From positions 52,222 through 116,221 of the forward strand of contig DATBGE010000146.1 in the NCBI GenBank assembly GCA_036558125.1: a stretch of 64,000 nt of DNA, read 5' to 3'. This document shows positions 1 through 64,000 of the stretch, piece by piece. Every line of letters begins with the position of its first letter. Position 1 is the stretch's first letter. The stretch comes from Gemmatimonadales bacterium (GTDB lineage: Bacteria > Gemmatimonadota > Gemmatimonadetes > Gemmatimonadales > GWC2-71-9). The notes beneath the pieces are model-generated. The model was not told the DNA's origin, made no database searches, and worked only from the letters and a program-made list of their open reading frames with translations. Made by a program: the position numbers and the translations under genes.

Positions 1-237
1 AGGACCCGCTGGGAATTTCGCGACGGCGGAGGCTGCCGTCAGATCGTGAGCACCTTCTCGGTGCTCGACGGAATGACGTTCGTAACGGTCCGGGACTGCG
101 CGTTCACGATCAACAACGGCAACGTGGTGGTCAGCTTCACCGACACCATGGCGTCGGTCAGCTTCTCGCTGAGTTTCCCCCAGTTCACTCGCGATCGCAT
201 TCTCCTCGGGGGCATCCCCTTCGATCGCACCGCTTGA
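1..237 (+). CDS. C-terminal fragment of a CDS entering from the left edge; product unknown
   Basis: Frame 1 is open from base 1 to TGA 235-237 (...FTRDRILLGGIPFDRTA*). No family motif recognised. Confidence 0.35.
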   Translation, partial: RTRWEFRDGGGCRQIVSTFSVLDGMTFVTVRDCAFTINNGNVVVSFTDTMASVSFSLSFPQFTRDRILLGGIPFDRTA

Positions 238-244
238 GGCCCGC

Positions 245-1459
245 GTGACCAAGGCCGGGGTCGACGTCCTAGTCGTAGGCGCGGGACCGGCTGGCAGTGC
301 TACCACTTGCCACCTCGCTCGCCAGGGTTACCGGGTCGTCGCGGTAGATCGCGCGACCTTCCCCCGGGAAAAAGCCTGCTCCGAATACATGAGTCCCGAG
401 GCAGTCCGCCTGCTTGACCGGCTTGGTGTGGTCCCCACGCTGGAAGCGGCAGGTGCGGTTCCGCTCTATGGGACCACCGTGATCGGTCCCGCGGGAAGCC
501 GGCTCACCGGATTGTTCGCCCGAGCCGGAGTCACCCTGACCCGACCCTCCGGTTTCTCGATTGCCCGGCGCGTTCTCGACCACCAACTGGTTCAGGCTGC
601 GCGCAGCGCAGGGGGAGAGGTACTGGATGGGGTGGGGCTGGAAGCTCTCCTATATGAGAACGGCGCCGTGGGCGGTGCCGTGCTGCGCGATGCCGCCGGA
701 CGCCGGAGGACGATTCGCGCGCGCCTTACGATCGGCGCCGATGGCCTCCGCTCGGTGGTGGCGCGCAGGATCGGGCGCCGGGCTCATGGACGGCCGTCAC
801 GGATGGCCTTGGTCGCTCATGTCACCAATGTCGCCGGAATGAGCGACATCGCCGAGATGCACGTGGGCCGCTCCGGATACGTCGGACTCAATCACCTGGG
901 CAAAGGCGTAACCAACGTCGCGCTGGTCGTACCCCGCGCGCTCACCACCGGGGCAAAGGGTCGGGCCCCAGAATTCTTCCAGGAGCAACTCGAGCTCCTC
1001 CCCGGGGTGCGTGGGCGGGTTCCGCGCGATGGCATCGTCCGCGAAGTCCTCGTCACGGGACCCTTCGCCGCCTGGTCCGGCAGAGTGGTCACCAACGGCG
1101 CCCTCCTCGTGGGAGACGCAGCCGACTTCTTCGATCCCTTTACCGGTGAAGGCATCTACTCGGCACTGCGCGGCGCCGAGCTGGTGGCGGATGCGGCCGC
1201 GGAAGCGCTCAGCTGTCCGGGCCCGGTCGCCGCATCCCGACTCGCCGGGTACGTTGGAGCACGCCGACGGGCTTTTGCGGGAAAGTGGGCCTTGGAACGC
1301 CTCATCGGGTACGCCATGCTGTTGCCGGCTTTGTTCGATCGCGCGGTGGAACGGTTGGAGCGCCGCGGGCTGGCCCACACGCTGATCGGCGCGACCGGAG
1401 ACCTGATCCCCGCCCGCGAGGTGTTGCACCCCGCCTTTCTCGCCAGGATGGTCCTCTGA
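245..1459 (+). CDS. FAD-dependent oxidoreductase, geranylgeranyl-reductase family
   Basis: GTG start. N-terminal Rossmann motif VVGAGPAGS. C-terminal GDAADFFDPFTGEGI motif typical of this flavoprotein family. Confidence 0.8.
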   Translation: MTKAGVDVLVVGAGPAGSATTCHLARQGYRVVAVDRATFPREKACSEYMSPEAVRLLDRLGVVPTLEAAGAVPLYGTTVIGPAGSRLTGLFARAGVTLTRPSGFSIARRVLDHQLVQAARSAGGEVLDGVGLEALLYENGAVGGAVLRDAAGRRRTIRARLTIGADGLRSVVARRIGRRAHGRPSRMALVAHVTNVAGMSDIAEMHVGRSGYVGLNHLGKGVTNVALVVPRALTTGAKGRAPEFFQEQLELLPGVRGRVPRDGIVREVLVTGPFAAWSGRVVTNGALLVGDAADFFDPFTGEGIYSALRGAELVADAAAEALSCPGPVAASRLAGYVGARRRAFAGKWALERLIGYAMLLPALFDRAVERLERRGLAHTLIGATGDLIPAREVLHPAFLARMVL

Positions 1460-1947
1460 TCGTCCCTGATATTGATGGCGCCCTTTTCCGTCAGCTCCTC
1501 GGCCGCTTCGCGACCGGGGTTACCATCCTCACCGCGAGGGACGGAGGCGGGAGGATCGGCGGGATGACCGCCAACAGCCTGGCGTCGGTTTCTCTGGTAC
1601 CTCCCCTCGTGTCCGTCTGCGTCGAACGCCTGGCCGAGATGCATCAGGTCCTGGATGGCGCGACGCGATACGTCCTCAACGTCCTGAGCGAGGCACAAGA
1701 AGGCCTCTCCCGCCGGTTTGCTGTTTTGCCCGTGGCCGAGAGATTTCATGGCGTGCCCTATCGCGAGACGGAGAACGGCTTGATCGTGCTCGAGGGAGTG
1801 CTGGCCCACATCGAATGCGAGCGGTATGCCGATTTTCCTCTCGGCGATCACACGCTATTCGTCGGTCGAGTAACCGGAGGTTCGCCTGGAGAGGGAGCTC
1901 CCCTGCTCTACTATCGCGGCAACTACGGCTCTATGAGATCACAGTGA
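1456..1947 (+). CDS. Flavin reductase-like FMN-binding protein (HpaC/NADH:flavin oxidoreductase family)
   Basis: Domain signature FRQLLGRFATGVTILTA...GMTANSLASVSL. No ATG/GTG/TTG lies near the homologous N-terminus. Proposed start is CTG 1456, overlapping the upstream TGA 1457-1459. The track start GTG 1285 would overlap the upstream gene by 175 nt and add an Arg/Pro-rich extension. The start coordinate is uncertain. Confidence 0.65.
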   Translation: MIVPDIDGALFRQLLGRFATGVTILTARDGGGRIGGMTANSLASVSLVPPLVSVCVERLAEMHQVLDGATRYVLNVLSEAQEGLSRRFAVLPVAERFHGVPYRETENGLIVLEGVLAHIECERYADFPLGDHTLFVGRVTGGSPGEGAPLLYYRGNYGSMRSQ

Positions 1948-2636
1948 CCGGAGTCGAGCTTGCCACGATCGGCCGGGAGCTGCTGGACGATCCGGCCGCC
2001 GATCCAAACGCGGTCAGAGAATCACTGCACAACATCGCGCGATCGAATCGCTGGTTTGGCGGGCGTCTGGCGGTTCGTCACGGCCTCGATCAGCTCTGCC
2101 GAGATCTGCCCGCCGGCACAGCTCTCACCATGCTGGATATCGGCACGGGACTCGGCGACCTCCCGATGGACGCAGTGAAGTGGGGCGCCAGCCGCGGCTT
2201 GCGGCTGGTTCCGTTGGGGCTGGAGCGGAGTCGCCCCGCGGCACAGCTCGCCCGGGACGCTGGCCTCCCCATGGTCCTGGGATGCGCCGGCGCGCTACCC
2301 ATCAAGCCTCGCTCGGTAGACATCGTCGTGCTGAGCCAGGTCGCTCATCACATGCATGGCGAAGCTGTAATCCGAATGGCAGGAGAACTGACTAAGGTGT
2401 CTCGGATCGGCGTGGTGCTGGCGGACCTCCGCCGCTCCAGGCTGGCGATGGTCGCCTTCTGGTTCGGCTCGCGAATGCTCCGCTTCGATCCGGCGACCCG
2501 CGCCGATGGACTCACCTCGGTGCGGCGCAGCTACACCCGGATGGAATTGAAGACTCTGCTTTCTCGCGCCGGCATCGATGCAACGGTCGAACGGCGGCCC
2601 GGGTTCCGGCTGGTCGCAACATGGCGCAGCGGATGA
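1944..2636 (+). CDS. Class I SAM-dependent methyltransferase
   Basis: Motif I LDIGTGLGDL. GTG 1944 overlaps the upstream stop (GTGA). The track start at 1815 lies inside the previous gene. Confidence 0.7.
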   Translation: MTGVELATIGRELLDDPAADPNAVRESLHNIARSNRWFGGRLAVRHGLDQLCRDLPAGTALTMLDIGTGLGDLPMDAVKWGASRGLRLVPLGLERSRPAAQLARDAGLPMVLGCAGALPIKPRSVDIVVLSQVAHHMHGEAVIRMAGELTKVSRIGVVLADLRRSRLAMVAFWFGSRMLRFDPATRADGLTSVRRSYTRMELKTLLSRAGIDATVERRPGFRLVATWRSG

Positions 2637-3112
2637 AGACGGTAGACGAACGGCGGATTCGTGCGCCGGCCGACCTGGTGTTCAAGGCCGCGAGCGAGGT
2701 CGAGCGCTGGCCCGAATGGCTCTCCCACTATCGCTGGGTGCGCATCCTCGAACGAAGGCCGCAGAGTGTGCTGGTCGAGATGGCGGCATGGAGGCCATTC
2801 CCTGTAGGTAAATACCCTACATGGTGGGTATCCGAGATGTGGGTGAAACCGGCCGATCTTGAAGTCCGGTACCGACATATCCGAGGGGTGACACTGGGGA
2901 TGGACGTCGTTTGGCGGCTGGTGCCCTCCGGCGAATCAACAGACGTCTCCATTATTCATGAGTGGGACGGCCCTCGCTGGCCCGTGATCGGCCGCCCAGC
3001 GGCAGAGCTGGTCATCGGGCCGGTGTTTGTGCACGGCATCGCGTCGCGAACGCTGGCGGGAATAGCCCGTCACGTCGAACAAGCCGCGATGGGAACGGCG
3101 GCAACGCCGTGA
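2621..3112 (+). CDS. SRPBCC-superfamily protein (polyketide cyclase/dehydrase-like)
   Basis: About 160 aa with the N-terminal pattern RIRAPADLVFKAASEVERWPEWL typical of the START/SRPBCC fold. Overlaps the methyltransferase by 16 nt. Confidence 0.6.
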   Translation: MAQRMKTVDERRIRAPADLVFKAASEVERWPEWLSHYRWVRILERRPQSVLVEMAAWRPFPVGKYPTWWVSEMWVKPADLEVRYRHIRGVTLGMDVVWRLVPSGESTDVSIIHEWDGPRWPVIGRPAAELVIGPVFVHGIASRTLAGIARHVEQAAMGTAATP

Positions 3113-3136
3113 TGAGGTGCGGAGACAAGAGGTAAA

Positions 3137-4384
3137 ATGGAAAACCAGAGAAGAGTCGTGATCACAGGAATCGGGGCTATCACTCCCATAGGCATCGGTG
3201 TGGACGCCGTCTGGGACGGTCTGCAGAGCCGCCGCTCCGCGGTTCGAGAAATCACCCGTTTCGATGCAACACCATTCAAGTCACGGATCGCCGCTCAAGT
3301 TGATGACTTCCATCCCACCGATCACATCGAGGAGCGACGGGCGCGACGACTGGATCGCTACTCGATGTTCAGCGTAGCGTCTACCCGGATGGCGCTCAGG
3401 GATGCCGGCATCGACCCGACGAAGGAAGACCGGGACCGCATCGGCGCGATGATGGGAACGGCGTTGGGCGGCGTGGCCCGGGCCGAAACCGAGCACCGCC
3501 ACTTCGTCGAGGGCGGAGTGCGGGCTGTAGATCCAACACTGGCTCTGCAGGTCTATGCCGGCGCGGCGAGTTGCAATATCGCGATCGAATTCGGTCTGTG
3601 CGGACCCAATTCCACCAACGGGATGAGCTGCGCGTCGGGCACCATAGCCGTCGGCGATGGCTATCGCGCGATTCTGCGGGGAGACGCGGACGTCATGGTA
3701 GCCGGTGGCGCGGAGGCTCCTCTGGCACCGCTCTGCTTCGCCGCCTTTGCCATCATCCGGGCGATGTCTACCCGCAATGATGATCCCGCCACGGCCAGCC
3801 GTCCCTTCGACCGGAATCGGGACGGCTTCGTGATGGGAGAGGGCTCCGCGGTGGTCGTTCTCGAGGAGCGGAACCGCGCGCTCAGCAGAGGTGCCAAGAT
3901 CTACGCCGAGGTCTGCGGCTACGGGCTTACCAATGACGCGTTCCATATGACGCAGCCACGACCCGACGCCCGCCAGGCGGCACGCGCCATGTCCCTCGCG
4001 CTCTCCGAGGCGCGGCTGACGCCGCGTGAGGTGGGGTACCTCAATGCGCACGGATCATCCACTCCGCTTAACGACCCGACGGAAACCGCGGCAATCAAGC
4101 AGGTGTTTGGAGAAGCCAGCAAGAGCCTCTTGCTGAGTGGGACCAAGGGCTACTACGGGCATGCCCTCGGCGCGAGCGGCGCTTTCGAAACCGTCATTTG
4201 TGCCTTGGCGACCAGCCACCGCTGGCTACCCCCCACGGTCAATTTGTCCGACCCCGATCCTGCCTGTGATCTGGACTATATCGCCGGTGAAGGCCGCCAA
4301 GCCGACCCCGAATTCATCCTGACCAACTCGTTCGGTTTTGGAGGTATCAACGCCAGCCTGGTACTCCGCCGAAACGACCCCTAG
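3137..4384 (+). CDS. Beta-ketoacyl-ACP synthase I/II family (elongating KS)
   Basis: Cys-His-His triad contexts GMSCASG, AFHMTQP and NAHGSSTP. C-terminal SFGFGGINASLVL. Confidence 0.9.
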   Translation: MENQRRVVITGIGAITPIGIGVDAVWDGLQSRRSAVREITRFDATPFKSRIAAQVDDFHPTDHIEERRARRLDRYSMFSVASTRMALRDAGIDPTKEDRDRIGAMMGTALGGVARAETEHRHFVEGGVRAVDPTLALQVYAGAASCNIAIEFGLCGPNSTNGMSCASGTIAVGDGYRAILRGDADVMVAGGAEAPLAPLCFAAFAIIRAMSTRNDDPATASRPFDRNRDGFVMGEGSAVVVLEERNRALSRGAKIYAEVCGYGLTNDAFHMTQPRPDARQAARAMSLALSEARLTPREVGYLNAHGSSTPLNDPTETAAIKQVFGEASKSLLLSGTKGYYGHALGASGAFETVICALATSHRWLPPTVNLSDPDPACDLDYIAGEGRQADPEFILTNSFGFGGINASLVLRRNDP

Positions 4385-4452
4385 AGCGTCGGGGGACCAC
4401 CGTTTACAGTTCACCGTCCCTTTGGCGGCCCTTACCCTTTCCTCCAGGAGCC

Positions 4453-5127
4453 ATGGCGTCACTCACCCGGCGGTTGACGGCAGAAGCCCTCGGCACCTTC
4501 AGTTTCGTATTCATCGGATGCGCCTCGGTCACCGCTGCTGGAATCATCGGTGGCGATGGCGGAGTCCTCGGCGTCGCCTTCGCCCACGCGCTCGCATTGT
4601 CGGTCATGATCACAGCCACGATGAACATCTCTGGTGGGCACCTGAATCCAGCCGTGACGCTCAGCCTGCTCAGCGTCCGCCGCATCGACGCGAAATCGGC
4701 TCTCCTTTATATAGTCGCGCAACTGGGCGGCGCCGCCCTGGGAGCTCTTTTCGTCAAGCTCCTGTACGGTCACAACTTCACCCATCCGATCACCCTGGGC
4801 ACTCCGAGCCTTGCCAATACCATGACGTGGGGCACCGCGATCGGAATCGAAGCCGTCCTGACCTTCTTTCTCGTATCGGCGGTCTTTGGCACCGCCGTGT
4901 CGCCCGACGCGCCCAAGGTAGGCGGGTTCGGCATCGGCATGGTCCTGCTGTTCGACATCATCGCCGGCGGCGCCTTGACCGGTGCAGTGATGAACCCGGC
5001 TCGCGCCTTTGGGCCCGCGCTCATCTCAGGGACCTGGTACGCCCAACCTGTCTGGTGGATTGGTCCGATACTCGGCGGGCTTGTCGCGGCGCAGATCTGG
5101 GACAGGGTGCTTTTGCGAAAGGAATAG
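4453..5127 (+). CDS. aqpZ: Aquaporin / MIP-family channel
   Basis: Two NPA boxes (HLNPAVTL and MNPARAFGP) and six hydrophobic segments. Confidence 0.9.
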   Translation: MASLTRRLTAEALGTFSFVFIGCASVTAAGIIGGDGGVLGVAFAHALALSVMITATMNISGGHLNPAVTLSLLSVRRIDAKSALLYIVAQLGGAALGALFVKLLYGHNFTHPITLGTPSLANTMTWGTAIGIEAVLTFFLVSAVFGTAVSPDAPKVGGFGIGMVLLFDIIAGGALTGAVMNPARAFGPALISGTWYAQPVWWIGPILGGLVAAQIWDRVLLRKE

Positions 5128-5144
5128 AAAGTCGTAAAGGTGAG

Positions 5145-5228
5145 AATTGAAGATTGCAGATTGAAGATTGCAGATTGAAAAGAACCTCTTCCCTCAAATC
5201 TGAAATCTGAAATCTCCAATCTTCAATT
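5145..5228. repeat. Heptamer-built imperfect inverted repeat (5 + 5 heptamers, 14-nt loop)
   Basis: Left arm AATTGAA GATTGCA GATTGAA GATTGCA GATTGAA at 5145-5179. Right arm TCAAATC TGAAATC TGAAATC TCCAATC TTCAATT at 5194-5228. The arms are approximately reverse-complementary, unit for unit. Confidence 0.9.
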
Positions 5229-5348
5229 TTCATCCCTGCCCACCCTACGGCACCTCCCCCACAACACCAACACGTACCCCAGATAGATCAGGCTCGCCAT
5301 GACATAGGCGGCGACCATGAACCCGCCGTTGCTCGGAGTCTCAGGCAT
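5223..5348 (-). CDS. ccmD: Putative heme exporter protein D (41 aa, single TM; absent from the ORF track because it is under 60 aa)
   Basis: My translation is MPETPSNGGFMVAAYVMASLIYLGYVLVLWGRCRRVGRDEN*. The ATG overlaps the ccmC stop (ATGCCTGA). It has one hydrophobic helix followed by basic residues, and occupies the expected position after ccmC. Confidence 0.5.
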   Translation of the reverse strand: MPETPSNGGFMVAAYVMASLIYLGYVLVLWGRCRRVGRDEN

Positions 5349-6036
5349 GGCTCCGCTCCCCGGCGTCCTGGGCCAATCTGATTCCGTAGGTCAGAGTCAC
5401 CAATCCGACATACAGAAGGGTGAATGCGGCGAAGGAAAACAGCAGTGTCCGCAGCATCTCCGGATCAAGCGAGGGAGCGCTCGGCTTGAGAACGATCGGG
5501 GTGGGATGAAGGCCCCGGAACAAATAGACGCTGAGATGGATGAAAGGCACCAGGACCATCGCCATGATGCCGACCACGGCCGAGAGTCGCGCCCGCTCGG
5601 TAGGTACCCGAATCGCTGATCGCAGGACGTGATATCCCAGCAGGAGGAAGAACAGGAAGAGCGTCAACGACAGCCGCGCGTCCCAGGTCCACCAGGCGCC
5701 CCAGATCGGCTTCCCCCAGATTGGACCGGTCGTGAGAACCACGGCACAAAACACCGTTCCGACTTCCGCCGAGGCGGCGGCGAAGCGGTCGAAGTGCTGG
5801 TCACCCAGCCAGAGATAGAGAATGCTGGCCATGCCGGTGAGACCGACTGCCAGGAAGGCACACCACGCCGAGGGGGCATGGATGTAGAAGATCTTCTGAG
5901 CCAACCCCTGCCGGATTTCGGTCGGGGTGAACCGAAGAGCGAGGACCATCACGGTGGCGACCGCCAGAAGGGATACCAGCGTGATTCGCCATCCCCGCCG
6001 GATGAGGGCTTGGGCTCGGTCGGGATCGGGGTTCAT
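5341..6036 (-). CDS. ccmC: Heme exporter protein C
   Basis: Trp-rich WWD motif WGKPIWGAWWTWDARL. Multi-TM protein. ATGA overlap with ccmB. Confidence 0.9.
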   Translation of the reverse strand: MNPDPDRAQALIRRGWRITLVSLLAVATVMVLALRFTPTEIRQGLAQKIFYIHAPSAWCAFLAVGLTGMASILYLWLGDQHFDRFAAASAEVGTVFCAVVLTTGPIWGKPIWGAWWTWDARLSLTLFLFFLLLGYHVLRSAIRVPTERARLSAVVGIMAMVLVPFIHLSVYLFRGLHPTPIVLKPSAPSLDPEMLRTLLFSFAAFTLLYVGLVTLTYGIRLAQDAGERSHA

Positions 6037-6713
6037 TCGTCTACTACTGCGGAGAATAGGAGAAGTGAGACTGTGATAAAGGCCACGTCGTAGAGTACCA
6101 GCAACCTAAGCCCTCCCGCCACCTCGCTCAACGCACGATTGGTCAGCAGCCGCATTGTAACCTGCACCGCAAAGACGAGAGGTGGCACCATGAATGGCAG
6201 GAGGAGAACCGGCAGCATCAGCTCCGCGAAGCGAGTACGCACGACGATGGCGCTGAAGAGGGTTCCCACCGAAACTAGTCCCGCCGTGGCAAGTAGAAGG
6301 GTGACCAGCAGCCCCGGAAGCGCGTGACTCAGATCAACGTTGAAGAAAAGCACGAACAGAGGCAGCGCGATGGTCTCCACCAGCAGCACAAAGGTCAGGT
6401 TGGCGAGGTACTTCCCGAGGAACAGCACCTCCCGGGAGACGGGAGCCAGGAGCAAGCCGTCAAAGGCGTGATTCTCCCGCTCGACGGCGAACCCGCGATT
6501 CATCGCAACCACCGCCGCGAACGCAACCGTCACCCACAGGATCCCAGGCGCCAAATCGATCGTCGCCACCGCGGTTGGATCGCGCGCGAAGTTGAACACG
6601 ACGAGGAGCAGGGCCGCAAACATCGCCGCCGAGAGAAAGCTGGTCCGGCTCCGCATTTCGGCACGGAGGTCCTTGGCCGCAATCGCGAGCGCGAGCCGCA
6701 AGGGCTCAAGCAC
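6033..6713 (-). CDS. ccmB: Heme exporter protein B (ABC permease)
   Basis: Polytopic membrane protein of about 225 aa located between ccmA and ccmC. Overlaps both neighbours. Confidence 0.8.
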   Translation of the reverse strand: MLEPLRLALAIAAKDLRAEMRSRTSFLSAAMFAALLLVVFNFARDPTAVATIDLAPGILWVTVAFAAVVAMNRGFAVERENHAFDGLLLAPVSREVLFLGKYLANLTFVLLVETIALPLFVLFFNVDLSHALPGLLVTLLLATAGLVSVGTLFSAIVVRTRFAELMLPVLLLPFMVPPLVFAVQVTMRLLTNRALSEVAGGLRLLVLYDVAFITVSLLLFSAVVDE

Positions 6714-7422
6714 GTGCCAGCTCCTGGTACCGCGTCACAAACTGCTCGAGTGACGCGGCTCGGTTTTCTCGCAGCGCCCACTGACCAGCACGGAGGACGC
6801 CCACCCGAGTCGCCAGATCCCAGGCTTCAGACGGATGGTGGGTAACAAGCACGACCGCGCGACCGCCGAGACACCGCTCCCGCAGGAGCGTACGAAGCAG
6901 TTCCGCGGAGTTGGTGTCGAGTCCGGTGAAGGGTTCGTCGAGCAGCAGCACAGCTGGATCATGAATCAGCGCGCGGGCAATGGCCGCCCGCTGCTCCAGC
7001 CCGCGGCTCAGGTCTCGAGGCTGATCTCTGAGTCGCGCGGCGAGACCGAACGCTGCAAGCGCCTCGCGGGCCTTCTGCTCCGGCTGGGCCAAGCCATACA
7101 ACCGCGCGGCAAAAGTCAGGTTTTCGAGAAGTGTTAAGTCGTCGTAGAGCAGAGAGTGATGAGAGAGAAATCCGATCGGACGCCGGCTCTCGGGCTCACT
7201 CGCCCGAAGCAATTGGCCTGCGATCCGCACTTCACCCGCGCTCGGCCTGAGGAGACCGGCCAGCACGCGAAGCAACGTTGTCTTCCCCGCCCCGTTGGGA
7301 CCCAGCACCATCAGCACTTCGCCGGCGCCAAGAGTGAGGTCGACGCCGGAGATGGCCCGGACCGACCCGTAGGCCCGCTCCAGACCGACCGCCTCGAGCG
7401 CCGGCCGGTCAGCGGACGGCAT
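6706..7422 (-). CDS. ccmA: ABC transporter ATP-binding protein, heme export type
   Basis: Walker A GPNGAGKT, signature LSRGLEQR, Walker B LLLDEP. Operon context with ccmBC. Confidence 0.8.
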   Translation of the reverse strand: MPSADRPALEAVGLERAYGSVRAISGVDLTLGAGEVLMVLGPNGAGKTTLLRVLAGLLRPSAGEVRIAGQLLRASEPESRRPIGFLSHHSLLYDDLTLLENLTFAARLYGLAQPEQKAREALAAFGLAARLRDQPRDLSRGLEQRAAIARALIHDPAVLLLDEPFTGLDTNSAELLRTLLRERCLGGRAVVLVTHHPSEAWDLATRVGVLRAGQWALRENRAASLEQFVTRYQELARA

Positions 7423-7777
7423 CGATCCGGTCGCCGAGTTCTGACAGATCGAAGGGCTTTACCAGGTAGCCGCTGTGCGGGAGGTCCAGCACTTGGAGCT
7501 GGGGCTTGAGGCTGACGTAGGCGGAAGTGACAATGACGGGAAGGGCCGGCTGGATTTCCCGAAGACGGCGAATGAGGTCGATGCCGTCGGTGTCGGGAAG
7601 CCGCATATCGAGAACGGCAACGTCAGGCGGCTGCTCCTGCGCCAACCGAATCGCTTCGGCTCCGGTCGCCGCGAACGAGGCGGCATACCGGGCGGCAAAA
7701 TACCGCTCGTAGCTCAGGCGAATAGCCGGCTCGTCCTCGACAAAGAGAACCCGCCGGCGCGCGGGGGGGTGAGCCAT
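7409..7777 (-). CDS. Single-domain response regulator (receiver only)
   Basis: Receiver motifs FVEDEP, LDMRLPDTDG and VKPF. ATG 7777 is preferred over TTG 7786. Confidence 0.8.
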   Translation of the reverse strand: MAHPPARRRVLFVEDEPAIRLSYERYFAARYAASFAATGAEAIRLAQEQPPDVAVLDMRLPDTDGIDLIRRLREIQPALPVIVTSAYVSLKPQLQVLDLPHSGYLVKPFDLSELGDRIDAVR

Positions 7778-7794
7778 CCCCCCCAATATAGCCC

Positions 7795-8106
7795 TTAGAC
7801 CGCAGCCTCCAGCTGGAACAAGTCATCCAGTTTGGTGAGTACCAGCAGGAACCGAAGTTCGTCGTTCGCATTCCTGAGTACTACCACCTGGCGCCGCTCC
7901 GAGGCCCGGCGCTGCACCAGCATGAGCGCTCCCAGGCCCGCCGAATCCACCTGCCGGGTATGGCTCAGGTCGATGATCAGGCGACCGCTACGCTCGGGCA
8001 GCTGCTCGAGCAGGGTCACCGCCGCCTGGCGGAACTCGGTGCGTGACTCCAGACCGAGATGCTCGGGTGCCGCCAACTCCAGGGACGTCGTCTGCGTGGT
8101 GAACAT
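7795..8106 (-). CDS. STAS-domain protein (anti-sigma-factor antagonist family)
   Basis: About 100 aa with the pattern IDLSHTRQVDSAGLGALM typical of SpoIIAA/STAS. Confidence 0.8.
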   Translation of the reverse strand: MFTTQTTSLELAAPEHLGLESRTEFRQAAVTLLEQLPERSGRLIIDLSHTRQVDSAGLGALMLVQRRASERRQVVVLRNANDELRFLLVLTKLDDLFQLEAAV

Positions 8107-8292
8107 CGTGTCCTCCCACGCCCGAATACACAGAAGCGCGATCGTTCGCCGCCTGCTACTTCTGCGGGACGCTCGCGCTTTCGCGCTGCACCCGCCTTCG
8201 GCACCGAGCTATCTCTGCGCGCCAGACCTCGCGCTGGAGACCTCTAGTTTTGCGGCCCCGGATCACTCCGGGTGTGCTATTATCGGGCGAGT

Positions 8293-8334
8293 CAATTGTT
8301 GTGGAACCCTTGTGGGTTCCGGCCACCACAATTG
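8293..8334. repeat. 12-bp-arm inverted repeat enclosing a nested 5-bp hairpin
   Basis: CAATTGTTGTGG at 8293-8304 pairs with CCACCACAATTG at 8323-8334 (11 of 12 positions). The inner hairpin is AACCC-TTGT-GGGTT at 8305-8318. Confidence 0.8.
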
Positions 8335-8349
8335 GCTAGTCCAGTGCCA
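8335..8349 (-). promoter_or_regulatory. Candidate sigma-54 (-24/-12) promoter facing the STAS-receiver-ccm operon
   Basis: The minus strand reads TGGCAC-TGGAC-TAGC, a 9 of 10 match to TGGCAC-N5-TTGC with GG and GC at the correct spacing. An AT-rich tract at 8358-8394 lies immediately upstream in that orientation. Confidence 0.4.
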
Positions 8350-8531
8350 GATGGACCTAAATTATTATAACACAATAACTTAATACTTTGCATTCGGGGC
8401 AGATTCGGCCGGTTTTCCCTAGCACTCCGCAGCACTTCAGGGAGCTTTGCTAGCCACCAAAATACCCTGGTTCCTGCTCCCTTGGGGCCATTTCTTCTTT
8501 ACCTTTCCTTTTCCTCCAGCCCGCCAGTCTC

Positions 8532-10487
<1,956 letters not shown>

Positions 10488-10490
10488 GTG

Positions 10491-10550
10491 GAATGGCGGA
10501 ATGGCGGGGGGAATGGCGGAATGGCGGAATGGCGGAATGGCGGAATGGCG
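10491..10550. repeat. Tandem octamer array GAATGGCG (6 perfect copies plus 1 degenerate, with one GGGG interruption)
   Basis: Units lie at 10491, 10499, 10511, 10519, 10527 and 10535, with a degenerate GAAGGCAA at 10543. The array starts 3 nt after the acs stop. Confidence 0.95.
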
Positions 10551-10603
10551 GAAGGCAACCCAAATTCGATTCAGAAATGTTAAGTCAAGGAGCTCGTGTG
10601 TCG

Positions 10604-11053
10604 ATGCGATTCACTCGTGTAGCGATTCTCCTGGCAGTCTCGGCCATCGCCGTTACCGCCTTTTCCGCCGCTCCCGACTCTCCCGCCTTACCGGAAATGA
10701 CGGTTTACAAGAGTCCGACATGCGGTTGTTGCTCAAAGTGGGTTGACCATGTAAAGGCGGCAGGCTTCAAAGTAAGGACGATCGACCAAAGCGATTTGTC
10801 TGAGTTGAAGGCCGACTTGGGAGTGACTAAAGCGCTCTCCTCGTGCCATACCGCGCTGGTCGGAGGATACGTGATCGAGGGTCACGTTCCCGCGTCGGAC
10901 ATCCAGCGGCTGCTCAAGGAGCATCCGAAAATCGTCGGCCTCGCGGCTCCGGGAATGCCGGGGGCGGGACCGGGTATGGACACCAGCAAGGACCCTTACG
11001 ATGTCCTGGCGTTTGACGCGGCTGGGAAAACCACCGTGTGGGCCCATCATTAG
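10604..11053 (+). CDS. DUF411-family periplasmic metal-binding protein
   Basis: Signal peptide MRFTRVAILLAVSAIAVTAFSA, CGCC motif, and HTALVGGYVIEGHVP. AAGGAG at 10587-10592 is a likely SD. GTG 10598 is an alternative start. Confidence 0.75.
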   Translation: MRFTRVAILLAVSAIAVTAFSAAPDSPALPEMTVYKSPTCGCCSKWVDHVKAAGFKVRTIDQSDLSELKADLGVTKALSSCHTALVGGYVIEGHVPASDIQRLLKEHPKIVGLAAPGMPGAGPGMDTSKDPYDVLAFDAAGKTTVWAHH

Positions 11054-11102
11054 TCGCTGGTCGCTGAACAATTGCCAATTGAAAATTGCAAATTGACAAT
11101 TG
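11054..11102. repeat. Seven in-phase heptamers directly after a stop codon
   Basis: TCGCTGG TCGCTGA ACAATTG CCAATTG AAAATTG CAAATTG ACAATTG. The CAATTG core is self-complementary, so the array can fold back on itself. Confidence 0.9.
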
Positions 11103-11123
11103 AAAAACGGCCCTAGCTGACAG

Positions 11124-13049
11124 CTAGAACTGTATCTGCGCCCCCATCTCCACTACCCGATTAGGCGGCAGCCCGAAGAATGCCGTAGCGGTCTGGGCAT
11201 TCCGGCTCATCAAGACGAAAAGACGTTTGCGCCACATCGCCATCCGCTTCCGCGGTGGGGCGCCTTCTTCCGTCGTGGCGGCACGTGGCGCCACGGGGAT
11301 CAATGATTCCCGCCCCAGGTAAAACGTTGTTTCCAGTGGACGAACCGTCACTCCGCGCGACTGGATCAGCCGCAGCGCCGCGGGCACGTCCGGCGATTCC
11401 ATGAAGCCATAGTGGGCTCGCAGCGCGTAGAACTTCTGGCCTAGATCGGTGAACTCGAGCCGCTCCTCCTCCGGGACTTGGGGAATCTCCTCGGTCGTGA
11501 CCGAGAGCAGGATGACCTGCTGATGCAGGACCTTGTTGTGCTTGACGTGGTGCAGCAGCACCGGGGGAGCGCCGCCCGCGTTCGAGGTCATGAACACCGC
11601 GGTGCCTGGGACCCTGGTGGGAATGCGTTTCGCAACGTCTCCCAGAAAGAGATCCATGGGGAGCGAAATCTCCTCCATGATCTCGTTCAGGCGCCGGCGG
11701 CCCTGCTTCCAGGTGCTCATCAGCGTGTAGACGATCGCGGCGAGGACCAGCGGGAACCAACCGCCCTGCTCCACTTTAATCAGGTTCGCCGAGAGAAACG
11801 CGAGGTCAACGACCAGGAATAGCGTGGTCAGTGCTCCGCTCTGCAACCGGCTCCAACCCCACCGCTCCCGCGTGACTTTGTAGAAAAGCAGGGTCGTGAT
11901 CGTCATCGTCCCGGTCACCGCGATGCCGTAGGCCGAGGCGAGGTGGGACGAGGTCTTGAAGTTCGCGACCAGCGCGATGCAGGCCACCATCAGCCACCAG
12001 TTCACCTCCGGGATGTAGATCTGGCCCCGTTCGGTGTAAGAGGTGTGCTTGATGGTCACTCTCGGACAGTACCCCAGTTGAACTGCCTGTTGGGTAAGCG
12101 AAAACGCGCCGGAGATGAGGGCCTGGCTCGCGACAATCGCCGCGGTGGTTGCCACGACCACCATCGGATAGAGAACGGCCCGCGGCACCAGGCCGAAGAA
12201 CGGGTTGCTAGCGGCTTCCGGCTGGGTCAGCAGCAGCGCACCCTGTCCGAAGTAGTTGATCATGAGCGCCGGCAGGACGAGGCCGAACCAGGCAACGCGA
12301 ATCGGGCGCTTGCCGAAGTGCCCCATATCGGCATAGAGCGCTTCGCCACCGGTCACGACCAGGACGACCGCGCCGAGGATAAGGAATCCCTGAACCCCGT
12401 CGCGCAGGAAAAAGTCCACCGCGAACCACGGATTCATCGCCTTGAGCACCGAGGGATATCGGGCGATTCCTCCCAGGCCAAGCAGCGTGATCGAAATGAA
12501 CCACACGATCATGACGGGGCCGAAGACCCGTCCCACCCGCGTGGAGCCGTGGCCCTGGAACAGGAACAGCAGCACCAGGATCACGATCGCGATGACCCAG
12601 ACCACGTGATCCAGCGACGAAGTGGCAACCTTGAGTCCCTCCACCGCGCCCAGCACCGAGATGGCGGGTGTGATCACTCCATCGCCATACAACAAGGCGG
12701 CGCCGAACAGACCGATGGTGACGAGCACCCACCGACTGTGGCCTTCTCGCCGCGGGCGAATCAGCGCCAGAAGCGCCAGGATCCCCCCCTCGCCGCGGTT
12801 GTCGGCCTTCATGACGCAGAGGATGTACTTGAAGGAGATGATGAAATTGAGAGACCAGAAGATCAGCGAGAGGACGCCGAGGACATTGGCACTGGTCAGG
12901 GGAATGCTATGAGCCCCGGTGAAGCACTCCTTGATGGCGTATAGCGGGCTGGTGCCGATGTCGCCGTAGACGACTCCAAGCGCGGCGAGGGACAGCGCCG
13001 CGAGCCGTCCGCGGGCCGGCGTGCCGCCTGGCCCGGCGCCGTCGGTCAC
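11124..13049 (-). CDS. kup: KUP/HAK/KT potassium uptake transporter
   Basis: GDIGTSPLY motif, about 12 TM segments and a cytoplasmic C-terminal domain. GTG 13049 overlaps the upstream stop (GTGA). The track start at 13142 lies inside the VKOR gene. Confidence 0.9.
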   Translation of the reverse strand: MTDGAGPGGTPARGRLAALSLAALGVVYGDIGTSPLYAIKECFTGAHSIPLTSANVLGVLSLIFWSLNFIISFKYILCVMKADNRGEGGILALLALIRPRREGHSRWVLVTIGLFGAALLYGDGVITPAISVLGAVEGLKVATSSLDHVVWVIAIVILVLLFLFQGHGSTRVGRVFGPVMIVWFISITLLGLGGIARYPSVLKAMNPWFAVDFFLRDGVQGFLILGAVVLVVTGGEALYADMGHFGKRPIRVAWFGLVLPALMINYFGQGALLLTQPEAASNPFFGLVPRAVLYPMVVVATTAAIVASQALISGAFSLTQQAVQLGYCPRVTIKHTSYTERGQIYIPEVNWWLMVACIALVANFKTSSHLASAYGIAVTGTMTITTLLFYKVTRERWGWSRLQSGALTTLFLVVDLAFLSANLIKVEQGGWFPLVLAAIVYTLMSTWKQGRRRLNEIMEEISLPMDLFLGDVAKRIPTRVPGTAVFMTSNAGGAPPVLLHHVKHNKVLHQQVILLSVTTEEIPQVPEEERLEFTDLGQKFYALRAHYGFMESPDVPAALRLIQSRGVTVRPLETTFYLGRESLIPVAPRAATTEEGAPPRKRMAMWRKRLFVLMSRNAQTATAFFGLPPNRVVEMGAQIQF

Positions 13050-13483
13050 TGCGAAGGGGAACCAAGTGGAGCGGCCCGGCGGCGCCAGTCGAGCAGGGCC
13101 ACGATGAAGATCAACGTGATGATCACGGCCGAGCCCACGCACCAGCGGCAGATGGCCTTGATGACGAACAGCTCGATGTAGGTCAGGTAGAACGTGAAAG
13201 CCAATCCGATGCCGGAGCAGAGCAGGAGGAGGAGAGAGCTGAGCCGTGCAGCCGGTCGCCGAAGGGTTTCCATGCTCAGGATGAGAAGGAAGACATACCC
13301 CACGACACCGTAGAGCGCCACCTCCAAACCGAGAAAGCGACTGAACGGACTGGCCTGAACGGTTTCACACCCTCCCGTGCCGCAGGCGAGAGTCCCAATC
13401 TTGCCGATCTTGTACAAATACAGGTAAAGCGACACGAAGAAGCCGGCCAGGCTGAGCAGGGCCGCGGCCATCCGGTACTTCAT
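13046..13483 (-). CDS. Vitamin K epoxide reductase (VKOR) family membrane protein
   Basis: Loop Cys pair LACGTGGCETV and a CxxC motif (CRWC) within hydrophobic helices. Adjacent to a DsbA-like gene. Confidence 0.75.
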   Translation of the reverse strand: MKYRMAAALLSLAGFFVSLYLYLYKIGKIGTLACGTGGCETVQASPFSRFLGLEVALYGVVGYVFLLILSMETLRRPAARLSSLLLLLCSGIGLAFTFYLTYIELFVIKAICRWCVGSAVIITLIFIVALLDWRRRAAPLGSPSQ

Positions 13484-14166
13484 GGCTTGGCCGCGGGCGC
13501 CGGGCTCAACGAGTCTACCAGTTTCTTGATTTCATCATACGCCATCCGCCCCGGATAGAGCCGGCCGCCGATCAGGAAGGTGGGGGTCGACGTTACACCA
13601 ACCGCGACCCCTTCGCGCGAACTCGCTTCGATCCTCCCGGCGTATTTCTTGGACTCCATGCAGGCATCGTACTTCGCTACGTCGAGACCGATCGCCTTGG
13701 CGTAGTCTCGGAATATGCCCGCGGGATCACTCTTGGTGGTCCAATCCGGGGTCCAGGAATAAATCCGGTGGTGTTGCTCCCAGTACTTCCCCTGCTCGTC
13801 CGCACAGGCGGCGGAGTGGGCGGCGACCCTGGTATGCCGGTGAATCTGGTCCAGCGGAAAATCCCGGTAACGCCAGCGCACCCGGCCGGTCTGAATCAGG
13901 CGCTCCTCGACCGAAGGCATCTGCACGGTCTCGAAATCCTGACAGGCGGGGCACTGGTAGTCGGCGTATTCGGTGATCTCGATCGGCGCCGAGTCCGAAC
14001 CCAGGAAATAGCCGTGGAACCCCGCCGTGTCGGCCGGAAGCACCTGGACATTGGCGGGAATACTGATCGGCTTCCGCCCCATCACCAGGTAGCCGATCAC
14101 CGCCAGGCCCGCCACCGCCAGCACTCCCAGGATTGCGTAGAACCGTTTCATTTCCCCCGCCGCCAT
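13480..14166 (-). CDS. DsbA-family thiol:disulfide oxidoreductase (membrane-anchored)
   Basis: N-terminal TM anchor and thioredoxin-fold CPAC active site. Confidence 0.8.
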   Translation of the reverse strand: MAAGEMKRFYAILGVLAVAGLAVIGYLVMGRKPISIPANVQVLPADTAGFHGYFLGSDSAPIEITEYADYQCPACQDFETVQMPSVEERLIQTGRVRWRYRDFPLDQIHRHTRVAAHSAACADEQGKYWEQHHRIYSWTPDWTTKSDPAGIFRDYAKAIGLDVAKYDACMESKKYAGRIEASSREGVAVGVTSTPTFLIGGRLYPGRMAYDEIKKLVDSLSPAPAAKP

Positions 14167-14444
14167 GGTTGGTCGTCCTCCGGCTCGTCGAATGGGTTGC
14201 CGCCCCGTGCAGCCTCGTCCACGATCCGCCGGCTTTCGGCGATTTCGGGCGTGTCGTAGGTACTTCGCACTTCATAATGAAACAATTCGCTGCGAACGTC
14301 TCCCAACTGCTTCAATAGCTCCGGTACCGCGTCGAGCAGCCGATCGGAGCGATCGAGCTCTCCAATTCGTGCGGCGAGGGCCCGCAGCAACTCCAAGAGC
14401 TGCTTGCGGCGGGCGTCGCCGTACACCTCATCGTGCTCTGGCAT
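14148..14444 (-). CDS. Hypothetical acidic, helical small protein
   Basis: ATG 14444 (MPEHDEVYGD...). Overlaps the dsbA-like start by 19 nt. No motif recognised. Confidence 0.4.
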   Translation of the reverse strand: MPEHDEVYGDARRKQLLELLRALAARIGELDRSDRLLDAVPELLKQLGDVRSELFHYEVRSTYDTPEIAESRRIVDEAARGGNPFDEPEDDQPWRRGK

Positions 14445-14560
14445 GGCGAAGAATCTACAATGGCCGGTGGAACCAAGGGAGGAACCGGGAGTTTGCTCCG
14501 CCGCAGCAGTCAAGTTATATTCCCGTCGCACTTTAAGGCACCCAAAGGAGAGCACAAAGA

Positions 14561-14842
14561 ATGGCGAAGAGTAAGTCCGCTAAGCGGACCCCGGCCGCTC
14601 CCCGACCCTTCGAGCAAGCCCGGGATGAGTTGTTCAGTCATATCCTGCGTTGTGGAGTCCTGGAAGCTCTGCCGGAACATCAGAAGGAATGGTTCGACGA
14701 TACCATGCAATACCTCGCTGAGCGTTACAACGATCTCAGCGCGGAGGAGCTGGCTCAGGTTCGCACGCTCGGAGAGCGTTACGTGCAGCCGGTGATGGGA
14801 CGCGGCACGCCCAACGTTGAAGAGGAAGCCGCAGTCGAGTAG
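14561..14842 (+). CDS. Hypothetical protein (93 aa)
   Basis: ORF with a basic N-terminus (MAKSKSAKRTPAAPRP), followed by a clean terminator. No motif recognised. Confidence 0.45.
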   Translation: MAKSKSAKRTPAAPRPFEQARDELFSHILRCGVLEALPEHQKEWFDDTMQYLAERYNDLSAEELAQVRTLGERYVQPVMGRGTPNVEEEAAVE

Positions 14843-14866
14843 GAAACCACGAGCTATCAGTTTGGT

Positions 14867-14898
14867 GAGCCGCCCGCCCAGGGCGGCTCGATTGTTTT
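14867..14898. terminator. Intrinsic terminator between convergent genes
   Basis: GAGCCGCCC-gccca-GGGCGGCTC stem followed by GATTGTTTT. Confidence 0.8.
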
Positions 14899-15359
14899 CA
14901 GGGCAGGCGTCGCCAGCGATATCCCGCGGCGATCCGCAAACCGCCTCCGATGCCGGCCTCGAGTGCCCAACCGCTGCGGGCGCCGGGACGTGATTCAACA
15001 CCGACTCCGAGCACCATGTAGCCTTGCGTGTCGCCGGTGGACGCCAGATCGGCGACTGCAGCGCCGCCCAAAGCGTAGAAGCCGACGCCATGCTTCGCCC
15101 GTGGACTCAGGAGAAAGTGGGCGAGCAGCTCGCCGCGAAAGGCCGCGTCGCCGCCGGCGGTTCCCGCCGCGAGTGTAAGCGCAAGTCTGGCGCGCTCACC
15201 GGGGCGAACCGCTGCGTAGCCACCTCCCGCGACCAGATCGGGCGTGGCGAAGGTCGCCACCGCGTGCAGTCCGTATTCCACAGGACGCTGGGCCGCCAGC
15301 GGACGCCCGGGCAGCGCAGCGCACAACCCGGCCACGACGATCGTCGCGGTGCGGTTCAC
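14898..15359 (-). CDS. Hypothetical secreted Gly/Ala-rich protein (possibly a small beta-barrel)
   Basis: Signal peptide MNRTATIVVAGLCAALPGRPLAAQ, alternating hydrophobic pattern and an aromatic-rich C-terminus (AAGYRWRRLP). Confidence 0.5.
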   Translation of the reverse strand: MNRTATIVVAGLCAALPGRPLAAQRPVEYGLHAVATFATPDLVAGGGYAAVRPGERARLALTLAAGTAGGDAAFRGELLAHFLLSPRAKHGVGFYALGGAAVADLASTGDTQGYMVLGVGVESRPGARSGWALEAGIGGGLRIAAGYRWRRLP

Positions 15360-15362
15360 TAC

Positions 15363-15770
15363 CTACCCGAGGACGAGCTCGTAGGTGACCGGGATATCGG
15401 GAGCGAGACTGTGCAGCACGGAGCAGTACTTCTGGATCGAAAGGTCGATGGCGCGCCTCGCCTTCGTCTCATCCAGACCCTCACCGCTCATGTGATAGGT
15501 CAGGTGCAGATCGAGGTAGCGACGAGGTTCCTCATCACGTCGAGTGCCGGAAACGTCGATCTGAAGCCGGATCAGCTTGACTCGCATCTTCTCCAGAATC
15601 GCCACGATGTCGGCGCCGGTGCAGGAGCCGGCCGCCAGCAGCACCAGGGCCATGGGACTCGGGGCCGTGCGGTTGTCCGCGTCCATATGGACCGGAGGTG
15701 CGGTTCCGCTACCACCGTCGAACTCCATTCCCCGCTGCCAGGTCAGGCTCGCCTTGGTCTCTTTGGGCAT
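15363..15770 (-). CDS. OsmC-family peroxiredoxin-like protein
   Basis: 135 aa. OsmC-type Cys contexts (AAGSCTGADI and IQKYCSVLHSL). Confidence 0.8.
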   Translation of the reverse strand: MPKETKASLTWQRGMEFDGGSGTAPPVHMDADNRTAPSPMALVLLAAGSCTGADIVAILEKMRVKLIRLQIDVSGTRRDEEPRRYLDLHLTYHMSGEGLDETKARRAIDLSIQKYCSVLHSLAPDIPVTYELVLG

Positions 15771-15797
15771 GGTGCGCGGACCTCAGGATGGGAAGTG

Positions 15798-16373
15798 TCA
15801 CCCGCCGACAGGACGGCGGGCTCGAGTAGCGGCATGCTGATAATCCCAAATGGCATAGAGCGCGATCGCAGCCGTCGCCCAGGCCAGCGGGCGCACTAGC
15901 GAAGAATCGGTAAGCGCGGCGGCAAGCGTCAACATCTGCGCCAGGGTCACCGCCTTCCCGCCTAAACGTGCGGGGATCGAGGCCGGCTTGCCGCTGACCA
16001 ACGTGACCACAAAGGCGACGGTCGCTACGACATCCCGCGCCAGCACCCCAAGGATTTCGTACCAGGTGAGTCGTCCGGAGAAAAGCACCACGGCAAAGGC
16101 GGTAGCCATGAACAGCTTGTCCGCCACCGGATCGAGGAACGCTCCCAGCCTCGATGGACCGACCCGGCGCGCCACCGCACCGTCGAGCAGGTCGGTCAAT
16201 CCGGCGATCACCAGGATCACCAGCCGGTGATCGTCGTCCTTCGCCAGGACGAACCAAGCGGCGAGTGGGAGACGCAGCGCGGTGAGCACGTCGGCCGCGC
16301 CAAAACGCGGTGCCGCGACTTGCTCGGCTTCTGGGCGAGGACTACTTTCGGACATTCTCCCCACTCTCCCCAA
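15798..16373 (-). CDS. CDP-alcohol phosphatidyltransferase family protein
   Basis: Signature DLLDGAVARR...FLDPVADK (D-x2-DG-x2-AR...D-x3-D). Multi-TM protein. Confidence 0.85.
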   Translation of the reverse strand: MGRVGRMSESSPRPEAEQVAAPRFGAADVLTALRLPLAAWFVLAKDDDHRLVILVIAGLTDLLDGAVARRVGPSRLGAFLDPVADKLFMATAFAVVLFSGRLTWYEILGVLARDVVATVAFVVTLVSGKPASIPARLGGKAVTLAQMLTLAAALTDSSLVRPLAWATAAIALYAIWDYQHAATRARRPVGG

Positions 16374-16384
16374 GGCGAGGCGCG

Positions 16385-16843
16385 ATGGATCTCCAGCTCC
16401 TCAAGAAAACCGCCATTTTCGCGGACCTCGACGACGGGGAACTTGCCCGCGTGGCGGAAATTTGCAAAGAGCAGACGTTCAAATCGGGACAGCACATTTT
16501 CAAGGAAGGCGAACCAGGGAATCGCTTCTACTTGATCGTCTCGGGCGATGTCCGCATCAGTCGGAACATCCCAGGGAGCGGTGAAGAGGCGCTCGCGATC
16601 CTGCAGCCGGGCGCCTGTTTCGGAGAAATGGCGGTGTTCGACCGCTCCGAGCGCTCGACCGACGCCATCGCGAACGGCCCCGTCATCTTGATGACCATCA
16701 CTCGCCCCGATTTCGAGATTCTGCTCGATTTCAACCGCGACTTGGCCTACAAGATTCTCTGGTCGATGGTCCGGCTGCTCTCCTCCAGATTGCGGGTGAC
16801 CAACGATAACCTCCGCTCGCTCCTCGCCATTTCGATGTTCTGA
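16385..16843 (+). CDS. Cyclic-nucleotide-binding domain protein
   Basis: cNMP-binding pattern FKEGEPGNRFYLIVSGDV...GACFGEMAV. ATG 16385 is preferred; the track start at 16310 overlaps the divergent gene. Confidence 0.8.
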   Translation: MDLQLLKKTAIFADLDDGELARVAEICKEQTFKSGQHIFKEGEPGNRFYLIVSGDVRISRNIPGSGEEALAILQPGACFGEMAVFDRSERSTDAIANGPVILMTITRPDFEILLDFNRDLAYKILWSMVRLLSSRLRVTNDNLRSLLAISMF

Positions 16844-16870
16844 GGCGTTCGGCCGTCAGGATATCGCCTG

Positions 16871-17185
16871 ATGTCGAGCTTCTCGCATTCCTGTACCCAA
16901 CTCACCGGGATCATGGGCGCGCGTCTGGGAGATGCGGCCGCGCTGGCCGCGCTGGCCGCCGGTGCCGCGAGCGCCGCCGGACTCACCCCGTATGGCCCAC
17001 CCGTTCTGCATTCCGGGCCCAAAGGCACCGTCGTCGCCGTGCTCTGCCACGGCGGCCATCTGATTCTGCACGTCGAGCCCGAGGCCGGACGTTGCCTCGT
17101 GGACATCGTCGCTGCGACACCGAATGCCGCGTCCCGGGGAACCGATGCCCTGGCCCGGCGGCTCAATGCTGAAGGACATCACTGA
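16871..17185 (+). CDS. S-adenosylmethionine-decarboxylase-like small protein (apparently lacks the self-processing Ser)
   Basis: GHLILHVEPEAGRCLVDIV resembles the SHLTIHTxPE...D(V/I) core of SpeH-type AdoMetDC, but the ES-H cleavage site reads GG-H. Weak call. Confidence 0.35.
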   Translation: MSSFSHSCTQLTGIMGARLGDAAALAALAAGAASAAGLTPYGPPVLHSGPKGTVVAVLCHGGHLILHVEPEAGRCLVDIVAATPNAASRGTDALARRLNAEGHH

Positions 17186-17631
17186 TGCTTAAAGAAAGCC
17201 CCGACCACCACGATGCCGATCTCATTTTGAAGATCTACGATCTGCGGAGGGAAGCCATAATGCGGGAGTCGCGGGCGAAACTGCGCGTCGAATTCTGGCC
17301 CCGCAACGCCGAAGAAGCTATCGCGATCACGCGCCATGAGCACCCGCTCAATACCGCCTACCGGCAGGTATCAACCTACTGGGAGATGGTGTACGGAATG
17401 GCCCACCACGGCGTGATCCATCCGGACTTCCTGATCGACAACAATGCCGAAGGCCTCACCATCTTCGCGCGGATCGAGCCATATCTCGCCGAGATCCGGG
17501 CGGCCACTTCGCCCCGGTCTTTCCATCACACCGAGTGGGCAGCAGAGCACACCGAGATGGGGCAACGCCTGATGAGCATTTTCCGGCCCCGCGTGGCCCA
17601 TGAGCTGGCCGCTCGCAAGACTCGGCGCTAG
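17185..17631 (+). CDS. Hypothetical protein (148 aa)
   Basis: Start overlaps the upstream stop by 1 nt (TGATG). No motif recognised. Confidence 0.5.
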   Translation: MLKESPDHHDADLILKIYDLRREAIMRESRAKLRVEFWPRNAEEAIAITRHEHPLNTAYRQVSTYWEMVYGMAHHGVIHPDFLIDNNAEGLTIFARIEPYLAEIRAATSPRSFHHTEWAAEHTEMGQRLMSIFRPRVAHELAARKTRR

Positions 17632-20255
17632 CGGCCTCCGCCAACTCCCCGCACGATACCTTCCGCCCGCAAGCCGCGGGGAAATTGCTCCGCCACGGCG
17701 AGGACCTGCTCGGCAGTGACGGCGCGATAACGATCGGCTGTTCCCTCCAAGTCGGCCAAGCCGTTTCCGGTGAGCCAGGCCTCGACGATCTCTGAAGCAA
17801 GGGCCGAGGCCGATTGGCGTTCGACGTCAACCTGGCCGGCGAGATAGTTTCTGGCCCGGTTGAGCTCCTCCGCGGTCACCCGATCCACAGCGAAACGTGA
17901 CAGTTCTTCCAGCATCGCCGACCGAGCCTCGGCCTCCCGCTCCGGCGCGGTTGCGATGTAGGTGAGCAGCGCTCCGCCCCGTCCCTTCTGCCACGAAGAC
18001 GCCACCACGGTGTAGGCCAGCGATCGCTTGTCGCGCAGCGCCTCGAACAATCTGCCACCGAGCCCGCTCGCAATCGCCGCCCAGAGCTCGGCTGCGAGCC
18101 GCTGCGGACTCCTGCGGGAGGGCCCGGGGAAAACCATCGCCACTGCCGTCTGGGCCTTACTCCGGTTGACGACCCGCTCGACCGGCTCGCCGTCGTTGAA
18201 CCAGGGGAGATCCTCCGACCGGAAGGCAGAAGTTCTGGCCGCGTCGTCTCCGAACACTCCGGCAAGGGCATCGCGTGCCTGCTCCGGGGTAAGATCGCCG
18301 ACGGCAACCACGACGCCGCGCAGTGGATCGATACCGGTCCGGTGCCAGGCCCGCACATCTTCCGGAGTGAGAGCGAAGACAGTGTCGGGGAATCCGATTA
18401 CGGGAACTCCATACCCGCGATCGCCAAATGCTGCGCCGAAGGCGAGCTGGAAGGGATAGCGGAACATGTCGTCCGTTACCTGAGCCGCCTCTTCGGCCAG
18501 CAGTCTCTGCTCCGCCCGCACCTGTTCGTCGCGGAATAGCGGTTCCCGAAAAACGGACCTCAGGAGTCCTGCCGCTTCCGCCAGATTCGGCGCGAGCACC
18601 GTCGTCCCGAAACCGAACCAATCGTAGGTGACGCTCGATGCGAGGGAGCCTCCCAACCGCTCGAACGCGAACGCCAATCCGGCAGCGTCGAACTCCCCTG
18701 CTCCACGAATCGCACTGCGAATGGTCAGCGCGCCGAGACCTGCCTGGCTCGCTGGCTCGAAGTGTAGTCGCGGAACGTAGAGACCGAGTGAGACGGTGGG
18801 CACTCCCGGCTTGCGCTGGATCAGCAGATCCCAGGCGGGAAGCGCCGCATGCATCAGGCCAGCTTCGACGCGACTCGGGATCGTCCGCGGAGCTCTGACA
18901 GGCGCCGGCACGGCCGAAAGCTCACGGACGCTGCTGGTCCCGGACCGGGAGAATGCGCCAGTGAGGATGCTGGGCGTCAGATCATCCCCTCGGTCGCGCG
19001 GATGACAAACCACCGCCGCCAACCGGTCCGGCAGCAGGATTCTCGCGGCCGCTTCACAGACCCGATCACCATCGATCGTGGCGAGTTCCTGAAACTCCCG
19101 ATCCAGCAGGGAGATGTCCTCGAGCGCTTCGGCCCCCGCGAGTGCGGCCGCTCGACCCACCATGGACTCCATGCGACGCGCCCATCGGGTAAGCAGAAGG
19201 GCCCGGGCCCGTTCCAGGTCCGCAGCGGGAGCACTCTTCGTGGTCAGCCGATTGACCGCGGCAGCCATTGCTTCGAGGACCGCTTCCATCCGGGCGGGCT
19301 CGAACTCGGCGCCGATACTGAACACGCCGATCTCGGTCGGCGAGTAGTGGTGCGCACCCACCGAAGTCGCGATGCCGGCCTCGCGCAGGCCCTGGTACAG
19401 CCAGCTCCCTCTTCCCGCACCCAGAATCGCGGCAGCGAGGTCGAGCGCCACAGCGTCGCGATCCAGGGCGGGGACACCCTGCCATCCGATCGCCAGCTCG
19501 CTCAGAGTGACATCGGCCCGAAGAGTCCGTCCCCGGACGTCATGGCGATCCGGCTCGGCCGGTGATAAATCGATCGCGCCGGGTGCTGGAGCCCAGTTCC
19601 CGTACGCCGCGCGAGCGAGATCCAGAGCAGCCTCCGGATCTACGTCTCCTACAATCCCTACAATGGTTCGCGACGGCACGTAACGGGACTTGTAGTAACC
19701 GAGCACGTCCTCCCGGGTGAACTTGGCGAGATCCTCCTCTCGCCCGATACGCCAGCGCCGCATTCGGTGCCGGTCGTACAGGGTTTCATGCAGGGTTTCC
19801 GCGGTGAGCGCGGCCGGAGTGTCGAGCTTTCTCCGGGCTTCCTGGATCACGACGCCGAGCTCCCGGCGCAACTCGTCGGGATCTATGAGTGAGTGCTGCA
19901 ACGCATCGGCCTGAATGTCGATCGCGGCCTGAAGACTCGAGGACGGCAGGGCGACGATATAGGAGGTGTGATCGTAGCTCGTCGATGCGTTGAGATAGCC
20001 GCCGGCGGCCTTGGTCTCTTTGGCAATCTCGCCAACTCGGCGGCGCAACGTCCCTTTGAAGAACATGTGCTCCAGCACATGGGAGATGCCGACCCACTTA
20101 TCCGGCTCGTCGAAGAATCCCGCCTTGACGTGAGTGACGAGCGCGGCAACTCGCGCGGACCGTTCGGGCAGCACCAACAGGGTCAGCCCGTTGGGCAGTA
20201 CCTCGCGGCGTACTCCCTGAGTCCAGCCGGGGAGAGAGAGCGGTGAGATGGCCAT
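17628..20255 (-). CDS. M16-family (pitrilysin/insulinase) zinc peptidase, double-unit
   Basis: Inverted zinc motif HVLEHMFFKGT (HxxEH). 875 aa, equal to two tandem M16 halves. Confidence 0.9.
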   Translation of the reverse strand: MAISPLSLPGWTQGVRREVLPNGLTLLVLPERSARVAALVTHVKAGFFDEPDKWVGISHVLEHMFFKGTLRRRVGEIAKETKAAGGYLNASTSYDHTSYIVALPSSSLQAAIDIQADALQHSLIDPDELRRELGVVIQEARRKLDTPAALTAETLHETLYDRHRMRRWRIGREEDLAKFTREDVLGYYKSRYVPSRTIVGIVGDVDPEAALDLARAAYGNWAPAPGAIDLSPAEPDRHDVRGRTLRADVTLSELAIGWQGVPALDRDAVALDLAAAILGAGRGSWLYQGLREAGIATSVGAHHYSPTEIGVFSIGAEFEPARMEAVLEAMAAAVNRLTTKSAPAADLERARALLLTRWARRMESMVGRAAALAGAEALEDISLLDREFQELATIDGDRVCEAAARILLPDRLAAVVCHPRDRGDDLTPSILTGAFSRSGTSSVRELSAVPAPVRAPRTIPSRVEAGLMHAALPAWDLLIQRKPGVPTVSLGLYVPRLHFEPASQAGLGALTIRSAIRGAGEFDAAGLAFAFERLGGSLASSVTYDWFGFGTTVLAPNLAEAAGLLRSVFREPLFRDEQVRAEQRLLAEEAAQVTDDMFRYPFQLAFGAAFGDRGYGVPVIGFPDTVFALTPEDVRAWHRTGIDPLRGVVVAVGDLTPEQARDALAGVFGDDAARTSAFRSEDLPWFNDGEPVERVVNRSKAQTAVAMVFPGPSRRSPQRLAAELWAAIASGLGGRLFEALRDKRSLAYTVVASSWQKGRGGALLTYIATAPEREAEARSAMLEELSRFAVDRVTAEELNRARNYLAGQVDVERQSASALASEIVEAWLTGNGLADLEGTADRYRAVTAEQVLAVAEQFPRGLRAEGIVRGVGGGR

Positions 20256-20264
20256 TCTGAAAAT

Positions 20265-20294
20265 GGTAGCGCCGCACGAGGGTGCGGCGCTACC
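20265..20294 (-). terminator. 13-bp perfect GC-rich hairpin between the TPR gene and the M16 peptidase
   Basis: GGTAGCGCCGCAC-gagg-GTGCGGCGCTACC. On the minus strand it is followed by ATTTTCAGA and then the peptidase ATG. Confidence 0.6.
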
Positions 20295-20330
20295 ACAGCC
20301 GGAGGAGCCGGCCGATGAAGGAGTTTGCGC

Positions 20331-21446
20331 TCAGACCAGCCGAAGAACCCCCGCCTCGACGCTGCCCAGGATGAACGCTTCGGCGTCGGTGGTCGGGATG
20401 ATGACCCCGGTCTCAGCCGCGCCACGCCGGGCCAGATCAACCATGAACTCCATCATAGTCGCGTGAGCCCACTCCCGGTCCGCCGCCTTCATCTGCTGCA
20501 GAATCTCTTCGAACGAACCGCGGAAGGTGCGGCCTGTGAGGGTCGTGACCGCGTGAGGCCCGCCGCCAGTCGGGCGCTTCTGCATGGCGTGCAGTTCGGT
20601 GAGCAGCGTCCCGAAGAGCTCGAGCTGCGTCGGATCCCGCAGGGTGCCGTCGGGCTGGGTCGCCTCGACCTCGGCCAACAGCAGATCCAGACTGTCCGGC
20701 TCGCCGGCGACCTCGCCCAGCCTGGTAAACCAGGGCCGCAGCTCGGGATCGTCGTCTGGCAGGTGGTAGACCGATTTCTTGAGCTCGATCAGCCGCCAGA
20801 TGCCCAGCTCGTCGTAGTGATCCTCGGGGACGGTTTGATGCAGATGATGCAGGGCCGCCTCGGTCTCACCGCGATCATAGAGCATATTCGCGAGATAGAT
20901 CCGCGACTCGCAGTAGTGCGGATCGATCTGCAAGGCCCGGCGCAACCAGTAGAGAGCGCCGCTGTCATCGTTCAGCCGGTGCGCCGCGTACCCGACACAG
21001 GCCGAGGCCTCGGCGCAATCGGGCTGCGCGTTGACCGCGAATTCGAAGAACCGCTGCGCCGCGGCGAGAATTCCCTCCCGGAACAGGGCACGGCCGATCT
21101 GCAGCATCAGCTCGTGATCGTCCCGGAAGCCCAGCACCAGGATCTGCTCGAACGCTGTTAGCGCTCCGTGACGATCCCCCAGCTTGAGCAGCACCTCTCC
21201 GTATCCCGCCAGCGCGTCTTCGTGATCCGAATCGAGCGCCAGAGCGGTCTCAAAACTGCGCCGCGCCCACGCGATTTCTTCACGGGCGAGAAACGCGTAA
21301 GCCATCCCGACGTGGAGTTCCACGGAGTTGGGATAGAGGGCGGTGCCTTCTCGGAGAAGCTCGACGGCGTCGTCGTAATGGCCGTCGTTGTACAACTGGT
21401 GGGCGTGTTCGTCGTAGTCGTCGGAGCTGAAAAACCGATCGTCCAT
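20331..21446 (-). CDS. Tetratricopeptide-repeat protein
   Basis: Repeated TPR-like A/Y/L periodicity (for example YDDAVELLREGTALYPNS). ATG 21446 is preferred over the track start. Confidence 0.75.
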   Translation of the reverse strand: MDDRFFSSDDYDEHAHQLYNDGHYDDAVELLREGTALYPNSVELHVGMAYAFLAREEIAWARRSFETALALDSDHEDALAGYGEVLLKLGDRHGALTAFEQILVLGFRDDHELMLQIGRALFREGILAAAQRFFEFAVNAQPDCAEASACVGYAAHRLNDDSGALYWLRRALQIDPHYCESRIYLANMLYDRGETEAALHHLHQTVPEDHYDELGIWRLIELKKSVYHLPDDDPELRPWFTRLGEVAGEPDSLDLLLAEVEATQPDGTLRDPTQLELFGTLLTELHAMQKRPTGGGPHAVTTLTGRTFRGSFEEILQQMKAADREWAHATMMEFMVDLARRGAAETGVIIPTTDAEAFILGSVEAGVLRLV

Positions 21447-21535
21447 CGGGGGGTGCCTCCGGTGACGAATGATCTTAAAGTAGGAAGGTCGCCCATCGGG
21501 AACAAGGGAGGCCTCCCTTCCCAAGTCCTTTCCAG

Positions 21536-21577
21536 TTGACAATCTACGCGTCAAAAATATATTACTGGCTGGTCAGT
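21536..21577 (+). promoter_or_regulatory. Sigma-70-type promoter plus a candidate TetR operator
   Basis: TTGACA at 21536-21541, a 16-nt spacer, then TATATT at 21558-21563. An imperfect palindrome ACTGGCTGGTCAGT lies at 21564-21577. AGGAG is 9 nt before ATG 21597. Confidence 0.55.
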
Positions 21578-21596
21578 TATTTAGGAGACAGGTCAT

Positions 21597-22268
21597 ATGT
21601 CGAGCTCAACTGCTGAAGATCGCCTGCCCCGCTGGCAACGCCGACCCGAGTCGCGGCCCGAAGAGATCATCGGCGCAGCCCTGCACGTCTTCGGCGAGCA
21701 GGGGTTTGCCCGCACTCGGCTCGAGGACGTTGCGAAGCGTGCGGGAGTGAGCAAGGGAACGCTGTACCTCTACTTCAAATCCAAGGAAGACCTCTTCCGC
21801 GAGATGGCGCGGTCGTGTGTGAGTGCCAGCCTCGCCGAAGGGGAGGAATTTGTCCGCACCTTCCAGGGCTCGACCAGAGAACTGCTCGAACAATTCATCC
21901 GTCGCTACTGGGCCAAGATGAATGATCCCGTGAATCTCCGGCTGATTCGAGTCGTCCATCTCGAGCTCACCAACTTCCCCGAGCTGGCCCGCTTCTACTT
22001 CCAGGAAGTCATCATGCAGATGCGGAGCCTGATCCAGTCGATCATCCAGCTGGGGATCGAGCGGGGCGAGTTCCGGCCCGTGAATCCGGGATTTGCTGCC
22101 CGGGCGCTGCAAACCCTCTGCACGCAACTGGCGCAGTACCAGCACCATTTCCGCGCTTACGACCTCCATCCCATGTCGCACGAAGAGCTGCAGTCGGGGA
22201 TCATCGATCTATATCTGAACGGTGTCCTGCTGCAGCCTGGTTCAGCAGAGTTGAAGGAAGCAGTATGA
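21597..22268 (+). CDS. TetR-family transcriptional regulator
   Basis: N-terminal HTH RLEDVAKRAGVSKGTLYLYFKSKEDLF. Confidence 0.9.
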   Translation: MSSSTAEDRLPRWQRRPESRPEEIIGAALHVFGEQGFARTRLEDVAKRAGVSKGTLYLYFKSKEDLFREMARSCVSASLAEGEEFVRTFQGSTRELLEQFIRRYWAKMNDPVNLRLIRVVHLELTNFPELARFYFQEVIMQMRSLIQSIIQLGIERGEFRPVNPGFAARALQTLCTQLAQYQHHFRAYDLHPMSHEELQSGIIDLYLNGVLLQPGSAELKEAV

Positions 22269-23566
22269 CCCGTATCTCACTCTTGGTTCTCGCTACTCTG
22301 GCACTCACTCAGAGTGCGGCGGCGCAGGTCAGTCCCGGGCCGCTCACCTTGGCTCAGGCCATTGCGCTGGGCCGGGAGCGCGGCATTAACGCAGCCCTGG
22401 CCCGTTACAACGTCCAAGTGGCGGAAGCCCGCAAAGGCCAGCGGCGGGCGGACCTGCTGCCCAGCGTCACGCTGAACGGTTCTGTCGCTCGCAAGACGAT
22501 CAACTTCGAAGAGTTCGGGTTCCCCGGGATCATCGGGGTGGGCCCTGACTTCAATGTGCTGAATTTCAACGTCCAGGCCTCGCAGACGATTTTCAACATG
22601 AGCTCGATTTCGCGGCTTCATGCGGCAAAAGATTCGGCATTGGCCAGCGGCTACGACGCACGGGCCGTCGGTGATCTCTCCGCCGCCGAGGCGGGCCTGG
22701 CATACCTGCAGGTCTTGAGTGCTGAGGAGGCCGTCGCGGCCCGCATGGCCGACAGCACCATCGCTGCCGAGCTGCTCGACCAGGCAAGGAAGCTGACTGC
22801 GGCAGGCGTGAGTCCGATCATCGACCAGACCCGGAGCGAGGTGAACTTCGCCGCGGTCCGGACCCAGCTGGAGGTGGCGCGCAACGAGCGCGACCGGGCC
22901 CGGCTGGATCTGGCGCGCGTGCTCGAGCTCCCTCCCTCTCAGCCGATCGTCCTTTCGGATTCGCTGGGGCCGGCCACGATGACCGTGCCGAGGGATAGCG
23001 ACGAGGCCGTCGCGTTCGCGTTGGAGCACCGCCCCGACATGCTCGCCGAGCAGCAGAGAACCAAGGCGGTCGAGACCTCGCTTCGCGCAATTGGACAGGA
23101 ATACATCCCCAATGTCGTCGCCACAGGGGCGCTCTTCGAGAGCGGGAAGGAATTCAGTACTCTCGACAACACCTACCTGGTGCAACTCGGCATCAGCCTC
23201 CCGCTGCTCGATGGTTGGAAACGCCCGGCCCGGCAACAAGAAGGGCAGGCTAGGCTGGACGCGCAGAAGCTCCGGGAAAGCCACCTCCGCCTCGAAGTGG
23301 AAACAGAAACCCGGCAGGCACTGTTGGATCTGACCTCCGCTGAGCAGCAGGTGACCCTGGCTACCGACCGGGTGCGCCTCTCGGAACAGGAACTGGCGCA
23401 GGCCCAGCAGCGCTTTGACGCAGGCGTGGCAGGCAGCATCGAGACGACCAATGCGCAGGGTGCGCTTTTCACGGCCCGAAACGCGTTGATCCAGGCTCGC
23501 GTTGGATATGCAACCGCCCGGGTGAGGACCTATCGGGCGCTGGGTGTCGTAGATCAACTCCAGTAA
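22265..23566 (+). CDS. TolC-family outer membrane efflux protein
   Basis: Signal peptide and two-repeat OEP architecture. ATGA overlap with tetR. Confidence 0.85.
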   Translation: MTRISLLVLATLALTQSAAAQVSPGPLTLAQAIALGRERGINAALARYNVQVAEARKGQRRADLLPSVTLNGSVARKTINFEEFGFPGIIGVGPDFNVLNFNVQASQTIFNMSSISRLHAAKDSALASGYDARAVGDLSAAEAGLAYLQVLSAEEAVAARMADSTIAAELLDQARKLTAAGVSPIIDQTRSEVNFAAVRTQLEVARNERDRARLDLARVLELPPSQPIVLSDSLGPATMTVPRDSDEAVAFALEHRPDMLAEQQRTKAVETSLRAIGQEYIPNVVATGALFESGKEFSTLDNTYLVQLGISLPLLDGWKRPARQQEGQARLDAQKLRESHLRLEVETETRQALLDLTSAEQQVTLATDRVRLSEQELAQAQQRFDAGVAGSIETTNAQGALFTARNALIQARVGYATARVRTYRALGVVDQLQ

Positions 23567-23587
23567 CGGAACGAACAGGAAGCTTTT

Positions 23588-24676
23588 ATGGCAACGCATG
23601 CAGTCGAATCGACTCTCGAGACTTCAGTCCCCGCCAGGAAACGGCGGGTGCTGCCGATGCTTGTTGTGACCGCCGCCGCGCTCGTCCTGGGAGCATTCGC
23701 CATCACCAAGTGGCGCTTCTCCCAGACGCATGAGTCGACGGACAATGCCCAGGTTGATGGCCACATCACAGTCATCTCGCCCCGGGTCCAGGCCTTCGTC
23801 TCCCAGGTTCGGGTGGACGACAATCAGCGGGTAAACCAGGGCGACACGCTGGTTGTGCTGGACGATCGGGACCTGCGGGTGAAGGAGGCTCAAGCCAGGG
23901 CCGACCTTGCGAGCGCACTGGCGGCAGCGGGAAACCAGACCCGTGGCGGGCAAGCGCAGGCTCAACTCGCCTGGAGCGAGGCTCAGGCTTCGAGCGCGCA
24001 GGCCAACATCGCTTCAGCCGAGGCGGCCGCCCGGAAGGCCGCAGCGGACCTGGAACGGATGAAAGTGCTGGCCAACGAACGCATCGTACCAGCGCAACAG
24101 CTGGATGAATCCGAGGCTGCGGCCGATGCCGCAAAGGCCAATCTCTCCGCCGCACAGAAGCAGGCCTCCGCGGCGCAGAGCCAGGTCTCGGCGTATGGCG
24201 CGGCGGTTACCGGGGCAACCGCCCGCTTGGAGAGTGCTCAGGCAGCGCTCGACAACGCGCAGCTCCAGCGGAGCTACACCGTCATCACAGCCCCCATGAC
24301 CGGAGTCGTGGCCAAGCGAACCGTGGAGCCCGGCGCTCTGGTCAGTGTTGGCCAGGGATTAATGCAGCTGATTCCGGAAAACGACATGTGGGTCACAGCG
24401 AACCTCAAGGAGACGCAGGTCCGCGATGTGAATCCCGGCGACAAGGCCAACTTCACGGTTGATGCCTATCCGGGCCGCACGTTTTACGGTCACGTCGAGA
24501 GCCTGAGTCCGGCGACCGGTGCCAAGTTCTCTCTGCTCCCACCCGACAACGCTACGGGGAACTTCACCAAGGTGGTTCAGCGGGTCCCGGTAAGGATCGC
24601 AGTGGACTCCGGTGCCGATGCCGAGCATCCACTGCGCCCGGGCATGTCGGTCGACGTCACGATCCAGACCAAGTAA
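23588..24676 (+). CDS. HlyD/EmrA-family membrane fusion protein
   Basis: N-terminal TM segment, long Ala/Gln-rich coiled coil and a barrel-sandwich ending (RPGMSVDVTI). Confidence 0.9.
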   Translation: MATHAVESTLETSVPARKRRVLPMLVVTAAALVLGAFAITKWRFSQTHESTDNAQVDGHITVISPRVQAFVSQVRVDDNQRVNQGDTLVVLDDRDLRVKEAQARADLASALAAAGNQTRGGQAQAQLAWSEAQASSAQANIASAEAAARKAAADLERMKVLANERIVPAQQLDESEAAADAAKANLSAAQKQASAAQSQVSAYGAAVTGATARLESAQAALDNAQLQRSYTVITAPMTGVVAKRTVEPGALVSVGQGLMQLIPENDMWVTANLKETQVRDVNPGDKANFTVDAYPGRTFYGHVESLSPATGAKFSLLPPDNATGNFTKVVQRVPVRIAVDSGADAEHPLRPGMSVDVTIQTK

Positions 24677-24682
24677 GGACAG

Positions 24683-26269
24683 ATGGCGACGTTTGCACTG
24701 CCTGCCCGGCAGGTCCGCCTCTCACGGGAAGCGGTTTACAGCGCCCGCTACCTCATTGCCTTCGCGGTAGTGTCGGCAAGCGTTCTCGAGCTGGTGGACA
24801 CCAGCATCGTGAACGTGGCGATTCCCCACATGATGGGGAACCTGGGTGCGACACTGGACGAGATCGCCTGGGTCAGCACAGGCTATATCGTAGCCAACGT
24901 CATCATCCTGCCGTTGACCAGCTGGCTGTCGGACCGCTTCGGCCGCCGGAACTACTACACCGGCTCGATCATCCTTTTTACGATCGCGTCCTTCCTCGCC
25001 GGCAATGCCCACACGCTGGAGGAGTTGATCGCCGCCCGGGTGATCCAGGGCATCGGTGGTGGCGCGCTCATCTCCACGGCCCAGGCCATTCTGTTCGACG
25101 TCTTTCCGTTGCGGGAACGCGGGAAGGCAATGGCCATCTTCGGCATGGGCGTGATGGTGGGGCCAACGCTGGGACCCACCCTGGGCGGTTGGATCACCGA
25201 CAACTATTCCTGGCCCTGGATCTTCTACATCAACATCCCGCTCGGCATCCTGGCGGCGATGATGACCTGGCGGTACGTGCCCGAGCCCGAGCACCCGAAC
25301 GAGCGGGTGGACCACGTGGACTGGCTCGGTCTGGCGCTGCTGATCGTCGGCATCGGGTGCCTCCAGGTCCTGCTCGAACGGGGAGAGTCCAAGGGATGGT
25401 TCGAGTCAAATGAGATCCGGACCGAGACTCTGCTTGCCACGGTCGCTCTGATCGGGTTCGTGTGGCACGAGCTGACCACCGAACATCCGGTCGTAGACCT
25501 GCGCATCCTGCGCAACCGCCAGCTCGCGGCCGGCGTCGTGTTCGGACTGATTCTTGGCTTCGCCCTGTACGCCAGCGTCTTCGCCTTGCCGGTGTTTCTG
25601 CAGACGCTGCGGGGATACACCGCGTGGGATACCGGGAAAGTGATCCTGCCGGGCGCCATTGCCAGTGCGATCACGATGGCTGTCACCGGGCGAATTACCG
25701 GCAAGGTGGATGCGCGCTATCTGATCGTCACGGGAGTGGGACTCTTCTTCTGGGCGATGTGGCTGCATTACCACTTCACACTCGAGATCGGGATGCACGA
25801 TCTCTTGCTGCCGATGATCCTCCGTGGCGTGGGCCTCGGTCTCATCTTCGTCCCGCTCACCCAGGTCGCCGTCGCCGACCTCCGTCCCCAGCAGCTTGCT
25901 CAGGGGACGGGCCTCTTCAACCTCTCTCGTCAGTTGGGCGGCAGCTTTGGGATCGCCGTGGCGGCGACGTTGCTGACCCGATTCACCGAGCAGAGTCGCG
26001 AGGGTCTGCGCGCGCACCTGACACCGACAGAGCCATCGACCGCTGCCTGGCTGCAGGCGACCGTGGCCCGGATGCAGCACCTGGGTGGCAGCTTCCAGGA
26101 AGCCCAGGCGAGAGCGTATCGCCTGCTCAATCTCCACCTCGACGCCCAGGCCGGCATGATCGCGTTCGAGAAGGTCTTCCTGATCATGGGAATCACCTTC
26201 GTCATCGCGTTGCCGCTTCTGCTGCTGTTCCGGACGGGAAGGACGCAGGGAGGGCCGGTCGGACACTAG
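24683..26269 (+). CDS. MFS transporter, DHA2 (EmrB/QacA, 14-TMS) family
   Basis: 528 aa, about 14 TM segments, motif SDRFGRRN. Confidence 0.9.
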   Translation: MATFALPARQVRLSREAVYSARYLIAFAVVSASVLELVDTSIVNVAIPHMMGNLGATLDEIAWVSTGYIVANVIILPLTSWLSDRFGRRNYYTGSIILFTIASFLAGNAHTLEELIAARVIQGIGGGALISTAQAILFDVFPLRERGKAMAIFGMGVMVGPTLGPTLGGWITDNYSWPWIFYINIPLGILAAMMTWRYVPEPEHPNERVDHVDWLGLALLIVGIGCLQVLLERGESKGWFESNEIRTETLLATVALIGFVWHELTTEHPVVDLRILRNRQLAAGVVFGLILGFALYASVFALPVFLQTLRGYTAWDTGKVILPGAIASAITMAVTGRITGKVDARYLIVTGVGLFFWAMWLHYHFTLEIGMHDLLLPMILRGVGLGLIFVPLTQVAVADLRPQQLAQGTGLFNLSRQLGGSFGIAVAATLLTRFTEQSREGLRAHLTPTEPSTAAWLQATVARMQHLGGSFQEAQARAYRLLNLHLDAQAGMIAFEKVFLIMGITFVIALPLLLLFRTGRTQGGPVGH

Positions 26270-26272
26270 ACA

Positions 26273-26410
26273 GCGGGAACGAGGAACATTTGTAGCGGCT
26301 GGCACACTGAAGAACGAATAGGAACCAGGAATCGGCCAGCTTAATTTTAGCTTCTGTTCTCTGTTCTCTGTTCTCTGTTCTCTGTTCCCTGTTCCCTGTT
26401 CCCGCTTCTC
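26273..26410. repeat. Heptamer array (4x TGTTCTC, 3x TGTTCCC, plus degenerate GCTTCTC) with a complementary purine-rich arm
   Basis: Units run from 26355 to 26403, and to 26410 with the degenerate unit. GCGGGAACGAGGAACA at 26273-26288 matches the reverse complement of TGTTCCCTGTTCCCGC at 26390-26405 in 14 of 16 positions. An inner GCTGGC...GCCAGC stem is present. Confidence 0.9.
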
Positions 26411-26414
26411 GCCT

Positions 26415-27854
26415 TTGTCCAACATCCTCGACGATTTCGAATCCGACGCGACACCAGCAGCCGGATCCTTGTTGCTGCAGTTGGTCGGCCGATACCTGGA
26501 GGACACCCGCCGCGGCGAGGGGCCGGTCTCGACCGGACTCACGCCGGCTGAGCTGGCCCAGCAGTTCGCGGGTCCCATGCCTCGTCGCGGGCGCCCGCTT
26601 GATGAGGTAGTGGCGCACCTCGAGCGCGATGTTCTTCCCCACTGCAATCGCCTCACCCATCCGATGTATCTCGGCCATCAGGTGTCGGCCCCGCTCCCCG
26701 CAGCAATCTGGACCGAATCCCTGACCGCAGCGATCAACAATTCGCTCGCCGTGGCGGAGATGTCACCGGCCATCACGGCAATCGAGCGCCAGCTGATTCG
26801 CTGGATGGCCGACCTGGCCGGGTATGGAGCGGAAGCGGGAGGGACGTTCACGTCGGGGGGCACCGAGGCAACGTTCACGGCCCTCCTCGCCGCCCGGGCA
26901 AGGGCTCTGCCGGACGCGTGGGAGAATGGCATCGGAAGCGCTGCACCCGCCGTGGTCTACGGCGAGAATGCTCACTACGCCGTCACCCGGGCGATCGGTG
27001 AGCTAGGGATTGGACTCAAGGCGGGCGTCGTGGTCCCCAACCGCGACCACCGGATGGATCCGGCGGCGTTGAACACGGTGCTGGATGAGCTGGCGAGGAG
27101 GGGTCGCCAGATCATGGCGGTGGTGGCCACCGCCGGCTCGACTCCCACAGGATCGTTCGATGACCTGGAAACAATCGGGCGTGCCTGTGAAGCCCGTGGA
27201 ATCTGGCTCCACGTCGACGGTGCGCATGGCGCCTCGGCGTTGCTCTCCAGCCGGGACCGCTACCGCGTGAAAGGCATCGAGCGGGCCCGCTCCATCGCGT
27301 GGGATCCCCACAAGATGATGCTGCTGCCGCTCTCCGCGGGAATGCTGGTGGTCCGAGACGAGAGTGACGTCGATCAGGCGTTTCTGCAACGCGCTCCCTA
27401 CCTGTTCCACGGCGCTGAGGACCAACCCGTACCCGATCAGGGCGTCCGGAGCTTCGCCTGCTCCCGGCGGGCCGATGCCCTTAAGGCCTGGGTCGCCCTG
27501 CAGCGCTACGGAGCCGACGGGATTGGAGAGCTGTACGATCGTCTCTGTGACTTGACTACCGAGCTGCACAGCCTCATCGAGCGGCACTCCTCATTCGAAG
27601 CTTTGCACGCTCCCGAAAGCAATATCCTGTGCTTCCGGTTCGTAGGAGATGGGAGTCTCGACGACGCAGCTCTCGACCGGCTCAACAAGGAGTTGCGCGA
27701 GCGGTTCAATCGGTCTGGGGCGGGATGGATCACGACAACCGTCCTCAACGCGCGCCGTGTGCTTCGGGTGACGATCATGAATCCCCGGACCGGAGCCGCG
27801 CACCTCCAGCGCCTGCTTGATGGCCTCGCAGCCGAAGCGGGGCGAATGGGCTGA
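26415..27854 (+). CDS. Group II pyridoxal-phosphate-dependent decarboxylase
   Basis: HVDGAHGAS and the PLP-Lys context SIAWDPHKMMLLP. TTG start 26415; no in-frame ATG lies near the N-terminus. Confidence 0.85.
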   Translation: MSNILDDFESDATPAAGSLLLQLVGRYLEDTRRGEGPVSTGLTPAELAQQFAGPMPRRGRPLDEVVAHLERDVLPHCNRLTHPMYLGHQVSAPLPAAIWTESLTAAINNSLAVAEMSPAITAIERQLIRWMADLAGYGAEAGGTFTSGGTEATFTALLAARARALPDAWENGIGSAAPAVVYGENAHYAVTRAIGELGIGLKAGVVVPNRDHRMDPAALNTVLDELARRGRQIMAVVATAGSTPTGSFDDLETIGRACEARGIWLHVDGAHGASALLSSRDRYRVKGIERARSIAWDPHKMMLLPLSAGMLVVRDESDVDQAFLQRAPYLFHGAEDQPVPDQGVRSFACSRRADALKAWVALQRYGADGIGELYDRLCDLTTELHSLIERHSSFEALHAPESNILCFRFVGDGSLDDAALDRLNKELRERFNRSGAGWITTTVLNARRVLRVTIMNPRTGAAHLQRLLDGLAAEAGRMG

Positions 27855-27914
27855 GTGCTTGCCAGTCTGGTCGACGCTCCGTAGCTTGGCGGCCCCAACC
27901 GTGATCCTGCCACT

Positions 27915-29378
27915 GTGACGTTTCAGCGCAAGCTGCTCCTCGGTACGTCGCTTATGGTCCTTCCAGTCCTGCTCATCGGCCTGGAGGCGATCCGGAGTAA
28001 CGCCGAGGAACGGCGCGCCCTCGAAGCACTCGGCGCCGGGCTGGGTCGCACCCGCACCTACGCCGAGCTGGAAACCGCCATGTTCAACCAGACCGAGTCG
28101 GTCTGGCGTTATCTCACCGGCATGGATAACTCGGCTCGGAACGAGTTCCGCCTTGCGGGAGAGGTCGTGAACTACTGGTATGACCGCTGGCAGGGCGAGC
28201 TCAAACCGGACGAGATGGAGCTCGCGAAGAACGTGCAGGCGATCCAGACCCAGATCCAGGCGGTGGGGGACAGTGTCTTCAAGCTCTATGACAATGGCCA
28301 CCACGAACTGGCCTACCGGACCGCGCAACTCGAGCTGAAGGGGCGTCTCCAGCCGGCCCTCACCTCGCTCAATCGTGAGATCTATCGCCGGGCACGGGAG
28401 TTCAGCGTCCAAGCCGCCTTCACGCGGGTGGAGGAGATCGTCGACAATGAACGTCGCGTTCTCCTCGCGATCACCGGACTGGCACTCGTGGGCGGGCTGC
28501 TCATCTCGTGGCTCATCGCCCGGGGCCTGATCCGGCCCATTACGGACCTGAGTAACGCGATGGCCGTCGTGGGCGGCGGCGATCTCGACCACCCGATCCG
28601 GATTCAAGCCAGTGACGAGATTGGTGACTTGGCCCGCTCCTTCGCCGGGATGACCGAGAACCTGCGGAAATCGCGGGCCGAGATGGTCCGGCTCAACGGA
28701 GCGCTGGTGCAATCGGAAAAGCTGGCATCATTGGGAGAGATGGCGGCGGCCGTGGCTCACGGTCTTCGGAACCCGCTCGCGAGCCTGCGCGCTTCGGCTC
28801 AGCTCGCGTTGCGTCACCCCGATTCTCCAGCGGCGCGGGACCAGCTCTCCGCTATCATCCAGGAGGTAGACCGCCTGGACCGACGGATCAGCCACCTGCT
28901 GACTTTCTCCCGCCCCGCGCCCTTTCATCCCATGCCGGAGCGAATCGAGCAGCTGGTGCAAGGCATTCTTCCAACTTTCACCGAGCGGCTGCGGGCGCAG
29001 AGCGTGACTCTGGAGCAGGATCTCCCGGCGTCGCTTCCCGAAGTCAGGGTGGATCCGATGAAACTGGAGCAGGTGCTCGTGGAAATTGTCTCCAATGCGC
29101 TGGATGCCATGCCTTCCGGCGGCCGCTTGGTGATCGCAGGCCGGTTGGAGCAATCGGGTGAGACGCCTGGGCTCGCCGTAACCATTCAGGACACTGGATC
29201 AGGGATTCCCGAGCAAGTGCTTCCATCCATCGGCGAGCCGTTCTTTACAACCCGGCCCGAAGGCACCGGCCTGGGCCTGGCCACGGCACGGCGGTTCGTG
29301 GAACAGCACGGAGGTCGCCTCGACCTGGCCAGCCGCGAAGGAGAAGGGACCACAGTGAAGATCTGGCTGCCGGAATGA
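27915..29378 (+). CDS. Sensor histidine kinase (TM-HAMP-HisKA-HATPase), NtrB-like partner of the downstream activator
   Basis: H-box AAAVAHGLRNPL and G-boxes DTGSGIP and GTGLGLA. 4-nt overlap with the regulator gene. Confidence 0.9.
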   Translation: MTFQRKLLLGTSLMVLPVLLIGLEAIRSNAEERRALEALGAGLGRTRTYAELETAMFNQTESVWRYLTGMDNSARNEFRLAGEVVNYWYDRWQGELKPDEMELAKNVQAIQTQIQAVGDSVFKLYDNGHHELAYRTAQLELKGRLQPALTSLNREIYRRAREFSVQAAFTRVEEIVDNERRVLLAITGLALVGGLLISWLIARGLIRPITDLSNAMAVVGGGDLDHPIRIQASDEIGDLARSFAGMTENLRKSRAEMVRLNGALVQSEKLASLGEMAAAVAHGLRNPLASLRASAQLALRHPDSPAARDQLSAIIQEVDRLDRRISHLLTFSRPAPFHPMPERIEQLVQGILPTFTERLRAQSVTLEQDLPASLPEVRVDPMKLEQVLVEIVSNALDAMPSGGRLVIAGRLEQSGETPGLAVTIQDTGSGIPEQVLPSIGEPFFTTRPEGTGLGLATARRFVEQHGGRLDLASREGEGTTVKIWLPE

Positions 29379-30757
29379 ACGGATCCACCGTCCTCATCGT
29401 CGACGACGAGCGCAACCTCGCACGCGCGATGAGGGCGTTCCTCGCCGAGCACGGATACGAGAGCGAAGTCGCGGGAGACGCGGAACAGGCGCTGCGGCTT
29501 CTGCCGACACTGCACCCAGACGTGATCTTCAGCGATGTTCGCCTCCCGGGCATGACTGGCATCGAGCTGCTCAAGCGAATCAAGGAGTTCGATCCCGCGA
29601 TTCCCGTGGTGATCATGACCGCCTTCGGTTCGATCGAAGGTGCCGTGGAAGCGGTGAAGCTGGGCGCGTTCGACTACGTGAAGAAACCGCTGGATCTGGA
29701 AGAGCTGAGGCTTCTGGCCGACCGGGCCCGGGAGACTTCGCTCATGAAGCAGGAGCTGTCCTACCTGCGGCGGCGAGTGGCTCGCGATATCCCCTTTGCC
29801 AACGTGCTGGGTGAGTCACCCGTCATGCGAGGAGTGCTGGAGCAGGTTCGGCAGATCGCCGCCTTGGACGAGACGCCACCGGTCCTGATCACGGGGGAAA
29901 CCGGAACCGGCAAGGGCCTCGTGGCAAGGACGATCCATGCTTCGGGGACCCGCGCGAATCGTCCGTTCATCGACGTCAATTGCACCGCGCTCCCCGCGAC
30001 CCTCATGGAAGCCGAGCTCTTCGGCTATGAGCGCGGCGCCTTCACCGACGCCAAGGAGTCGAAGATCGGCCTGTTCGAGGCGGCCGAGGGCGGCTTCCTC
30101 TTCCTCGACGAAATCGGCGACGTCGAGTTGGCACTCCAGGGCAAACTCCTGCGCGCCATCGAAGAGCGGGTAGTGCGACGGGTGGGTGGGATCCGGGACC
30201 GGAAGATCGACGTGCGGATCCTGGCGGCGACCAATCGAGATCTGGAGCGGGACGCCGGCGGCGAGCGTTTCCGCAAGGACCTCTATTTCCGGCTAGCCGT
30301 CATCCTGATTCGTCTCCCGCCCCTCCGCGATCGGGGCAACGATGTTCTGCTGCTCGCGGAGCATTACGTTCGGGAATTCTCCGTCAAGTACGGACGCGAG
30401 GTCCGGGGCATGGACTCGCAAGCGCGCGAAGAGTTGATGGCCTATCCCTGGCCGGGGAATGTTCGCGAGTTGAGCCACGTGATCGAGCGGGCTGTGCTGT
30501 GGAGTCGCGGCGGAGATCTCTCAGCCGAGCACCTCGCCCTTACCCGTCCATCCGATCAGGCCCAGCCTCCCCGAGCTTCGGGCCCGACCGCACCGAGCCG
30601 TGGAGCCGTGGAGGCGGCGAGTCTCGAACAATGGGAACGTCAGCTGCTCGAACAGGCTCTCAAAGAGGAGGGCGGGAACCAGACCAAAGCCGCTCAGCGG
30701 CTGGGGATTTCCCGGGATACGCTGCGTTACCGGATCAAAAAGTATGGGTTAGGTTAG
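29375..30757 (+). CDS. Sigma-54-dependent response regulator (NtrC family bEBP)
   Basis: Receiver domain (VDDERN...SDVRLPGMTG), AAA+ Walker A GETGTGKG, GAFTGA-type loop ERGAFTDA, and a C-terminal Fis-type HTH (QTKAAQRLGISRDTLRYRIKKY). Confidence 0.95.
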   Translation: MNGSTVLIVDDERNLARAMRAFLAEHGYESEVAGDAEQALRLLPTLHPDVIFSDVRLPGMTGIELLKRIKEFDPAIPVVIMTAFGSIEGAVEAVKLGAFDYVKKPLDLEELRLLADRARETSLMKQELSYLRRRVARDIPFANVLGESPVMRGVLEQVRQIAALDETPPVLITGETGTGKGLVARTIHASGTRANRPFIDVNCTALPATLMEAELFGYERGAFTDAKESKIGLFEAAEGGFLFLDEIGDVELALQGKLLRAIEERVVRRVGGIRDRKIDVRILAATNRDLERDAGGERFRKDLYFRLAVILIRLPPLRDRGNDVLLLAEHYVREFSVKYGREVRGMDSQAREELMAYPWPGNVRELSHVIERAVLWSRGGDLSAEHLALTRPSDQAQPPRASGPTAPSRGAVEAASLEQWERQLLEQALKEEGGNQTKAAQRLGISRDTLRYRIKKYGLG

Positions 30758-30793
30758 TGGGTGATCTCACCCAGGATTGGGTTATTTCACCCA
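30758..30793. promoter_or_regulatory. Two tandem 16-bp palindromes, candidate enhancer (UAS) sites for the adjacent NtrC-family activator
   Basis: TGGGTGA-TC-TCACCCA at 30758-30773 is a perfect palindrome. TGGGTTA-TT-TCACCCA at 30778-30793 is a second copy. Their centres are 20 bp apart and lie about 95-115 bp upstream of the -24 element. Confidence 0.55.
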
Positions 30794-30878
30794 CTTCACC
30801 CCCATATTCGAGTCTGGGGGTACATGCCAAGTCTCTTTAATACAATCACTTACGAATTTGCCTGATGACGACTGAGTC

Positions 30879-30893
30879 CGGCACGCTGGATGC
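30879..30893 (+). promoter_or_regulatory. Candidate sigma-54 promoter of the pqq operon
   Basis: CGGCAC-GCTGG-ATGC, an 8 of 10 match to TGGCAC-N5-TTGC with GG-N10-GC spacing intact. It lies about 64 nt upstream of the pqqA ATG. Confidence 0.5.
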
Positions 30894-30956
30894 TTTACCC
30901 TAGAACGGTACTGCTGCGCTGCAGTCACAGACGTAATCTCTTTGGAGGGTACTTCG

Positions 30957-31031
30957 ATGTCTTGGACCAAGCCAGAAGCTGAAGTGGTTGCGGTCACCAT
31001 GGAAGTCACCGCGTACGTCGCGACGCTTTAA
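30957..31031 (+). CDS. pqqA: Coenzyme PQQ precursor peptide (24 aa; absent from the ORF track)
   Basis: My translation is MSWTKPEAEVVAVTMEVTAYVATL*. It carries the conserved E-x3-Y (EVTAY). GGAGGG lies 7 nt upstream of the ATG. The ORF sits directly upstream of pqqB. Confidence 0.85.
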   Translation: MSWTKPEAEVVAVTMEVTAYVATL

Positions 31032-31082
31032 ACTCGCGATGCACCGGACGGGGCTCGCGGAAGCGGGCCCCGTTTGTTTTGT

Positions 31083-31991
31083 ATGGACCTCATTCTCCTA
31101 GGCACCGCCGCCGGCGGCGGGTTCCCTCAGTGGAACTGCTGGTGCCCACCTTGCCGCGTTGCGCGAACCGATCCGGCTCGGGCCCACCCCCGCACTCAAT
31201 CCTCCGCCGCAGTCTCGGCGGACGGCAAGCGATGGTTTCTGCTTAACGCTTCACCGGACGTGCGGCTCCAGCTGGGGCTGTTGAACGGGCAGGCTCCCGC
31301 CGGTATTCGTCACGTGCCGGTCGAAGGTGTGATCGTCACTGACGCGGAGTTGGATCATACGCTTGGCCTGGCATTGCTCCGCGAGGCTCGACAGCTCAGC
31401 CTCTACGCCACCGATGCGGTCCTTGGCGTCGTTCGTGAGGATTCGCGATTGCTGCCGGTGACCGAGGCCTTCTCGGAGGTCACTGTCACGAGGTTGTCTC
31501 TGGATCACGAGGTTCCTTTGCTCTACCGGGACGGGACACCCAGCGGCCTCGAGGTGACTGCCTTCAGCGTAGCAGGAGATCCGCCCCGGTTCGCGCGGCG
31601 CGAGGAGGCGGGCCACACCATCGGACTCTCGTTGCGGGACTCCAGGTCCGGGAACAAGGCTGCATTCATTCCTGGCTGTGGCGCGCTCGATGAGAAGCTG
31701 CTCGCTCGTCTGCGCAGGACGGATTCGCTCTTCATCGACGGTACTTTCTGGGATGACGCAGAGCTTCTCACACTCGGGATCAGCGATCGTTCGGCCCGGC
31801 AGATGGGGCATGTACCGGTCTCGGGAAAAGAGGGAAGTCTGGCTCGGCTTCGGGATCTCCCTTGCCGAAATCGGGTCTACACCCATATCAACAATTCGAA
31901 TCCCATGCTGCTGGAGGACTCGCCCGAGCGGCGCGAAGTTGAGGCCGCCGGCGTTCTGGTGGGAGACGACGGGATGAGATTTTCACTATGA
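31083..31991 (+). CDS. pqqB: PQQ biosynthesis protein B (metallo-beta-lactamase fold)
   Basis: N-terminus MDLILLGTAAGGGFPQWNCWC. ATG 31083 is preferred over TTG 31074. Confidence 0.9.
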   Translation: MDLILLGTAAGGGFPQWNCWCPPCRVARTDPARAHPRTQSSAAVSADGKRWFLLNASPDVRLQLGLLNGQAPAGIRHVPVEGVIVTDAELDHTLGLALLREARQLSLYATDAVLGVVREDSRLLPVTEAFSEVTVTRLSLDHEVPLLYRDGTPSGLEVTAFSVAGDPPRFARREEAGHTIGLSLRDSRSGNKAAFIPGCGALDEKLLARLRRTDSLFIDGTFWDDAELLTLGISDRSARQMGHVPVSGKEGSLARLRDLPCRNRVYTHINNSNPMLLEDSPERREVEAAGVLVGDDGMRFSL

Positions 31992-32770
31992 CGACGGTGT
32001 TCAACATGACGACGGTGTTCAACGAATCCAGGCTGACGAGCGTTCCGCGCCCCGCGATTCCGGAGCTCTCCCGCCCGCTAACGCCGGCAGAGCTGGAGGA
32101 AGCGCTGCGCGGGTTCCACGGCTCCTATTATGTCGAACACCCGTTTCACAAGCTGATGTATCAAGGCAAGCTCACCCCGAGACAATTCCAGGGCTGGGCC
32201 GCCAACCGGCTCGCCTACCAGCGCGTGGTCCCCCGTAAAGATGCGGCGATCCTGTCCAATTGTCCGGATCCCGCGGTTCGCCGGAAGTGGATCCAGCGCC
32301 TCATCGATCACGACGGGACGCGGGAGGGTGAAGGCGGGATCGAGATGTGGATCAGGCTTGGCATCGCACTCGGCGTTCCCCGGGAGGAGATGGAAGACGA
32401 GCGCCATGTGCTCCCCGCGGTCCGCCTGATCTGCGAATCCTACGTCTGGTTCTGCAAATCGAAGCCCTGGGTCCAGGCCTGCGCGTCATCTCTCACGGAG
32501 CTGTTTGCCCCTAAGATTCACAACCAGCGCATCGAGGCCTTCCCGGTCCATTACCCGTGGATCCCGCCTGAAGCGCTGGACTATTTCAAGAGCAGACTGG
32601 TCCAGGCGCCGCGCGACGTGAAGCATGGCCTCTCGATCGTGCAGCGGCATTGCACCACCCTGGAGACCCAGCGCCAGGCTTTCGAGGCACTGGCCTTCAA
32701 GCTGGAAATGCTCTGGGCGATGATCGATACGATTCACAATGCATACCGGGAGGGAGTCGATAGTCAGTAG
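31988..32770 (+). CDS. pqqC: Pyrroloquinoline-quinone synthase
   Basis: HPFHKLMYQGKLTPRQFQGWAANRLAYQ pattern. ATGA overlap with pqqB. ATG 32006 is an alternative start inside the duplicated 18-mer. Confidence 0.9.
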   Translation: MTTVFNMTTVFNESRLTSVPRPAIPELSRPLTPAELEEALRGFHGSYYVEHPFHKLMYQGKLTPRQFQGWAANRLAYQRVVPRKDAAILSNCPDPAVRRKWIQRLIDHDGTREGEGGIEMWIRLGIALGVPREEMEDERHVLPAVRLICESYVWFCKSKPWVQACASSLTELFAPKIHNQRIEAFPVHYPWIPPEALDYFKSRLVQAPRDVKHGLSIVQRHCTTLETQRQAFEALAFKLEMLWAMIDTIHNAYREGVDSQ

Positions 32771-32788
32771 CTAACAGTCGATCGACTT

Positions 32789-33112
32789 ATGACAGAACTC
32801 ATTGACCACCGACCATCGACCCGCGACAGCGTCATGACTCCGGACTCCCGCCCTCTACTCTGGCGCCTGGCCAGGATCGATTTCGACCGGGTTCGCCAGC
32901 GGCCGGTCCTGCTGTACCCCGAGGGGGCGATGTTCATCAACGAGACCGGGAAGGCGATCCTCGAGCTCTGCAACGGCGTGCGCACTGCCGGGGAGATCGC
33001 GCGCGAGCTCGGAGAGCGATATCACAGTGAGGTTCTGAACGACGTGATCGAGTATCTCGCCGGGATGGAACAGCGGAATCTGGTCGTCGATCGAGCGGCG
33101 GTGGTCTCATGA
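32789..33112 (+). CDS. pqqD: PQQ biosynthesis peptide chaperone
   Basis: About 100 aa with the pattern LLYPEGAMFINETGKAILELCNG. Sits between pqqC and pqqE. Confidence 0.85.
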   Translation: MTELIDHRPSTRDSVMTPDSRPLLWRLARIDFDRVRQRPVLLYPEGAMFINETGKAILELCNGVRTAGEIARELGERYHSEVLNDVIEYLAGMEQRNLVVDRAAVVS

Positions 33113-34221
33113 CTGCACCACGCATCCTGAATCAGCCGACGACGCTGCTGGCGGAAATCACCTATCGCTGCCCGCTGCACTGCCCGTATTGCTCCAATCC
33201 CCTGGAGATGACCCGGGCCGAGGCCGAGCTGTCGACCTCGGACTGGAAACGGGTGTTCACCGAGGCCCGAAACCTCGGCGTCCTCCAGCTCGGGTTGTCA
33301 GGCGGAGAGCCGCTGGTGCGGAAGGATCTGGAAGAGCTCGTCGCACACGCTCGCAGCGAAGGCATGTATTCGACCCTGGTGACCTCGGGACTCGGCCTCA
33401 CGCGAAATCGGGCCCAGAGTCTCAAGGAAGCCGGGATCGATCACGTACAAATTTCGTTTCAGGACGCCGACACCGACTCCGCTGAGCAGATTGCCGGCAT
33501 TCGGTCAGTGAAGCAGAAGCGAGCGGCAGCCGAGCTGGTACGGGAGCTGGATCTCGCGTTCTCGGTGAACGTGGTACTGCACCGGCAGAACCTGGATCAT
33601 CTGAGCGATATCATCGAGATGGCGGCGTCGATGGGCGCCGATCGGCTGGAGTTGGCTAACACTCAGTACTACGGGTGGGCCCTCAAGAACCGGGCGGCGC
33701 TGCTTCCCACCCGGGAACAGGTCGAGGCATCGAAGGCAGTGGCGGAGGCGGCCATCAAGAAGTATCGGGGAAAGATGCAGATCCTCTATGTGCTGCCCGA
33801 CTATTACGAGACCTACCCGAAGGCCTGTTATGGCGGGTGGGGGAACGTGTACATCCTGGTGACGCCGGATGGTCGTGCCCTGCCCTGTCACGGTGCGACG
33901 CAGATCCCTTCGCTCTCGTTCGTCGATGTGCGGGAGCGGCCGCTCGACTGGATCTGGCAACACTCCCCGATCTTCAACGCCTTCCGTGGCGACAGCTGGA
34001 TGAAAGAGCCTTGCCGCACTTGTCCCCGGAAGAACGTGGACTTCAGCGGCTGCCGCTGTCAGGCGTTCGCGCTCACCGGCGACGCGACCAACCCCGATCC
34101 CGTCTGTACGCTCACCCCTCTGCGGTCGATCATCGATGAGGCACTGGAGGTAAACGGGAGTCGGCCGGAGTATGTCTATCGGCACATCGAGAAGGAGCCG
34201 GTTGGGCCTGGGGTGCCTTAA
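33109..34221 (+). CDS. pqqE: PQQ biosynthesis radical SAM enzyme
   Basis: CPLHCPYC radical-SAM cluster motif and a C-terminal SPASM-like Cys-rich region. Confidence 0.95.
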   Translation: MTAPRILNQPTTLLAEITYRCPLHCPYCSNPLEMTRAEAELSTSDWKRVFTEARNLGVLQLGLSGGEPLVRKDLEELVAHARSEGMYSTLVTSGLGLTRNRAQSLKEAGIDHVQISFQDADTDSAEQIAGIRSVKQKRAAAELVRELDLAFSVNVVLHRQNLDHLSDIIEMAASMGADRLELANTQYYGWALKNRAALLPTREQVEASKAVAEAAIKKYRGKMQILYVLPDYYETYPKACYGGWGNVYILVTPDGRALPCHGATQIPSLSFVDVRERPLDWIWQHSPIFNAFRGDSWMKEPCRTCPRKNVDFSGCRCQAFALTGDATNPDPVCTLTPLRSIIDEALEVNGSRPEYVYRHIEKEPVGPGVP

Positions 34222-35003
34222 GGCTGGCAGCTCCCCCCGCTCACTCGTTCAAGCCGTATAGTCTGCTCTACCCTCGTTTGCGCACCGTGCGGGAGCTCAT
34301 CGCTGGCCGGGATCGCCGCTTCGGCTTCGATCGAGCGATCCCAGCCCATCAAACCCGCCGCCGGATCCCAGAGCATCAGTGCAGTCTCCTGCTCGACCTG
34401 CTGGGCGGTGTCCGCCAACGAGTCTCCTCCCAGCCTCGGGTGCAGGGTCCGGTGTCCAAGCATTCGATAACGCTGCAGATTCTTCTGGTCCGACTGGCGG
34501 CTGATGATCCATCCCGTCGAGTCCTGCCAGCGTTGCCCCGGGTCCAGGGATGTGCCCGGCACCGGGGGGAAAAAATCGTCGAGCGCCGCGGTAAGATTGG
34601 TAATTTCGGCGATCTCGCCGGGGACGAAGGGTGCGTCAATCCGGGAATACCGGCCCTCCGGGTCGAGCAGACCCAGGAACCGGCCGCCGATGACGCCGTC
34701 GGTATCGACGGCCCGCTGGCCAGTCGCTTCGGCACGCCACACCATCAGGGAGTCGAACCAGCTCTCGATCAGCATCCCGCCCGCGGTATCACGGGCGGTC
34801 ACGACCAGTAGTCCGCTTCGGCCACTGTTCTGTCGCAGGACCCGGTTTCCGCTCTCGAGCCGCAGGCTGGTCTCCACCGACTGGTGGAACCGCGCGCATG
34901 CGAGATCGGCGGTGCGGTAACGGATCGGGGCTGCCTGGGCCGATACGGGCGCAGGCAGGGCCAGGAGGGTTACAATCGGAAGTAGGGCGCCAATCACCTT
35001 CAT
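34218..35003 (-). CDS. Hypothetical secreted protein
   Basis: Signal peptide MKVIGALLPIVTLLALPAPVSAQA. No motif recognised. Confidence 0.55.
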   Translation of the reverse strand: MKVIGALLPIVTLLALPAPVSAQAAPIRYRTADLACARFHQSVETSLRLESGNRVLRQNSGRSGLLVVTARDTAGGMLIESWFDSLMVWRAEATGQRAVDTDGVIGGRFLGLLDPEGRYSRIDAPFVPGEIAEITNLTAALDDFFPPVPGTSLDPGQRWQDSTGWIISRQSDQKNLQRYRMLGHRTLHPRLGGDSLADTAQQVEQETALMLWDPAAGLMGWDRSIEAEAAIPASDELPHGAQTRVEQTIRLERVSGGSCQP

Positions 35004-35012
35004 GAGGACAAT

Positions 35013-36320
35013 ATGGCACCGGCCTTACGTCTCTGTCGGACCCTGATTCTCGCGCTGACTTTTCTGCCCCTGCTCGTCGGGCCTGGAGCAGCCCAGACAC
35101 AGACCCTCATTCACGCCGGCAGATTGATCGATGGCGAGTCGGATCAGGTGCGAACGGATCAGGGAATTCTGGTTGAGGGCGAGCGGATTTCGAAAGTGGG
35201 ACCCTGGAGCGAATTATCTGCAGCTGCATCCGGCGCAACCGTGGTTGACCTGACCGGAATGACGGTGCTCCCGGGGATGATCGACAATCATACCCACATC
35301 CTGCTGCAAGGAGACATCACCGCCCAGGACTACGACGATCAACTCCTGAAGGAATCCATTCCCTACCGCACCATCAGGGCGACCGCGGCGGTTCGCACCG
35401 CGCTTATGAACGGTTATACCACGATGCGAGACCTCGAGACCGAGGGCGCGATGTACGCCGACGTGGATGTGAAGACCGCCATTAACCGTGGGATCATTCC
35501 TGGTCCCCGGATGTTCGTCGTCACCCGGGCAATGGCTCCGACCGGCATGTACCCCCTCAATGGGTATTCCTGGGAACTGCGCGTTCCCGAGGGCGTCCAG
35601 ATTGTTGATGGTCCGGACAACGTGCGCAAAGCTGTCCGCGAACAGGTCAAGTACGGCGCCGATTGGATCAAGTTCTACGCCGACCGCCGCTACTACCTCG
35701 GTGACGACGGAAAGCTCCACAGCTGGGTGAATTTCACCGACGAAGAAATGAAGGCGCTGGTGGACGAGTCACACCGGCTGGGCCGCAAGGTTGCCGCGCA
35801 TGCGATCGGCTGGGATGGGATCGACGCGGCGCTCCGCGCCGGGGTGAACAGTATCGAGCATGGCGATGGGCTCACGCCCGAGCTGGTGGACCGGATGATC
35901 AAACAGAAGGTCTACTGGTGCCCGACGATCTTCGTCGGTGTCTACGTCGCCCAGGGCCGAGGCGGGATCTGGCCCAAGATGGTGGAGCTGGAAAAAGCCG
36001 CCTTTGCCATGGCACTCCGTCGCGGCCTGCTTCCCTACATATCCTATGGCACCGACGCCGGCGGTTACGCCTGGGACCAGAATCAGGCTCAGGAGCTGGA
36101 CTACATGGTGAGATACGGAATGACTCCGATGCAGGCGATCAAGTCGACCACGACCGTCGCCGCGAGGCTGCTGGATCAGAGCGCGAATCTGGGCGCCATA
36201 TCGGCGGGGCGGTACGCGGACTTGATCGCCGTCGAAAAGGATCCGCTGGCCGATATCACGGAGCTGCAGCGCGTGCAGTTCGTGATGAAGGGAGGAGTGA
36301 TCTACAAAGGCGGGAAGTAG
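35013..36320 (+). CDS. Amidohydrolase-superfamily metallohydrolase (secreted)
   Basis: Signal peptide, GMIDNHTHIL metal-binding motif, and HAIG...SIEHG. Confidence 0.85.
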   Translation: MAPALRLCRTLILALTFLPLLVGPGAAQTQTLIHAGRLIDGESDQVRTDQGILVEGERISKVGPWSELSAAASGATVVDLTGMTVLPGMIDNHTHILLQGDITAQDYDDQLLKESIPYRTIRATAAVRTALMNGYTTMRDLETEGAMYADVDVKTAINRGIIPGPRMFVVTRAMAPTGMYPLNGYSWELRVPEGVQIVDGPDNVRKAVREQVKYGADWIKFYADRRYYLGDDGKLHSWVNFTDEEMKALVDESHRLGRKVAAHAIGWDGIDAALRAGVNSIEHGDGLTPELVDRMIKQKVYWCPTIFVGVYVAQGRGGIWPKMVELEKAAFAMALRRGLLPYISYGTDAGGYAWDQNQAQELDYMVRYGMTPMQAIKSTTTVAARLLDQSANLGAISAGRYADLIAVEKDPLADITELQRVQFVMKGGVIYKGGK

Positions 36321-36331
36321 AGACCGGAGAG

Positions 36332-36351
36332 TGGCCGGGATAACCCGGCCA
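36332..36351. terminator. Short hairpin between convergent genes
   Basis: TGGCCGGG-ataa-CCCGGCCA. No clear U-tract. Confidence 0.45.
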
Positions 36352-36353
36352 TC

Positions 36354-36986
36354 TCAGTTCCGCAGTCCATTATCGCTCACGTACCGAATCAGGTCGGCGT
36401 TGGACATCATCTGCATCTTCTCCAGAATGCGGGAGCGATAGGTACTCACCGTTTTCGCGCTCAATCCCAGCCGCTCCGCCAGGACCTTCACGCTCAGGCC
36501 GGTCCCAAGGCCCCGAAGCACTTCGTACTCTCGATCCGAGAGCCTCTCATGCAGGACGGTGCTGGCGCCGGCCTCGAGGCCCGTGGCCAGCCGTTCGGCG
36601 AGCGCCGCGCTCACGTACTTGCCTCCGCGGTACACCTTCCGAATGGCTTCGATCAGCTGCTCCGGCGAGTGATCCTTGGTGAGATACCCTGCCGCACCGG
36701 CGCGAAGCGCGCGGACCGCCCATTGGTCCTCCGGATGCACGCTCAGCACCAGGACTTTGACCGAGGGGTGTTCCTTCCGGACCATCTGCAGTACTTCGAT
36801 GAAGCTGGGCCCTGGCATCGATACGTCGAGCAGGATGACGTCAGTCGGGGTTTCCGTCACCCGCCGCAGTACCTCACCGGCTGAAGCCGCCTCGCCCACC
36901 ACGGTAATTCCGGGGTGGTCCGCGGCAATCCGGCGAAGGCCCGCGCGGACGATGGGATGATCATCCGCGATCAATAGACGAATCAT
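36354..36986 (-). CDS. NarL/FixJ (LuxR-type) response regulator
   Basis: Receiver domain (LIADDHP...LDVSMPG) plus a C-terminal LuxR HTH (LSDREYEVLRGLGTGLSVKVLAERLGLSAKTVSTY). Confidence 0.9.
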   Translation of the reverse strand: MIRLLIADDHPIVRAGLRRIAADHPGITVVGEAASAGEVLRRVTETPTDVILLDVSMPGPSFIEVLQMVRKEHPSVKVLVLSVHPEDQWAVRALRAGAAGYLTKDHSPEQLIEAIRKVYRGGKYVSAALAERLATGLEAGASTVLHERLSDREYEVLRGLGTGLSVKVLAERLGLSAKTVSTYRSRILEKMQMMSNADLIRYVSDNGLRN

Positions 36987-38962
36987 GCAACTGCCTCCTG
37001 TGTCTCAAGTACCCGGGAGGGAATCCTCACCTCGACTCTGGTGCCCTCTCCCGGCTGTCCTGCTATTTCGAGAACGCCGCCGCTGGCGATCGCCCGCTCG
37101 CGGATACCGATCAGACCCAGTGAGCTTCGTCCCGCCAGCTCCACGGGAGTAATACCCCGACCGTTGTCCGTTACCACCAGACGCAGCTCATCGCGGGTTT
37201 GCAGCACCCCGATCCGGACCTTCGTGGCGCCGGCGTGCCGGGCCACGTTGGTCAGCGCCTCCTGCAGGATCCGGAAGATCGTAGTGGCTCTGGCGTCGTC
37301 CACCGGGCTGTCATCGGACTGCAGGTCGAGATCGGTCTCGATCCCGGTGCGCCGGAAGAATTCCTGGGACTGCCACTCGATCGCCGCGACCAGACCGAGC
37401 AGGTCCAGCACGCCGGGGCGGAGCTCGGTCGCAATGCGACGAACCGAGTCCACCGTGCCGTCCAATCGGGTAATGGAGTTGAGCAGGCGGTCGGAAAGGT
37501 CGCTCTGAGTCCGGGGCAGCCGACCCCGGACCCAGGAGAGGTCCATCTTCAGGCCGGTCAGCGCCTGGCCCAGCTCGTCGTGCAACTCCCGCGCGATGCG
37601 GGTCCGTTCCTCTTCGCGCACGGTCTGCAACCGCGCGGCGAGATCCCGCAGCTCCTGCCGGGAACGGCGCATCGCTTCTTCGGTGGCCTTCGCGTCCGTC
37701 ACATCCCATACGATGTCGAGCAGACAATCCTGACCGCCGAGGTTGATCTTCTCGGCCCAGAGCTGATTGATCTGGTGCTCCCGAAGCCGGGTCCGGGCGT
37801 CGAACTCGTACCGGCGTACCATTCCGTCGCGCCGGAGACGATGGACCAGCTCGTCCCGGGCCGCCGGCTCACGCCAGAGGCCGAGGTCGTGTGCCCGCCG
37901 GCCGATCACTTCCTCGCGCGGCAGGCCGACGTCGCGGAGGAAGGCTTCGTTGACCTCGATGAAGCGGCCCTCCTCGAGGGTCGCGATACTCATCGGGAGA
38001 GGAGAAGAGCGGAACGCCTTGGCGAATTTTTCCTCCGACTCCCGGAGCGCCTCTTCCTGACGAGCGCGTTCGCTGATGTTCCGCTGAATGCCGAAATGCC
38101 CGGTGATGCGGCCATCGGCATCGTAGAGGCAGACGTAGTCTCCCTCGATGAGCATCGGGCTTCCATCGCCCCGGCGCTCGTGGGTCACCGCGTGGAGGCG
38201 ACCGGCGTCGAACAACGCGCGCCATGCCGCGCGGCCGTGGGCCTCGTCGTGGGAATAAAAGTCGGCGGGCGTAAGCCCCAGCATCTCGCTCTGCTTCCGG
38301 CCATACTCCGCGGTCATCGCCCCATTCACCTTGGTGATCCGCTGATGGGTGAAGACGTAATCGAGGAGCTTTTCCTTGTCGGCCTGATCGTTCCAGCGGA
38401 TCGGCCGGTCCAGCATCATGAAGAAAAACCCGTCCAGCGACTGGGTGAAGAACGCCTCGAGCAGCTTCTGTTGGTCGCTGATCGTCGCCTCGGCGCGCAG
38501 CTGCTGGGTGAGGTCGTGATACACCTCGTAGAAGGCCACGGCCTTACCGTCCACCGTCAGCGGGGAGCCGGTGTGCGACACGTCAACCAGCGACCCATCG
38601 CGCCGACGACGGCGCATCTGCCGCCACATCCGGCTCTCCGAGCTGAGCGGCCGGTCAATGCCGGTGCTGGGGTCGGAGCCGGGTGCGCCGATCAGCCGGT
38701 CAATGTCTACGCCGATTGCTTCCTGAACCGAATAGCGGAACAGTCGGCTGAATTCGGCGTTGGCCCGAATCAGCCGGCCATTGAGGTCCCGGAGCGTCAG
38801 GGCGTGGGGGAAGGTTTCGAAGAGCTGCTCGAGGTAGGCCTGCTGGATCCGCAGCTGTCCCGCCGTCTCCCGGTAGCGCAGCAGAGTAACCCCTGCGGCG
38901 ACCAGGGCGAGTGTCAGGAGTACGAGGAGAACCATCGCCATCGTCCGTGAAAGACGAATCAT
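36983..38962 (-). CDS. PAS-domain sensor histidine kinase (HisKA_3 type)
   Basis: N-terminal TM segment, several PAS-like modules, H-box ARELHDELGQ, and HATPase DNGRGI...GLIGIRER. ATG 38962 is preferred over TTG 38995. Confidence 0.9.
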   Translation of the reverse strand: MIRLSRTMAMVLLVLLTLALVAAGVTLLRYRETAGQLRIQQAYLEQLFETFPHALTLRDLNGRLIRANAEFSRLFRYSVQEAIGVDIDRLIGAPGSDPSTGIDRPLSSESRMWRQMRRRRRDGSLVDVSHTGSPLTVDGKAVAFYEVYHDLTQQLRAEATISDQQKLLEAFFTQSLDGFFFMMLDRPIRWNDQADKEKLLDYVFTHQRITKVNGAMTAEYGRKQSEMLGLTPADFYSHDEAHGRAAWRALFDAGRLHAVTHERRGDGSPMLIEGDYVCLYDADGRITGHFGIQRNISERARQEEALRESEEKFAKAFRSSPLPMSIATLEEGRFIEVNEAFLRDVGLPREEVIGRRAHDLGLWREPAARDELVHRLRRDGMVRRYEFDARTRLREHQINQLWAEKINLGGQDCLLDIVWDVTDAKATEEAMRRSRQELRDLAARLQTVREEERTRIARELHDELGQALTGLKMDLSWVRGRLPRTQSDLSDRLLNSITRLDGTVDSVRRIATELRPGVLDLLGLVAAIEWQSQEFFRRTGIETDLDLQSDDSPVDDARATTIFRILQEALTNVARHAGATKVRIGVLQTRDELRLVVTDNGRGITPVELAGRSSLGLIGIRERAIASGGVLEIAGQPGEGTRVEVRIPSRVLETQEAVA

Positions 38963-39004
38963 GGTACGGGCGCTGCACCTACAGGTCAACGACAACGGGG
39001 CGGA

Positions 39005-39652
39005 CTAGTACCCCATTGCCGCAGACTCGGCCAGCGGCAAGTCCTGATTCGAAGCAGTCTCCGAGGCGAAAGTGACGTCAACGTGGACCACAATATCCTC
39101 GTGCATCTTCAGCACGCCGAGCATCCTGCTGAGTCCGCCAATCCGATAATCTTTCAGATTGAGCGGGACAGTCGCGCGAACGCGCACCGCGTTCTGATCC
39201 ACGGCAACCACGCCGGGGAATTCGACGTCTTTTTCTACCCCGTGAATCAGAAAGCGGCCGCGAAGGGTGACTTGAGCGGTGTCTCCGCTCCAGGCGCCGG
39301 CAGTGACACCGATCAGCTCGTACCGGATGGTCGGATACTTCTCGGTCTCCATGGACTTGTTCATGTCCTGGTCCCGCTTGTCCTTGCCGGTTCGGAGTGT
39401 CGAGACCGGGGCTTCCACCCATCCGTGGACGGAGGACAGCTCCGGGCCACCGGTCATCGCTCCGGACAAGGTCGTCGTCGTACCGGTGAAGTCGCCCACG
39501 GTAGCGCTGCCATCAAATGACAGCGTTCCGGCCACCACCTTCCCCGAGGCGATCGGCAGCTGCGCATCGGCCCGGCCGCTCAGCGCCAGAAACAGCGCGG
39601 TGACGACCCCAAACATGAGACGGGTCTTACCGTTGTGGCCGACAGCAGTCAT
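39005..39652 (-). CDS. YceI-family periplasmic protein
   Basis: Signal peptide and the pattern TLRTGKDKRDQDM...HGVEKDVEF typical of YceI. The start is uncertain: 39652, or TTG 39679. Confidence 0.8.
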   Translation of the reverse strand: MTAVGHNGKTRLMFGVVTALFLALSGRADAQLPIASGKVVAGTLSFDGSATVGDFTGTTTTLSGAMTGGPELSSVHGWVEAPVSTLRTGKDKRDQDMNKSMETEKYPTIRYELIGVTAGAWSGDTAQVTLRGRFLIHGVEKDVEFPGVVAVDQNAVRVRATVPLNLKDYRIGGLSRMLGVLKMHEDIVVHVDVTFASETASNQDLPLAESAAMGY

Positions 39653-39894
39653 CTTGCCCTCGTGGATCTGAGCCTCCAAAGCGAGCGGGCACCGTTAGAT
39701 GCCCGCCCGTTCCGGGAGCAACTCTCATCCGATGATGCACTTCGCATCCCGGCTCCGCTCCGCTACTCGATAAGGCGCAAAGAAGGTAGGGTCCGGATCA
39801 GGCCGGCTCGATCGGGACCCCACTGAGGGGGGGGTCGGACCTAGGCGAATGGGCTTGTAGGACCAGGGACTACAACGGGCGGGAGGGTACGCGT

Positions 39895-40872
39895 ATGGCC
39901 CACGGACGGATCTATCGCGACGTAACGGAAACAGTCGGCAACACCCCGCTGATTGAGCTGAATCGGATCAGCGCCGGCCTCCCGGCACGCATCGCGGTCA
40001 AACACGAGGGATACAATCCCTTCGATTCGGTGAAAGATCGGATCGGCAACGCGATGATCACCGACGCGATCGCCAACGGGAAGCTCAAGCCCGGGATGCT
40101 GATCGTGGAGCCCACCAGCGGGAATACGGGAATCGGCCTGGCCTACGCCGCGACCGCGTTCGGTTATCGCTGCATCTTCACGATGCCGGAGACCATGACC
40201 TTGGAACGCCGCCACATGCTGAAGGCCCTCGGCTGCAAAGTGGTGCTGACCGAAGGTCCCAAAGGGATGAAGGGCGCCATTGCACGGGCCGAGGAAATTC
40301 TGGGACGCCTGGGTAACAAGGCGTGGATGCCGCGGCAGTTCGACAATCCAGCCAATCCCGCGATACACTACCGGACCACAGGACCCGAGATCTGGACCGA
40401 CACGGAAGGCAAAGTCGACATCTTCGTGGCGGGCGTGGGTACCGGCGGAACGATCACGGGAGCGGGGAGGTTCCTGCGGGAGAGGAAGCCGAACATTCAC
40501 ATTGTGGCAGTCGAACCAAACGAAAGTCCCGTGCTCTCCGGGGGCGCACCGTCACCCCACAAGCAACAGGGGATTGGCGCCGGGTTTGTACCGGGAAACC
40601 TCGACACCACGATCTACAACGAGGTGGTACGAGTCACCAACGACGATGCCATCGCCACCGCTCGACGACTGGCGCGGGAAGAAGCGATTTTCGCCGGTAT
40701 CTCCTCCGGGTCAATCACCTGGGCCGCGCTCAAGGTCGCCTCGCGCCGCGAGAACGCGGGGAAACTCATCGTCTCGATTGTTTGCGACTTCGGCGAGCGC
40801 TATCTGTCCAACCCGGTATACACGGAGCTTCCCGACCCTGACTTTACGGATGTCGAGGAGGCGCTGGCTTGA
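39895..40872 (+). CDS. cysK: Cysteine synthase A (O-acetylserine sulfhydrylase)
   Basis: PLP-Lys context NPFDSVKDRIG, loops SGNTGIGLA and GVGTGGTITG. Confidence 0.95.
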   Translation: MAHGRIYRDVTETVGNTPLIELNRISAGLPARIAVKHEGYNPFDSVKDRIGNAMITDAIANGKLKPGMLIVEPTSGNTGIGLAYAATAFGYRCIFTMPETMTLERRHMLKALGCKVVLTEGPKGMKGAIARAEEILGRLGNKAWMPRQFDNPANPAIHYRTTGPEIWTDTEGKVDIFVAGVGTGGTITGAGRFLRERKPNIHIVAVEPNESPVLSGGAPSPHKQQGIGAGFVPGNLDTTIYNEVVRVTNDDAIATARRLAREEAIFAGISSGSITWAALKVASRRENAGKLIVSIVCDFGERYLSNPVYTELPDPDFTDVEEALA

Positions 40873-40876
40873 AAAC

Positions 40877-40910
40877 AGTAAGGAGTGAGGAGTCAGTCCC
40901 TACTCCGCTC
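40877..40910. repeat. Copy of the AGTAAGGAGTGAGGAGT 17-mer (heptamers TAAGGAG and TGAGGAG) with a short facing CT-rich segment
   Basis: Positions 40877-40893 are identical to 49095-49111. The copy begins 4 nt after the cysK stop. The opposing segment overlaps the last codons of the convergent P5C dehydrogenase gene. Confidence 0.85.
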
Positions 40911-42528
40911 CCATAAACGGATACTGGTAGTCCTTGGGCGGGTTGAAGTTCTCCTTGATGCTCCTTGGGGAAACCCAGCGCACCAGGTTGAGAACCGAGC
41001 CCGCCTTGTCGTTGGTCCCACTGGCGCGGGCGCCGCCAAAGGGCTGCTGACCGACGACTGCACCGGTCGGCTTGTCATTTATGTAGTAGTTCCCGGCCGC
41101 GTGGCGCAGCGCATGATCGGCCTCGACCAGCGCGCGCCGGTCCTGGGCGAACACCGCGCCGGTCAGGCTGTAGGGGCTGGTCTGGTCCACCAGGGTCAGG
41201 GTCTCCGTCCACTTGTTTTCGGGGTAGACGTGGAGGCTCAGGACCGGTCCGAAGATCTCCTCGCACATGGTGCGGTACTTGGGATCCTCGGCCTGCAGCA
41301 ATGTCGGCTCGATGAAGTACCCGGTTTCCCCCTTGCAGCCTCCTCCCGCCAGCAGCTTCACGCCTGAATCCTTTTTCGCCCGGTCGATGTACTCCTTGAT
41401 CCGGTCGAATGCCTTCTGGTCGATCACCGCCCCCATGAAGTTGCGGAAGTCCGCCACGTCGCCCATGCGAATATCGGCGATGAGCCCCAGCAACCGCTCC
41501 TTGACCCGGGGCCACAAGTTGGACGGCACGTAGGCGCGGGACGCGGCACTGCACTTCTGACCTTGATACTCGAAGGCGCCACGGACCAGGCCGACGCAGA
41601 GCGCGTCGACATCGGCGCTGGGGTGGGCCAGGACGAAATCCTTGCCACCGGTTTCTCCCACAATTCTGGGATAGGAGGTGTACTGGGGCAGGTGGCCGGC
41701 GATCGTCTTCCAGAGCGACTGAAAGACCTCGGTTGAGCCGGTGAAATGAATTCCCGCGAAGGCGCGGTCGGCGAGCAGCAGATCGCTGATTTCCCGCGCG
41801 GGTCCGGGCACGAGATTGATGACTCCCGGAGGCAGTCCCGCCTCTTCCAGACACCTCAGCACGTAGTAATTGCTGAGCGAGGCCGAGGCGGCGGGCTTCC
41901 AGACCACAACGTTGCCCATGATCGCCGGTGAGGTCGGGAGGTTGCCGCCGATGGCCGTGAAGTTGAATGGTGTGATGGCGTAGACGAACCCTTCGAGCGG
42001 CCGGTGATCCATCCGGTTCCAAGTCAAAGGCGCCGAGTGAGGCTGCTCTTTATAGACCTGTTCCGCGAAGTGCACGTTGAAGCGCCAGAAATCGATCAAC
42101 TCACAGGCGGAGTCGATTTCGGCCTGGTAGGCGGTCTTGCTCTGTCCGATCATCGTTGCCGCGTTGACGATCGGCCGATACGGCCCCGCAAGCAAATCCG
42201 CTGCTTTGAGGAACACGGCTGCCCGATCCTCAAAGCTCCAGTTTGACCACTCGCGCCACGCCTTCTGGGCCTCGCAAATCGCGCTCTTCACCTCGGCGCC
42301 GCCGGCCTGATGCACCTTGGCCAGCACTCGCTTGTGCCCGTGCGGACTCACGCAGTCAACCGTGCGACCGGTGCGAACCTCCTTCCCGCCGATCACGATC
42401 GGAATGTCGATCGTCTCGTCGGACATCTTCTTGAGCGCGGCTTTGAGGCTGGCGCGTTCCGCCGAGCCGGGCGCATAACTCAGCACCGGCTCGTTCAGTG
42501 GACGGGGGATGTTGATGGCACCGCTCAT
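40900..42528 (-). CDS. pruA: L-glutamate gamma-semialdehyde (1-pyrroline-5-carboxylate) dehydrogenase
   Basis: Aldehyde dehydrogenase catalytic contexts GETGGKD and YQGQKCSAASR. About 542 aa from ATG 42528. The track start at 42780 overlaps modC. Confidence 0.85.
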   Translation of the reverse strand: MSGAINIPRPLNEPVLSYAPGSAERASLKAALKKMSDETIDIPIVIGGKEVRTGRTVDCVSPHGHKRVLAKVHQAGGAEVKSAICEAQKAWREWSNWSFEDRAAVFLKAADLLAGPYRPIVNAATMIGQSKTAYQAEIDSACELIDFWRFNVHFAEQVYKEQPHSAPLTWNRMDHRPLEGFVYAITPFNFTAIGGNLPTSPAIMGNVVVWKPAASASLSNYYVLRCLEEAGLPPGVINLVPGPAREISDLLLADRAFAGIHFTGSTEVFQSLWKTIAGHLPQYTSYPRIVGETGGKDFVLAHPSADVDALCVGLVRGAFEYQGQKCSAASRAYVPSNLWPRVKERLLGLIADIRMGDVADFRNFMGAVIDQKAFDRIKEYIDRAKKDSGVKLLAGGGCKGETGYFIEPTLLQAEDPKYRTMCEEIFGPVLSLHVYPENKWTETLTLVDQTSPYSLTGAVFAQDRRALVEADHALRHAAGNYYINDKPTGAVVGQQPFGGARASGTNDKAGSVLNLVRWVSPRSIKENFNPPKDYQYPFMGAE

Positions 42529-42712
42529 GGACACGAAACCTGAGAACTGGAGGGCGAGGAGATTAGCCCCCCGCCCCCATATGCGGCAAGAGCGCTGGAA
42601 TCGCGCCAGCAACTGGGCTAACCCGAGGCCGGGACCACCTTCACCGCTCCCAGCGCGTACCAGCCATGGTCGTCTTCTGTCCTCCCAGGTTGGGGTTGGT
42701 GCGGCGAGCGGA

Positions 42713-43789
42713 TTACGAGTAGGTGCTGACGGCGGTCGCCTTGAAGCTGGCGTAGACCGGAGTGCCGACGACCAGGCCAAGGCGATCCACTGCGGCTTGA
42801 GTCACTTCAGCCACGAGAGGAGGCCGGGTACCCAGGACGACGCGAACACGTTCACCGAAGGGTGGCTCCGGAACGATCTCCACCACCGGGCCGCGAAACA
42901 CGTTCTGTGCGCTGCCCGCTGCTGGCGCGGCTGCGTAAAGCGTGATCTCGCGAGGGCTGACGGCTATGAAGGGGTTCTCACCGATTTCTGTTCCGGAAAC
43001 CAGGACCGGACCCTGCTCGGTTTCGATGCGACTCAACCCTCCGGGTTGGGGTACACTGCTCCGTCCCAGGAACAGGTTCACGCCGGTGAAGGCGGCCACG
43101 TATGGCGAGCGCGGCTGCCGAAGTAAACGATCCGGAGTACCCGACTGCACCACACGACCGCCATCGAGCACAGCGATGCGCTGACCGAAGACGACAGCCT
43201 CGAGCGGGTTATGGGTGACGAAAATCGTGGTGCACGGCAGTGAAGACAGCATCGCGCGCAGATCGCTGCGCACCTGGGCCTTTGTCTGGACATCGAGGGC
43301 CGCGAGCGGTTCGTCGAGCAACAGGAGCCGGGGTCTGAGGACCATCGCTCGGGCTAAGGCGACTCGTTGCTGCTGGCCACCGGAAAGGCCGCCAGGCCGC
43401 CGACCCGCAAGGTCGGCAACGCCAAACTGCTCCAGTGCCCTCTGGCAGCGTTCCAGGATTTCCGCGGCGGCCAGGCGGCGGGCTCGCAGGCCGAAGGCCA
43501 CGTTCTCGAACACGCTCAGGTGAGGCAGGAGCCCATAGTCCTGCGGAAGCCATCCGATCTGTCTCTCCTGCGGCGGAAGATTGATCTGCTGTGCGGAATC
43601 GAACCAGGTCGTTCCTTCCATTACGATTCGGCCCGAGTTCGGTTGGCTCAGCCCGGCCAGGAGGCGCAGGACGGTCGACTTCCCGGAGCCGCTCTCTCCC
43701 ACCAGAACAAGAGTCTCTCCCGGAGGGACCGCCAGCTCGAGATCGAGCGCGAAGGCGCTGTAACGGATGGCGAGGCGTGCTTCTAACAA
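42713..43789 (-). CDS. modC: Molybdate ABC transporter ATP-binding protein with a C-terminal TOBE domain
   Basis: Walker A GESGSGKST, LSGGQQQR and LLLDEP. TTG start. Confidence 0.85.
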   Translation of the reverse strand: MLEARLAIRYSAFALDLELAVPPGETLVLVGESGSGKSTVLRLLAGLSQPNSGRIVMEGTTWFDSAQQINLPPQERQIGWLPQDYGLLPHLSVFENVAFGLRARRLAAAEILERCQRALEQFGVADLAGRRPGGLSGGQQQRVALARAMVLRPRLLLLDEPLAALDVQTKAQVRSDLRAMLSSLPCTTIFVTHNPLEAVVFGQRIAVLDGGRVVQSGTPDRLLRQPRSPYVAAFTGVNLFLGRSSVPQPGGLSRIETEQGPVLVSGTEIGENPFIAVSPREITLYAAAPAAGSAQNVFRGPVVEIVPEPPFGERVRVVLGTRPPLVAEVTQAAVDRLGLVVGTPVYASFKATAVSTYS

Positions 43790-43798
43790 GTCGATCCT

Positions 43799-44590
43799 TC
43801 AGCGAACCCGGGACTGACCGTAGCGCAAGGCGAGCAGGAGCCCGAACGAGAGCAGGATCAGGAGTACCGATAGGGTGATTGCCGCGCCGAGGTCGTGCTG
43901 CATTTCGACATAAACCGCGAGCGGCATAGTCTGGGTGACACCGGGGAGGTTTCCGGCGAAGGTGATTGTGGCCCCGAATTCTCCCAGGGCACGGGCGCAT
44001 GCCATCGCGGTTCCGGCCAGGACCGAAGGGAGGCTCAGGGGCAGCACCACTCGGAAGAACGAGTAGAACTCACCGGCGCCGAGTGTCGCCGCGACTTCGC
44101 GATATCGGTGTTCAACCGTCGCAAAACCTGCTCTTGCCGGTCCGATAAAGAACGGCGTGGCCATGAACGCCTGGGCGACAACAACGGCGGCTGTGGTAAA
44201 CGGCAGCGACACACCCCACGCCCCAAGCGATTTGCCCAGCAATCCGGCTCGGCCGAAGGTGAGCAAGAGAATCAGCCCGGCCACCGTGGGCGGAATGACC
44301 ATCGGTAACTGGACCAGAACCTCGAGAACGCGCTTCCCCGGAAACTCCCTGCTCGCCAGGAGGTAGGCGGTCGGGAGCCCCAGCATCAAAATGAGCGCTG
44401 TCGCGAGCAGGCTGGTTTCGAGACTCAGCCAGAGGGCCTGCTGGATCTCCGGTCGGCCAAGACGGGTAATGAGCTCACCGGGAGGAGTGCGGAAGAGAAG
44501 CGAGATGACAGGTAGGACGAGAAGGAAAACGAGTCCACCGACAGCGAGCCCGACCAGAGCCCGAACACCAATGGTGCGAAGAAGCCTCAT
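43799..44590 (-). CDS. modB: Molybdate ABC transporter permease
   Basis: CysTW/ModB-type permease with the conserved cytoplasmic loop ARALGEFGATITFAGN. Confidence 0.85.
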   Translation of the reverse strand: MRLLRTIGVRALVGLAVGGLVFLLVLPVISLLFRTPPGELITRLGRPEIQQALWLSLETSLLATALILMLGLPTAYLLASREFPGKRVLEVLVQLPMVIPPTVAGLILLLTFGRAGLLGKSLGAWGVSLPFTTAAVVVAQAFMATPFFIGPARAGFATVEHRYREVAATLGAGEFYSFFRVVLPLSLPSVLAGTAMACARALGEFGATITFAGNLPGVTQTMPLAVYVEMQHDLGAAITLSVLLILLSFGLLLALRYGQSRVR

Positions 44591-45402
44591 TGAGAGAGCT
44601 GGCCCGTGGGTTCGACGGCCATGAACCCGGACTTCTTCAGCTCCGCTTGTCCCGTCGCCGATCCCACCAGCTCAACAAACGCCTGGGCCATTTGAGGAAA
44701 AGCTGACCTGCGGATCACGGCGATTGGATAGAGGGCAATAACGTTGGCCGCCGCCGGAATCGGGAGGACACCCACCTGCGCCGCTCCGGGTCCCGTGACG
44801 TCAGAACGGTACACGACACCGGCGTCCGCTTCCCCAAGCTGAACCTTCGCGACGACCCCCTTCACGTTGTCCTCGTAGCTAGCCACGTTTGCCAAGACCT
44901 GTTGCCCGATTTGGGGGCCGTACCCGAGTTGTGTGGCAAGCTTCTCGAGCATCTGCCGGGTGTACTTCCCCGCCGGAACCGCTTCCGCGGCGATCACGAC
45001 CTTAACGCCTGAGCGCGAGAGATCCTGCAGTCGTTTGATGCCGGCCGGATTGGCCCTCGGCACAATTACTACGAGGACGTTCTCGGCAAACACGACTGGC
45101 TCACCTTCCACCAATCCGCTGTCTTTGGCTATCTGCATCATGCGCTCGTCCGCCGAGGCGAAGACATCAGCCTTCGCCCCCTGCTGGATTTGCAGAACCA
45201 GTTGCTGGGAGCCAGCGAAGTTGAACCGGACGGTGGTCCCGGGATGGGACTGTTCGAAGGTCTTGCCCAGACGGGAAAACGGCTCGGTGAGGGACGCTGC
45301 CGCAAACACCGTGAGCGTCGTGGCCTGCTGTGCCGCAGCTGGCGAGACGGAGAGGCAAAGCAGGGCAACAGAAAGAGCAGTGGGGTGCGACCCGCGTTTC
45401 AT
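44587..45402 (-). CDS. modA: Molybdate-binding periplasmic protein
   Basis: Signal peptide and the pattern LTVFAAASLTEPF...FNFAGS typical of ModA. Confidence 0.9.
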   Translation of the reverse strand: MKRGSHPTALSVALLCLSVSPAAAQQATTLTVFAAASLTEPFSRLGKTFEQSHPGTTVRFNFAGSQQLVLQIQQGAKADVFASADERMMQIAKDSGLVEGEPVVFAENVLVVIVPRANPAGIKRLQDLSRSGVKVVIAAEAVPAGKYTRQMLEKLATQLGYGPQIGQQVLANVASYEDNVKGVVAKVQLGEADAGVVYRSDVTGPGAAQVGVLPIPAAANVIALYPIAVIRRSAFPQMAQAFVELVGSATGQAELKKSGFMAVEPTGQLSQ

Positions 45403-45782
45403 TTCCCGATCATGACCTCGGTGGACTTGATGACTGCGAAAACCTCGTCGCCCACTTTCAATCCCATCCGTTCGACCGAGTTCCTCGTGATGATCGAGAC
45501 CAACTCCTGATCGCCGATCCGAAGGCGTATCTCCGCCATGACACCGTCGACGTGCAGGGAGGCGATGCGACCGCGAAGCCGGTTTCGGGCGCTAAGGTCC
45601 TGGACTGGTGCTGGAGCGCTTTCACCTGGGCTTCCGAGGAGCGCTTCGATCTTCGCACGGGAGAAGAGCCATTTGCGGCCCACACGACTCGCTGGGAGTT
45701 TGCCGTCGCGAGCCAATGTCTGAACTCGCTTCTTGTTGAGCCGAAGCAGAGCGGCGACCTCTTCCACGCCTAGTGTATCCAT
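45399..45782 (-). CDS. HTH (excisionase/MerR-type) plus TOBE/Mop-domain regulator, probably molybdate-responsive
   Basis: N-terminal HTH LGVEEVAALLRLNKKRVQTLARDGKLPASRVGRKWLF. C-terminal Mop/TOBE domain ARNRLRGRIASL...AVIKSTEVMI. Confidence 0.8.
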   Translation of the reverse strand: MDTLGVEEVAALLRLNKKRVQTLARDGKLPASRVGRKWLFSRAKIEALLGSPGESAPAPVQDLSARNRLRGRIASLHVDGVMAEIRLRIGDQELVSIITRNSVERMGLKVGDEVFAVIKSTEVMIGK

Positions 45783-45796
45783 ATTGGCCGTTTGTT

Positions 45797-45828
45797 GGCT
45801 ATTATAGCCCCTTAAAGGGTCCTAGCAA
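45797..45828 (-). promoter_or_regulatory. Sigma-70-type promoter of the mod operon, with a palindromic operator over the -10 box
   Basis: The minus strand reads TTGCTA (45828-45823), a 16-nt spacer, then TATAAT (45806-45801). A perfect 13-bp palindrome GGCTAT-A-ATAGCC spans 45797-45809. The start codon lies about 12 nt beyond the expected transcription start and has no SD. Confidence 0.55.
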
Positions 45829-45984
45829 GCGCGCCTAGGCCTCCTGGGTCAATCCTCCCCACTTATGGCCGAAGGATGCGATCGATTGGCGTCCACCTTT
45901 GAAACGTAGCCGGCTAACGCCTTTGACCCCATGGTAGTCCCAGAAATGTGGCCTCCGCACCGCAATGAGGTCGTGATGAGGCCC

Positions 45985-46227
45985 GCAAGGGGGGCTGGAC
46001 AGGGGGTGGGGGGGGTGAGCTAGACTGGGCTTGCGGCCCCTGTCCAGCAGGGGGCGTGTTTGCATCCTCCGACCGAGCGGAGGGTCCACTCCTCACAGCT
46101 GACTCTCTCCTTGAGCTGTGGGGCCCCCAGTAGCGGGGGGGGCGAGGCCAATCTTCCCTGACAGGCTTCTCGGGCTGTCACGGGGGGGCCAGACCGAGTC
46201 CCGCACCAACAATGAAAAGAGGAGTTT
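45985..46227 (+). other. G-tract-rich multi-hairpin region of unknown function (possible structured leader or ncRNA)
   Basis: G6 at 45989-94, G5 at 46002-06, G8 at 46008-15, G5 at 46050-54, G8 at 46135-42 and G7 at 46182-88. Hairpins: CTGGACAGGGG/CCCCTGTCCAG (45995-46005 with 46037-46047), CCTCCG/CGGAGG (46066-46083), CACAGCT/AGCTGTG (46094-46120) and TGACAG/CTGTCA (46159-46180). Confidence 0.5.
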
Positions 46228-47460
46228 GTGAACGTCCTGGTGTTGGGAGCCGGCGCGGTGGGGACCGTGTCCGCCCTGAAATTCGCGCAGCATCCCATGG
46301 TGACCAGGCTGGTCATCGCGGATGCTGTCCCTGGTCGAGCCCAGCTGCTCGCCGACCGCATTGGAAGCCCGCGCGTGAGCGCCATGACGCTCGACGCCGG
46401 AAACCGTAGTGATCTCGCCCGAGCCATTCGCGAAACCGGTACGACCATCCTGCTGAACGCTGCCCTTCCGGCCACCAACCTGGTCGTGATGCGGGCGTGT
46501 CTTGATGGCGGATGCGACTACATCGACATGGCCAGCGGCGGAGCCGCCATGGATGGCACCCCGAAACTTCCCGACCAGTTCGCCCTCGACCACGAGTTCA
46601 AGGCCGCGGGACGTCTGGCAATCCTGGGAATGGGGGCTGATCCGGGAACCAGTAACGTCTACGCCGCGTACGCCGCCAAGCACCTGCTCGATACGGTGAC
46701 TGAGCTGCGGGTACGGGACGGCGACAATTCTGTCTGCCAGGGCCACGATGGATTCCTGGCCGCCTTTAGTCCGTGGGTCTTCATCGACGAGTGCCTCTGC
46801 GGCGCCATCTCCTGGCGCGATGGGACCTATCACCTCGAGGAGCCGCTCTCCGGTTTCGAGCCCTTCAACTTCCCGGAGCTCGGGGTTCTCAATACCTACT
46901 ACGTCGACCACGAAGAGGCCCGCACCCTGCCGATGTTCTTTCCCGGCCTGACGGTGGCGGACTTCAAGCTGTGCATGGACGATGTGACCTGGCAGACCCT
47001 GCGGGTCTTGAAGCAGATGGGACTCTCCCGGACCGACAAGGTGCGGGTGGGAGACACCGCGGTTTCACCGCGCGATGTCGTCGTCGCCCTGTTGCCTCAG
47101 CCTGGCGATCTCGCCGGAAGGATGCGGGGAAAGACCTGCGTTGGCACGATGGCGCGCGGAATTCGCAACGGGCAGGAACGCAGCTTCTACATCTATAATG
47201 TGACCGACCACGAGAAGGTCCATGCCGAACTTGGAGTTCAGGCCACGGCCTACCAGACCGGAGTTCCTCCGGTCATCGCGGCCGAGTTGATGGCTAATGG
47301 TCGTTGGAGCGGAGTCGGCGTCATGTCTCCCGAGCAGTTCGATCCCGATCCCTTCCTGGCCCGCCTCGGCGCCATGGGAATGCCCTGGCACGTCCGGGAT
47401 GAGGACACGGGGAAGGTCGATGCGGTTGAGGTGGATTTCGCCGAACCGGTAGCGGCGTAA
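46228..47460 (+). CDS. Saccharopine dehydrogenase-family NAD(P)-binding protein
   Basis: GTG start preceded by GAGGAG. Rossmann motif VLVLGAGAVGT. About 410 aa, typical of the family. Confidence 0.8.
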   Translation: MNVLVLGAGAVGTVSALKFAQHPMVTRLVIADAVPGRAQLLADRIGSPRVSAMTLDAGNRSDLARAIRETGTTILLNAALPATNLVVMRACLDGGCDYIDMASGGAAMDGTPKLPDQFALDHEFKAAGRLAILGMGADPGTSNVYAAYAAKHLLDTVTELRVRDGDNSVCQGHDGFLAAFSPWVFIDECLCGAISWRDGTYHLEEPLSGFEPFNFPELGVLNTYYVDHEEARTLPMFFPGLTVADFKLCMDDVTWQTLRVLKQMGLSRTDKVRVGDTAVSPRDVVVALLPQPGDLAGRMRGKTCVGTMARGIRNGQERSFYIYNVTDHEKVHAELGVQATAYQTGVPPVIAAELMANGRWSGVGVMSPEQFDPDPFLARLGAMGMPWHVRDEDTGKVDAVEVDFAEPVAA

Positions 47461-47506
47461 GCCGGGGCCATCCGCTATCGGTGACGGGTCTGTGAAGGCT
47501 CCGCCG

Positions 47507-47540
47507 ACACGAAGCCCTCCGCGACGGCGGAGGGCTTCGT
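47507..47540. terminator. Bidirectional intrinsic terminator
   Basis: 15-bp stem CACGAAGCCCTCCGC-gacg-GCGGAGGGCTTCGTG followed by TTT. Lies between convergent stops. Confidence 0.85.
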
Positions 47541-47553
47541 GTTTCCGGAGGGT

Positions 47554-48357
47554 CTAGAACTGGATGGACATTGACGCCGAGGCGCCATTGGGGGTGGCGA
47601 GGAAATGGGGCTGGCCCAGGCCGAAGATGGTCCATTTGCCATCCATGATCATGGCGCTGGTAATTCCTACTGCGGCCCCGCCCAGCACGTCGCTCAGCCA
47701 GTGCTTGTTGTCGTTGATGCGGGACCAACCAGTGAGCGATGCAGCACTGAAGAGCCCGATCTGGGCCGGCAGGAAATGCACCTCATTGCTGACCGAGGTG
47801 GCAAGGGCGAATGCCATCGCGGTGTGTCCTGAAGGGAAAGCATCGTTGCCGGAGAACGGCTCGAACTCATCCGGATCGGTGGTGGCGTTGGGACGTTTCC
47901 GGCCCACGACCTGCTTGATAATGGTGTTCGTCGCTCCTGCCGTGAGTAGCGAACCCGTGATGCGTCCACCTGCCCTGGCGATATCGTCATCGCCGGCAAT
48001 CAAGCCTGTCAGAAGGGTTCCCAGGCCAACGGTAGCATAAACCTCGGGCTGGCCCATGTGCCTGAATACTTTCGCGACGTCATCCTTGGTCTCCGTCCGG
48101 TGATTCTGGCTGTAATCCCGGACCTCGTCGTCCAGAAAACCGCTCAGCGCTACGACTCCGGCTACCGCCGCTGCTTCATACCACTGTATCGCATGCGGCT
48201 CAGCACCGGATCCGCCGCTGCCGGATCGCCGTTTCATGGATGACTGGGCAAATGGACTCACCCAGGCCTCGAAATGCGTAGGCTCCCTCGGCACCTGCGC
48301 AAATAGAGACGCAGGCACGAAAGTGACTGTTAGTGACCAGCAGATCAGGTTGCGCAT
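47554..48357 (-). CDS. PAP2-family (type 2 acid) phosphatase
   Basis: Signal peptide and three PAP2 motifs: KQVVGRKRP, PSGH and SRINDNKHWLSD. Confidence 0.85.
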   Translation of the reverse strand: MRNLICWSLTVTFVPASLFAQVPREPTHFEAWVSPFAQSSMKRRSGSGGSGAEPHAIQWYEAAAVAGVVALSGFLDDEVRDYSQNHRTETKDDVAKVFRHMGQPEVYATVGLGTLLTGLIAGDDDIARAGGRITGSLLTAGATNTIIKQVVGRKRPNATTDPDEFEPFSGNDAFPSGHTAMAFALATSVSNEVHFLPAQIGLFSAASLTGWSRINDNKHWLSDVLGGAAVGITSAMIMDGKWTIFGLGQPHFLATPNGASASMSIQF

Positions 48358-48421
48358 AGGGGCGGAAATCTACTACCTTCGTGGCCGGCGCGTTTCCCCT
48401 AACTCTTTGCCGAGCCTATCG

Positions 48422-48790
48422 ATGCGTCGCACCATCCCGATTCTCCTCGGACTTATCGCAAGCCTCGCTTGTCGCGACTACAACTTGGAGCGCCATGTTG
48501 CGGGTCAGGCTGGGCTGGTCCCGGCTGACAAGTTCGCCAGCTATGGCCGCGAGCAGGCCATCGCCGTCGCGATCGGCCGGGAATTCGCTCGGCCCTATAA
48601 CTCCGGTCCCGAGGCGCAGGCGGAGATCGCCACGACCTACGCGCGGAACAAGTTTGGCGCGGACATCGTTGATATTACGCCCGACCCGCTGGGACATCGC
48701 CTCACGGTGACGTTCAAGAGCGGCTGGCGGACGGCGATCGTCCCAATCGACGACGGAAAGACCGGGGACGAAACTAGGGTCCCATCCTGA
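48422..48790 (+). CDS. Hypothetical lipoprotein
   Basis: ATG 48422 and a lipobox (LIASLAC). No other motif recognised. Confidence 0.55.
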   Translation: MRRTIPILLGLIASLACRDYNLERHVAGQAGLVPADKFASYGREQAIAVAIGREFARPYNSGPEAQAEIATTYARNKFGADIVDITPDPLGHRLTVTFKSGWRTAIVPIDDGKTGDETRVPS

Positions 48791-49113
48791 CGGCGCTACT
48801 TCAAGTCACTACCACGGTTCCTTCGAAGGAGCTGGCGCGTCGCATCGCAGATACGGTCGTCGCTGAGCGGCTTGCGGCATGCGCTCAAATATTCGGTCCC
48901 ATTACGAGCGTATATCGCTGGCAGGGAGCGATAGAGGAAGCCTCCGAGTGGTATTGCCTGCTCAAGACCAGCGCGGTCGCTTATCCCGGTCTCGAAGCTC
49001 GCATTCGTTCGCTCCACCCGTACGAAGTACCGGAAATCGTCGCAACCCCGATAGTAGCGGCCGCCGAACGCTACGCGGCGTGGATCGCCGAGGAAGTAAG
49101 GAGTGAGGAGTAA
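48787..49113 (+). CDS. cutA: Divalent-cation tolerance protein CutA (not in the ORF track; no canonical start)
   Basis: My translation is LTALLQVTTTVPSKELARRIADTVVAERLAACAQIFGPITSVYRWQGAIEEASEWYCLLKTSAVAYPGLEARIRSLHPYEVPEIVATPIVAAAERYAAWIAEEVRSEE*, which fits the CutA pattern (ERLAAC...Y.W.G...E..L..KT...HPYE.PEI). The frame opens after TAG 48775-77. The only plausible start is CTG 48787, overlapping the upstream TGA (CTGA). Confidence 0.7.
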   Translation: MTALLQVTTTVPSKELARRIADTVVAERLAACAQIFGPITSVYRWQGAIEEASEWYCLLKTSAVAYPGLEARIRSLHPYEVPEIVATPIVAAAERYAAWIAEEVRSEE

Positions 49114-49210
49114 GGTGTAAGCAGCTGGACACAAGAAACGTCCCCTGCTTACCTCTCACACCTCACTCCTCGCTCCTCACTCCTTACTCCCTTTACGCCT
49201 CACGCTTCAC
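49095..49210. repeat. Heptamer-built imperfect hairpin (TAAGGAG/TGAGGAG arm against a CTCCTNA arm)
   Basis: The left arm TAAGGAG TGAGGAG TAAGGTG TAAGCAG spans 49097-49124. The loop is 20 nt. The right arm CTGCTTA CCTCTCA CACCTCA CTCCTCG CTCCTCA CTCCTTA CTCCCTT starts at 49145. The left arm encodes the last cutA codons and the stop. Confidence 0.9.
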
Positions 49211-49226
49211 TCCATCCGGGGATCCC

Positions 49227-50618
49227 ATGCCCGCTCGCCCCGATGCTCCGCTCGCGGAGTACCTCTACCTGCTCGCCGGCGATCCGGAAGACTTCGTCGC
49301 CGCCTGTGCCGACCTTCTCCCCGCCGACATCGTCGAGGCCCTGAACGACCTCCCGCCTGATGCAGCGTCGAAGGTGGTGAGCGCTCTCCCCTTCCATACC
49401 GCGGTAGAAGTCTTCGACCAGCCTGAGTTGGAGGCGCGGGACGAGATTGTCGAGCGGCTGCCGGACGATATCGCAGCCCCGCTGGTGCAGGCAATGTCAG
49501 CAGACCAGCAGGTGCGGCTCTTCCGGAGCATCAAGGGCTCGGACCGGGCCCGGTTGGGCTACTGTCTCGATGCGCCCACCCGGGATCAGCTCAAGCTGCT
49601 CATCAGCTACCCGCCGCAGAGCGCGGGAGGCCTGATGACGACGGAGTTTGTCGGCGTCCCCTCGACCTGGACGGCGGCCCAGGTGCGCCAGTATGTGCAC
49701 GAGGTGGGCAGCGCCAAGGAGACCGTCTACGCCATCTACGTCCTGGACGAGAAGACCCAGCGTCTCGAGCAGGTCATTTCACTGCGGGAAGTGATGACCG
49801 CGGCCGATACGACGCCGGTCAGGGAGATCGGGGACACCCGGAAACCGGTTACCACCCGCCCTCTCACCGATCGTGAGGAAGTGGCGCGTCTCATCGCCAA
49901 GTACAACCTGCTCGCGATACCGGTCGTCGACGAAGCCAATCACGTCCTCGGCATCGTCACCGTAGACGACGTGATCGATGCGCTGGTCAAAGAACAAACC
50001 GAGGATGTTCAGAAGTTCGGTGGTATGGAGGCGCTCGATCAGCCCTACATGGAGATCAGTCTGCCGCAGATGATCCGGAAGCGGGCCGGCTGGCTCTGCG
50101 CACTCTTCTTGGGGGAAATGCTCACGGCCACCGCCATGGGCTATTTCGAACATGAGATCGAACGGGCTGTGGTGCTGGCGATCTTCCTGCCGCTCATCAT
50201 CAGTTCGGGCGGTAACTCGGGCTCTCAGGCCACGTCTCTGATCATCCGGGCGATGGCGCTGCGCGAGGTGGGGCTTCGCGACTGGTGGAGGGTCGCTGCA
50301 CGGGAGATCCCCGCCGGGATCACGCTAGGTGTGATCTTGGGGATCATCGGCTTCATTCGCATCGTGGCGTGGCAGGACCTGGGCCTCTACGACTACGGCC
50401 CGCACTATCTACTGGTCGCGATGACAGTCGGACTGGCACTGGTGGGGGTCGTCCTTTTCGGCTCGCTGACTGGCTCCATGCTGCCCTTCGTGCTCCGGCG
50501 GATCGGCTTTGACCCGGCCAGCGCCTCGGCACCGTTCGTGGCCACGCTGGTGGATGTCACCGGCCTGATCATCTTCTTCACCGTGGCGCTGGTGGTGCTG
50601 AAGGGGACGCTACTCTGA
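49227..50618 (+). CDS. mgtE: Magnesium transporter MgtE
   Basis: MgtE N-domain, CBS pair and a C-terminal 5-TM domain carrying IISSGGNSGSQ and PFVATLVDVTG. Confidence 0.95.
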   Translation: MPARPDAPLAEYLYLLAGDPEDFVAACADLLPADIVEALNDLPPDAASKVVSALPFHTAVEVFDQPELEARDEIVERLPDDIAAPLVQAMSADQQVRLFRSIKGSDRARLGYCLDAPTRDQLKLLISYPPQSAGGLMTTEFVGVPSTWTAAQVRQYVHEVGSAKETVYAIYVLDEKTQRLEQVISLREVMTAADTTPVREIGDTRKPVTTRPLTDREEVARLIAKYNLLAIPVVDEANHVLGIVTVDDVIDALVKEQTEDVQKFGGMEALDQPYMEISLPQMIRKRAGWLCALFLGEMLTATAMGYFEHEIERAVVLAIFLPLIISSGGNSGSQATSLIIRAMALREVGLRDWWRVAAREIPAGITLGVILGIIGFIRIVAWQDLGLYDYGPHYLLVAMTVGLALVGVVLFGSLTGSMLPFVLRRIGFDPASASAPFVATLVDVTGLIIFFTVALVVLKGTLL

Positions 50619-50651
50619 GAGTGTCGGGGGAAAGTACTGCGACTGAGGCCG

Positions 50652-50686
50652 TCATCACGTTTCACGCCTTACGTCTCACGTCCCCA
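50652..50686. repeat. Heptamer array TCATCAC GTTTCAC GCCTTAC GTCTCAC GTCCCCA
   Basis: Five in-phase 7-mers ending in CAC or TAC, located between the mgtE stop and the cheB stop. The last units overlap the cheB 3' end. Confidence 0.75.
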
Positions 50687-51722
50687 CGTCCTTCCGCCCC
50701 AGCTCTCCCTGTCCGACTTCTTCCAGCACCGCCGCGATCTCCTGCAGGCTCAGCATCCAGTCCACGCCGCCACGCAACAACGCCGCGCGGGGCATGCCGT
50801 AGACGGTACAGCTTGCTTCATTCTCCGCGATGGTGCGACCTCCGTGAGCGCGAATGATGCTCATCGCCTCCGCCCCATCATCCCCCATCCCCGTCAGCAG
50901 GACGCCGAGCACTTTCCCTCGCCTGGCACGGTCGGCTGATTTCATGAGGACGTCAACGCTTGGAGCATGACGTGCCTCATGCGGCTCGGCGGAGAGCAGT
51001 ACGGTCAGATTGTGGCTCAACCGAAGCTGGCGTCCCGCCGGCGCGATCAGGACCCGACCCGGAGCGAGTCGCTCGCCCTCTTTCGCCTCCGCGACCCGTA
51101 GCCGGCAAAGGGAATTGAGCCGGTCGGCAAACGGTGCCGTGAATCCCGCGGGCATATGCTGCACGATTGCCAGCGGCAACGGAAAGGATGCAGGCAGACG
51201 TTCAAGGATGTACTGCAATGCGGCGGGCCCGCCGGTGGAGGCTCCGATCACACACAGCTCACAGTGGCTCAGGTCAACCGCCGGAACTGCCGCCGCGGGA
51301 CGCCGAACCGCCGGTCGGGGCTCCCGGCTTCCTGGCCGCCAGGCTCGCAGCCGGTCAACCAGCTCGCGTCCCAGTCCGTCCAGGTCCATCAGGTTGATGG
51401 CCGTCTTGTCGATGAAATCCGCCGCGCCCAGGCTCAAAGCCTCGAGGGTTGCCGCGGCGCCGTCCCTGGTATGCGCCGAGAGCATGATCACGTGGAGGCT
51501 CGGGCGCCATCCCAGGAGGGCCCGCAGGGTGGCCAGGCCGTCCATCCCATGCATGGCCACATCGAGCGTTACGACATCGGGGTCCGCAGCGGGGATTCGT
51601 TCGAGCGCCTCATGACCATTCGCGGCTTCTCCCACGACCTGGCACTCAGGCTGACCTGAGAGCACCCGGGTCAGTGCCTTGCGGATAAAGGCCGAGTCAT
51701 CAACCACGAATACCCGGATCAC
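50676..51722 (-). CDS. cheB: Chemotaxis response regulator protein-glutamate methylesterase
   Basis: Receiver domain (VVDDSAF...LDVAMHGMDG) plus a methylesterase domain (GASTGGP...GMGDDG). Confidence 0.9.
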   Translation of the reverse strand: MIRVFVVDDSAFIRKALTRVLSGQPECQVVGEAANGHEALERIPAADPDVVTLDVAMHGMDGLATLRALLGWRPSLHVIMLSAHTRDGAAATLEALSLGAADFIDKTAINLMDLDGLGRELVDRLRAWRPGSREPRPAVRRPAAAVPAVDLSHCELCVIGASTGGPAALQYILERLPASFPLPLAIVQHMPAGFTAPFADRLNSLCRLRVAEAKEGERLAPGRVLIAPAGRQLRLSHNLTVLLSAEPHEARHAPSVDVLMKSADRARRGKVLGVLLTGMGDDGAEAMSIIRAHGGRTIAENEASCTVYGMPRAALLRGGVDWMLSLQEIAAVLEEVGQGELGRKDVGT

Positions 51723-52555
51723 GTCGCCTCTTGGGTTCGGCGGTACGCCATGGTCCCGTTGAGGAACAGTGGCTCGAAGGCTGGCATGCGATCTACCAGC
51801 GACTCCGAATGTCCCAGAAGCAGGTATCCCCCGGGCAACAGCAGCCGGCTGAAATGGCCGATGAGAGAGAGGAAAGCATCATCGTGGAAGTAGATCAGCA
51901 TGTTGCGGCACATGATCACGTCGTAGCCCGCCCAACCGAGCCCAACCGTGGGGGTGGCAAGGTTGCTCTGAAAGAAGTTCACGCCTTTGCGGTAGCGATC
52001 CTTGAGCTGGAACCGCTCGCCGCTCCGAATGAAGCAGCGCTGACGGACCTCGTCGTCACACACCCTGAGTGAGCCGGGCTCGTAGAGCGCCTTGCGCGCC
52101 TGTTCGATTCGGGTCGCATTCAAGTCGCACGCATCGATCTCCCACCGGTAGCCCTGGAGCTCCAGGCCGCTATCCACCAGGTTCACAACCAGCGAATACG
52201 GCTCCTCGCCCGAAGAACACCCCGCCGACAGCACCCGAAGCGGCCGGGTCCGCAGGACCGAATGAAGCGGCGGTATGACCTGGTTCAGGATGAACGCGAA
52301 GTGGTGTGGTTCGCGGAAGAAATAGGTCTCGTTATTGGTGATCCTGCGGGACAGCTCGGAGGTTTCCGCATCCCGTGCCGGGTGGAAGCTGAGATAGTGG
52401 TAGTACTCCCGGAACGTGTGCAGATGCAGGTCGCACAGCCTGGAGCGGAGCCGAGCCTCGAGGATGTCGCGCCGCGCTCCTTCGAAACTGAGCCCGAATC
52501 GCTCCCGGACGAAGTCGGCGATGAGCTTCCAGTCGGCTTCAGCTACCTCGCTCAT
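51719..52555 (-). CDS. cheR: Chemotaxis protein methyltransferase
   Basis: CheR pattern NETYFFREPHHF...SAGCSSGEEPYS...CRNMLIYF. Confidence 0.9.
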   Translation of the reverse strand: MSEVAEADWKLIADFVRERFGLSFEGARRDILEARLRSRLCDLHLHTFREYYHYLSFHPARDAETSELSRRITNNETYFFREPHHFAFILNQVIPPLHSVLRTRPLRVLSAGCSSGEEPYSLVVNLVDSGLELQGYRWEIDACDLNATRIEQARKALYEPGSLRVCDDEVRQRCFIRSGERFQLKDRYRKGVNFFQSNLATPTVGLGWAGYDVIMCRNMLIYFHDDAFLSLIGHFSRLLLPGGYLLLGHSESLVDRMPAFEPLFLNGTMAYRRTQEAT

Positions 52556-54582
52556 GCCGGAGCGGAGGCAGCGCCTTCCGGCTCTCCACTCAGCGCGGCG
52601 AGCGCCGTGCGGGCCACGACCGGTTCCAGGTCGCGCGCGAGCACCAGCAGCAATGGCCGCCGTTCCGGAACTCGCAGCCGGCCCAGCGCGCGAGCCGCTT
52701 CATTCCGAATGGCCCAATCCGGATCCTCCGCCAGGGCACTGAACAAGGGGAGGTCGCTGGGGCCGGCCAGGTCGGCGAGTCCTTGGGCCGCGACCCGCCG
52801 GATTTCCACCTGGGACTCCTCCAACCGCTGGCGCAGGAATTCCACCGTGCCGGTCGAAGCGATGTTGGCCAGAGCGGCGAGAATCTCGATTTTCTCGTGA
52901 AGCAAGGCGGAGCCATAGAGCGTCTGGAGCGGAGCCGCGGCCTGAGCCGCGCCCAACCGGCCCAACGCGCGAATCACGTGATAGCGCAACGAGTCATTGG
53001 TGTTGAGCAGCGCAAGCAGCGTCGCCAGCGTACGGCCGCCCGGCCGCTTCGCCAGCAGGTCCAGCACCTCGGTTTGTACCGACTCCTCGGGGTCGGCCAG
53101 CGCTCGAAGCAGCGCGACTTCTGCCCGCGAGCCGTCCATCTGAGCTACGACCCGGAATGCGGCGCGGCGCAGGGCGGCCGACTCAGCGTGCGCCATTTCA
53201 AGAATCTCCGGGTCGAAAGCGCGGCAACCGGAGTGCTCGACCACGCGAACGGCGCGCAACCTCACCCCCTCGTCCACGTCCGACTGAAGGAACGGAGCGA
53301 AGCTCAGCTCCAGAGCCTGGGCCGGCATGTGTGCCAGCGCTGCCGCAGCGGCATCTCGTTCCTGCCCCGTGCTGTCCTGCAGCATTTGCAGGAGGTCTGG
53401 TATGGCTTCGACCGCCTTCAGCGGGCCAAGGGCGCGGCAGGCAGCCGCGCGAATTTGCTCGCTCTCATCCCGCAGGAGGCCGTTTATTCGCGAAAGGTCA
53501 TCCAAGGTGAGCTCGCCAACTTCCAACGCGCCCTGCCTTACTCTCACGTCGGGGTGAGCCAGCAGACTGCCCAGGGTTGCGCGCAGACATCCGTGGAAGC
53601 GCCGCACCAGAGGACGCAGCCACGCGACTCCTTCCCGATCCACGCCCCACCGTACCACCCAGGGGTGCAGTGACTCGAGACCGCCGGACAGCGCGAGAGT
53701 CGCGGCGGCGCGAACCAGCGGTCCACCGCCCCGGGTACCTCTCCGATCGTCCGTCGCGTTGAGGGGGTCGAGCGGCTCCTCGCCAGAAACCTCCCCTTGA
53801 AGCACCGCGGCGAGATAGCGCCAGATACCGTCCCGGTCCGCGTCAATCCGCCGCCCCACGCGCTCCAGCAGAGGCATTCCCGGGTGGAGCGACGCGGCCA
53901 GCGCCAGAACAATGGGGCTGCGCAGCTCGACGGTGTCGGACCGGAACAGCAGCGTCAGCAAGGGCTCCGCCGCTTCCGGGGCGCCGATTTTCCGAAGCGC
54001 TTCGAGGGCGGGGATCGTGACAAAGCTTTCCGGCACCAGGCCGACGAGGACCGGCGCTGCGAGAGGATCACCGATCTCACCGAGTGCATCGGTGGCCGCC
54101 AGCTGGAGCCAGGGTTCTTCGCCCAGGATCTCGATCAGCCGGGGCACCGCATCCCGGGCCCGGACTCGTCCCAGCGCTTCGATCGCCGCCTGCACCACGT
54201 TCACCTGTTCATGCTTGAGCAGCCGCAGGAGAGCGGGCCAGCATTCGACCGCCTTGATCTCGCCCAGGATCTGACACGCGAACATTACGACGTCGGGATC
54301 CGGATCCTCGAGCATGCCCCCGACGTGCTGGATCGCATAGGGGCCTTGTCGCGTCAGAGCGGCCAAGGCCGCATTGCGCAGGACGGCGTTGTCCGGAGAT
54401 CCGACCAGCGGGGCGAGCCGCGCGGGTTCAATGCAGCGCGCCGCCCACGCGATCGCCACGTCCCGGACGGCGGGCGACTCATCCTCCAGGGCGGAAAAGA
54501 TCTCCGCCTCCCGCAGGGCATGGTCTGCCGGGGAGGCGAGAGCGTTGAGCCTGGCAGTCAGGGCCGAAGCGGCGCGCGGCAT
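52552..54582 (-). CDS. HEAT-repeat (PBS-lyase-like) protein embedded in the che operon
   Basis: 676 aa of repeated modules of about 30 aa, such as VRxAAxxALGxLxxxxAxxxLxxxL. 4-nt overlap with cheR and 1-nt overlap with the MCP gene. Confidence 0.8.
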   Translation of the reverse strand: MPRAASALTARLNALASPADHALREAEIFSALEDESPAVRDVAIAWAARCIEPARLAPLVGSPDNAVLRNAALAALTRQGPYAIQHVGGMLEDPDPDVVMFACQILGEIKAVECWPALLRLLKHEQVNVVQAAIEALGRVRARDAVPRLIEILGEEPWLQLAATDALGEIGDPLAAPVLVGLVPESFVTIPALEALRKIGAPEAAEPLLTLLFRSDTVELRSPIVLALAASLHPGMPLLERVGRRIDADRDGIWRYLAAVLQGEVSGEEPLDPLNATDDRRGTRGGGPLVRAAATLALSGGLESLHPWVVRWGVDREGVAWLRPLVRRFHGCLRATLGSLLAHPDVRVRQGALEVGELTLDDLSRINGLLRDESEQIRAAACRALGPLKAVEAIPDLLQMLQDSTGQERDAAAAALAHMPAQALELSFAPFLQSDVDEGVRLRAVRVVEHSGCRAFDPEILEMAHAESAALRRAAFRVVAQMDGSRAEVALLRALADPEESVQTEVLDLLAKRPGGRTLATLLALLNTNDSLRYHVIRALGRLGAAQAAAPLQTLYGSALLHEKIEILAALANIASTGTVEFLRQRLEESQVEIRRVAAQGLADLAGPSDLPLFSALAEDPDWAIRNEAARALGRLRVPERRPLLLVLARDLEPVVARTALAALSGEPEGAASAPA

Positions 54583-56066
54583 CAGCTCTTGAAAGTCTCG
54601 ACCCGCACCCGTAGTGCTTCCGATTCACCGGCGAGGTTGCGGGAAGCCGCGCCCATCTGTTCCACCGCGACCTGATTCTGGCGGGAGACCAGGGCGATGG
54701 ATTCCACGGCCTTCACTACCATGTCGCCGCCGCGCTTCTGCTCCGCCACGCCTTCGGACATCTGGTGGGTCAGCTTGTTCATCTTCTGTGCGGCCGCGGT
54801 GATTTCCCGTGCGCCGGCCGCGTTCTCCTTGACCGACGCGGCAATCTGTCGGGTCAGGTTGGCCATATTGCCCGCCATCGCGAGGACCTCGCGCGCGTCA
54901 GACGCCTGCTCTTCGGTCGCATGGGCCGCTTCGCTCACCAACTGTGACGTCTGGTTCACCGAACCGACGATCGTCGCCAGCACCTGTTCCATCATCGTCA
55001 CGGCCCCGCCGGTTTCCCGCTGGACCGTGTCGATCACCTGAGCGATCTCCTGGGTCGCTTGCACCGACCGCTCGGCCAGGCGGCGGACTTCGTCCGCCAC
55101 GACCGCGAAGCCCTTCCCTGCGTCGCCCGCGCGCGCCGCCTCGATGGTCGCGTTCAGCGCCAGCAGGTTGGTCTGGTCCGCGATGTCCTCGATGACCTTG
55201 ATGATCTTGCCGATTTCCTGGGAGCGCTCCCCGATCGCCGCGATCGATTTCGTCAACCGCTCTCCACCCAAGCGGGCTTCGCTCACCGAGTGCTTGGAGA
55301 CCTCGTCCACCTTGTGCACCCGTGACGCGATGGAGCCGACAGTGTTGATCATGTCGGTCAGCGTACCGGTGACTTCCTCTACCGCGCCGAGCAGGGTGTC
55401 GCCGTTCTGGGCCGTCTGCGCCAGCACCACGCTCATCTGCTGAATTGAGGAAGAGGTTTCGTCCACGTTGGCCGCCAGCGCCTCGGCATTCTTGGCCAAC
55501 GCCTGCATCTGCGCCGCCATCTCGACCATGGTCGACGAGGTTTCTTCGGTCGAGCTGGACTGGGCTTCGGCACCCTTGGTCATCTGGGTAGCCGACGCCG
55601 AGATCTCTTCCGCCGAAGTAGCCACCGTCCGGGAAGAGGTGGTGATCTGGCCGACGATCTGCCGGAGGTTCTTGACCATCCCCCGCATGATGTGCTCGAG
55701 CCAGCCGATCTCGTCCCGGGAGAGGCTCTTGATGTCGATCGTCAGGTCGCCGTTGGACACCTGCTCCGCGGCCATGCCCAGCCGGGTCAGCGGGTCAGCG
55801 ATGAGCCGGGCGAGGAAAAACGCAGCCAGAAGCCCGAGGACGACGCCCGAAGCAACCAGGATCAGGATCAGAGACCTCGAGTCCTGATAGATCGCGTCGA
55901 CCGTGCCGCCGCCCTGAGAGGACATGACTGCGGAATGCATACGGTCGAGCTGTCGGATCGCGTAGGCCCCGACCACTCCAGTGGCCAGCAGCGCGATGGC
56001 GAAACCCGTGAGGATTTTCCGGCGGATGGTCCAGTTCCGGATCACCTGGAGAATCTGTTCGCTCAT
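54582..56066 (-). CDS. Methyl-accepting chemotaxis protein (two TM segments, roughly 30-aa outer loop, HAMP)
   Basis: Highly conserved signalling hairpin [40 protein letters not shown]. Confidence 0.9.
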
Positions 56067-56623
56067 GAGACGAGGGGTGGTTGGGTAGACACGTTTTCGA
56101 GCAAGAGTGCCTTATCGAGCTCGATGAGGATGATGAGCCGCGGACCCACTCGCGCGACATTGGTGACGTAATCGGCGCGCTGCGAAACAACTTCATCTGG
56201 CGGCGGGACGATGGCGCTCTCGCCGATCTTCACCACCTGCGAAACGACATCCACCAGAATTCCCACCATGCGACCATGCGCCTCCACAACCACGACCCGG
56301 GAGCGCGCCGTCAGCTCGGCTCGTTCCAGCCCGAAGCGGGTTCGGATCTCCACCACGGGCAGGATCCGCCCCCGGAGGTTCATGACGCCGCGGATGTGCG
56401 GCGGGGCCTGCGGGACCCGGGTGATTTCCGGAACCCGCACGATCTCGCGTGCCCGCGCGATTGGGATGCCGAATTCCTCACGGTCGAGCCCGAAGATGAC
56501 GAGATGACGCTCGGGTTCGGCTTCCTCCGCTCGAACAGCGACGCCCTGCTGGGCCACGTCGTCGGCAAAGGTCAGCAAGCCGTCCCGTGCGGTGAGCTTC
56601 AGTTCCTGTTTCAGGTCTGTCAT
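56063..56623 (-). CDS. cheW: Chemotaxis coupling protein CheW
   Basis: CheW pattern [12 protein letters not shown]...[16 protein letters not shown]. Confidence 0.9.
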
Positions 56624-58302
56624 GAGAGAGTCGCGGTTTCGGGTGTCCGAAGCTCGGCGAATCGCGCCGTGTCGAGAATGCAGGCTACCCGACCGTCGCC
56701 CAGGATCGTGGCGCCAGAGATCGTCGGAGGCCGCCCCAGCGAGGGGTCGAGCGCCTTCACGACAACGTCCTGATGCCCGAGCAAGCCATCAACCAGCATC
56801 CCCCGGCGCTTGGCTCCCGACCGGACCACCACGCAGTAGTTGCGGGAGGTCCGAGGTCCGGTCCCGCCCAGCACCTCGCCGGCGTCGGACACCGGAATGA
56901 CCTGGCCTCGCCAGAGAATCATTCCGTGCCCGTCGATCTGGTGAATGGCCTCGTTCGTCACCCGAAGCGATTCCGCCACGTCGCCAAGCGGCACGGCGTA
57001 GCGCTCCCCGTCAACGGCGACCAGCAGCGAGCGGAGCACAGCCAGGGTGAGCGGCAGGCTCATCGTGAACTTGGTGCCCTTCCCCGGCTCGCTCGCGACC
57101 TCGATGCTTCCGCCCAGCGTACGAATCGAGTTGGCGACGACGTCGAGGCCCACGCCGCGTCCCGCCAGCGCCGAAACCCGCTCGGTCGTCGAGAGACCCG
57201 GCAGAAAGGCCAACGCAAACACTTCTTCGCGCGAAGGCGTCGCCTCCGCCGCAACCGCACCGAGCTGCCTCGCCTTGTGCAGGATGCGGTCGGGATCGAG
57301 TCCCCGTCCGTCATCGGCGACCGTAAGGATGACCCGGTCCGAACGTTGAGTCGCGGAAAGCGTCACCGTCGCCTCTGCTGGCTTCCCCGCGCGCTCCCGG
57401 TCCTCCGGCGATTCGAGGCCATGGATCACGGCGTTGGTCACCAGGTGCACCAGAGGCTCACCGAGCCGGTCGATGATGGTCTTGTCAAGCTGAGTCTCGC
57501 CGCCCGACGTCACGAGGCGAACCCGCTTTTCGTGGGCGTGAGCGACATCCCGCAGCAGCAGGTTGAAGCGGCCGAACACAGTCGCGATCGAAACAAGCCG
57601 GGTCGCCATGAGCGAGCCTTCAAGCCGCTTCAGGGTCTTTTCCAGCGAAGCGAGCGCGTGCTCGAGGTCGGAAATACCGGCACCATGCTGGCGGGCGGCG
57701 AGATCTCGAAGCGCCTCGCGCAGACCCAGGCTCGCGATCATCGTCTCGCCGAAGCTCTCCAGCAGCCCATCCAGTCGCCGGGCATCCACCCGAATCGTGC
57801 TGACTACGCCGTCGGCGCCGAGCTCCCCGACTTCGGCGCTGGTCCGGCGCTCGAACCTGCGGCGCTCAGGAAAGGCCGGCGTTTCCGCCCCGGCCGATTC
57901 AGTCTGTATGAACTCGCGGGCCATGGTGATGAAGGCGTCGCTCCGCTCGGCGGAGACCGGTCCGCGGGACGCGCGACCGACCATCTCCACCAGCAACCCT
58001 GCCCCTCTCAGCAGAAGCCCGGACGCCGCCGGCCGCAGGTCAGGCCGTTCTCCGAGGAAAGCGCACACGTCTTCCATGCAGTGCGCCAAGGCCTGGATCG
58101 GCGTGAGGCCCATCATGGCCGAATTGCCCTTCAGGGTATGCAGGGAGCCTTTGAGCGTGGCGAACAACTGGTCGGCAGGGTCGCCTTCTTCCCACCGCCG
58201 CTCGAGGGTGACGAGGGTATCCCCTACGGCCTGAGCGAGCGGAGCGCACTCCGCTACGTATTCCTCAAGCAGCTCCGCGAAGGGATTCCCGTCCGCGCTC
58301 AT
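56620..58302 (-). CDS. cheA: Chemotaxis histidine kinase CheA
   Basis: Hpt domain (LKGSLHTLKGNSAMMGL), HATPase domain (DDGRGLD...GRGVGLDVV) and a C-terminal CheW-like domain. ATG 58302 lies 1 nt after the upstream stop. Confidence 0.9.
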   Translation of the reverse strand: MSADGNPFAELLEEYVAECAPLAQAVGDTLVTLERRWEEGDPADQLFATLKGSLHTLKGNSAMMGLTPIQALAHCMEDVCAFLGERPDLRPAASGLLLRGAGLLVEMVGRASRGPVSAERSDAFITMAREFIQTESAGAETPAFPERRRFERRTSAEVGELGADGVVSTIRVDARRLDGLLESFGETMIASLGLREALRDLAARQHGAGISDLEHALASLEKTLKRLEGSLMATRLVSIATVFGRFNLLLRDVAHAHEKRVRLVTSGGETQLDKTIIDRLGEPLVHLVTNAVIHGLESPEDRERAGKPAEATVTLSATQRSDRVILTVADDGRGLDPDRILHKARQLGAVAAEATPSREEVFALAFLPGLSTTERVSALAGRGVGLDVVANSIRTLGGSIEVASEPGKGTKFTMSLPLTLAVLRSLLVAVDGERYAVPLGDVAESLRVTNEAIHQIDGHGMILWRGQVIPVSDAGEVLGGTGPRTSRNYCVVVRSGAKRRGMLVDGLLGHQDVVVKALDPSLGRPPTISGATILGDGRVACILDTARFAELRTPETATLS

Positions 58303-58303
58303 C

Positions 58304-58702
58304 CTAGGTCCGGGCCCCCCGTGCGCGGGCCCGCTCCACCAGCTCGGTGAGTTGAGCGGGAGTGAACGGTTTGCGGAGATATTCCCAGGCGCCGGCCGCT
58401 CTGCCCCGGGCCTCGTCATCCGCGCTATCCTCGGTGGTCACCAGCACGATCGGGATGTGGGGGTGAAGATTTTCAGCGCGACGGCGCTCCAGGAACTCGA
58501 GCCCGTTCATCTCCGGCATGTTGAGGTCCAGGAAGACCATCTCGATCTCGGGGTGCGTGGTAAACAGCGCGTATCCCTCCCGGCCGTTCTTCGCGTGCAG
58601 GAGAGTACTGCTCGCGAGCGCGCCCTTGGCGAAGACCAGCATGTACATCTGGTGGTGGAGGCGGGAATCATCGACCACCAGGAAAACGGACTTGGCGCTC
58701 AT
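58304..58702 (-). CDS. CheY-like single-domain response regulator
   Basis: Receiver motifs VVDDS, LDLNMPEMNG and RKPF. Confidence 0.85.
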   Translation of the reverse strand: MSAKSVFLVVDDSRLHHQMYMLVFAKGALASSTLLHAKNGREGYALFTTHPEIEMVFLDLNMPEMNGLEFLERRRAENLHPHIPIVLVTTEDSADDEARGRAAGAWEYLRKPFTPAQLTELVERARARGART

Positions 58703-59082
58703 CCAATCCGCTCCGGGATGACTTGACGGATGACCTCACGCAGTTCGTTCGGCCGCCATGGCTTCCGGACCACTGCCGAGACCCCCAGCGCTCGCGCGTG
58801 TTGAAGGAGCGAAGAGTCCTCCGGCTCGGCGGTGGTGAGGATGATCGGGATGGAATGGAACTCGAGCCCGCTCTTACGCAGGGCCTCGATGAACTCGGCT
58901 CCGTCCATGTCGGGCATGCGAAGATCCAGCAGGATCAGGTCGTACGGTGCCGGCGAATCGTTGATGAGCTGGAGCGCGTCCCGACCGTTGAGGGCCGTGA
59001 CCATCGCGTGCTCCCGCTTGGAGAAAACCAGGCCGTACATTTTTTGTACGAGCGGAGAATCCTCGACGATCAGTATTCTCAT
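58699..59082 (-). CDS. CheY-like single-domain response regulator (first gene of the operon)
   Basis: ATG 59082 (MRILIVEDSP). Receiver motifs LDLRMPDMDG and RKPW. Confidence 0.85.
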   Translation of the reverse strand: MRILIVEDSPLVQKMYGLVFSKREHAMVTALNGRDALQLINDSPAPYDLILLDLRMPDMDGAEFIEALRKSGLEFHSIPIILTTAEPEDSSLLQHARALGVSAVVRKPWRPNELREVIRQVIPERIG

Positions 59083-59406
59083 GACGCGATCGTCCCCCCG
59101 GTCGAGATGGCCGACAACTCTCTGTGAACGGTTCGAAGGGGTGAGAGGGGCAAGAAGCAGGCCCGTTGTTGTCGAACTCTTGCACACCTCTGATGGCGAG
59201 CAATCCCGGATGGGAATACCAGGCCCGACCGCTACCCTCGTACAGGGCCTAAGTCCAAGCCGCAACTCACGAACCGGGTCAGCGGCCGGAGCGTGAAAAC
59301 GCCGCCCTGACTCGCCGAGCCGACGACTTCACGAAGAGAATTCTCAGCCGGGAAGGCGGATCGCGCTCTGGATTTCCGGGCTTGCAGGACGCGAGGAGTG
59401 GCTGGC

Positions 59407-59964
59407 TTAGCGCACCAGAACCGGGATGGGATGAAGGACCTTGCCGTCGTCCCCCTTGGCCGCGGCGTCGATCGAATCGCGGTCCCAGATGACCAGCGAG
59501 ATCAGGTCGCTGGAGCCGGCGAACGTTTCGAGGTCCTGCTTCGCCAGGACTGGCTCCTTGAGTGGCCGGTTGAGGGTGTCGGCCCGGAAGGGATGGGTGT
59601 GAAAGGTACCAACGAGGCCCGGTGTTCCTTCACAATCACCGGTAACTGCGAACTGCAACTGCTTCATGTTCCGCGCGGGGATCCATCCCTCGACTCGCAC
59701 GGTGTCACCGATCCGACTGCCGGTAAGACACCCGAGATACTCCTTCTGAGTGGGCCGTACCGTCCCCAGCATCTTCTCCAGCTGAGTCAGGTCCTCCAAT
59801 TCGTCCCAGTGCTCATTGGAACGGACGAAGATTGCGTTCATAGAGTCCGCGACGGGTCGCGACAGCACGATGACGGGCCGCTGGGCGGCGGGGCAACCAA
59901 GCACCCACACCAATCCCAGCAGAGAGAACGCACCGGCACCACCCAGAGTCTCGAGCGTGCGCAT
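59407..59964 (-). CDS. Hypothetical lipoprotein with an HTHP motif
   Basis: ATG 59964 and lipobox LGLVWVLGC. GTFHTHPF is reminiscent of JAB/MPN H-x-H but lacks the canonical downstream S-x2-D spacing. The upstream part of the 509-aa track ORF is antisense to real genes. Confidence 0.5.
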   Translation of the reverse strand: MRTLETLGGAGAFSLLGLVWVLGCPAAQRPVIVLSRPVADSMNAIFVRSNEHWDELEDLTQLEKMLGTVRPTQKEYLGCLTGSRIGDTVRVEGWIPARNMKQLQFAVTGDCEGTPGLVGTFHTHPFRADTLNRPLKEPVLAKQDLETFAGSSDLISLVIWDRDSIDAAAKGDDGKVLHPIPVLVR

Positions 59965-60045
59965 TTCGAAGAGTAGCTCAATCCGGCCCGATTGAAACTG
60001 GCGCCGTGAGGGATACCTTGAGAGCATTCTCCCACACCGGAAGCC

Positions 60046-60768
60046 GTGATGCCGTCCGCCGACACGACGCCCAGCGCCTTTACCGACGCCCTCGAAATTT
60101 TCTACGCACCGTCGGAGGTTTTCCAACGCCGCACGCTGGAGCCCTCGTTCGGTCTTCCCCTGGTCATTCTGGTGCTGGGGATCGGGATCCTGTTCTTCGC
60201 GTCCCGGAGTGCCATGGATCCGATCTTCGACGCGGAGTTCAAGCGCGGATGGGCGACGGCGATGAAGCAGAACCCCCAGATCACCGCGGAGATGGAGCCC
60301 CAGGCCAGGGAGAATGCCAGAAAGTTTGTGGCTGTCGTTGTGATTGGGTACGCGTTCTTCGCACCGTTTTTTCTGGGCTTTTTCCTCTGGCTGGCCGGCA
60401 AGCTGGTTGGAGCCAAGCAGGAGCTGGCCGCAGCCTGCATGGTGGCTACCTTCGCACTCTACCCCAAGATCCTGGAAGGTATAATCAACGCCCTGCAGGC
60501 TCTGCTCCTTCCCGAGGAATCCCTCGTGGGACGATACAGCGTAACCCTGGGGCTCGGGCGCTTCTTTGATCCGGATACCGCCAACCCCCTTCTGCTGGCG
60601 CTGGTTGGCCGTATCGACGTAATCACCATTTGGGTAACGGTCCTTCTCGCAATCGGACTGTCCGTTACCGGCAAGATTTCCCGAAGCCAGGCCGCGCTGG
60701 CCGCGGCACTGGTCTGGTTGATAGGAGCGCTGCTCCCCGTATTGGGCGCGCTCCGTTCGATGGCCTGA
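60046..60768 (+). CDS. Yip1-domain integral membrane protein
   Basis: About 240 aa with five hydrophobic helices and a soluble N-terminal segment. Family assignment is by overall pattern only. Confidence 0.6.
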   Translation: MMPSADTTPSAFTDALEIFYAPSEVFQRRTLEPSFGLPLVILVLGIGILFFASRSAMDPIFDAEFKRGWATAMKQNPQITAEMEPQARENARKFVAVVVIGYAFFAPFFLGFFLWLAGKLVGAKQELAAACMVATFALYPKILEGIINALQALLLPEESLVGRYSVTLGLGRFFDPDTANPLLLALVGRIDVITIWVTVLLAIGLSVTGKISRSQAALAAALVWLIGALLPVLGALRSMA

Positions 60769-60786
60769 ACAGCCGTCAGGAGCACC

Positions 60787-61062
60787 ATGAAAATCAAGCG
60801 CGGGACCATCATCACACTCCTCGCAGTGGCTCTTTTCGGAGCCCTGCTTCTGTTCAATACGCTTTCGGCGCAGAAGGCCGAGTGCAATGTGTGCGTCGAG
60901 TTCAACGGCAAACACAACTGCGCTGCGGCTTCTCACGAGAACCGGGAAGAGGCCGCCCGATCCGCCCAGACCACCGCTTGCGGTATCCTGGCCAGCGGCA
61001 TGAATGAGTCCATCGCGTGCGGGAGGACCAAGCCAGTCTCGGTCCAGTGCCGCACGAAATGA
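60787..61062 (+). CDS. Small secreted Cys-containing protein
   Basis: Signal or anchor helix (IITLLAVALFGALLLF) and six Cys residues in the mature part. The stop overlaps the next start (ATGA). Confidence 0.45.
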   Translation: MKIKRGTIITLLAVALFGALLLFNTLSAQKAECNVCVEFNGKHNCAAASHENREEAARSAQTTACGILASGMNESIACGRTKPVSVQCRTK

Positions 61063-62405
61063 AGGGACTCCACGCCCGCTTTCCGCATCCCCTGACGCTT
61101 CTCGTCGGCTGTCTCCTGGTCGCGGCAGCCCTCACCTACATTCTTCCCCCCGGCCAGTACCAGCGGCGTGAAGACCCAGTCACCCACCGCGAGGTCGTCG
61201 TACCCGGCACCTTCGCCCCGGTAGACCGCTCTCCCGTCAATCTGTTCCAGGCCGCAGTGGCCATCCCGCGTGGAATGGCCGACGCGGCCTCGGTGGTCTT
61301 CCTCGTCTTTCTCATAGGTGGTGCCTTCACGGTTGTCGACCGGACCGGGGCACTCCGCACGGCCATTGGTGCCCTGGTCCGGAAACTCGACCGGCGGGAA
61401 ACCCTGGTCATCCCGGTTTGCTGCGTCGCGTTTGCGCTGGGTGGAGCGCTCGAGAACATGCAGGAAGAGATCATCGCTTTCGTTCCTCTCCTCCTGCTGC
61501 TGACCCGGCGACTCGGCTTCGATGCGCTCACCGCGGTCGCCATGAGCCTGGGAGCGGCGGCCGTCGCGGCATCGTTCAGCCCCATCAACCCTTTCCAGGC
61601 GCAAATCGCCCAGAAACTGGCCCAGCTGCCCCTCGGCTCGGGATGGGAGTTCCGTACCATCATGATGTTGCTGGCGCTCGGTTTCTGGACCTGGGGCGTG
61701 ACCCGGCACGCTCGCCGCACCCGCAAGCCGCCCGAGGCCGTCGAGCTGGAATCCGCAGCTTCTCTCGGCTGGCGCACGCCGCTGATTCTGCTCTCGGTCC
61801 TGGGAGCGTTCTCGGTGTTCCTCTACGGAATTCTGAGACTTGGGTGGGATTTCGATCAGTTGTCCGCGGTCTTCTTCATCATGGGAGTCCTGACGGGGCT
61901 GCTGGGCAAGCTGGGTATTCGCGGGACGGTGGATGCGTTCGTGGAAGGGTTCAGGTCCATGACGCTGGCGGCTCTTCTGATCGGATTTGCCCGCGCCATT
62001 TCGGTTGTGCTCGAACAAGGGAGGATTCTCGACACGATCGTTCACGGGCTGTCGGCTCCGCTGGCAAATCTCCCACCGGCCGTCTCCGCGATTGGCATCA
62101 TGGCGGTGGAAGCCGGGATTCACGTACCGGTTCCGAGTGTGAGCGGTGAGGCCGTGCTTACCCTTCCCGTTCTGGTTCCTCTCTCTGATCTGATCGGCTT
62201 GTCCCGACAGGTGACCGTCCTCGCCTACCAGTATGGTGCGGGGCTGTGCGAGCTCGTCACTCCGACTAACGGCGCCCTCATGGCCATGCTCGCAGCCGCC
62301 GGGGTCGGCTATGACGACTGGCTCAAGGCCTTCACCAAGCTGGTCGGCGGGCTGGCTCTGATCGGCCTCGCCGCGATCGTCCTCGCCATCGCCATTTCGC
62401 TGTAG
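61059..62405 (+). CDS. YfcC/AbgT-like (C4-dicarboxylate anaerobic carrier family) transporter
   Basis: About 448 aa polytopic membrane protein. ATG 61059 is preferred. Confidence 0.7.
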   Translation: MKGLHARFPHPLTLLVGCLLVAAALTYILPPGQYQRREDPVTHREVVVPGTFAPVDRSPVNLFQAAVAIPRGMADAASVVFLVFLIGGAFTVVDRTGALRTAIGALVRKLDRRETLVIPVCCVAFALGGALENMQEEIIAFVPLLLLLTRRLGFDALTAVAMSLGAAAVAASFSPINPFQAQIAQKLAQLPLGSGWEFRTIMMLLALGFWTWGVTRHARRTRKPPEAVELESAASLGWRTPLILLSVLGAFSVFLYGILRLGWDFDQLSAVFFIMGVLTGLLGKLGIRGTVDAFVEGFRSMTLAALLIGFARAISVVLEQGRILDTIVHGLSAPLANLPPAVSAIGIMAVEAGIHVPVPSVSGEAVLTLPVLVPLSDLIGLSRQVTVLAYQYGAGLCELVTPTNGALMAMLAAAGVGYDDWLKAFTKLVGGLALIGLAAIVLAIAISL

Positions 62406-62707
62406 CGGGCCGCCGTCTTCTTACCGGTCAAGCCATCGGGCCGTCTGAACGGCAGCCCCAGCGCCAGAAGAATTGTCCGCCGCAGGGTGCACCCGCAGCT
62501 TGAATATCGCGACGAGCCAGGAATCCGACATCGAAGAAAGGGAAGGGGCAAGGTGGCGGCAACGAAGTGACTCGGACCCGCTCACGCCAGAGGACGAGCG
62601 CTATGGTCACCCTGCAACCACAGGGCCTGAGTCAGTCTGGCCCGCTGCTAACCGACTATCCTGCTATAATTTACCGACGTCTGGCGCTGTAACGATTCCG
62701 GCGCATG

Positions 62708-62722
62708 TGGCACTAACGTTGC
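62708..62722 (+). promoter_or_regulatory. Perfect-consensus sigma-54 promoter upstream of the GNAT gene
   Basis: TGGCAC-TAACG-TTGC matches the -24/-12 core at 10 of 10 positions. It is intergenic and co-oriented, about 60 nt before ATG 62783. AGGAGG lies at 62738-62743. Confidence 0.5.
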
Positions 62723-62782
62723 GTCTTGCGCGTCTACAGGAGGTAGAAGGCTGCCGTAGTGACGCGGAAAAAGGGTGCTGCG

Positions 62783-63205
62783 ATGAGCGAATTGACGATA
62801 CGAGAAATGGAAAACGGCGAAGAGTTCGCCGAATGGTTCTCCGACCTCACGTTGCGCGAGGAGCAGGAGACGGGTGACAGTGTTCACCTGGAGGAGCGGT
62901 TCCTCGTCCTGAGCAATGAAATCGGGGACTGGATCGGGGGACTCCGCTATTCCATGCGAGGCGGGGTGGCTCATATCCTGGATATCGCGGTAACGCCGGA
63001 AGAGCGGCACCTTGGTCACGGCCACCTCCTGGTTAGCGCCTTCGAGACCCGCGCTCGCGAGTCGGGGGCTCACCTGGCGGAATTCTGGACCGACGACCTC
63101 CGTGACGAGGGCGAGTTCATCCTGACCGGTTGGCACCGCGTGATGAAGCGCGACGAGTACTTTGGCGGTAAGCCTTGGTATCTCATGGAGAAACGGCTGA
63201 GCTAG
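62783..63205 (+). CDS. GNAT-family N-acetyltransferase
   Basis: Acetyl-CoA-binding pattern ILDIAVTPEERHLGHGHLLV. GTG 62759 is an alternative start. Confidence 0.8.
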   Translation: MSELTIREMENGEEFAEWFSDLTLREEQETGDSVHLEERFLVLSNEIGDWIGGLRYSMRGGVAHILDIAVTPEERHLGHGHLLVSAFETRARESGAHLAEFWTDDLRDEGEFILTGWHRVMKRDEYFGGKPWYLMEKRLS

Positions 63206-63354
63206 TGGCTTGATCCGGAACGCGGCGCCGCCCGGGCGCCAGAATTCGACCTTCCCCCCAGCCGACAACTACTCCACATTACAAGCGTTGACCGCGCAGC
63301 CGTGGCCCTCCACGGAGAGTAGCAGTTGTATCGCATCGAACCAGGATTGGACTT

Positions 63355-64000
63355 GTGACCATCACGGCCACCGCCAAGGCTTTCTTCACCAAGGTCGAGG
63401 TACTTCGCGACCTCGAGGCCAAAATCTACGAGCTGATGGATGCCCATGTGCGCAAACGGAACCTCTGGTTCCCAAGCGAGCTCCTGGAGCCACCGCCAGG
63501 TGAATCGGCGGACGATCATGTAGCCATGCTCCGTCGGCGGGCGACCGGCATTCCTGACTCGGCCCGCGCCGCTCTTGCCCTCAATACCCTGACCGAAGAG
63601 GGGCTGCCTCACTTTCACCGGCTGCTCGCGGTACACCTCGGCGAGGATAGCCACTGGCGCCGCTGGAACAACATGTGGACCGCGGAAGAGGACCGGCACG
63701 GCGCGGTACTGCACGACTACATGCGAGACACCCGGATTCTCAACCAGCGGCGTCTCGAAGAAATGCAGTACTCATATCTGGAGAGCGGCTTTCACCCCGA
63801 CTGGGACATGGACCCTTATCGGGTCTTCGTCTACACCACCTTGCAGGAACGGGCTACTCAGGTGTCGCATAGCGGGACCGGACGCGCCGTCGCGGACTAC
63901 GAGCCGCTGCTCAACGAAGTACTCTCGAATGTCGCGCTCGACGAAGCCCGCCACTTCGCGTTCTACCGGACCGTTTTCGAGGAGATCCTGAAACGGGACC
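63355..64000 (+). CDS. Acyl-ACP desaturase (soluble diiron), 3'-truncated by the window edge
   Basis: My translation from GTG 63355 contains the two diiron motifs WTAEEDRHG and LDEARHFAFY. The frame is open to base 64000, and the ORF is not in the track because it has no stop. Confidence 0.85.
   Translation, partial: MTITATAKAFFTKVEVLRDLEAKIYELMDAHVRKRNLWFPSELLEPPPGESADDHVAMLRRRATGIPDSARAALALNTLTEEGLPHFHRLLAVHLGEDSHWRRWNNMWTAEEDRHGAVLHDYMRDTRILNQRRLEEMQYSYLESGFHPDWDMDPYRVFVYTTLQERATQVSHSGTGRAVADYEPLLNEVLSNVALDEARHFAFYRTVFEEILKRD

Follow-up and report, generated by a model that had tools for sequence, protein, structure and literature searches.

The spacer between aqpZ and the ccm genes in the window (the whole 64,000-nt stretch of Gemmatimonadales DNA analysed here) contains a hairpin of two near-complementary heptamer arrays (5141..5232, without strand assignment), which we interpret with moderate confidence as a heptanucleotide long simple-sequence repeat retained at 3' ends of genes, with the hairpin forms as putative transcript-end structures. 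This type element was defined by direct reading, TRF, a repeat search and RNA folding, and the direct reading gave exactly the ten heptamers and 14-nt loop that the original prediction had placed at 5145-5228. The left arm (5145-5179) reads AATTGAA GATTGCA GATTGAA GATTGCA GATTGAA, i.e. (ATTGAAG/ATTGCAG)x5, and is followed by the loop (5180-5193) and a right arm of five near-complementary units (5194-5228). TRF reported a period of 7 with 4.9 copies and also a period of 14 with 2.4 copies at 100% match, and the repeat search gave an inverted repeat with 36-nt arms (5141-5176 and 5197-5232) which are 86% complementary and spaced by 20 nt. When folded as RNA, the element reached -39.3 kcal/mol (z -7.5) on the + strand and -40.0 kcal/mol (z -6.4) on the - strand, with none of 200 shuffled sequences being equally stable; the stem is approximately 35 bp long and interrupted by internal loops. 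With a G+C content of 0.33 versus 0.635 for the window, the element is as AT-rich as described before. Its location between convergent stop codons was likewise confirmed: on the left is aqpZ (4453..5127, + strand), an ORF encoding a MIP-family aquaporin (PF00230 MIP, 98% identity to Gemmatimonadales MAG proteins) with its stop codon at 5125-5127, 14-18 nt upstream of the start of the left arm, and on the right is a 41-aa ccmD-like ORF downstream of ccmC (5223..5348, - strand), called as a gene in JGI contigs, which has its last three codons and TGA stop within the right arm (ending GAA AAT TGA). Pfam returned no hit for the 41-aa ORF, CcmD included, and the ccmD name is therefore given by position alone. 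The ATTGNAG unit was not seen elsewhere in the window, except for a weak match at 11078. The 5141-5232 element recurs, with a single SNP in the loop, in four independent JGI assemblies, and this reproduction by independent metagenome assemblies means that it is not an assembly artefact.

Six further loci in the window had been predicted to share this design. All have repeats and lie next to a stop codon, and the predicted distance of at most about 35 nt holds for seven out of seven loci (0-31 nt from a real stop codon), while the repeat at 40877 comprises only approximately 2.4 units and hairpins are found at only 3-4 of the seven. Period-7/8 arrays gave 12 TRF rows at six loci of the window versus 0.4 in shuffled windows, and TRF agrees with a period of 7 and a single period-8 locus. 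The latter is an octamer array (GGAATGGC)x8.5 at 10490..10553 (+ strand), a single array without hairpin (z +1.2) which begins 3 nt past the TAG stop codon of acs (10485-10487). An array of CAATTG-type heptamers (11065..11106, without strand assignment; TRF period 7, 5.1 copies) is located between the DUF411 and kup genes, whose stop codons are at 11051-11053 and 11124, respectively. It is self-complementary, as proposed for 11054-11102, and its hairpin is weak (z -1.8 and -2.7); next to it, kup has a small GC hairpin with T-tract. Pairing of a purine arm with a pyrimidine arm, predicted for 26273-26410 and 49095-49210, was recovered at both loci by TRF, repeat search and folding. The first is the hairpin in the spacer between the MFS transporter and PLP decarboxylase genes (26272..26412, + strand; z -3.2 and -2.0 for 26268-26415), which is preceded by the MFS transporter stop codon (26267-26269) and has a short purine arm GGGAACGAGGAACA (26272-26288) and a long array of pyrimidine units, (TCTGTTC)x7, which covers 26353-26401 and continues past it. 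The second is the cutA-mgtE spacer hairpin (49078..49205, + strand; z -8.1 and -5.7 for 49085-49215), with a purine arm (AGTAAGG/AGTGAGG, 49095-49121) that includes the cutA stop codon TAA (49111-49113), and a pyrimidine arm (CTCACTC and similar, 49145-49205). The 2.4 units of AGTAAGGAGTGAGGAGT at 40877..40893 (+ strand) are below the TRF threshold and have no significant fold (z -0.75); they fill part of the 27-nt spacer between the convergent PALP and aldehyde dehydrogenase genes, and are an exact 17-mer copy of 49095-49111, with 0.02 matches expected by chance. Finally, a heptamer array at the cheB 3' end (50650..50686, - strand; TRF period 7, 4.6 copies) forms no hairpin, starts 31 nt past the mgtE stop codon and consists of GACGTGA-type units (cheB sense strand) spanning the last cheB codons and the TGA stop (50678-50676). 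The stop codon is thus inside the array for the ccmD-like ORF, cutA and cheB, and only the type element and 11065-11106 are AT-rich among the seven loci. Comparison with shuffled sequences supported folding of the type element and the 26268 and 49085 loci, and did not do so for 10490 and 40877. The seven loci form a family by design (period 7/8, stop-adjacent, often with two complementary arms) and not by shared sequence, as had been put forward. A search of the window with Rfam 15 at gathering score had a c-di-GMP-I riboswitch as sole match, with none at the type element and no M-box upstream of mgtE, and in E-value mode the matches were all below threshold and to generic hairpin models (miRNA precursors).

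We extended the analysis to a comparative set consisting of the window and 108 Gemmatimonadales loci (1.52 Mb), which are related loci rather than the parent genome, and in which genes were called with a crude codon model. When intergenic arrays of at least three copies were counted by period, there were 118 with period 7 and 34 with period 8, and 5, 5, 6 and 5 with periods 5, 6, 9 and 10, respectively, while periods 6 and 9 were dominant inside genes. STRR-like arrays number several hundred per genome in this Gemmatimonadales lineage. From the distribution over spacer classes it is clear that the arrays persist chiefly where spacers face the 3' ends of genes, and that few are found in divergent spacers, which bear promoters: 41/154 convergent spacers contained an array (27%) versus 10/173 divergent spacers (6%; Fisher p 2e-7), with densities of 1.84 versus 0.30 arrays per kb (p 4e-11). 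Elements in convergent spacers begin at most 10 nt from a stop codon in 78% of cases, and arrays often begin at or inside the stop codon, which bears out on these related loci the adjacency to stop codons seen in the window. In co-directional spacers, 30 arrays were nearer to the stop and 22 nearer to the next start, which is not significant (p 0.33). The stop-adjacent arrays are purine-rich on the sense strand (57/72, p 6.5e-7), which is G-rich (G 0.43, C 0.18), and in two-armed elements in co-directional spacers the purine-richer arm came first in 12 cases versus 6, although this is a trend only.

Convergent spacers in the comparative set are generally structured and U-tracts are rare: significant structure (z < -2.5) was found in 59% of array-free and 66% of array-bearing convergent spacers versus 2% of divergent spacers, and there were only 27 canonical terminators with a GC-stem and T-tract in approximately 770 spacers. 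The window does contain ordinary GC-stem hairpins, as had been pointed out, at 14866-14890 (with T-tract), 31045-31076 and 47507-47540, and a consensus terminator scan of the window flagged 14866-14890 and not the type element. The stems of the array hairpins have no U-tract 3' of them, and a canonical intrinsic (Rho-independent) terminator was rejected for the type element, with its long, interrupted stem of 33% G+C. U-tract-less 'I-shaped' terminators have been proposed for GC-rich Actinobacteria. The type element shares with intrinsic and I-shaped terminators a stable hairpin just past the stop codon, which could work both ways between convergent genes, but differs from them in its AT-rich, interrupted stem of approximately 35 bp without U-tract, and termination is putative here. 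The hairpin forms are probably U-tract-less 3'-end hairpins, with a putative role as terminator or stabiliser, and it is plausible that they represent a distinct second class of 3'-end structure. Single arrays make up 64/103 elements, about half of the arrays in the comparative set form hairpins, and 54% of the array-bearing spacers have a z above -3; as about half of these spacers are not significantly structured, a hairpin role cannot cover the whole family. Folding energies of the sense and antisense strands in co-directional spacers were without bias (11 vs 12), and since the sense strand folds no better than the antisense strand, there is no RNA-specific G-U signature.

Some units are copies of the last codons and stop codon of the adjacent gene, and these arrays have therefore arisen in place by slippage. 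In locus L088, mgtE ends with ...TTG CTG TGA and is followed by (GCTGTGA)x9.4, in L086 the sequence ...CTT TAG CGC is followed by (TTAGCGC)n, in L006 aqpZ ends with ...AAG AAG TGA within (AGAAGTG)n, and in L014 ...CAG TAG is followed by (GCGATTGG)x13.5. Origin by in-place duplication or slippage is thereby either demonstrated or strongly implied. In the scheme that we propose, 7-nt (less often 8-nt) segments would be duplicated in place, in tandem or by slippage, the seed segment would often include the gene's own last codons and stop codon, and the arrays would then expand, contract and swap unit sequence fast between species. As 7 is not a multiple of 3, a stop-bearing unit would also provide stops in three frames after the ORF, and the arrays could serve as fail-safe modules catching read-through and frameshifted ribosomes. 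The stop-adjacent arrays had a stop in the unit in 29/72 cases on the sense strand versus 7/72 on the antisense strand, and stops in all three frames in 28 arrays versus 3, with letter-permuted units giving 21.2 +/- 2.8 (P 0.0035). We nevertheless regard this function as very improbable, because the unit holds a stop in only 40% of arrays, the excess is equally explained by seeding from a duplicated stop codon, and neither the second, pyrimidine-rich arm nor the choice of 7 over 4, 5 or 10 is accounted for.

Local copying of units also bears on two options left by the original prediction, a decayed MITE and an assembly artefact, and on the related option of a REPIN-like mobile element. The palindromic design at intergenic sites, the 17-mer common to two loci and the two contigs that break within the type hairpin could be cited in their favour, but all are effectively refuted: neither terminal inverted repeats nor target duplications nor common flanks were found, arrays built from the same unit have unrelated flanks, units vary from locus to locus and some derive from the stop-codon sequence of the local ORF, while the elements are reproduced in four plus two independent assemblies (the latter with the 49095 and 50650 elements unchanged) and arrays are found at orthologous sites in other species. 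REPs have 20-40-nt units of conserved sequence, are present in hundreds of copies and are mobilised by RAYT transposase, and REP/BIME/REPIN elements act as mRNA 3' stabilisers or terminators, as proposed here for the array hairpins. The Gemmatimonadales elements resemble those of Proteobacteria in being palindromic, extragenic and situated at 3' ends, often between genes in convergent orientation, but they are internally tandem-repetitive and lack a conserved palindrome, with units differing between loci, and were not assigned to this class. No RAYT (Y1 transposase) gene was noticed among the inspected ORFs of the window.

The expected variation in unit number between relatives was observed at the orthologous aqpZ-ccmD and mgtE sites. 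The aqpZ-ccmD hairpin is also present in four relatives (AqpZ 95-98% identical), with differences in unit order and number and an unrelated loop, and every one of these hairpins folds with z between -5.6 and -8.9, while the mgtE flanks in 94-96% identical relatives contain different units in 3-17 copies. Orthologous spacers thus retain arrays, with changes in unit number, order and sequence. Copy number changes between species, and no polymorphism was detected at three arrays among near-identical strains (contigs encoding an identical protein). The order of units is mirrored between the arms in L002, L004 and the Oscillochloris locus L131, but in the window, L001 and L003 the mirroring is partial; we do not claim that the arms evolve in concert.

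Such fast turnover of unit, number and loop could also be read as a sign of neutral debris, seeded everywhere by a polymerase-specific 7-nt slippage bias and surviving where harmless, i.e. in 3' spacers and at extreme ORF 3' ends, with functionless hairpins arising incidentally, for instance where a convergent spacer brings together two arrays in sense orientation that have the unit preferred by the genome. Half of the elements being unstructured single arrays, the lack of a folding advantage of the sense strand, the presence of a heptamer bias in many phyla (also in Mrazek et al. 2007, as cited in PMC4679880) and the Xanthomonas repeats, for which experiments found no function (PMC4692102), are all in line with this. 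We see it as possible but unlikely, however, as there are 11 inverted pairs in co-directional spacers, including 26272-26412 and 49078-49205, in which the second arm adjoins no stop codon, and as matches between arms of one spacer are far more frequent than between arrays taken from different spacers of a genome. Furthermore, the aqpZ-ccmD hairpin is kept in five out of five species despite the turnover, and convergent spacers are equally structured with and without arrays. If the repeats are instead retained at 3' ends with hairpins as putative transcript-end structures, as we prefer, two facing complementary arrays would form a long hairpin in which pairing tolerates register shifts, and which may do the work of the ordinary hairpins of most other convergent spacers as a U-tract-less, bidirectional, putative terminator and/or 3'-exonuclease barrier. 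The 5141-5232 hairpin would then serve aqpZ and the ccmABCD operon alike, and single arrays such as 10490-10553 are probably raw material for, or a by-product of, the same process.

Units recur (at least 6/7 identical) in 27.9% of comparisons within a genome versus 8.2% between genomes (p 2e-6). Together with the G-rich sense strand, the G3-4 tract every 7-8 nt in many units (e.g. CGGGGAA, GAACGGGG and AAGGGGA) and G4 formation in vitro by GGGAATC repeats (PMC4692102), this would fit with binding arrays, either as G-quadruplexes on the sense strand or as sites for a genome-specific DNA- or RNA-binding protein reading the 7-nt period, through which neighbouring genes are regulated. This is improbable, given that G-tracts are absent from the type unit ATTGAAG and many others, that neither the loci of a single genome nor orthologous loci agree in their units, that there is no conservation of the loops and that the neighbouring genes have no common functional theme. 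Slippage alone nonetheless leaves the period of 7 and the recurrence of units within genomes (28% vs 8%) unexplained. A more speculative extension, to which we give little weight, is that the arrays are products of a transcription-coupled process starting where ribosome cover of the nascent RNA ends, with R-loop-associated instability on the G-rich non-template strand past the stop codon as candidate and a step set by a 7-8-nt enzyme footprint; the hairpins might then be the main, continually regenerated bidirectional terminators in phyla largely without U-tract terminators (Gemmatimonadota, Chloroflexota, Acidobacteriota).

Heptamer arrays of this kind were known before from cyanobacteria and from Xanthomonas, which is GC-rich. 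The cyanobacterial STRR1-3 have CCCCAGT, TTGGTCA and CAACAGT as units. The analogy with STRR drawn at the outset was apt, as both comprise tandem heptamers with several unit families per genome, intergenic location and high copy number, but the phylum is another one, the genome is high in GC and the units are unrelated to those of STRR1-3. Since the name STRR, given to short tandemly repeated repetitive heptanucleotides (Mazel et al. 1990, as cited in PMC4692102), denotes taxon-specific sequences, the Gemmatimonadales arrays with units such as ATTGAAG and AGTRAGG are not members. The accompanying suggestion that no equivalent was known from a GC-rich non-cyanobacterial genome did not hold, as Xanthomonas genomes contain approximately 185 arrays of GGGAATC heptamers each, 89-93% of which are intergenic at a mean of 28 nt from the upstream ORF, with 70-75 inverted pairs that could form stem-loops (Rehm et al. 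2015, PMC4692102); the repeats of Nostoc PCC 7120 are GGGGA(C/T)T, and placement, inverted pairs and species-level length variation have been reported for both Xanthomonas and Nostoc (PMC4692102). The similarities with Xanthomonas include the period of 7 in a genome that is GC-rich and not cyanobacterial, array numbers in the hundreds for each genome, with approximately 90% being intergenic near the upstream stop and few between divergent genes, the frequent inverted pairs, the G-rich strand being the coding strand downstream of ORFs, and the occupation of the same spacers at different lengths in related species. In contrast, Xanthomonas has essentially one G4-prone unit genome-wide, whereas the Gemmatimonadales have many (ATTGAAG, AGTRAGG, GGAACAG, GACGTGA, GGAATGGC), of which many cannot form G4, next to a period-8 minority class and documented units derived from ORF ends; GGGGAAC-type units are found in some relatives. 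Heptamers were the commonest class of long simple-sequence repeats in most bacterial genomes (Mrazek et al. 2007, as cited in PMC4692102 and PMC4679880), and the type element belongs to this class by its tandem run, the class being defined by 5-11-nt units that follow one another head to tail over longer stretches than expected by chance. The commonness of period 7, the exclusion of periods that are not a multiple of 3 from coding sequence, both of which apply to the 1.5 Mb of related loci, and the proposed slippage origin agree with that survey, while the summaries of it in these papers single out neither inverted-pair hairpins, nor abutment to stop codons, nor Gemmatimonadota. The TAACTGA heptamers of marine Beggiatoaceae (MacGregor 2015, PMC4679880) are also intergenic tandem heptamers with hundreds of copies per genome and an orientation specific relative to genes, but these comprise a single unit in forward orientation directly upstream of start codons, with almost no inverted pairs. 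Our literature search on Gemmatimonadetes/Gemmatimonas and repeats found no prior description.

A GC-rich phylum with many units per genome allows period and architecture to be separated from any one motif, e.g. G4. It also provides clear examples in which an array originated from the stop-codon region of the gene itself, and the arrays share a niche with the ordinary hairpins of convergent spacers in genomes that rarely use U-tract terminators. Should the hairpins be terminators, a large share of the transcript ends of Gemmatimonadota, and probably also of Chloroflexota and Acidobacteriota, would escape annotation pipelines and terminator predictors. At a practical level, the arrays change protein C-termini (CutA, AqpZ), cause breaks in assemblies and make spurious ORF extensions.

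Direct reading of 5140-5235 matched exactly the predicted architecture of the hairpin between aqpZ and the ccmD-like ORF (5141-5232): five in-phase heptamers (AATTGAA GATTGCA GATTGAA GATTGCA GATTGAA, 5145-5179) are followed by a 14-nt loop (5180-5193) and five further heptamers (5194-5228), the reverse complements of which pair unit by unit with the first set. Tandem Repeats Finder reported a period of 7 (4.9 copies) together with a perfect 14-nt super-period (2.4 copies), an inverted-repeat search gave 36-nt arms (5141-5176 and 5197-5232) with 86% complementarity, and the G+C content is 0.33, compared to 0.635 for the window. The predicted RNA fold is strong against shuffled controls, at -39.3 kcal/mol (z -7.5) on the + strand and -40.0 kcal/mol (z -6.4) on the - strand, with none of 200 dinucleotide shuffles matching its folding energy. 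The element lies downstream of the aqpZ stop codon (5125-5127), and its right arm includes the terminal codons GAA AAT TGA of a 41-aa ORF (5223-5348, - strand) located 3' of ccmC, ccmB and ccmA; a Pfam search with this ORF gave zero matches, and ccmD is a candidate name given by position and size only. The same strand carries a c-di-GMP-I riboswitch aptamer (8197-8288; Rfam RF01051, 51.5 bits, gathering score 35), followed 3' by a STAS-domain gene (7795-8106), a response regulator (7409-7786), ccmA, ccmB, ccmC and the ccmD-like ORF, a position which may link c-di-GMP to the cytochrome c maturation operon.

The type element was also present in contigs of four independent JGI metagenome assemblies with identical AqpZ, with one SNP in the loop, and the elements at 49095 and 50650 were unchanged in two further assemblies, which rejects an assembly artefact as the source of the repeats. 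Two of these independent JGI contigs (L110 and L111) both end at base 5210 in window numbering, in the right arm of the hairpin. Assemblers typically break in this way where they meet an inverted repeat, and heptamer inverted repeats appear to interrupt assemblies built from short reads.

The six other loci in the window had been predicted to share much of this design, which was confirmed with one qualification: of the seven loci, no more than three or four are hairpins. A purine/pyrimidine hairpin is found at 49085-49215 (z -8.1 on the + strand, -5.7 on the - strand), a short purine arm with seven copies of TCTGTTC at 26268-26415 (z -3.2 and -2.0), and self-complementary heptamers of the CAATTG type at 11065-11106 (z -1.8 and -2.7). 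The octamer array at 10490-10553 (8.5 copies of GGAATGGC) is not a hairpin (z +1.2, + strand only), the heptamer array at 50650-50686 has no fold (z about 0), and 40877-40893 (z -0.75, + strand only) consists of 2.4 units, a 17-mer identical to 49095-49111 for which 0.02 copies are expected by chance. The predicted location at stop codons held throughout, as a stop codon adjoins or falls within every one of the loci: 2 nt separate the acs TAG from the octamer array and the TAG of an MFS transporter gene from the arm at 26272, while the cheB TGA lies inside the 50650-50686 array. At 49111-49113, the TAA of a CutA1 gene (48799-49113, + strand; PF03091, E 4e-36, profile positions 3-99 of 99) lies inside the AGTAAGG array, which supplies the last seven codons and the stop. 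This gene was missed in the ORF listing because it lacks an in-frame ATG, GTG or TTG start, and JGI did not annotate it on identical contigs either; it therefore probably starts at a non-canonical codon (ATC or CTG near 48799). The longest ORF of a DUF411 gene (10493-11053, + strand) starts inside the octamer array with a spurious N-terminus (MAEWRGEWRNGGMAEWRNGG...), and its true start is likely to be the ATG at 10604. Elsewhere in the window, the 454-nt spacer 45774-46227, which precedes the gene at 46228, includes several runs of seven or eight G residues (e.g. ggggtggggggggtgagc, agcggggggggcgagg, cacgggggggccag).

Uncultured Gemmatimonadales MAGs encode proteins with 94-98% identity to AqpZ and MgtE, and we compared the window with 108 Gemmatimonadales loci (1.52 Mb in total). 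Gene calls came from a simple codon model fitted to long ORFs, under which 89% of the sequence is coding; these calls are crude, with start codons the least certain. Arrays of at least three copies occur across the lineage and are strongly biased in period: 118 arrays of period 7 lie outside genes and 23 inside, compared to 34 and 17 for period 8, 5 and 5 for period 5, 5 and 46 for period 6, 6 and 33 for period 9, and 5 and 2 for period 10. Copy number has a median of 4.6 and a maximum of 16.6. Arrays occupy 103 spacers, at a mean density of about 0.6 per 10 kb (0.9 per 10 kb for the window), which corresponds to a few hundred per genome, and since only 34 of the 64 loci spanning 10 kb or more carry any array, density differs between genomes. 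Mean G+C is 0.59 for arrays and 0.68 for loci, which makes the AT-rich type element an unusual member.

As a statistical pattern, arrays are preferentially retained at gene 3' ends. They occur in 41/154 (27%) convergent, 52/702 co-directional and 10/173 (6%) divergent spacers (convergent over divergent, Fisher p 2e-7), with densities of 1.84 per kb in convergent and 0.30 per kb in divergent spacers (p 4e-11). In convergent spacers, 78% of elements start within 10 nt of a stop codon, and 55 array edges overlap or lie within 5 nt of the facing stop codon. In co-directional spacers there was no significant bias (30 nearer the stop, 22 nearer the next start, p 0.33), and thus it is chiefly spacer type that carries the 3'-end association. 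Of 72 stop-adjacent arrays, 57 are purine-rich on the sense strand of the neighbouring gene (p 6.5e-7; G 0.43, C 0.18), and the unit contains a stop triplet in sense in 29/72 versus 7/72 in antisense, compared to 21.2 +/- 2.8 with a sense stop triplet when the letters of units were permuted (P 0.0035).

Several arrays visibly duplicate the end of an ORF. The MgtE gene in L088 ends in GGG ACG TTG CTG TGA and continues as 9.4 copies of GCTGTGA (2221-2286), and that in L086 ends in CTT TAG CGC followed by (TTAGCGC)n (1793-1821); the AqpZ gene end AAG AAG TGA in L006 lies within (AGAAGTG)n (4488-4534), and in L014 a TAG stop opens an octamer array (13.5 copies of GCGATTGG, 4676-4785). A 7-nt duplication that includes the stop keeps the protein intact, and explains why arrays abut stops, why units contain stops and, in part, the purine bias. 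Across genomes, the stop codon of orthologous mgtE genes is followed by at least eight different units, which points to repeated independent births, and arrays with a common unit have unrelated flanks. A decayed MITE-like insertion, one of the origins originally proposed, is excluded by these units derived in place, independent births and unrelated flanks, and there is good support for 7-nt slippage in place as the origin. The spacer 3' of mgtE in L029 (2490-2750) contains GGACTGA, eight copies of AGTAYCG, GTCGCC-type units and then 16.6 copies of CCCGTCT/CCCATCT, a patchwork which looks like successive births and expansions within one 270-nt spacer.

Unit number varies in orthologous spacers, as the original prediction had suggested checking. 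Four relatives with 95-98% identical AqpZ have an ATTGAAG/ATTGCAG/ATTTCAG hairpin of the same kind between aqpZ and ccmD, with different unit order and number (three per arm in L004) and unrelated loop sequences, which argues against a loop-specific ligand; all versions fold strongly (z -5.6 to -8.9). In relatives with 57-67% AqpZ identity the same site holds octamer arrays or AGTGAGA/AGAAGTG arrays, the latter often in inverted pairs. The cutA-mgtE hairpin is kept in relatives with variable units, and the mgtE-cheB array ranges from 4.6 copies in the window to 16.6 in L029. Arrays overlapping ORF ends give proteins variable C-terminal tails, such as ...EEVRSEE (window), ...VGNHVRSEE (L031) and ...SELQSDR (L029 and L030) for CutA, and ...RKSEK for AqpZ in L009. 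In L009 and L016 the aqpZ frame reads into the array, with 2-4 C-terminal residues added or changed.

In the comparative set, z is below -3 in 46% of array-bearing spacers, in 83% of the 24 inverted pairs detected by Tandem Repeats Finder and in 30% of single arrays, 24/64 of which have a nearby complementary 14-mer (at least 12/14 nt matching). Array-bearing convergent spacers (median z -3.8, 66% below -2.5) resemble array-free convergent ones (median -3.0, 59%), while divergent spacers have a median of 0.0 with 2% below -2.5. A scan for GC stems with a T-tract found 27 in about 770 spacers, and consensus terminator matches in the window were not above shuffle level. As convergent spacers are structured and T-tract hairpins rare, the heptamer hairpins occupy a niche where a hairpin is usual and a U-tract is not. 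The case for a role at transcript 3' ends relies chiefly on this, and the simplest functional interpretation is that the hairpins may serve as terminators lacking a U-tract or as 3' stabilisers. Among co-directional spacers, the sense strand was more stable in 11 cases and the antisense strand in 12, which counts against an RNA-specific role, and a purely neutral reading of arrays and hairpins is a serious rival. Within genomes, 27.9% of spacer pairs have at least 6/7 unit positions in common, versus 8.2% between genomes (p 2e-6). Among the few canonical terminators of the window is a GC-rich 14-bp hairpin with a T-tract (31045-31076), 3' of an ORF for a 24-aa PqqA precursor peptide (30957-31031, + strand; PF08042, 22.2 bits, cut-off 21.1); downstream of both, the gene starting at 31260 has a metallo-beta-lactamase fold (PF12706, Lactamase_B_2) and by position is PqqB-like.

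Heptanucleotides are the most abundant class of long SSRs in most prokaryotic genomes according to Mrazek et al. 2007, who proposed that 7 nt matches the stretch of DNA held by the polymerase (both as cited in PMC4679880 and PMC4692102), and STRR heptamers are known from cyanobacteria (Mazel et al. 1990). Rehm et al. 2015 described two GC-rich Xanthomonas genomes with about 185 GGGAATC arrays each, 89-93% of them intergenic, with mean distances of 28 nt to the ORF upstream and 160 nt to the following one, under-represented between divergent genes and with 70-75 inverted pairs with stem-loop potential; the two species have arrays of differing length in the same spacers, and the arrays are transcribed with no function found (PMC4692102). 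This is essentially the pattern of the Gemmatimonadales arrays, including the bias of the G-rich strand towards the coding strand downstream of ORFs, reported for Xanthomonas and Nostoc (PMC4692102). The Gemmatimonadales differ in having many unrelated units per genome, so that G4 cannot be the common denominator, a period-8 minority class and documented derivation of units from ORF ends. No prior description of heptamer arrays in Gemmatimonadota was found in the literature searched, the coverage of which was limited; the arrays offer a multi-unit, GC-rich comparative system for the old question of heptamer repeats.

Finally, an exact search for three copies of ATTGNAG, using one genome per species, gave at least 120 loci. 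Among the matches listed were Chloroflexota (several loci in Oscillochloris sp. ZM17-4), Acidobacteriota, Cyanobacteria, Verrucomicrobiota, Bacteroidota, Desulfobacterota, Gemmataceae and a Gemmatimonadaceae MAG, many as +/- pairs about 40 nt apart. Leaving out the ATTGNAG arrays, the 120 listed loci contain 156 arrays of period 7 and 26, 39 and 20 of periods 6, 8 and 9, which reflects breadth rather than frequency as these loci were selected for having one ATTGNAG array. Near-identical (ATTGCAG)n/(CTGCAAT)n hairpins occur in Chloroflexota and Acidobacteriota, with examples in an Acidobacteriota MAG (L165, 2640-2783), at L190 (4547-4625) and in Oscillochloris sp. ZM17-4 (L131, 4688-4758), where the hairpin is perfect (z -12.1) and an ATTGTAG variant unit in one arm has its exact mirror counterpart in the other.
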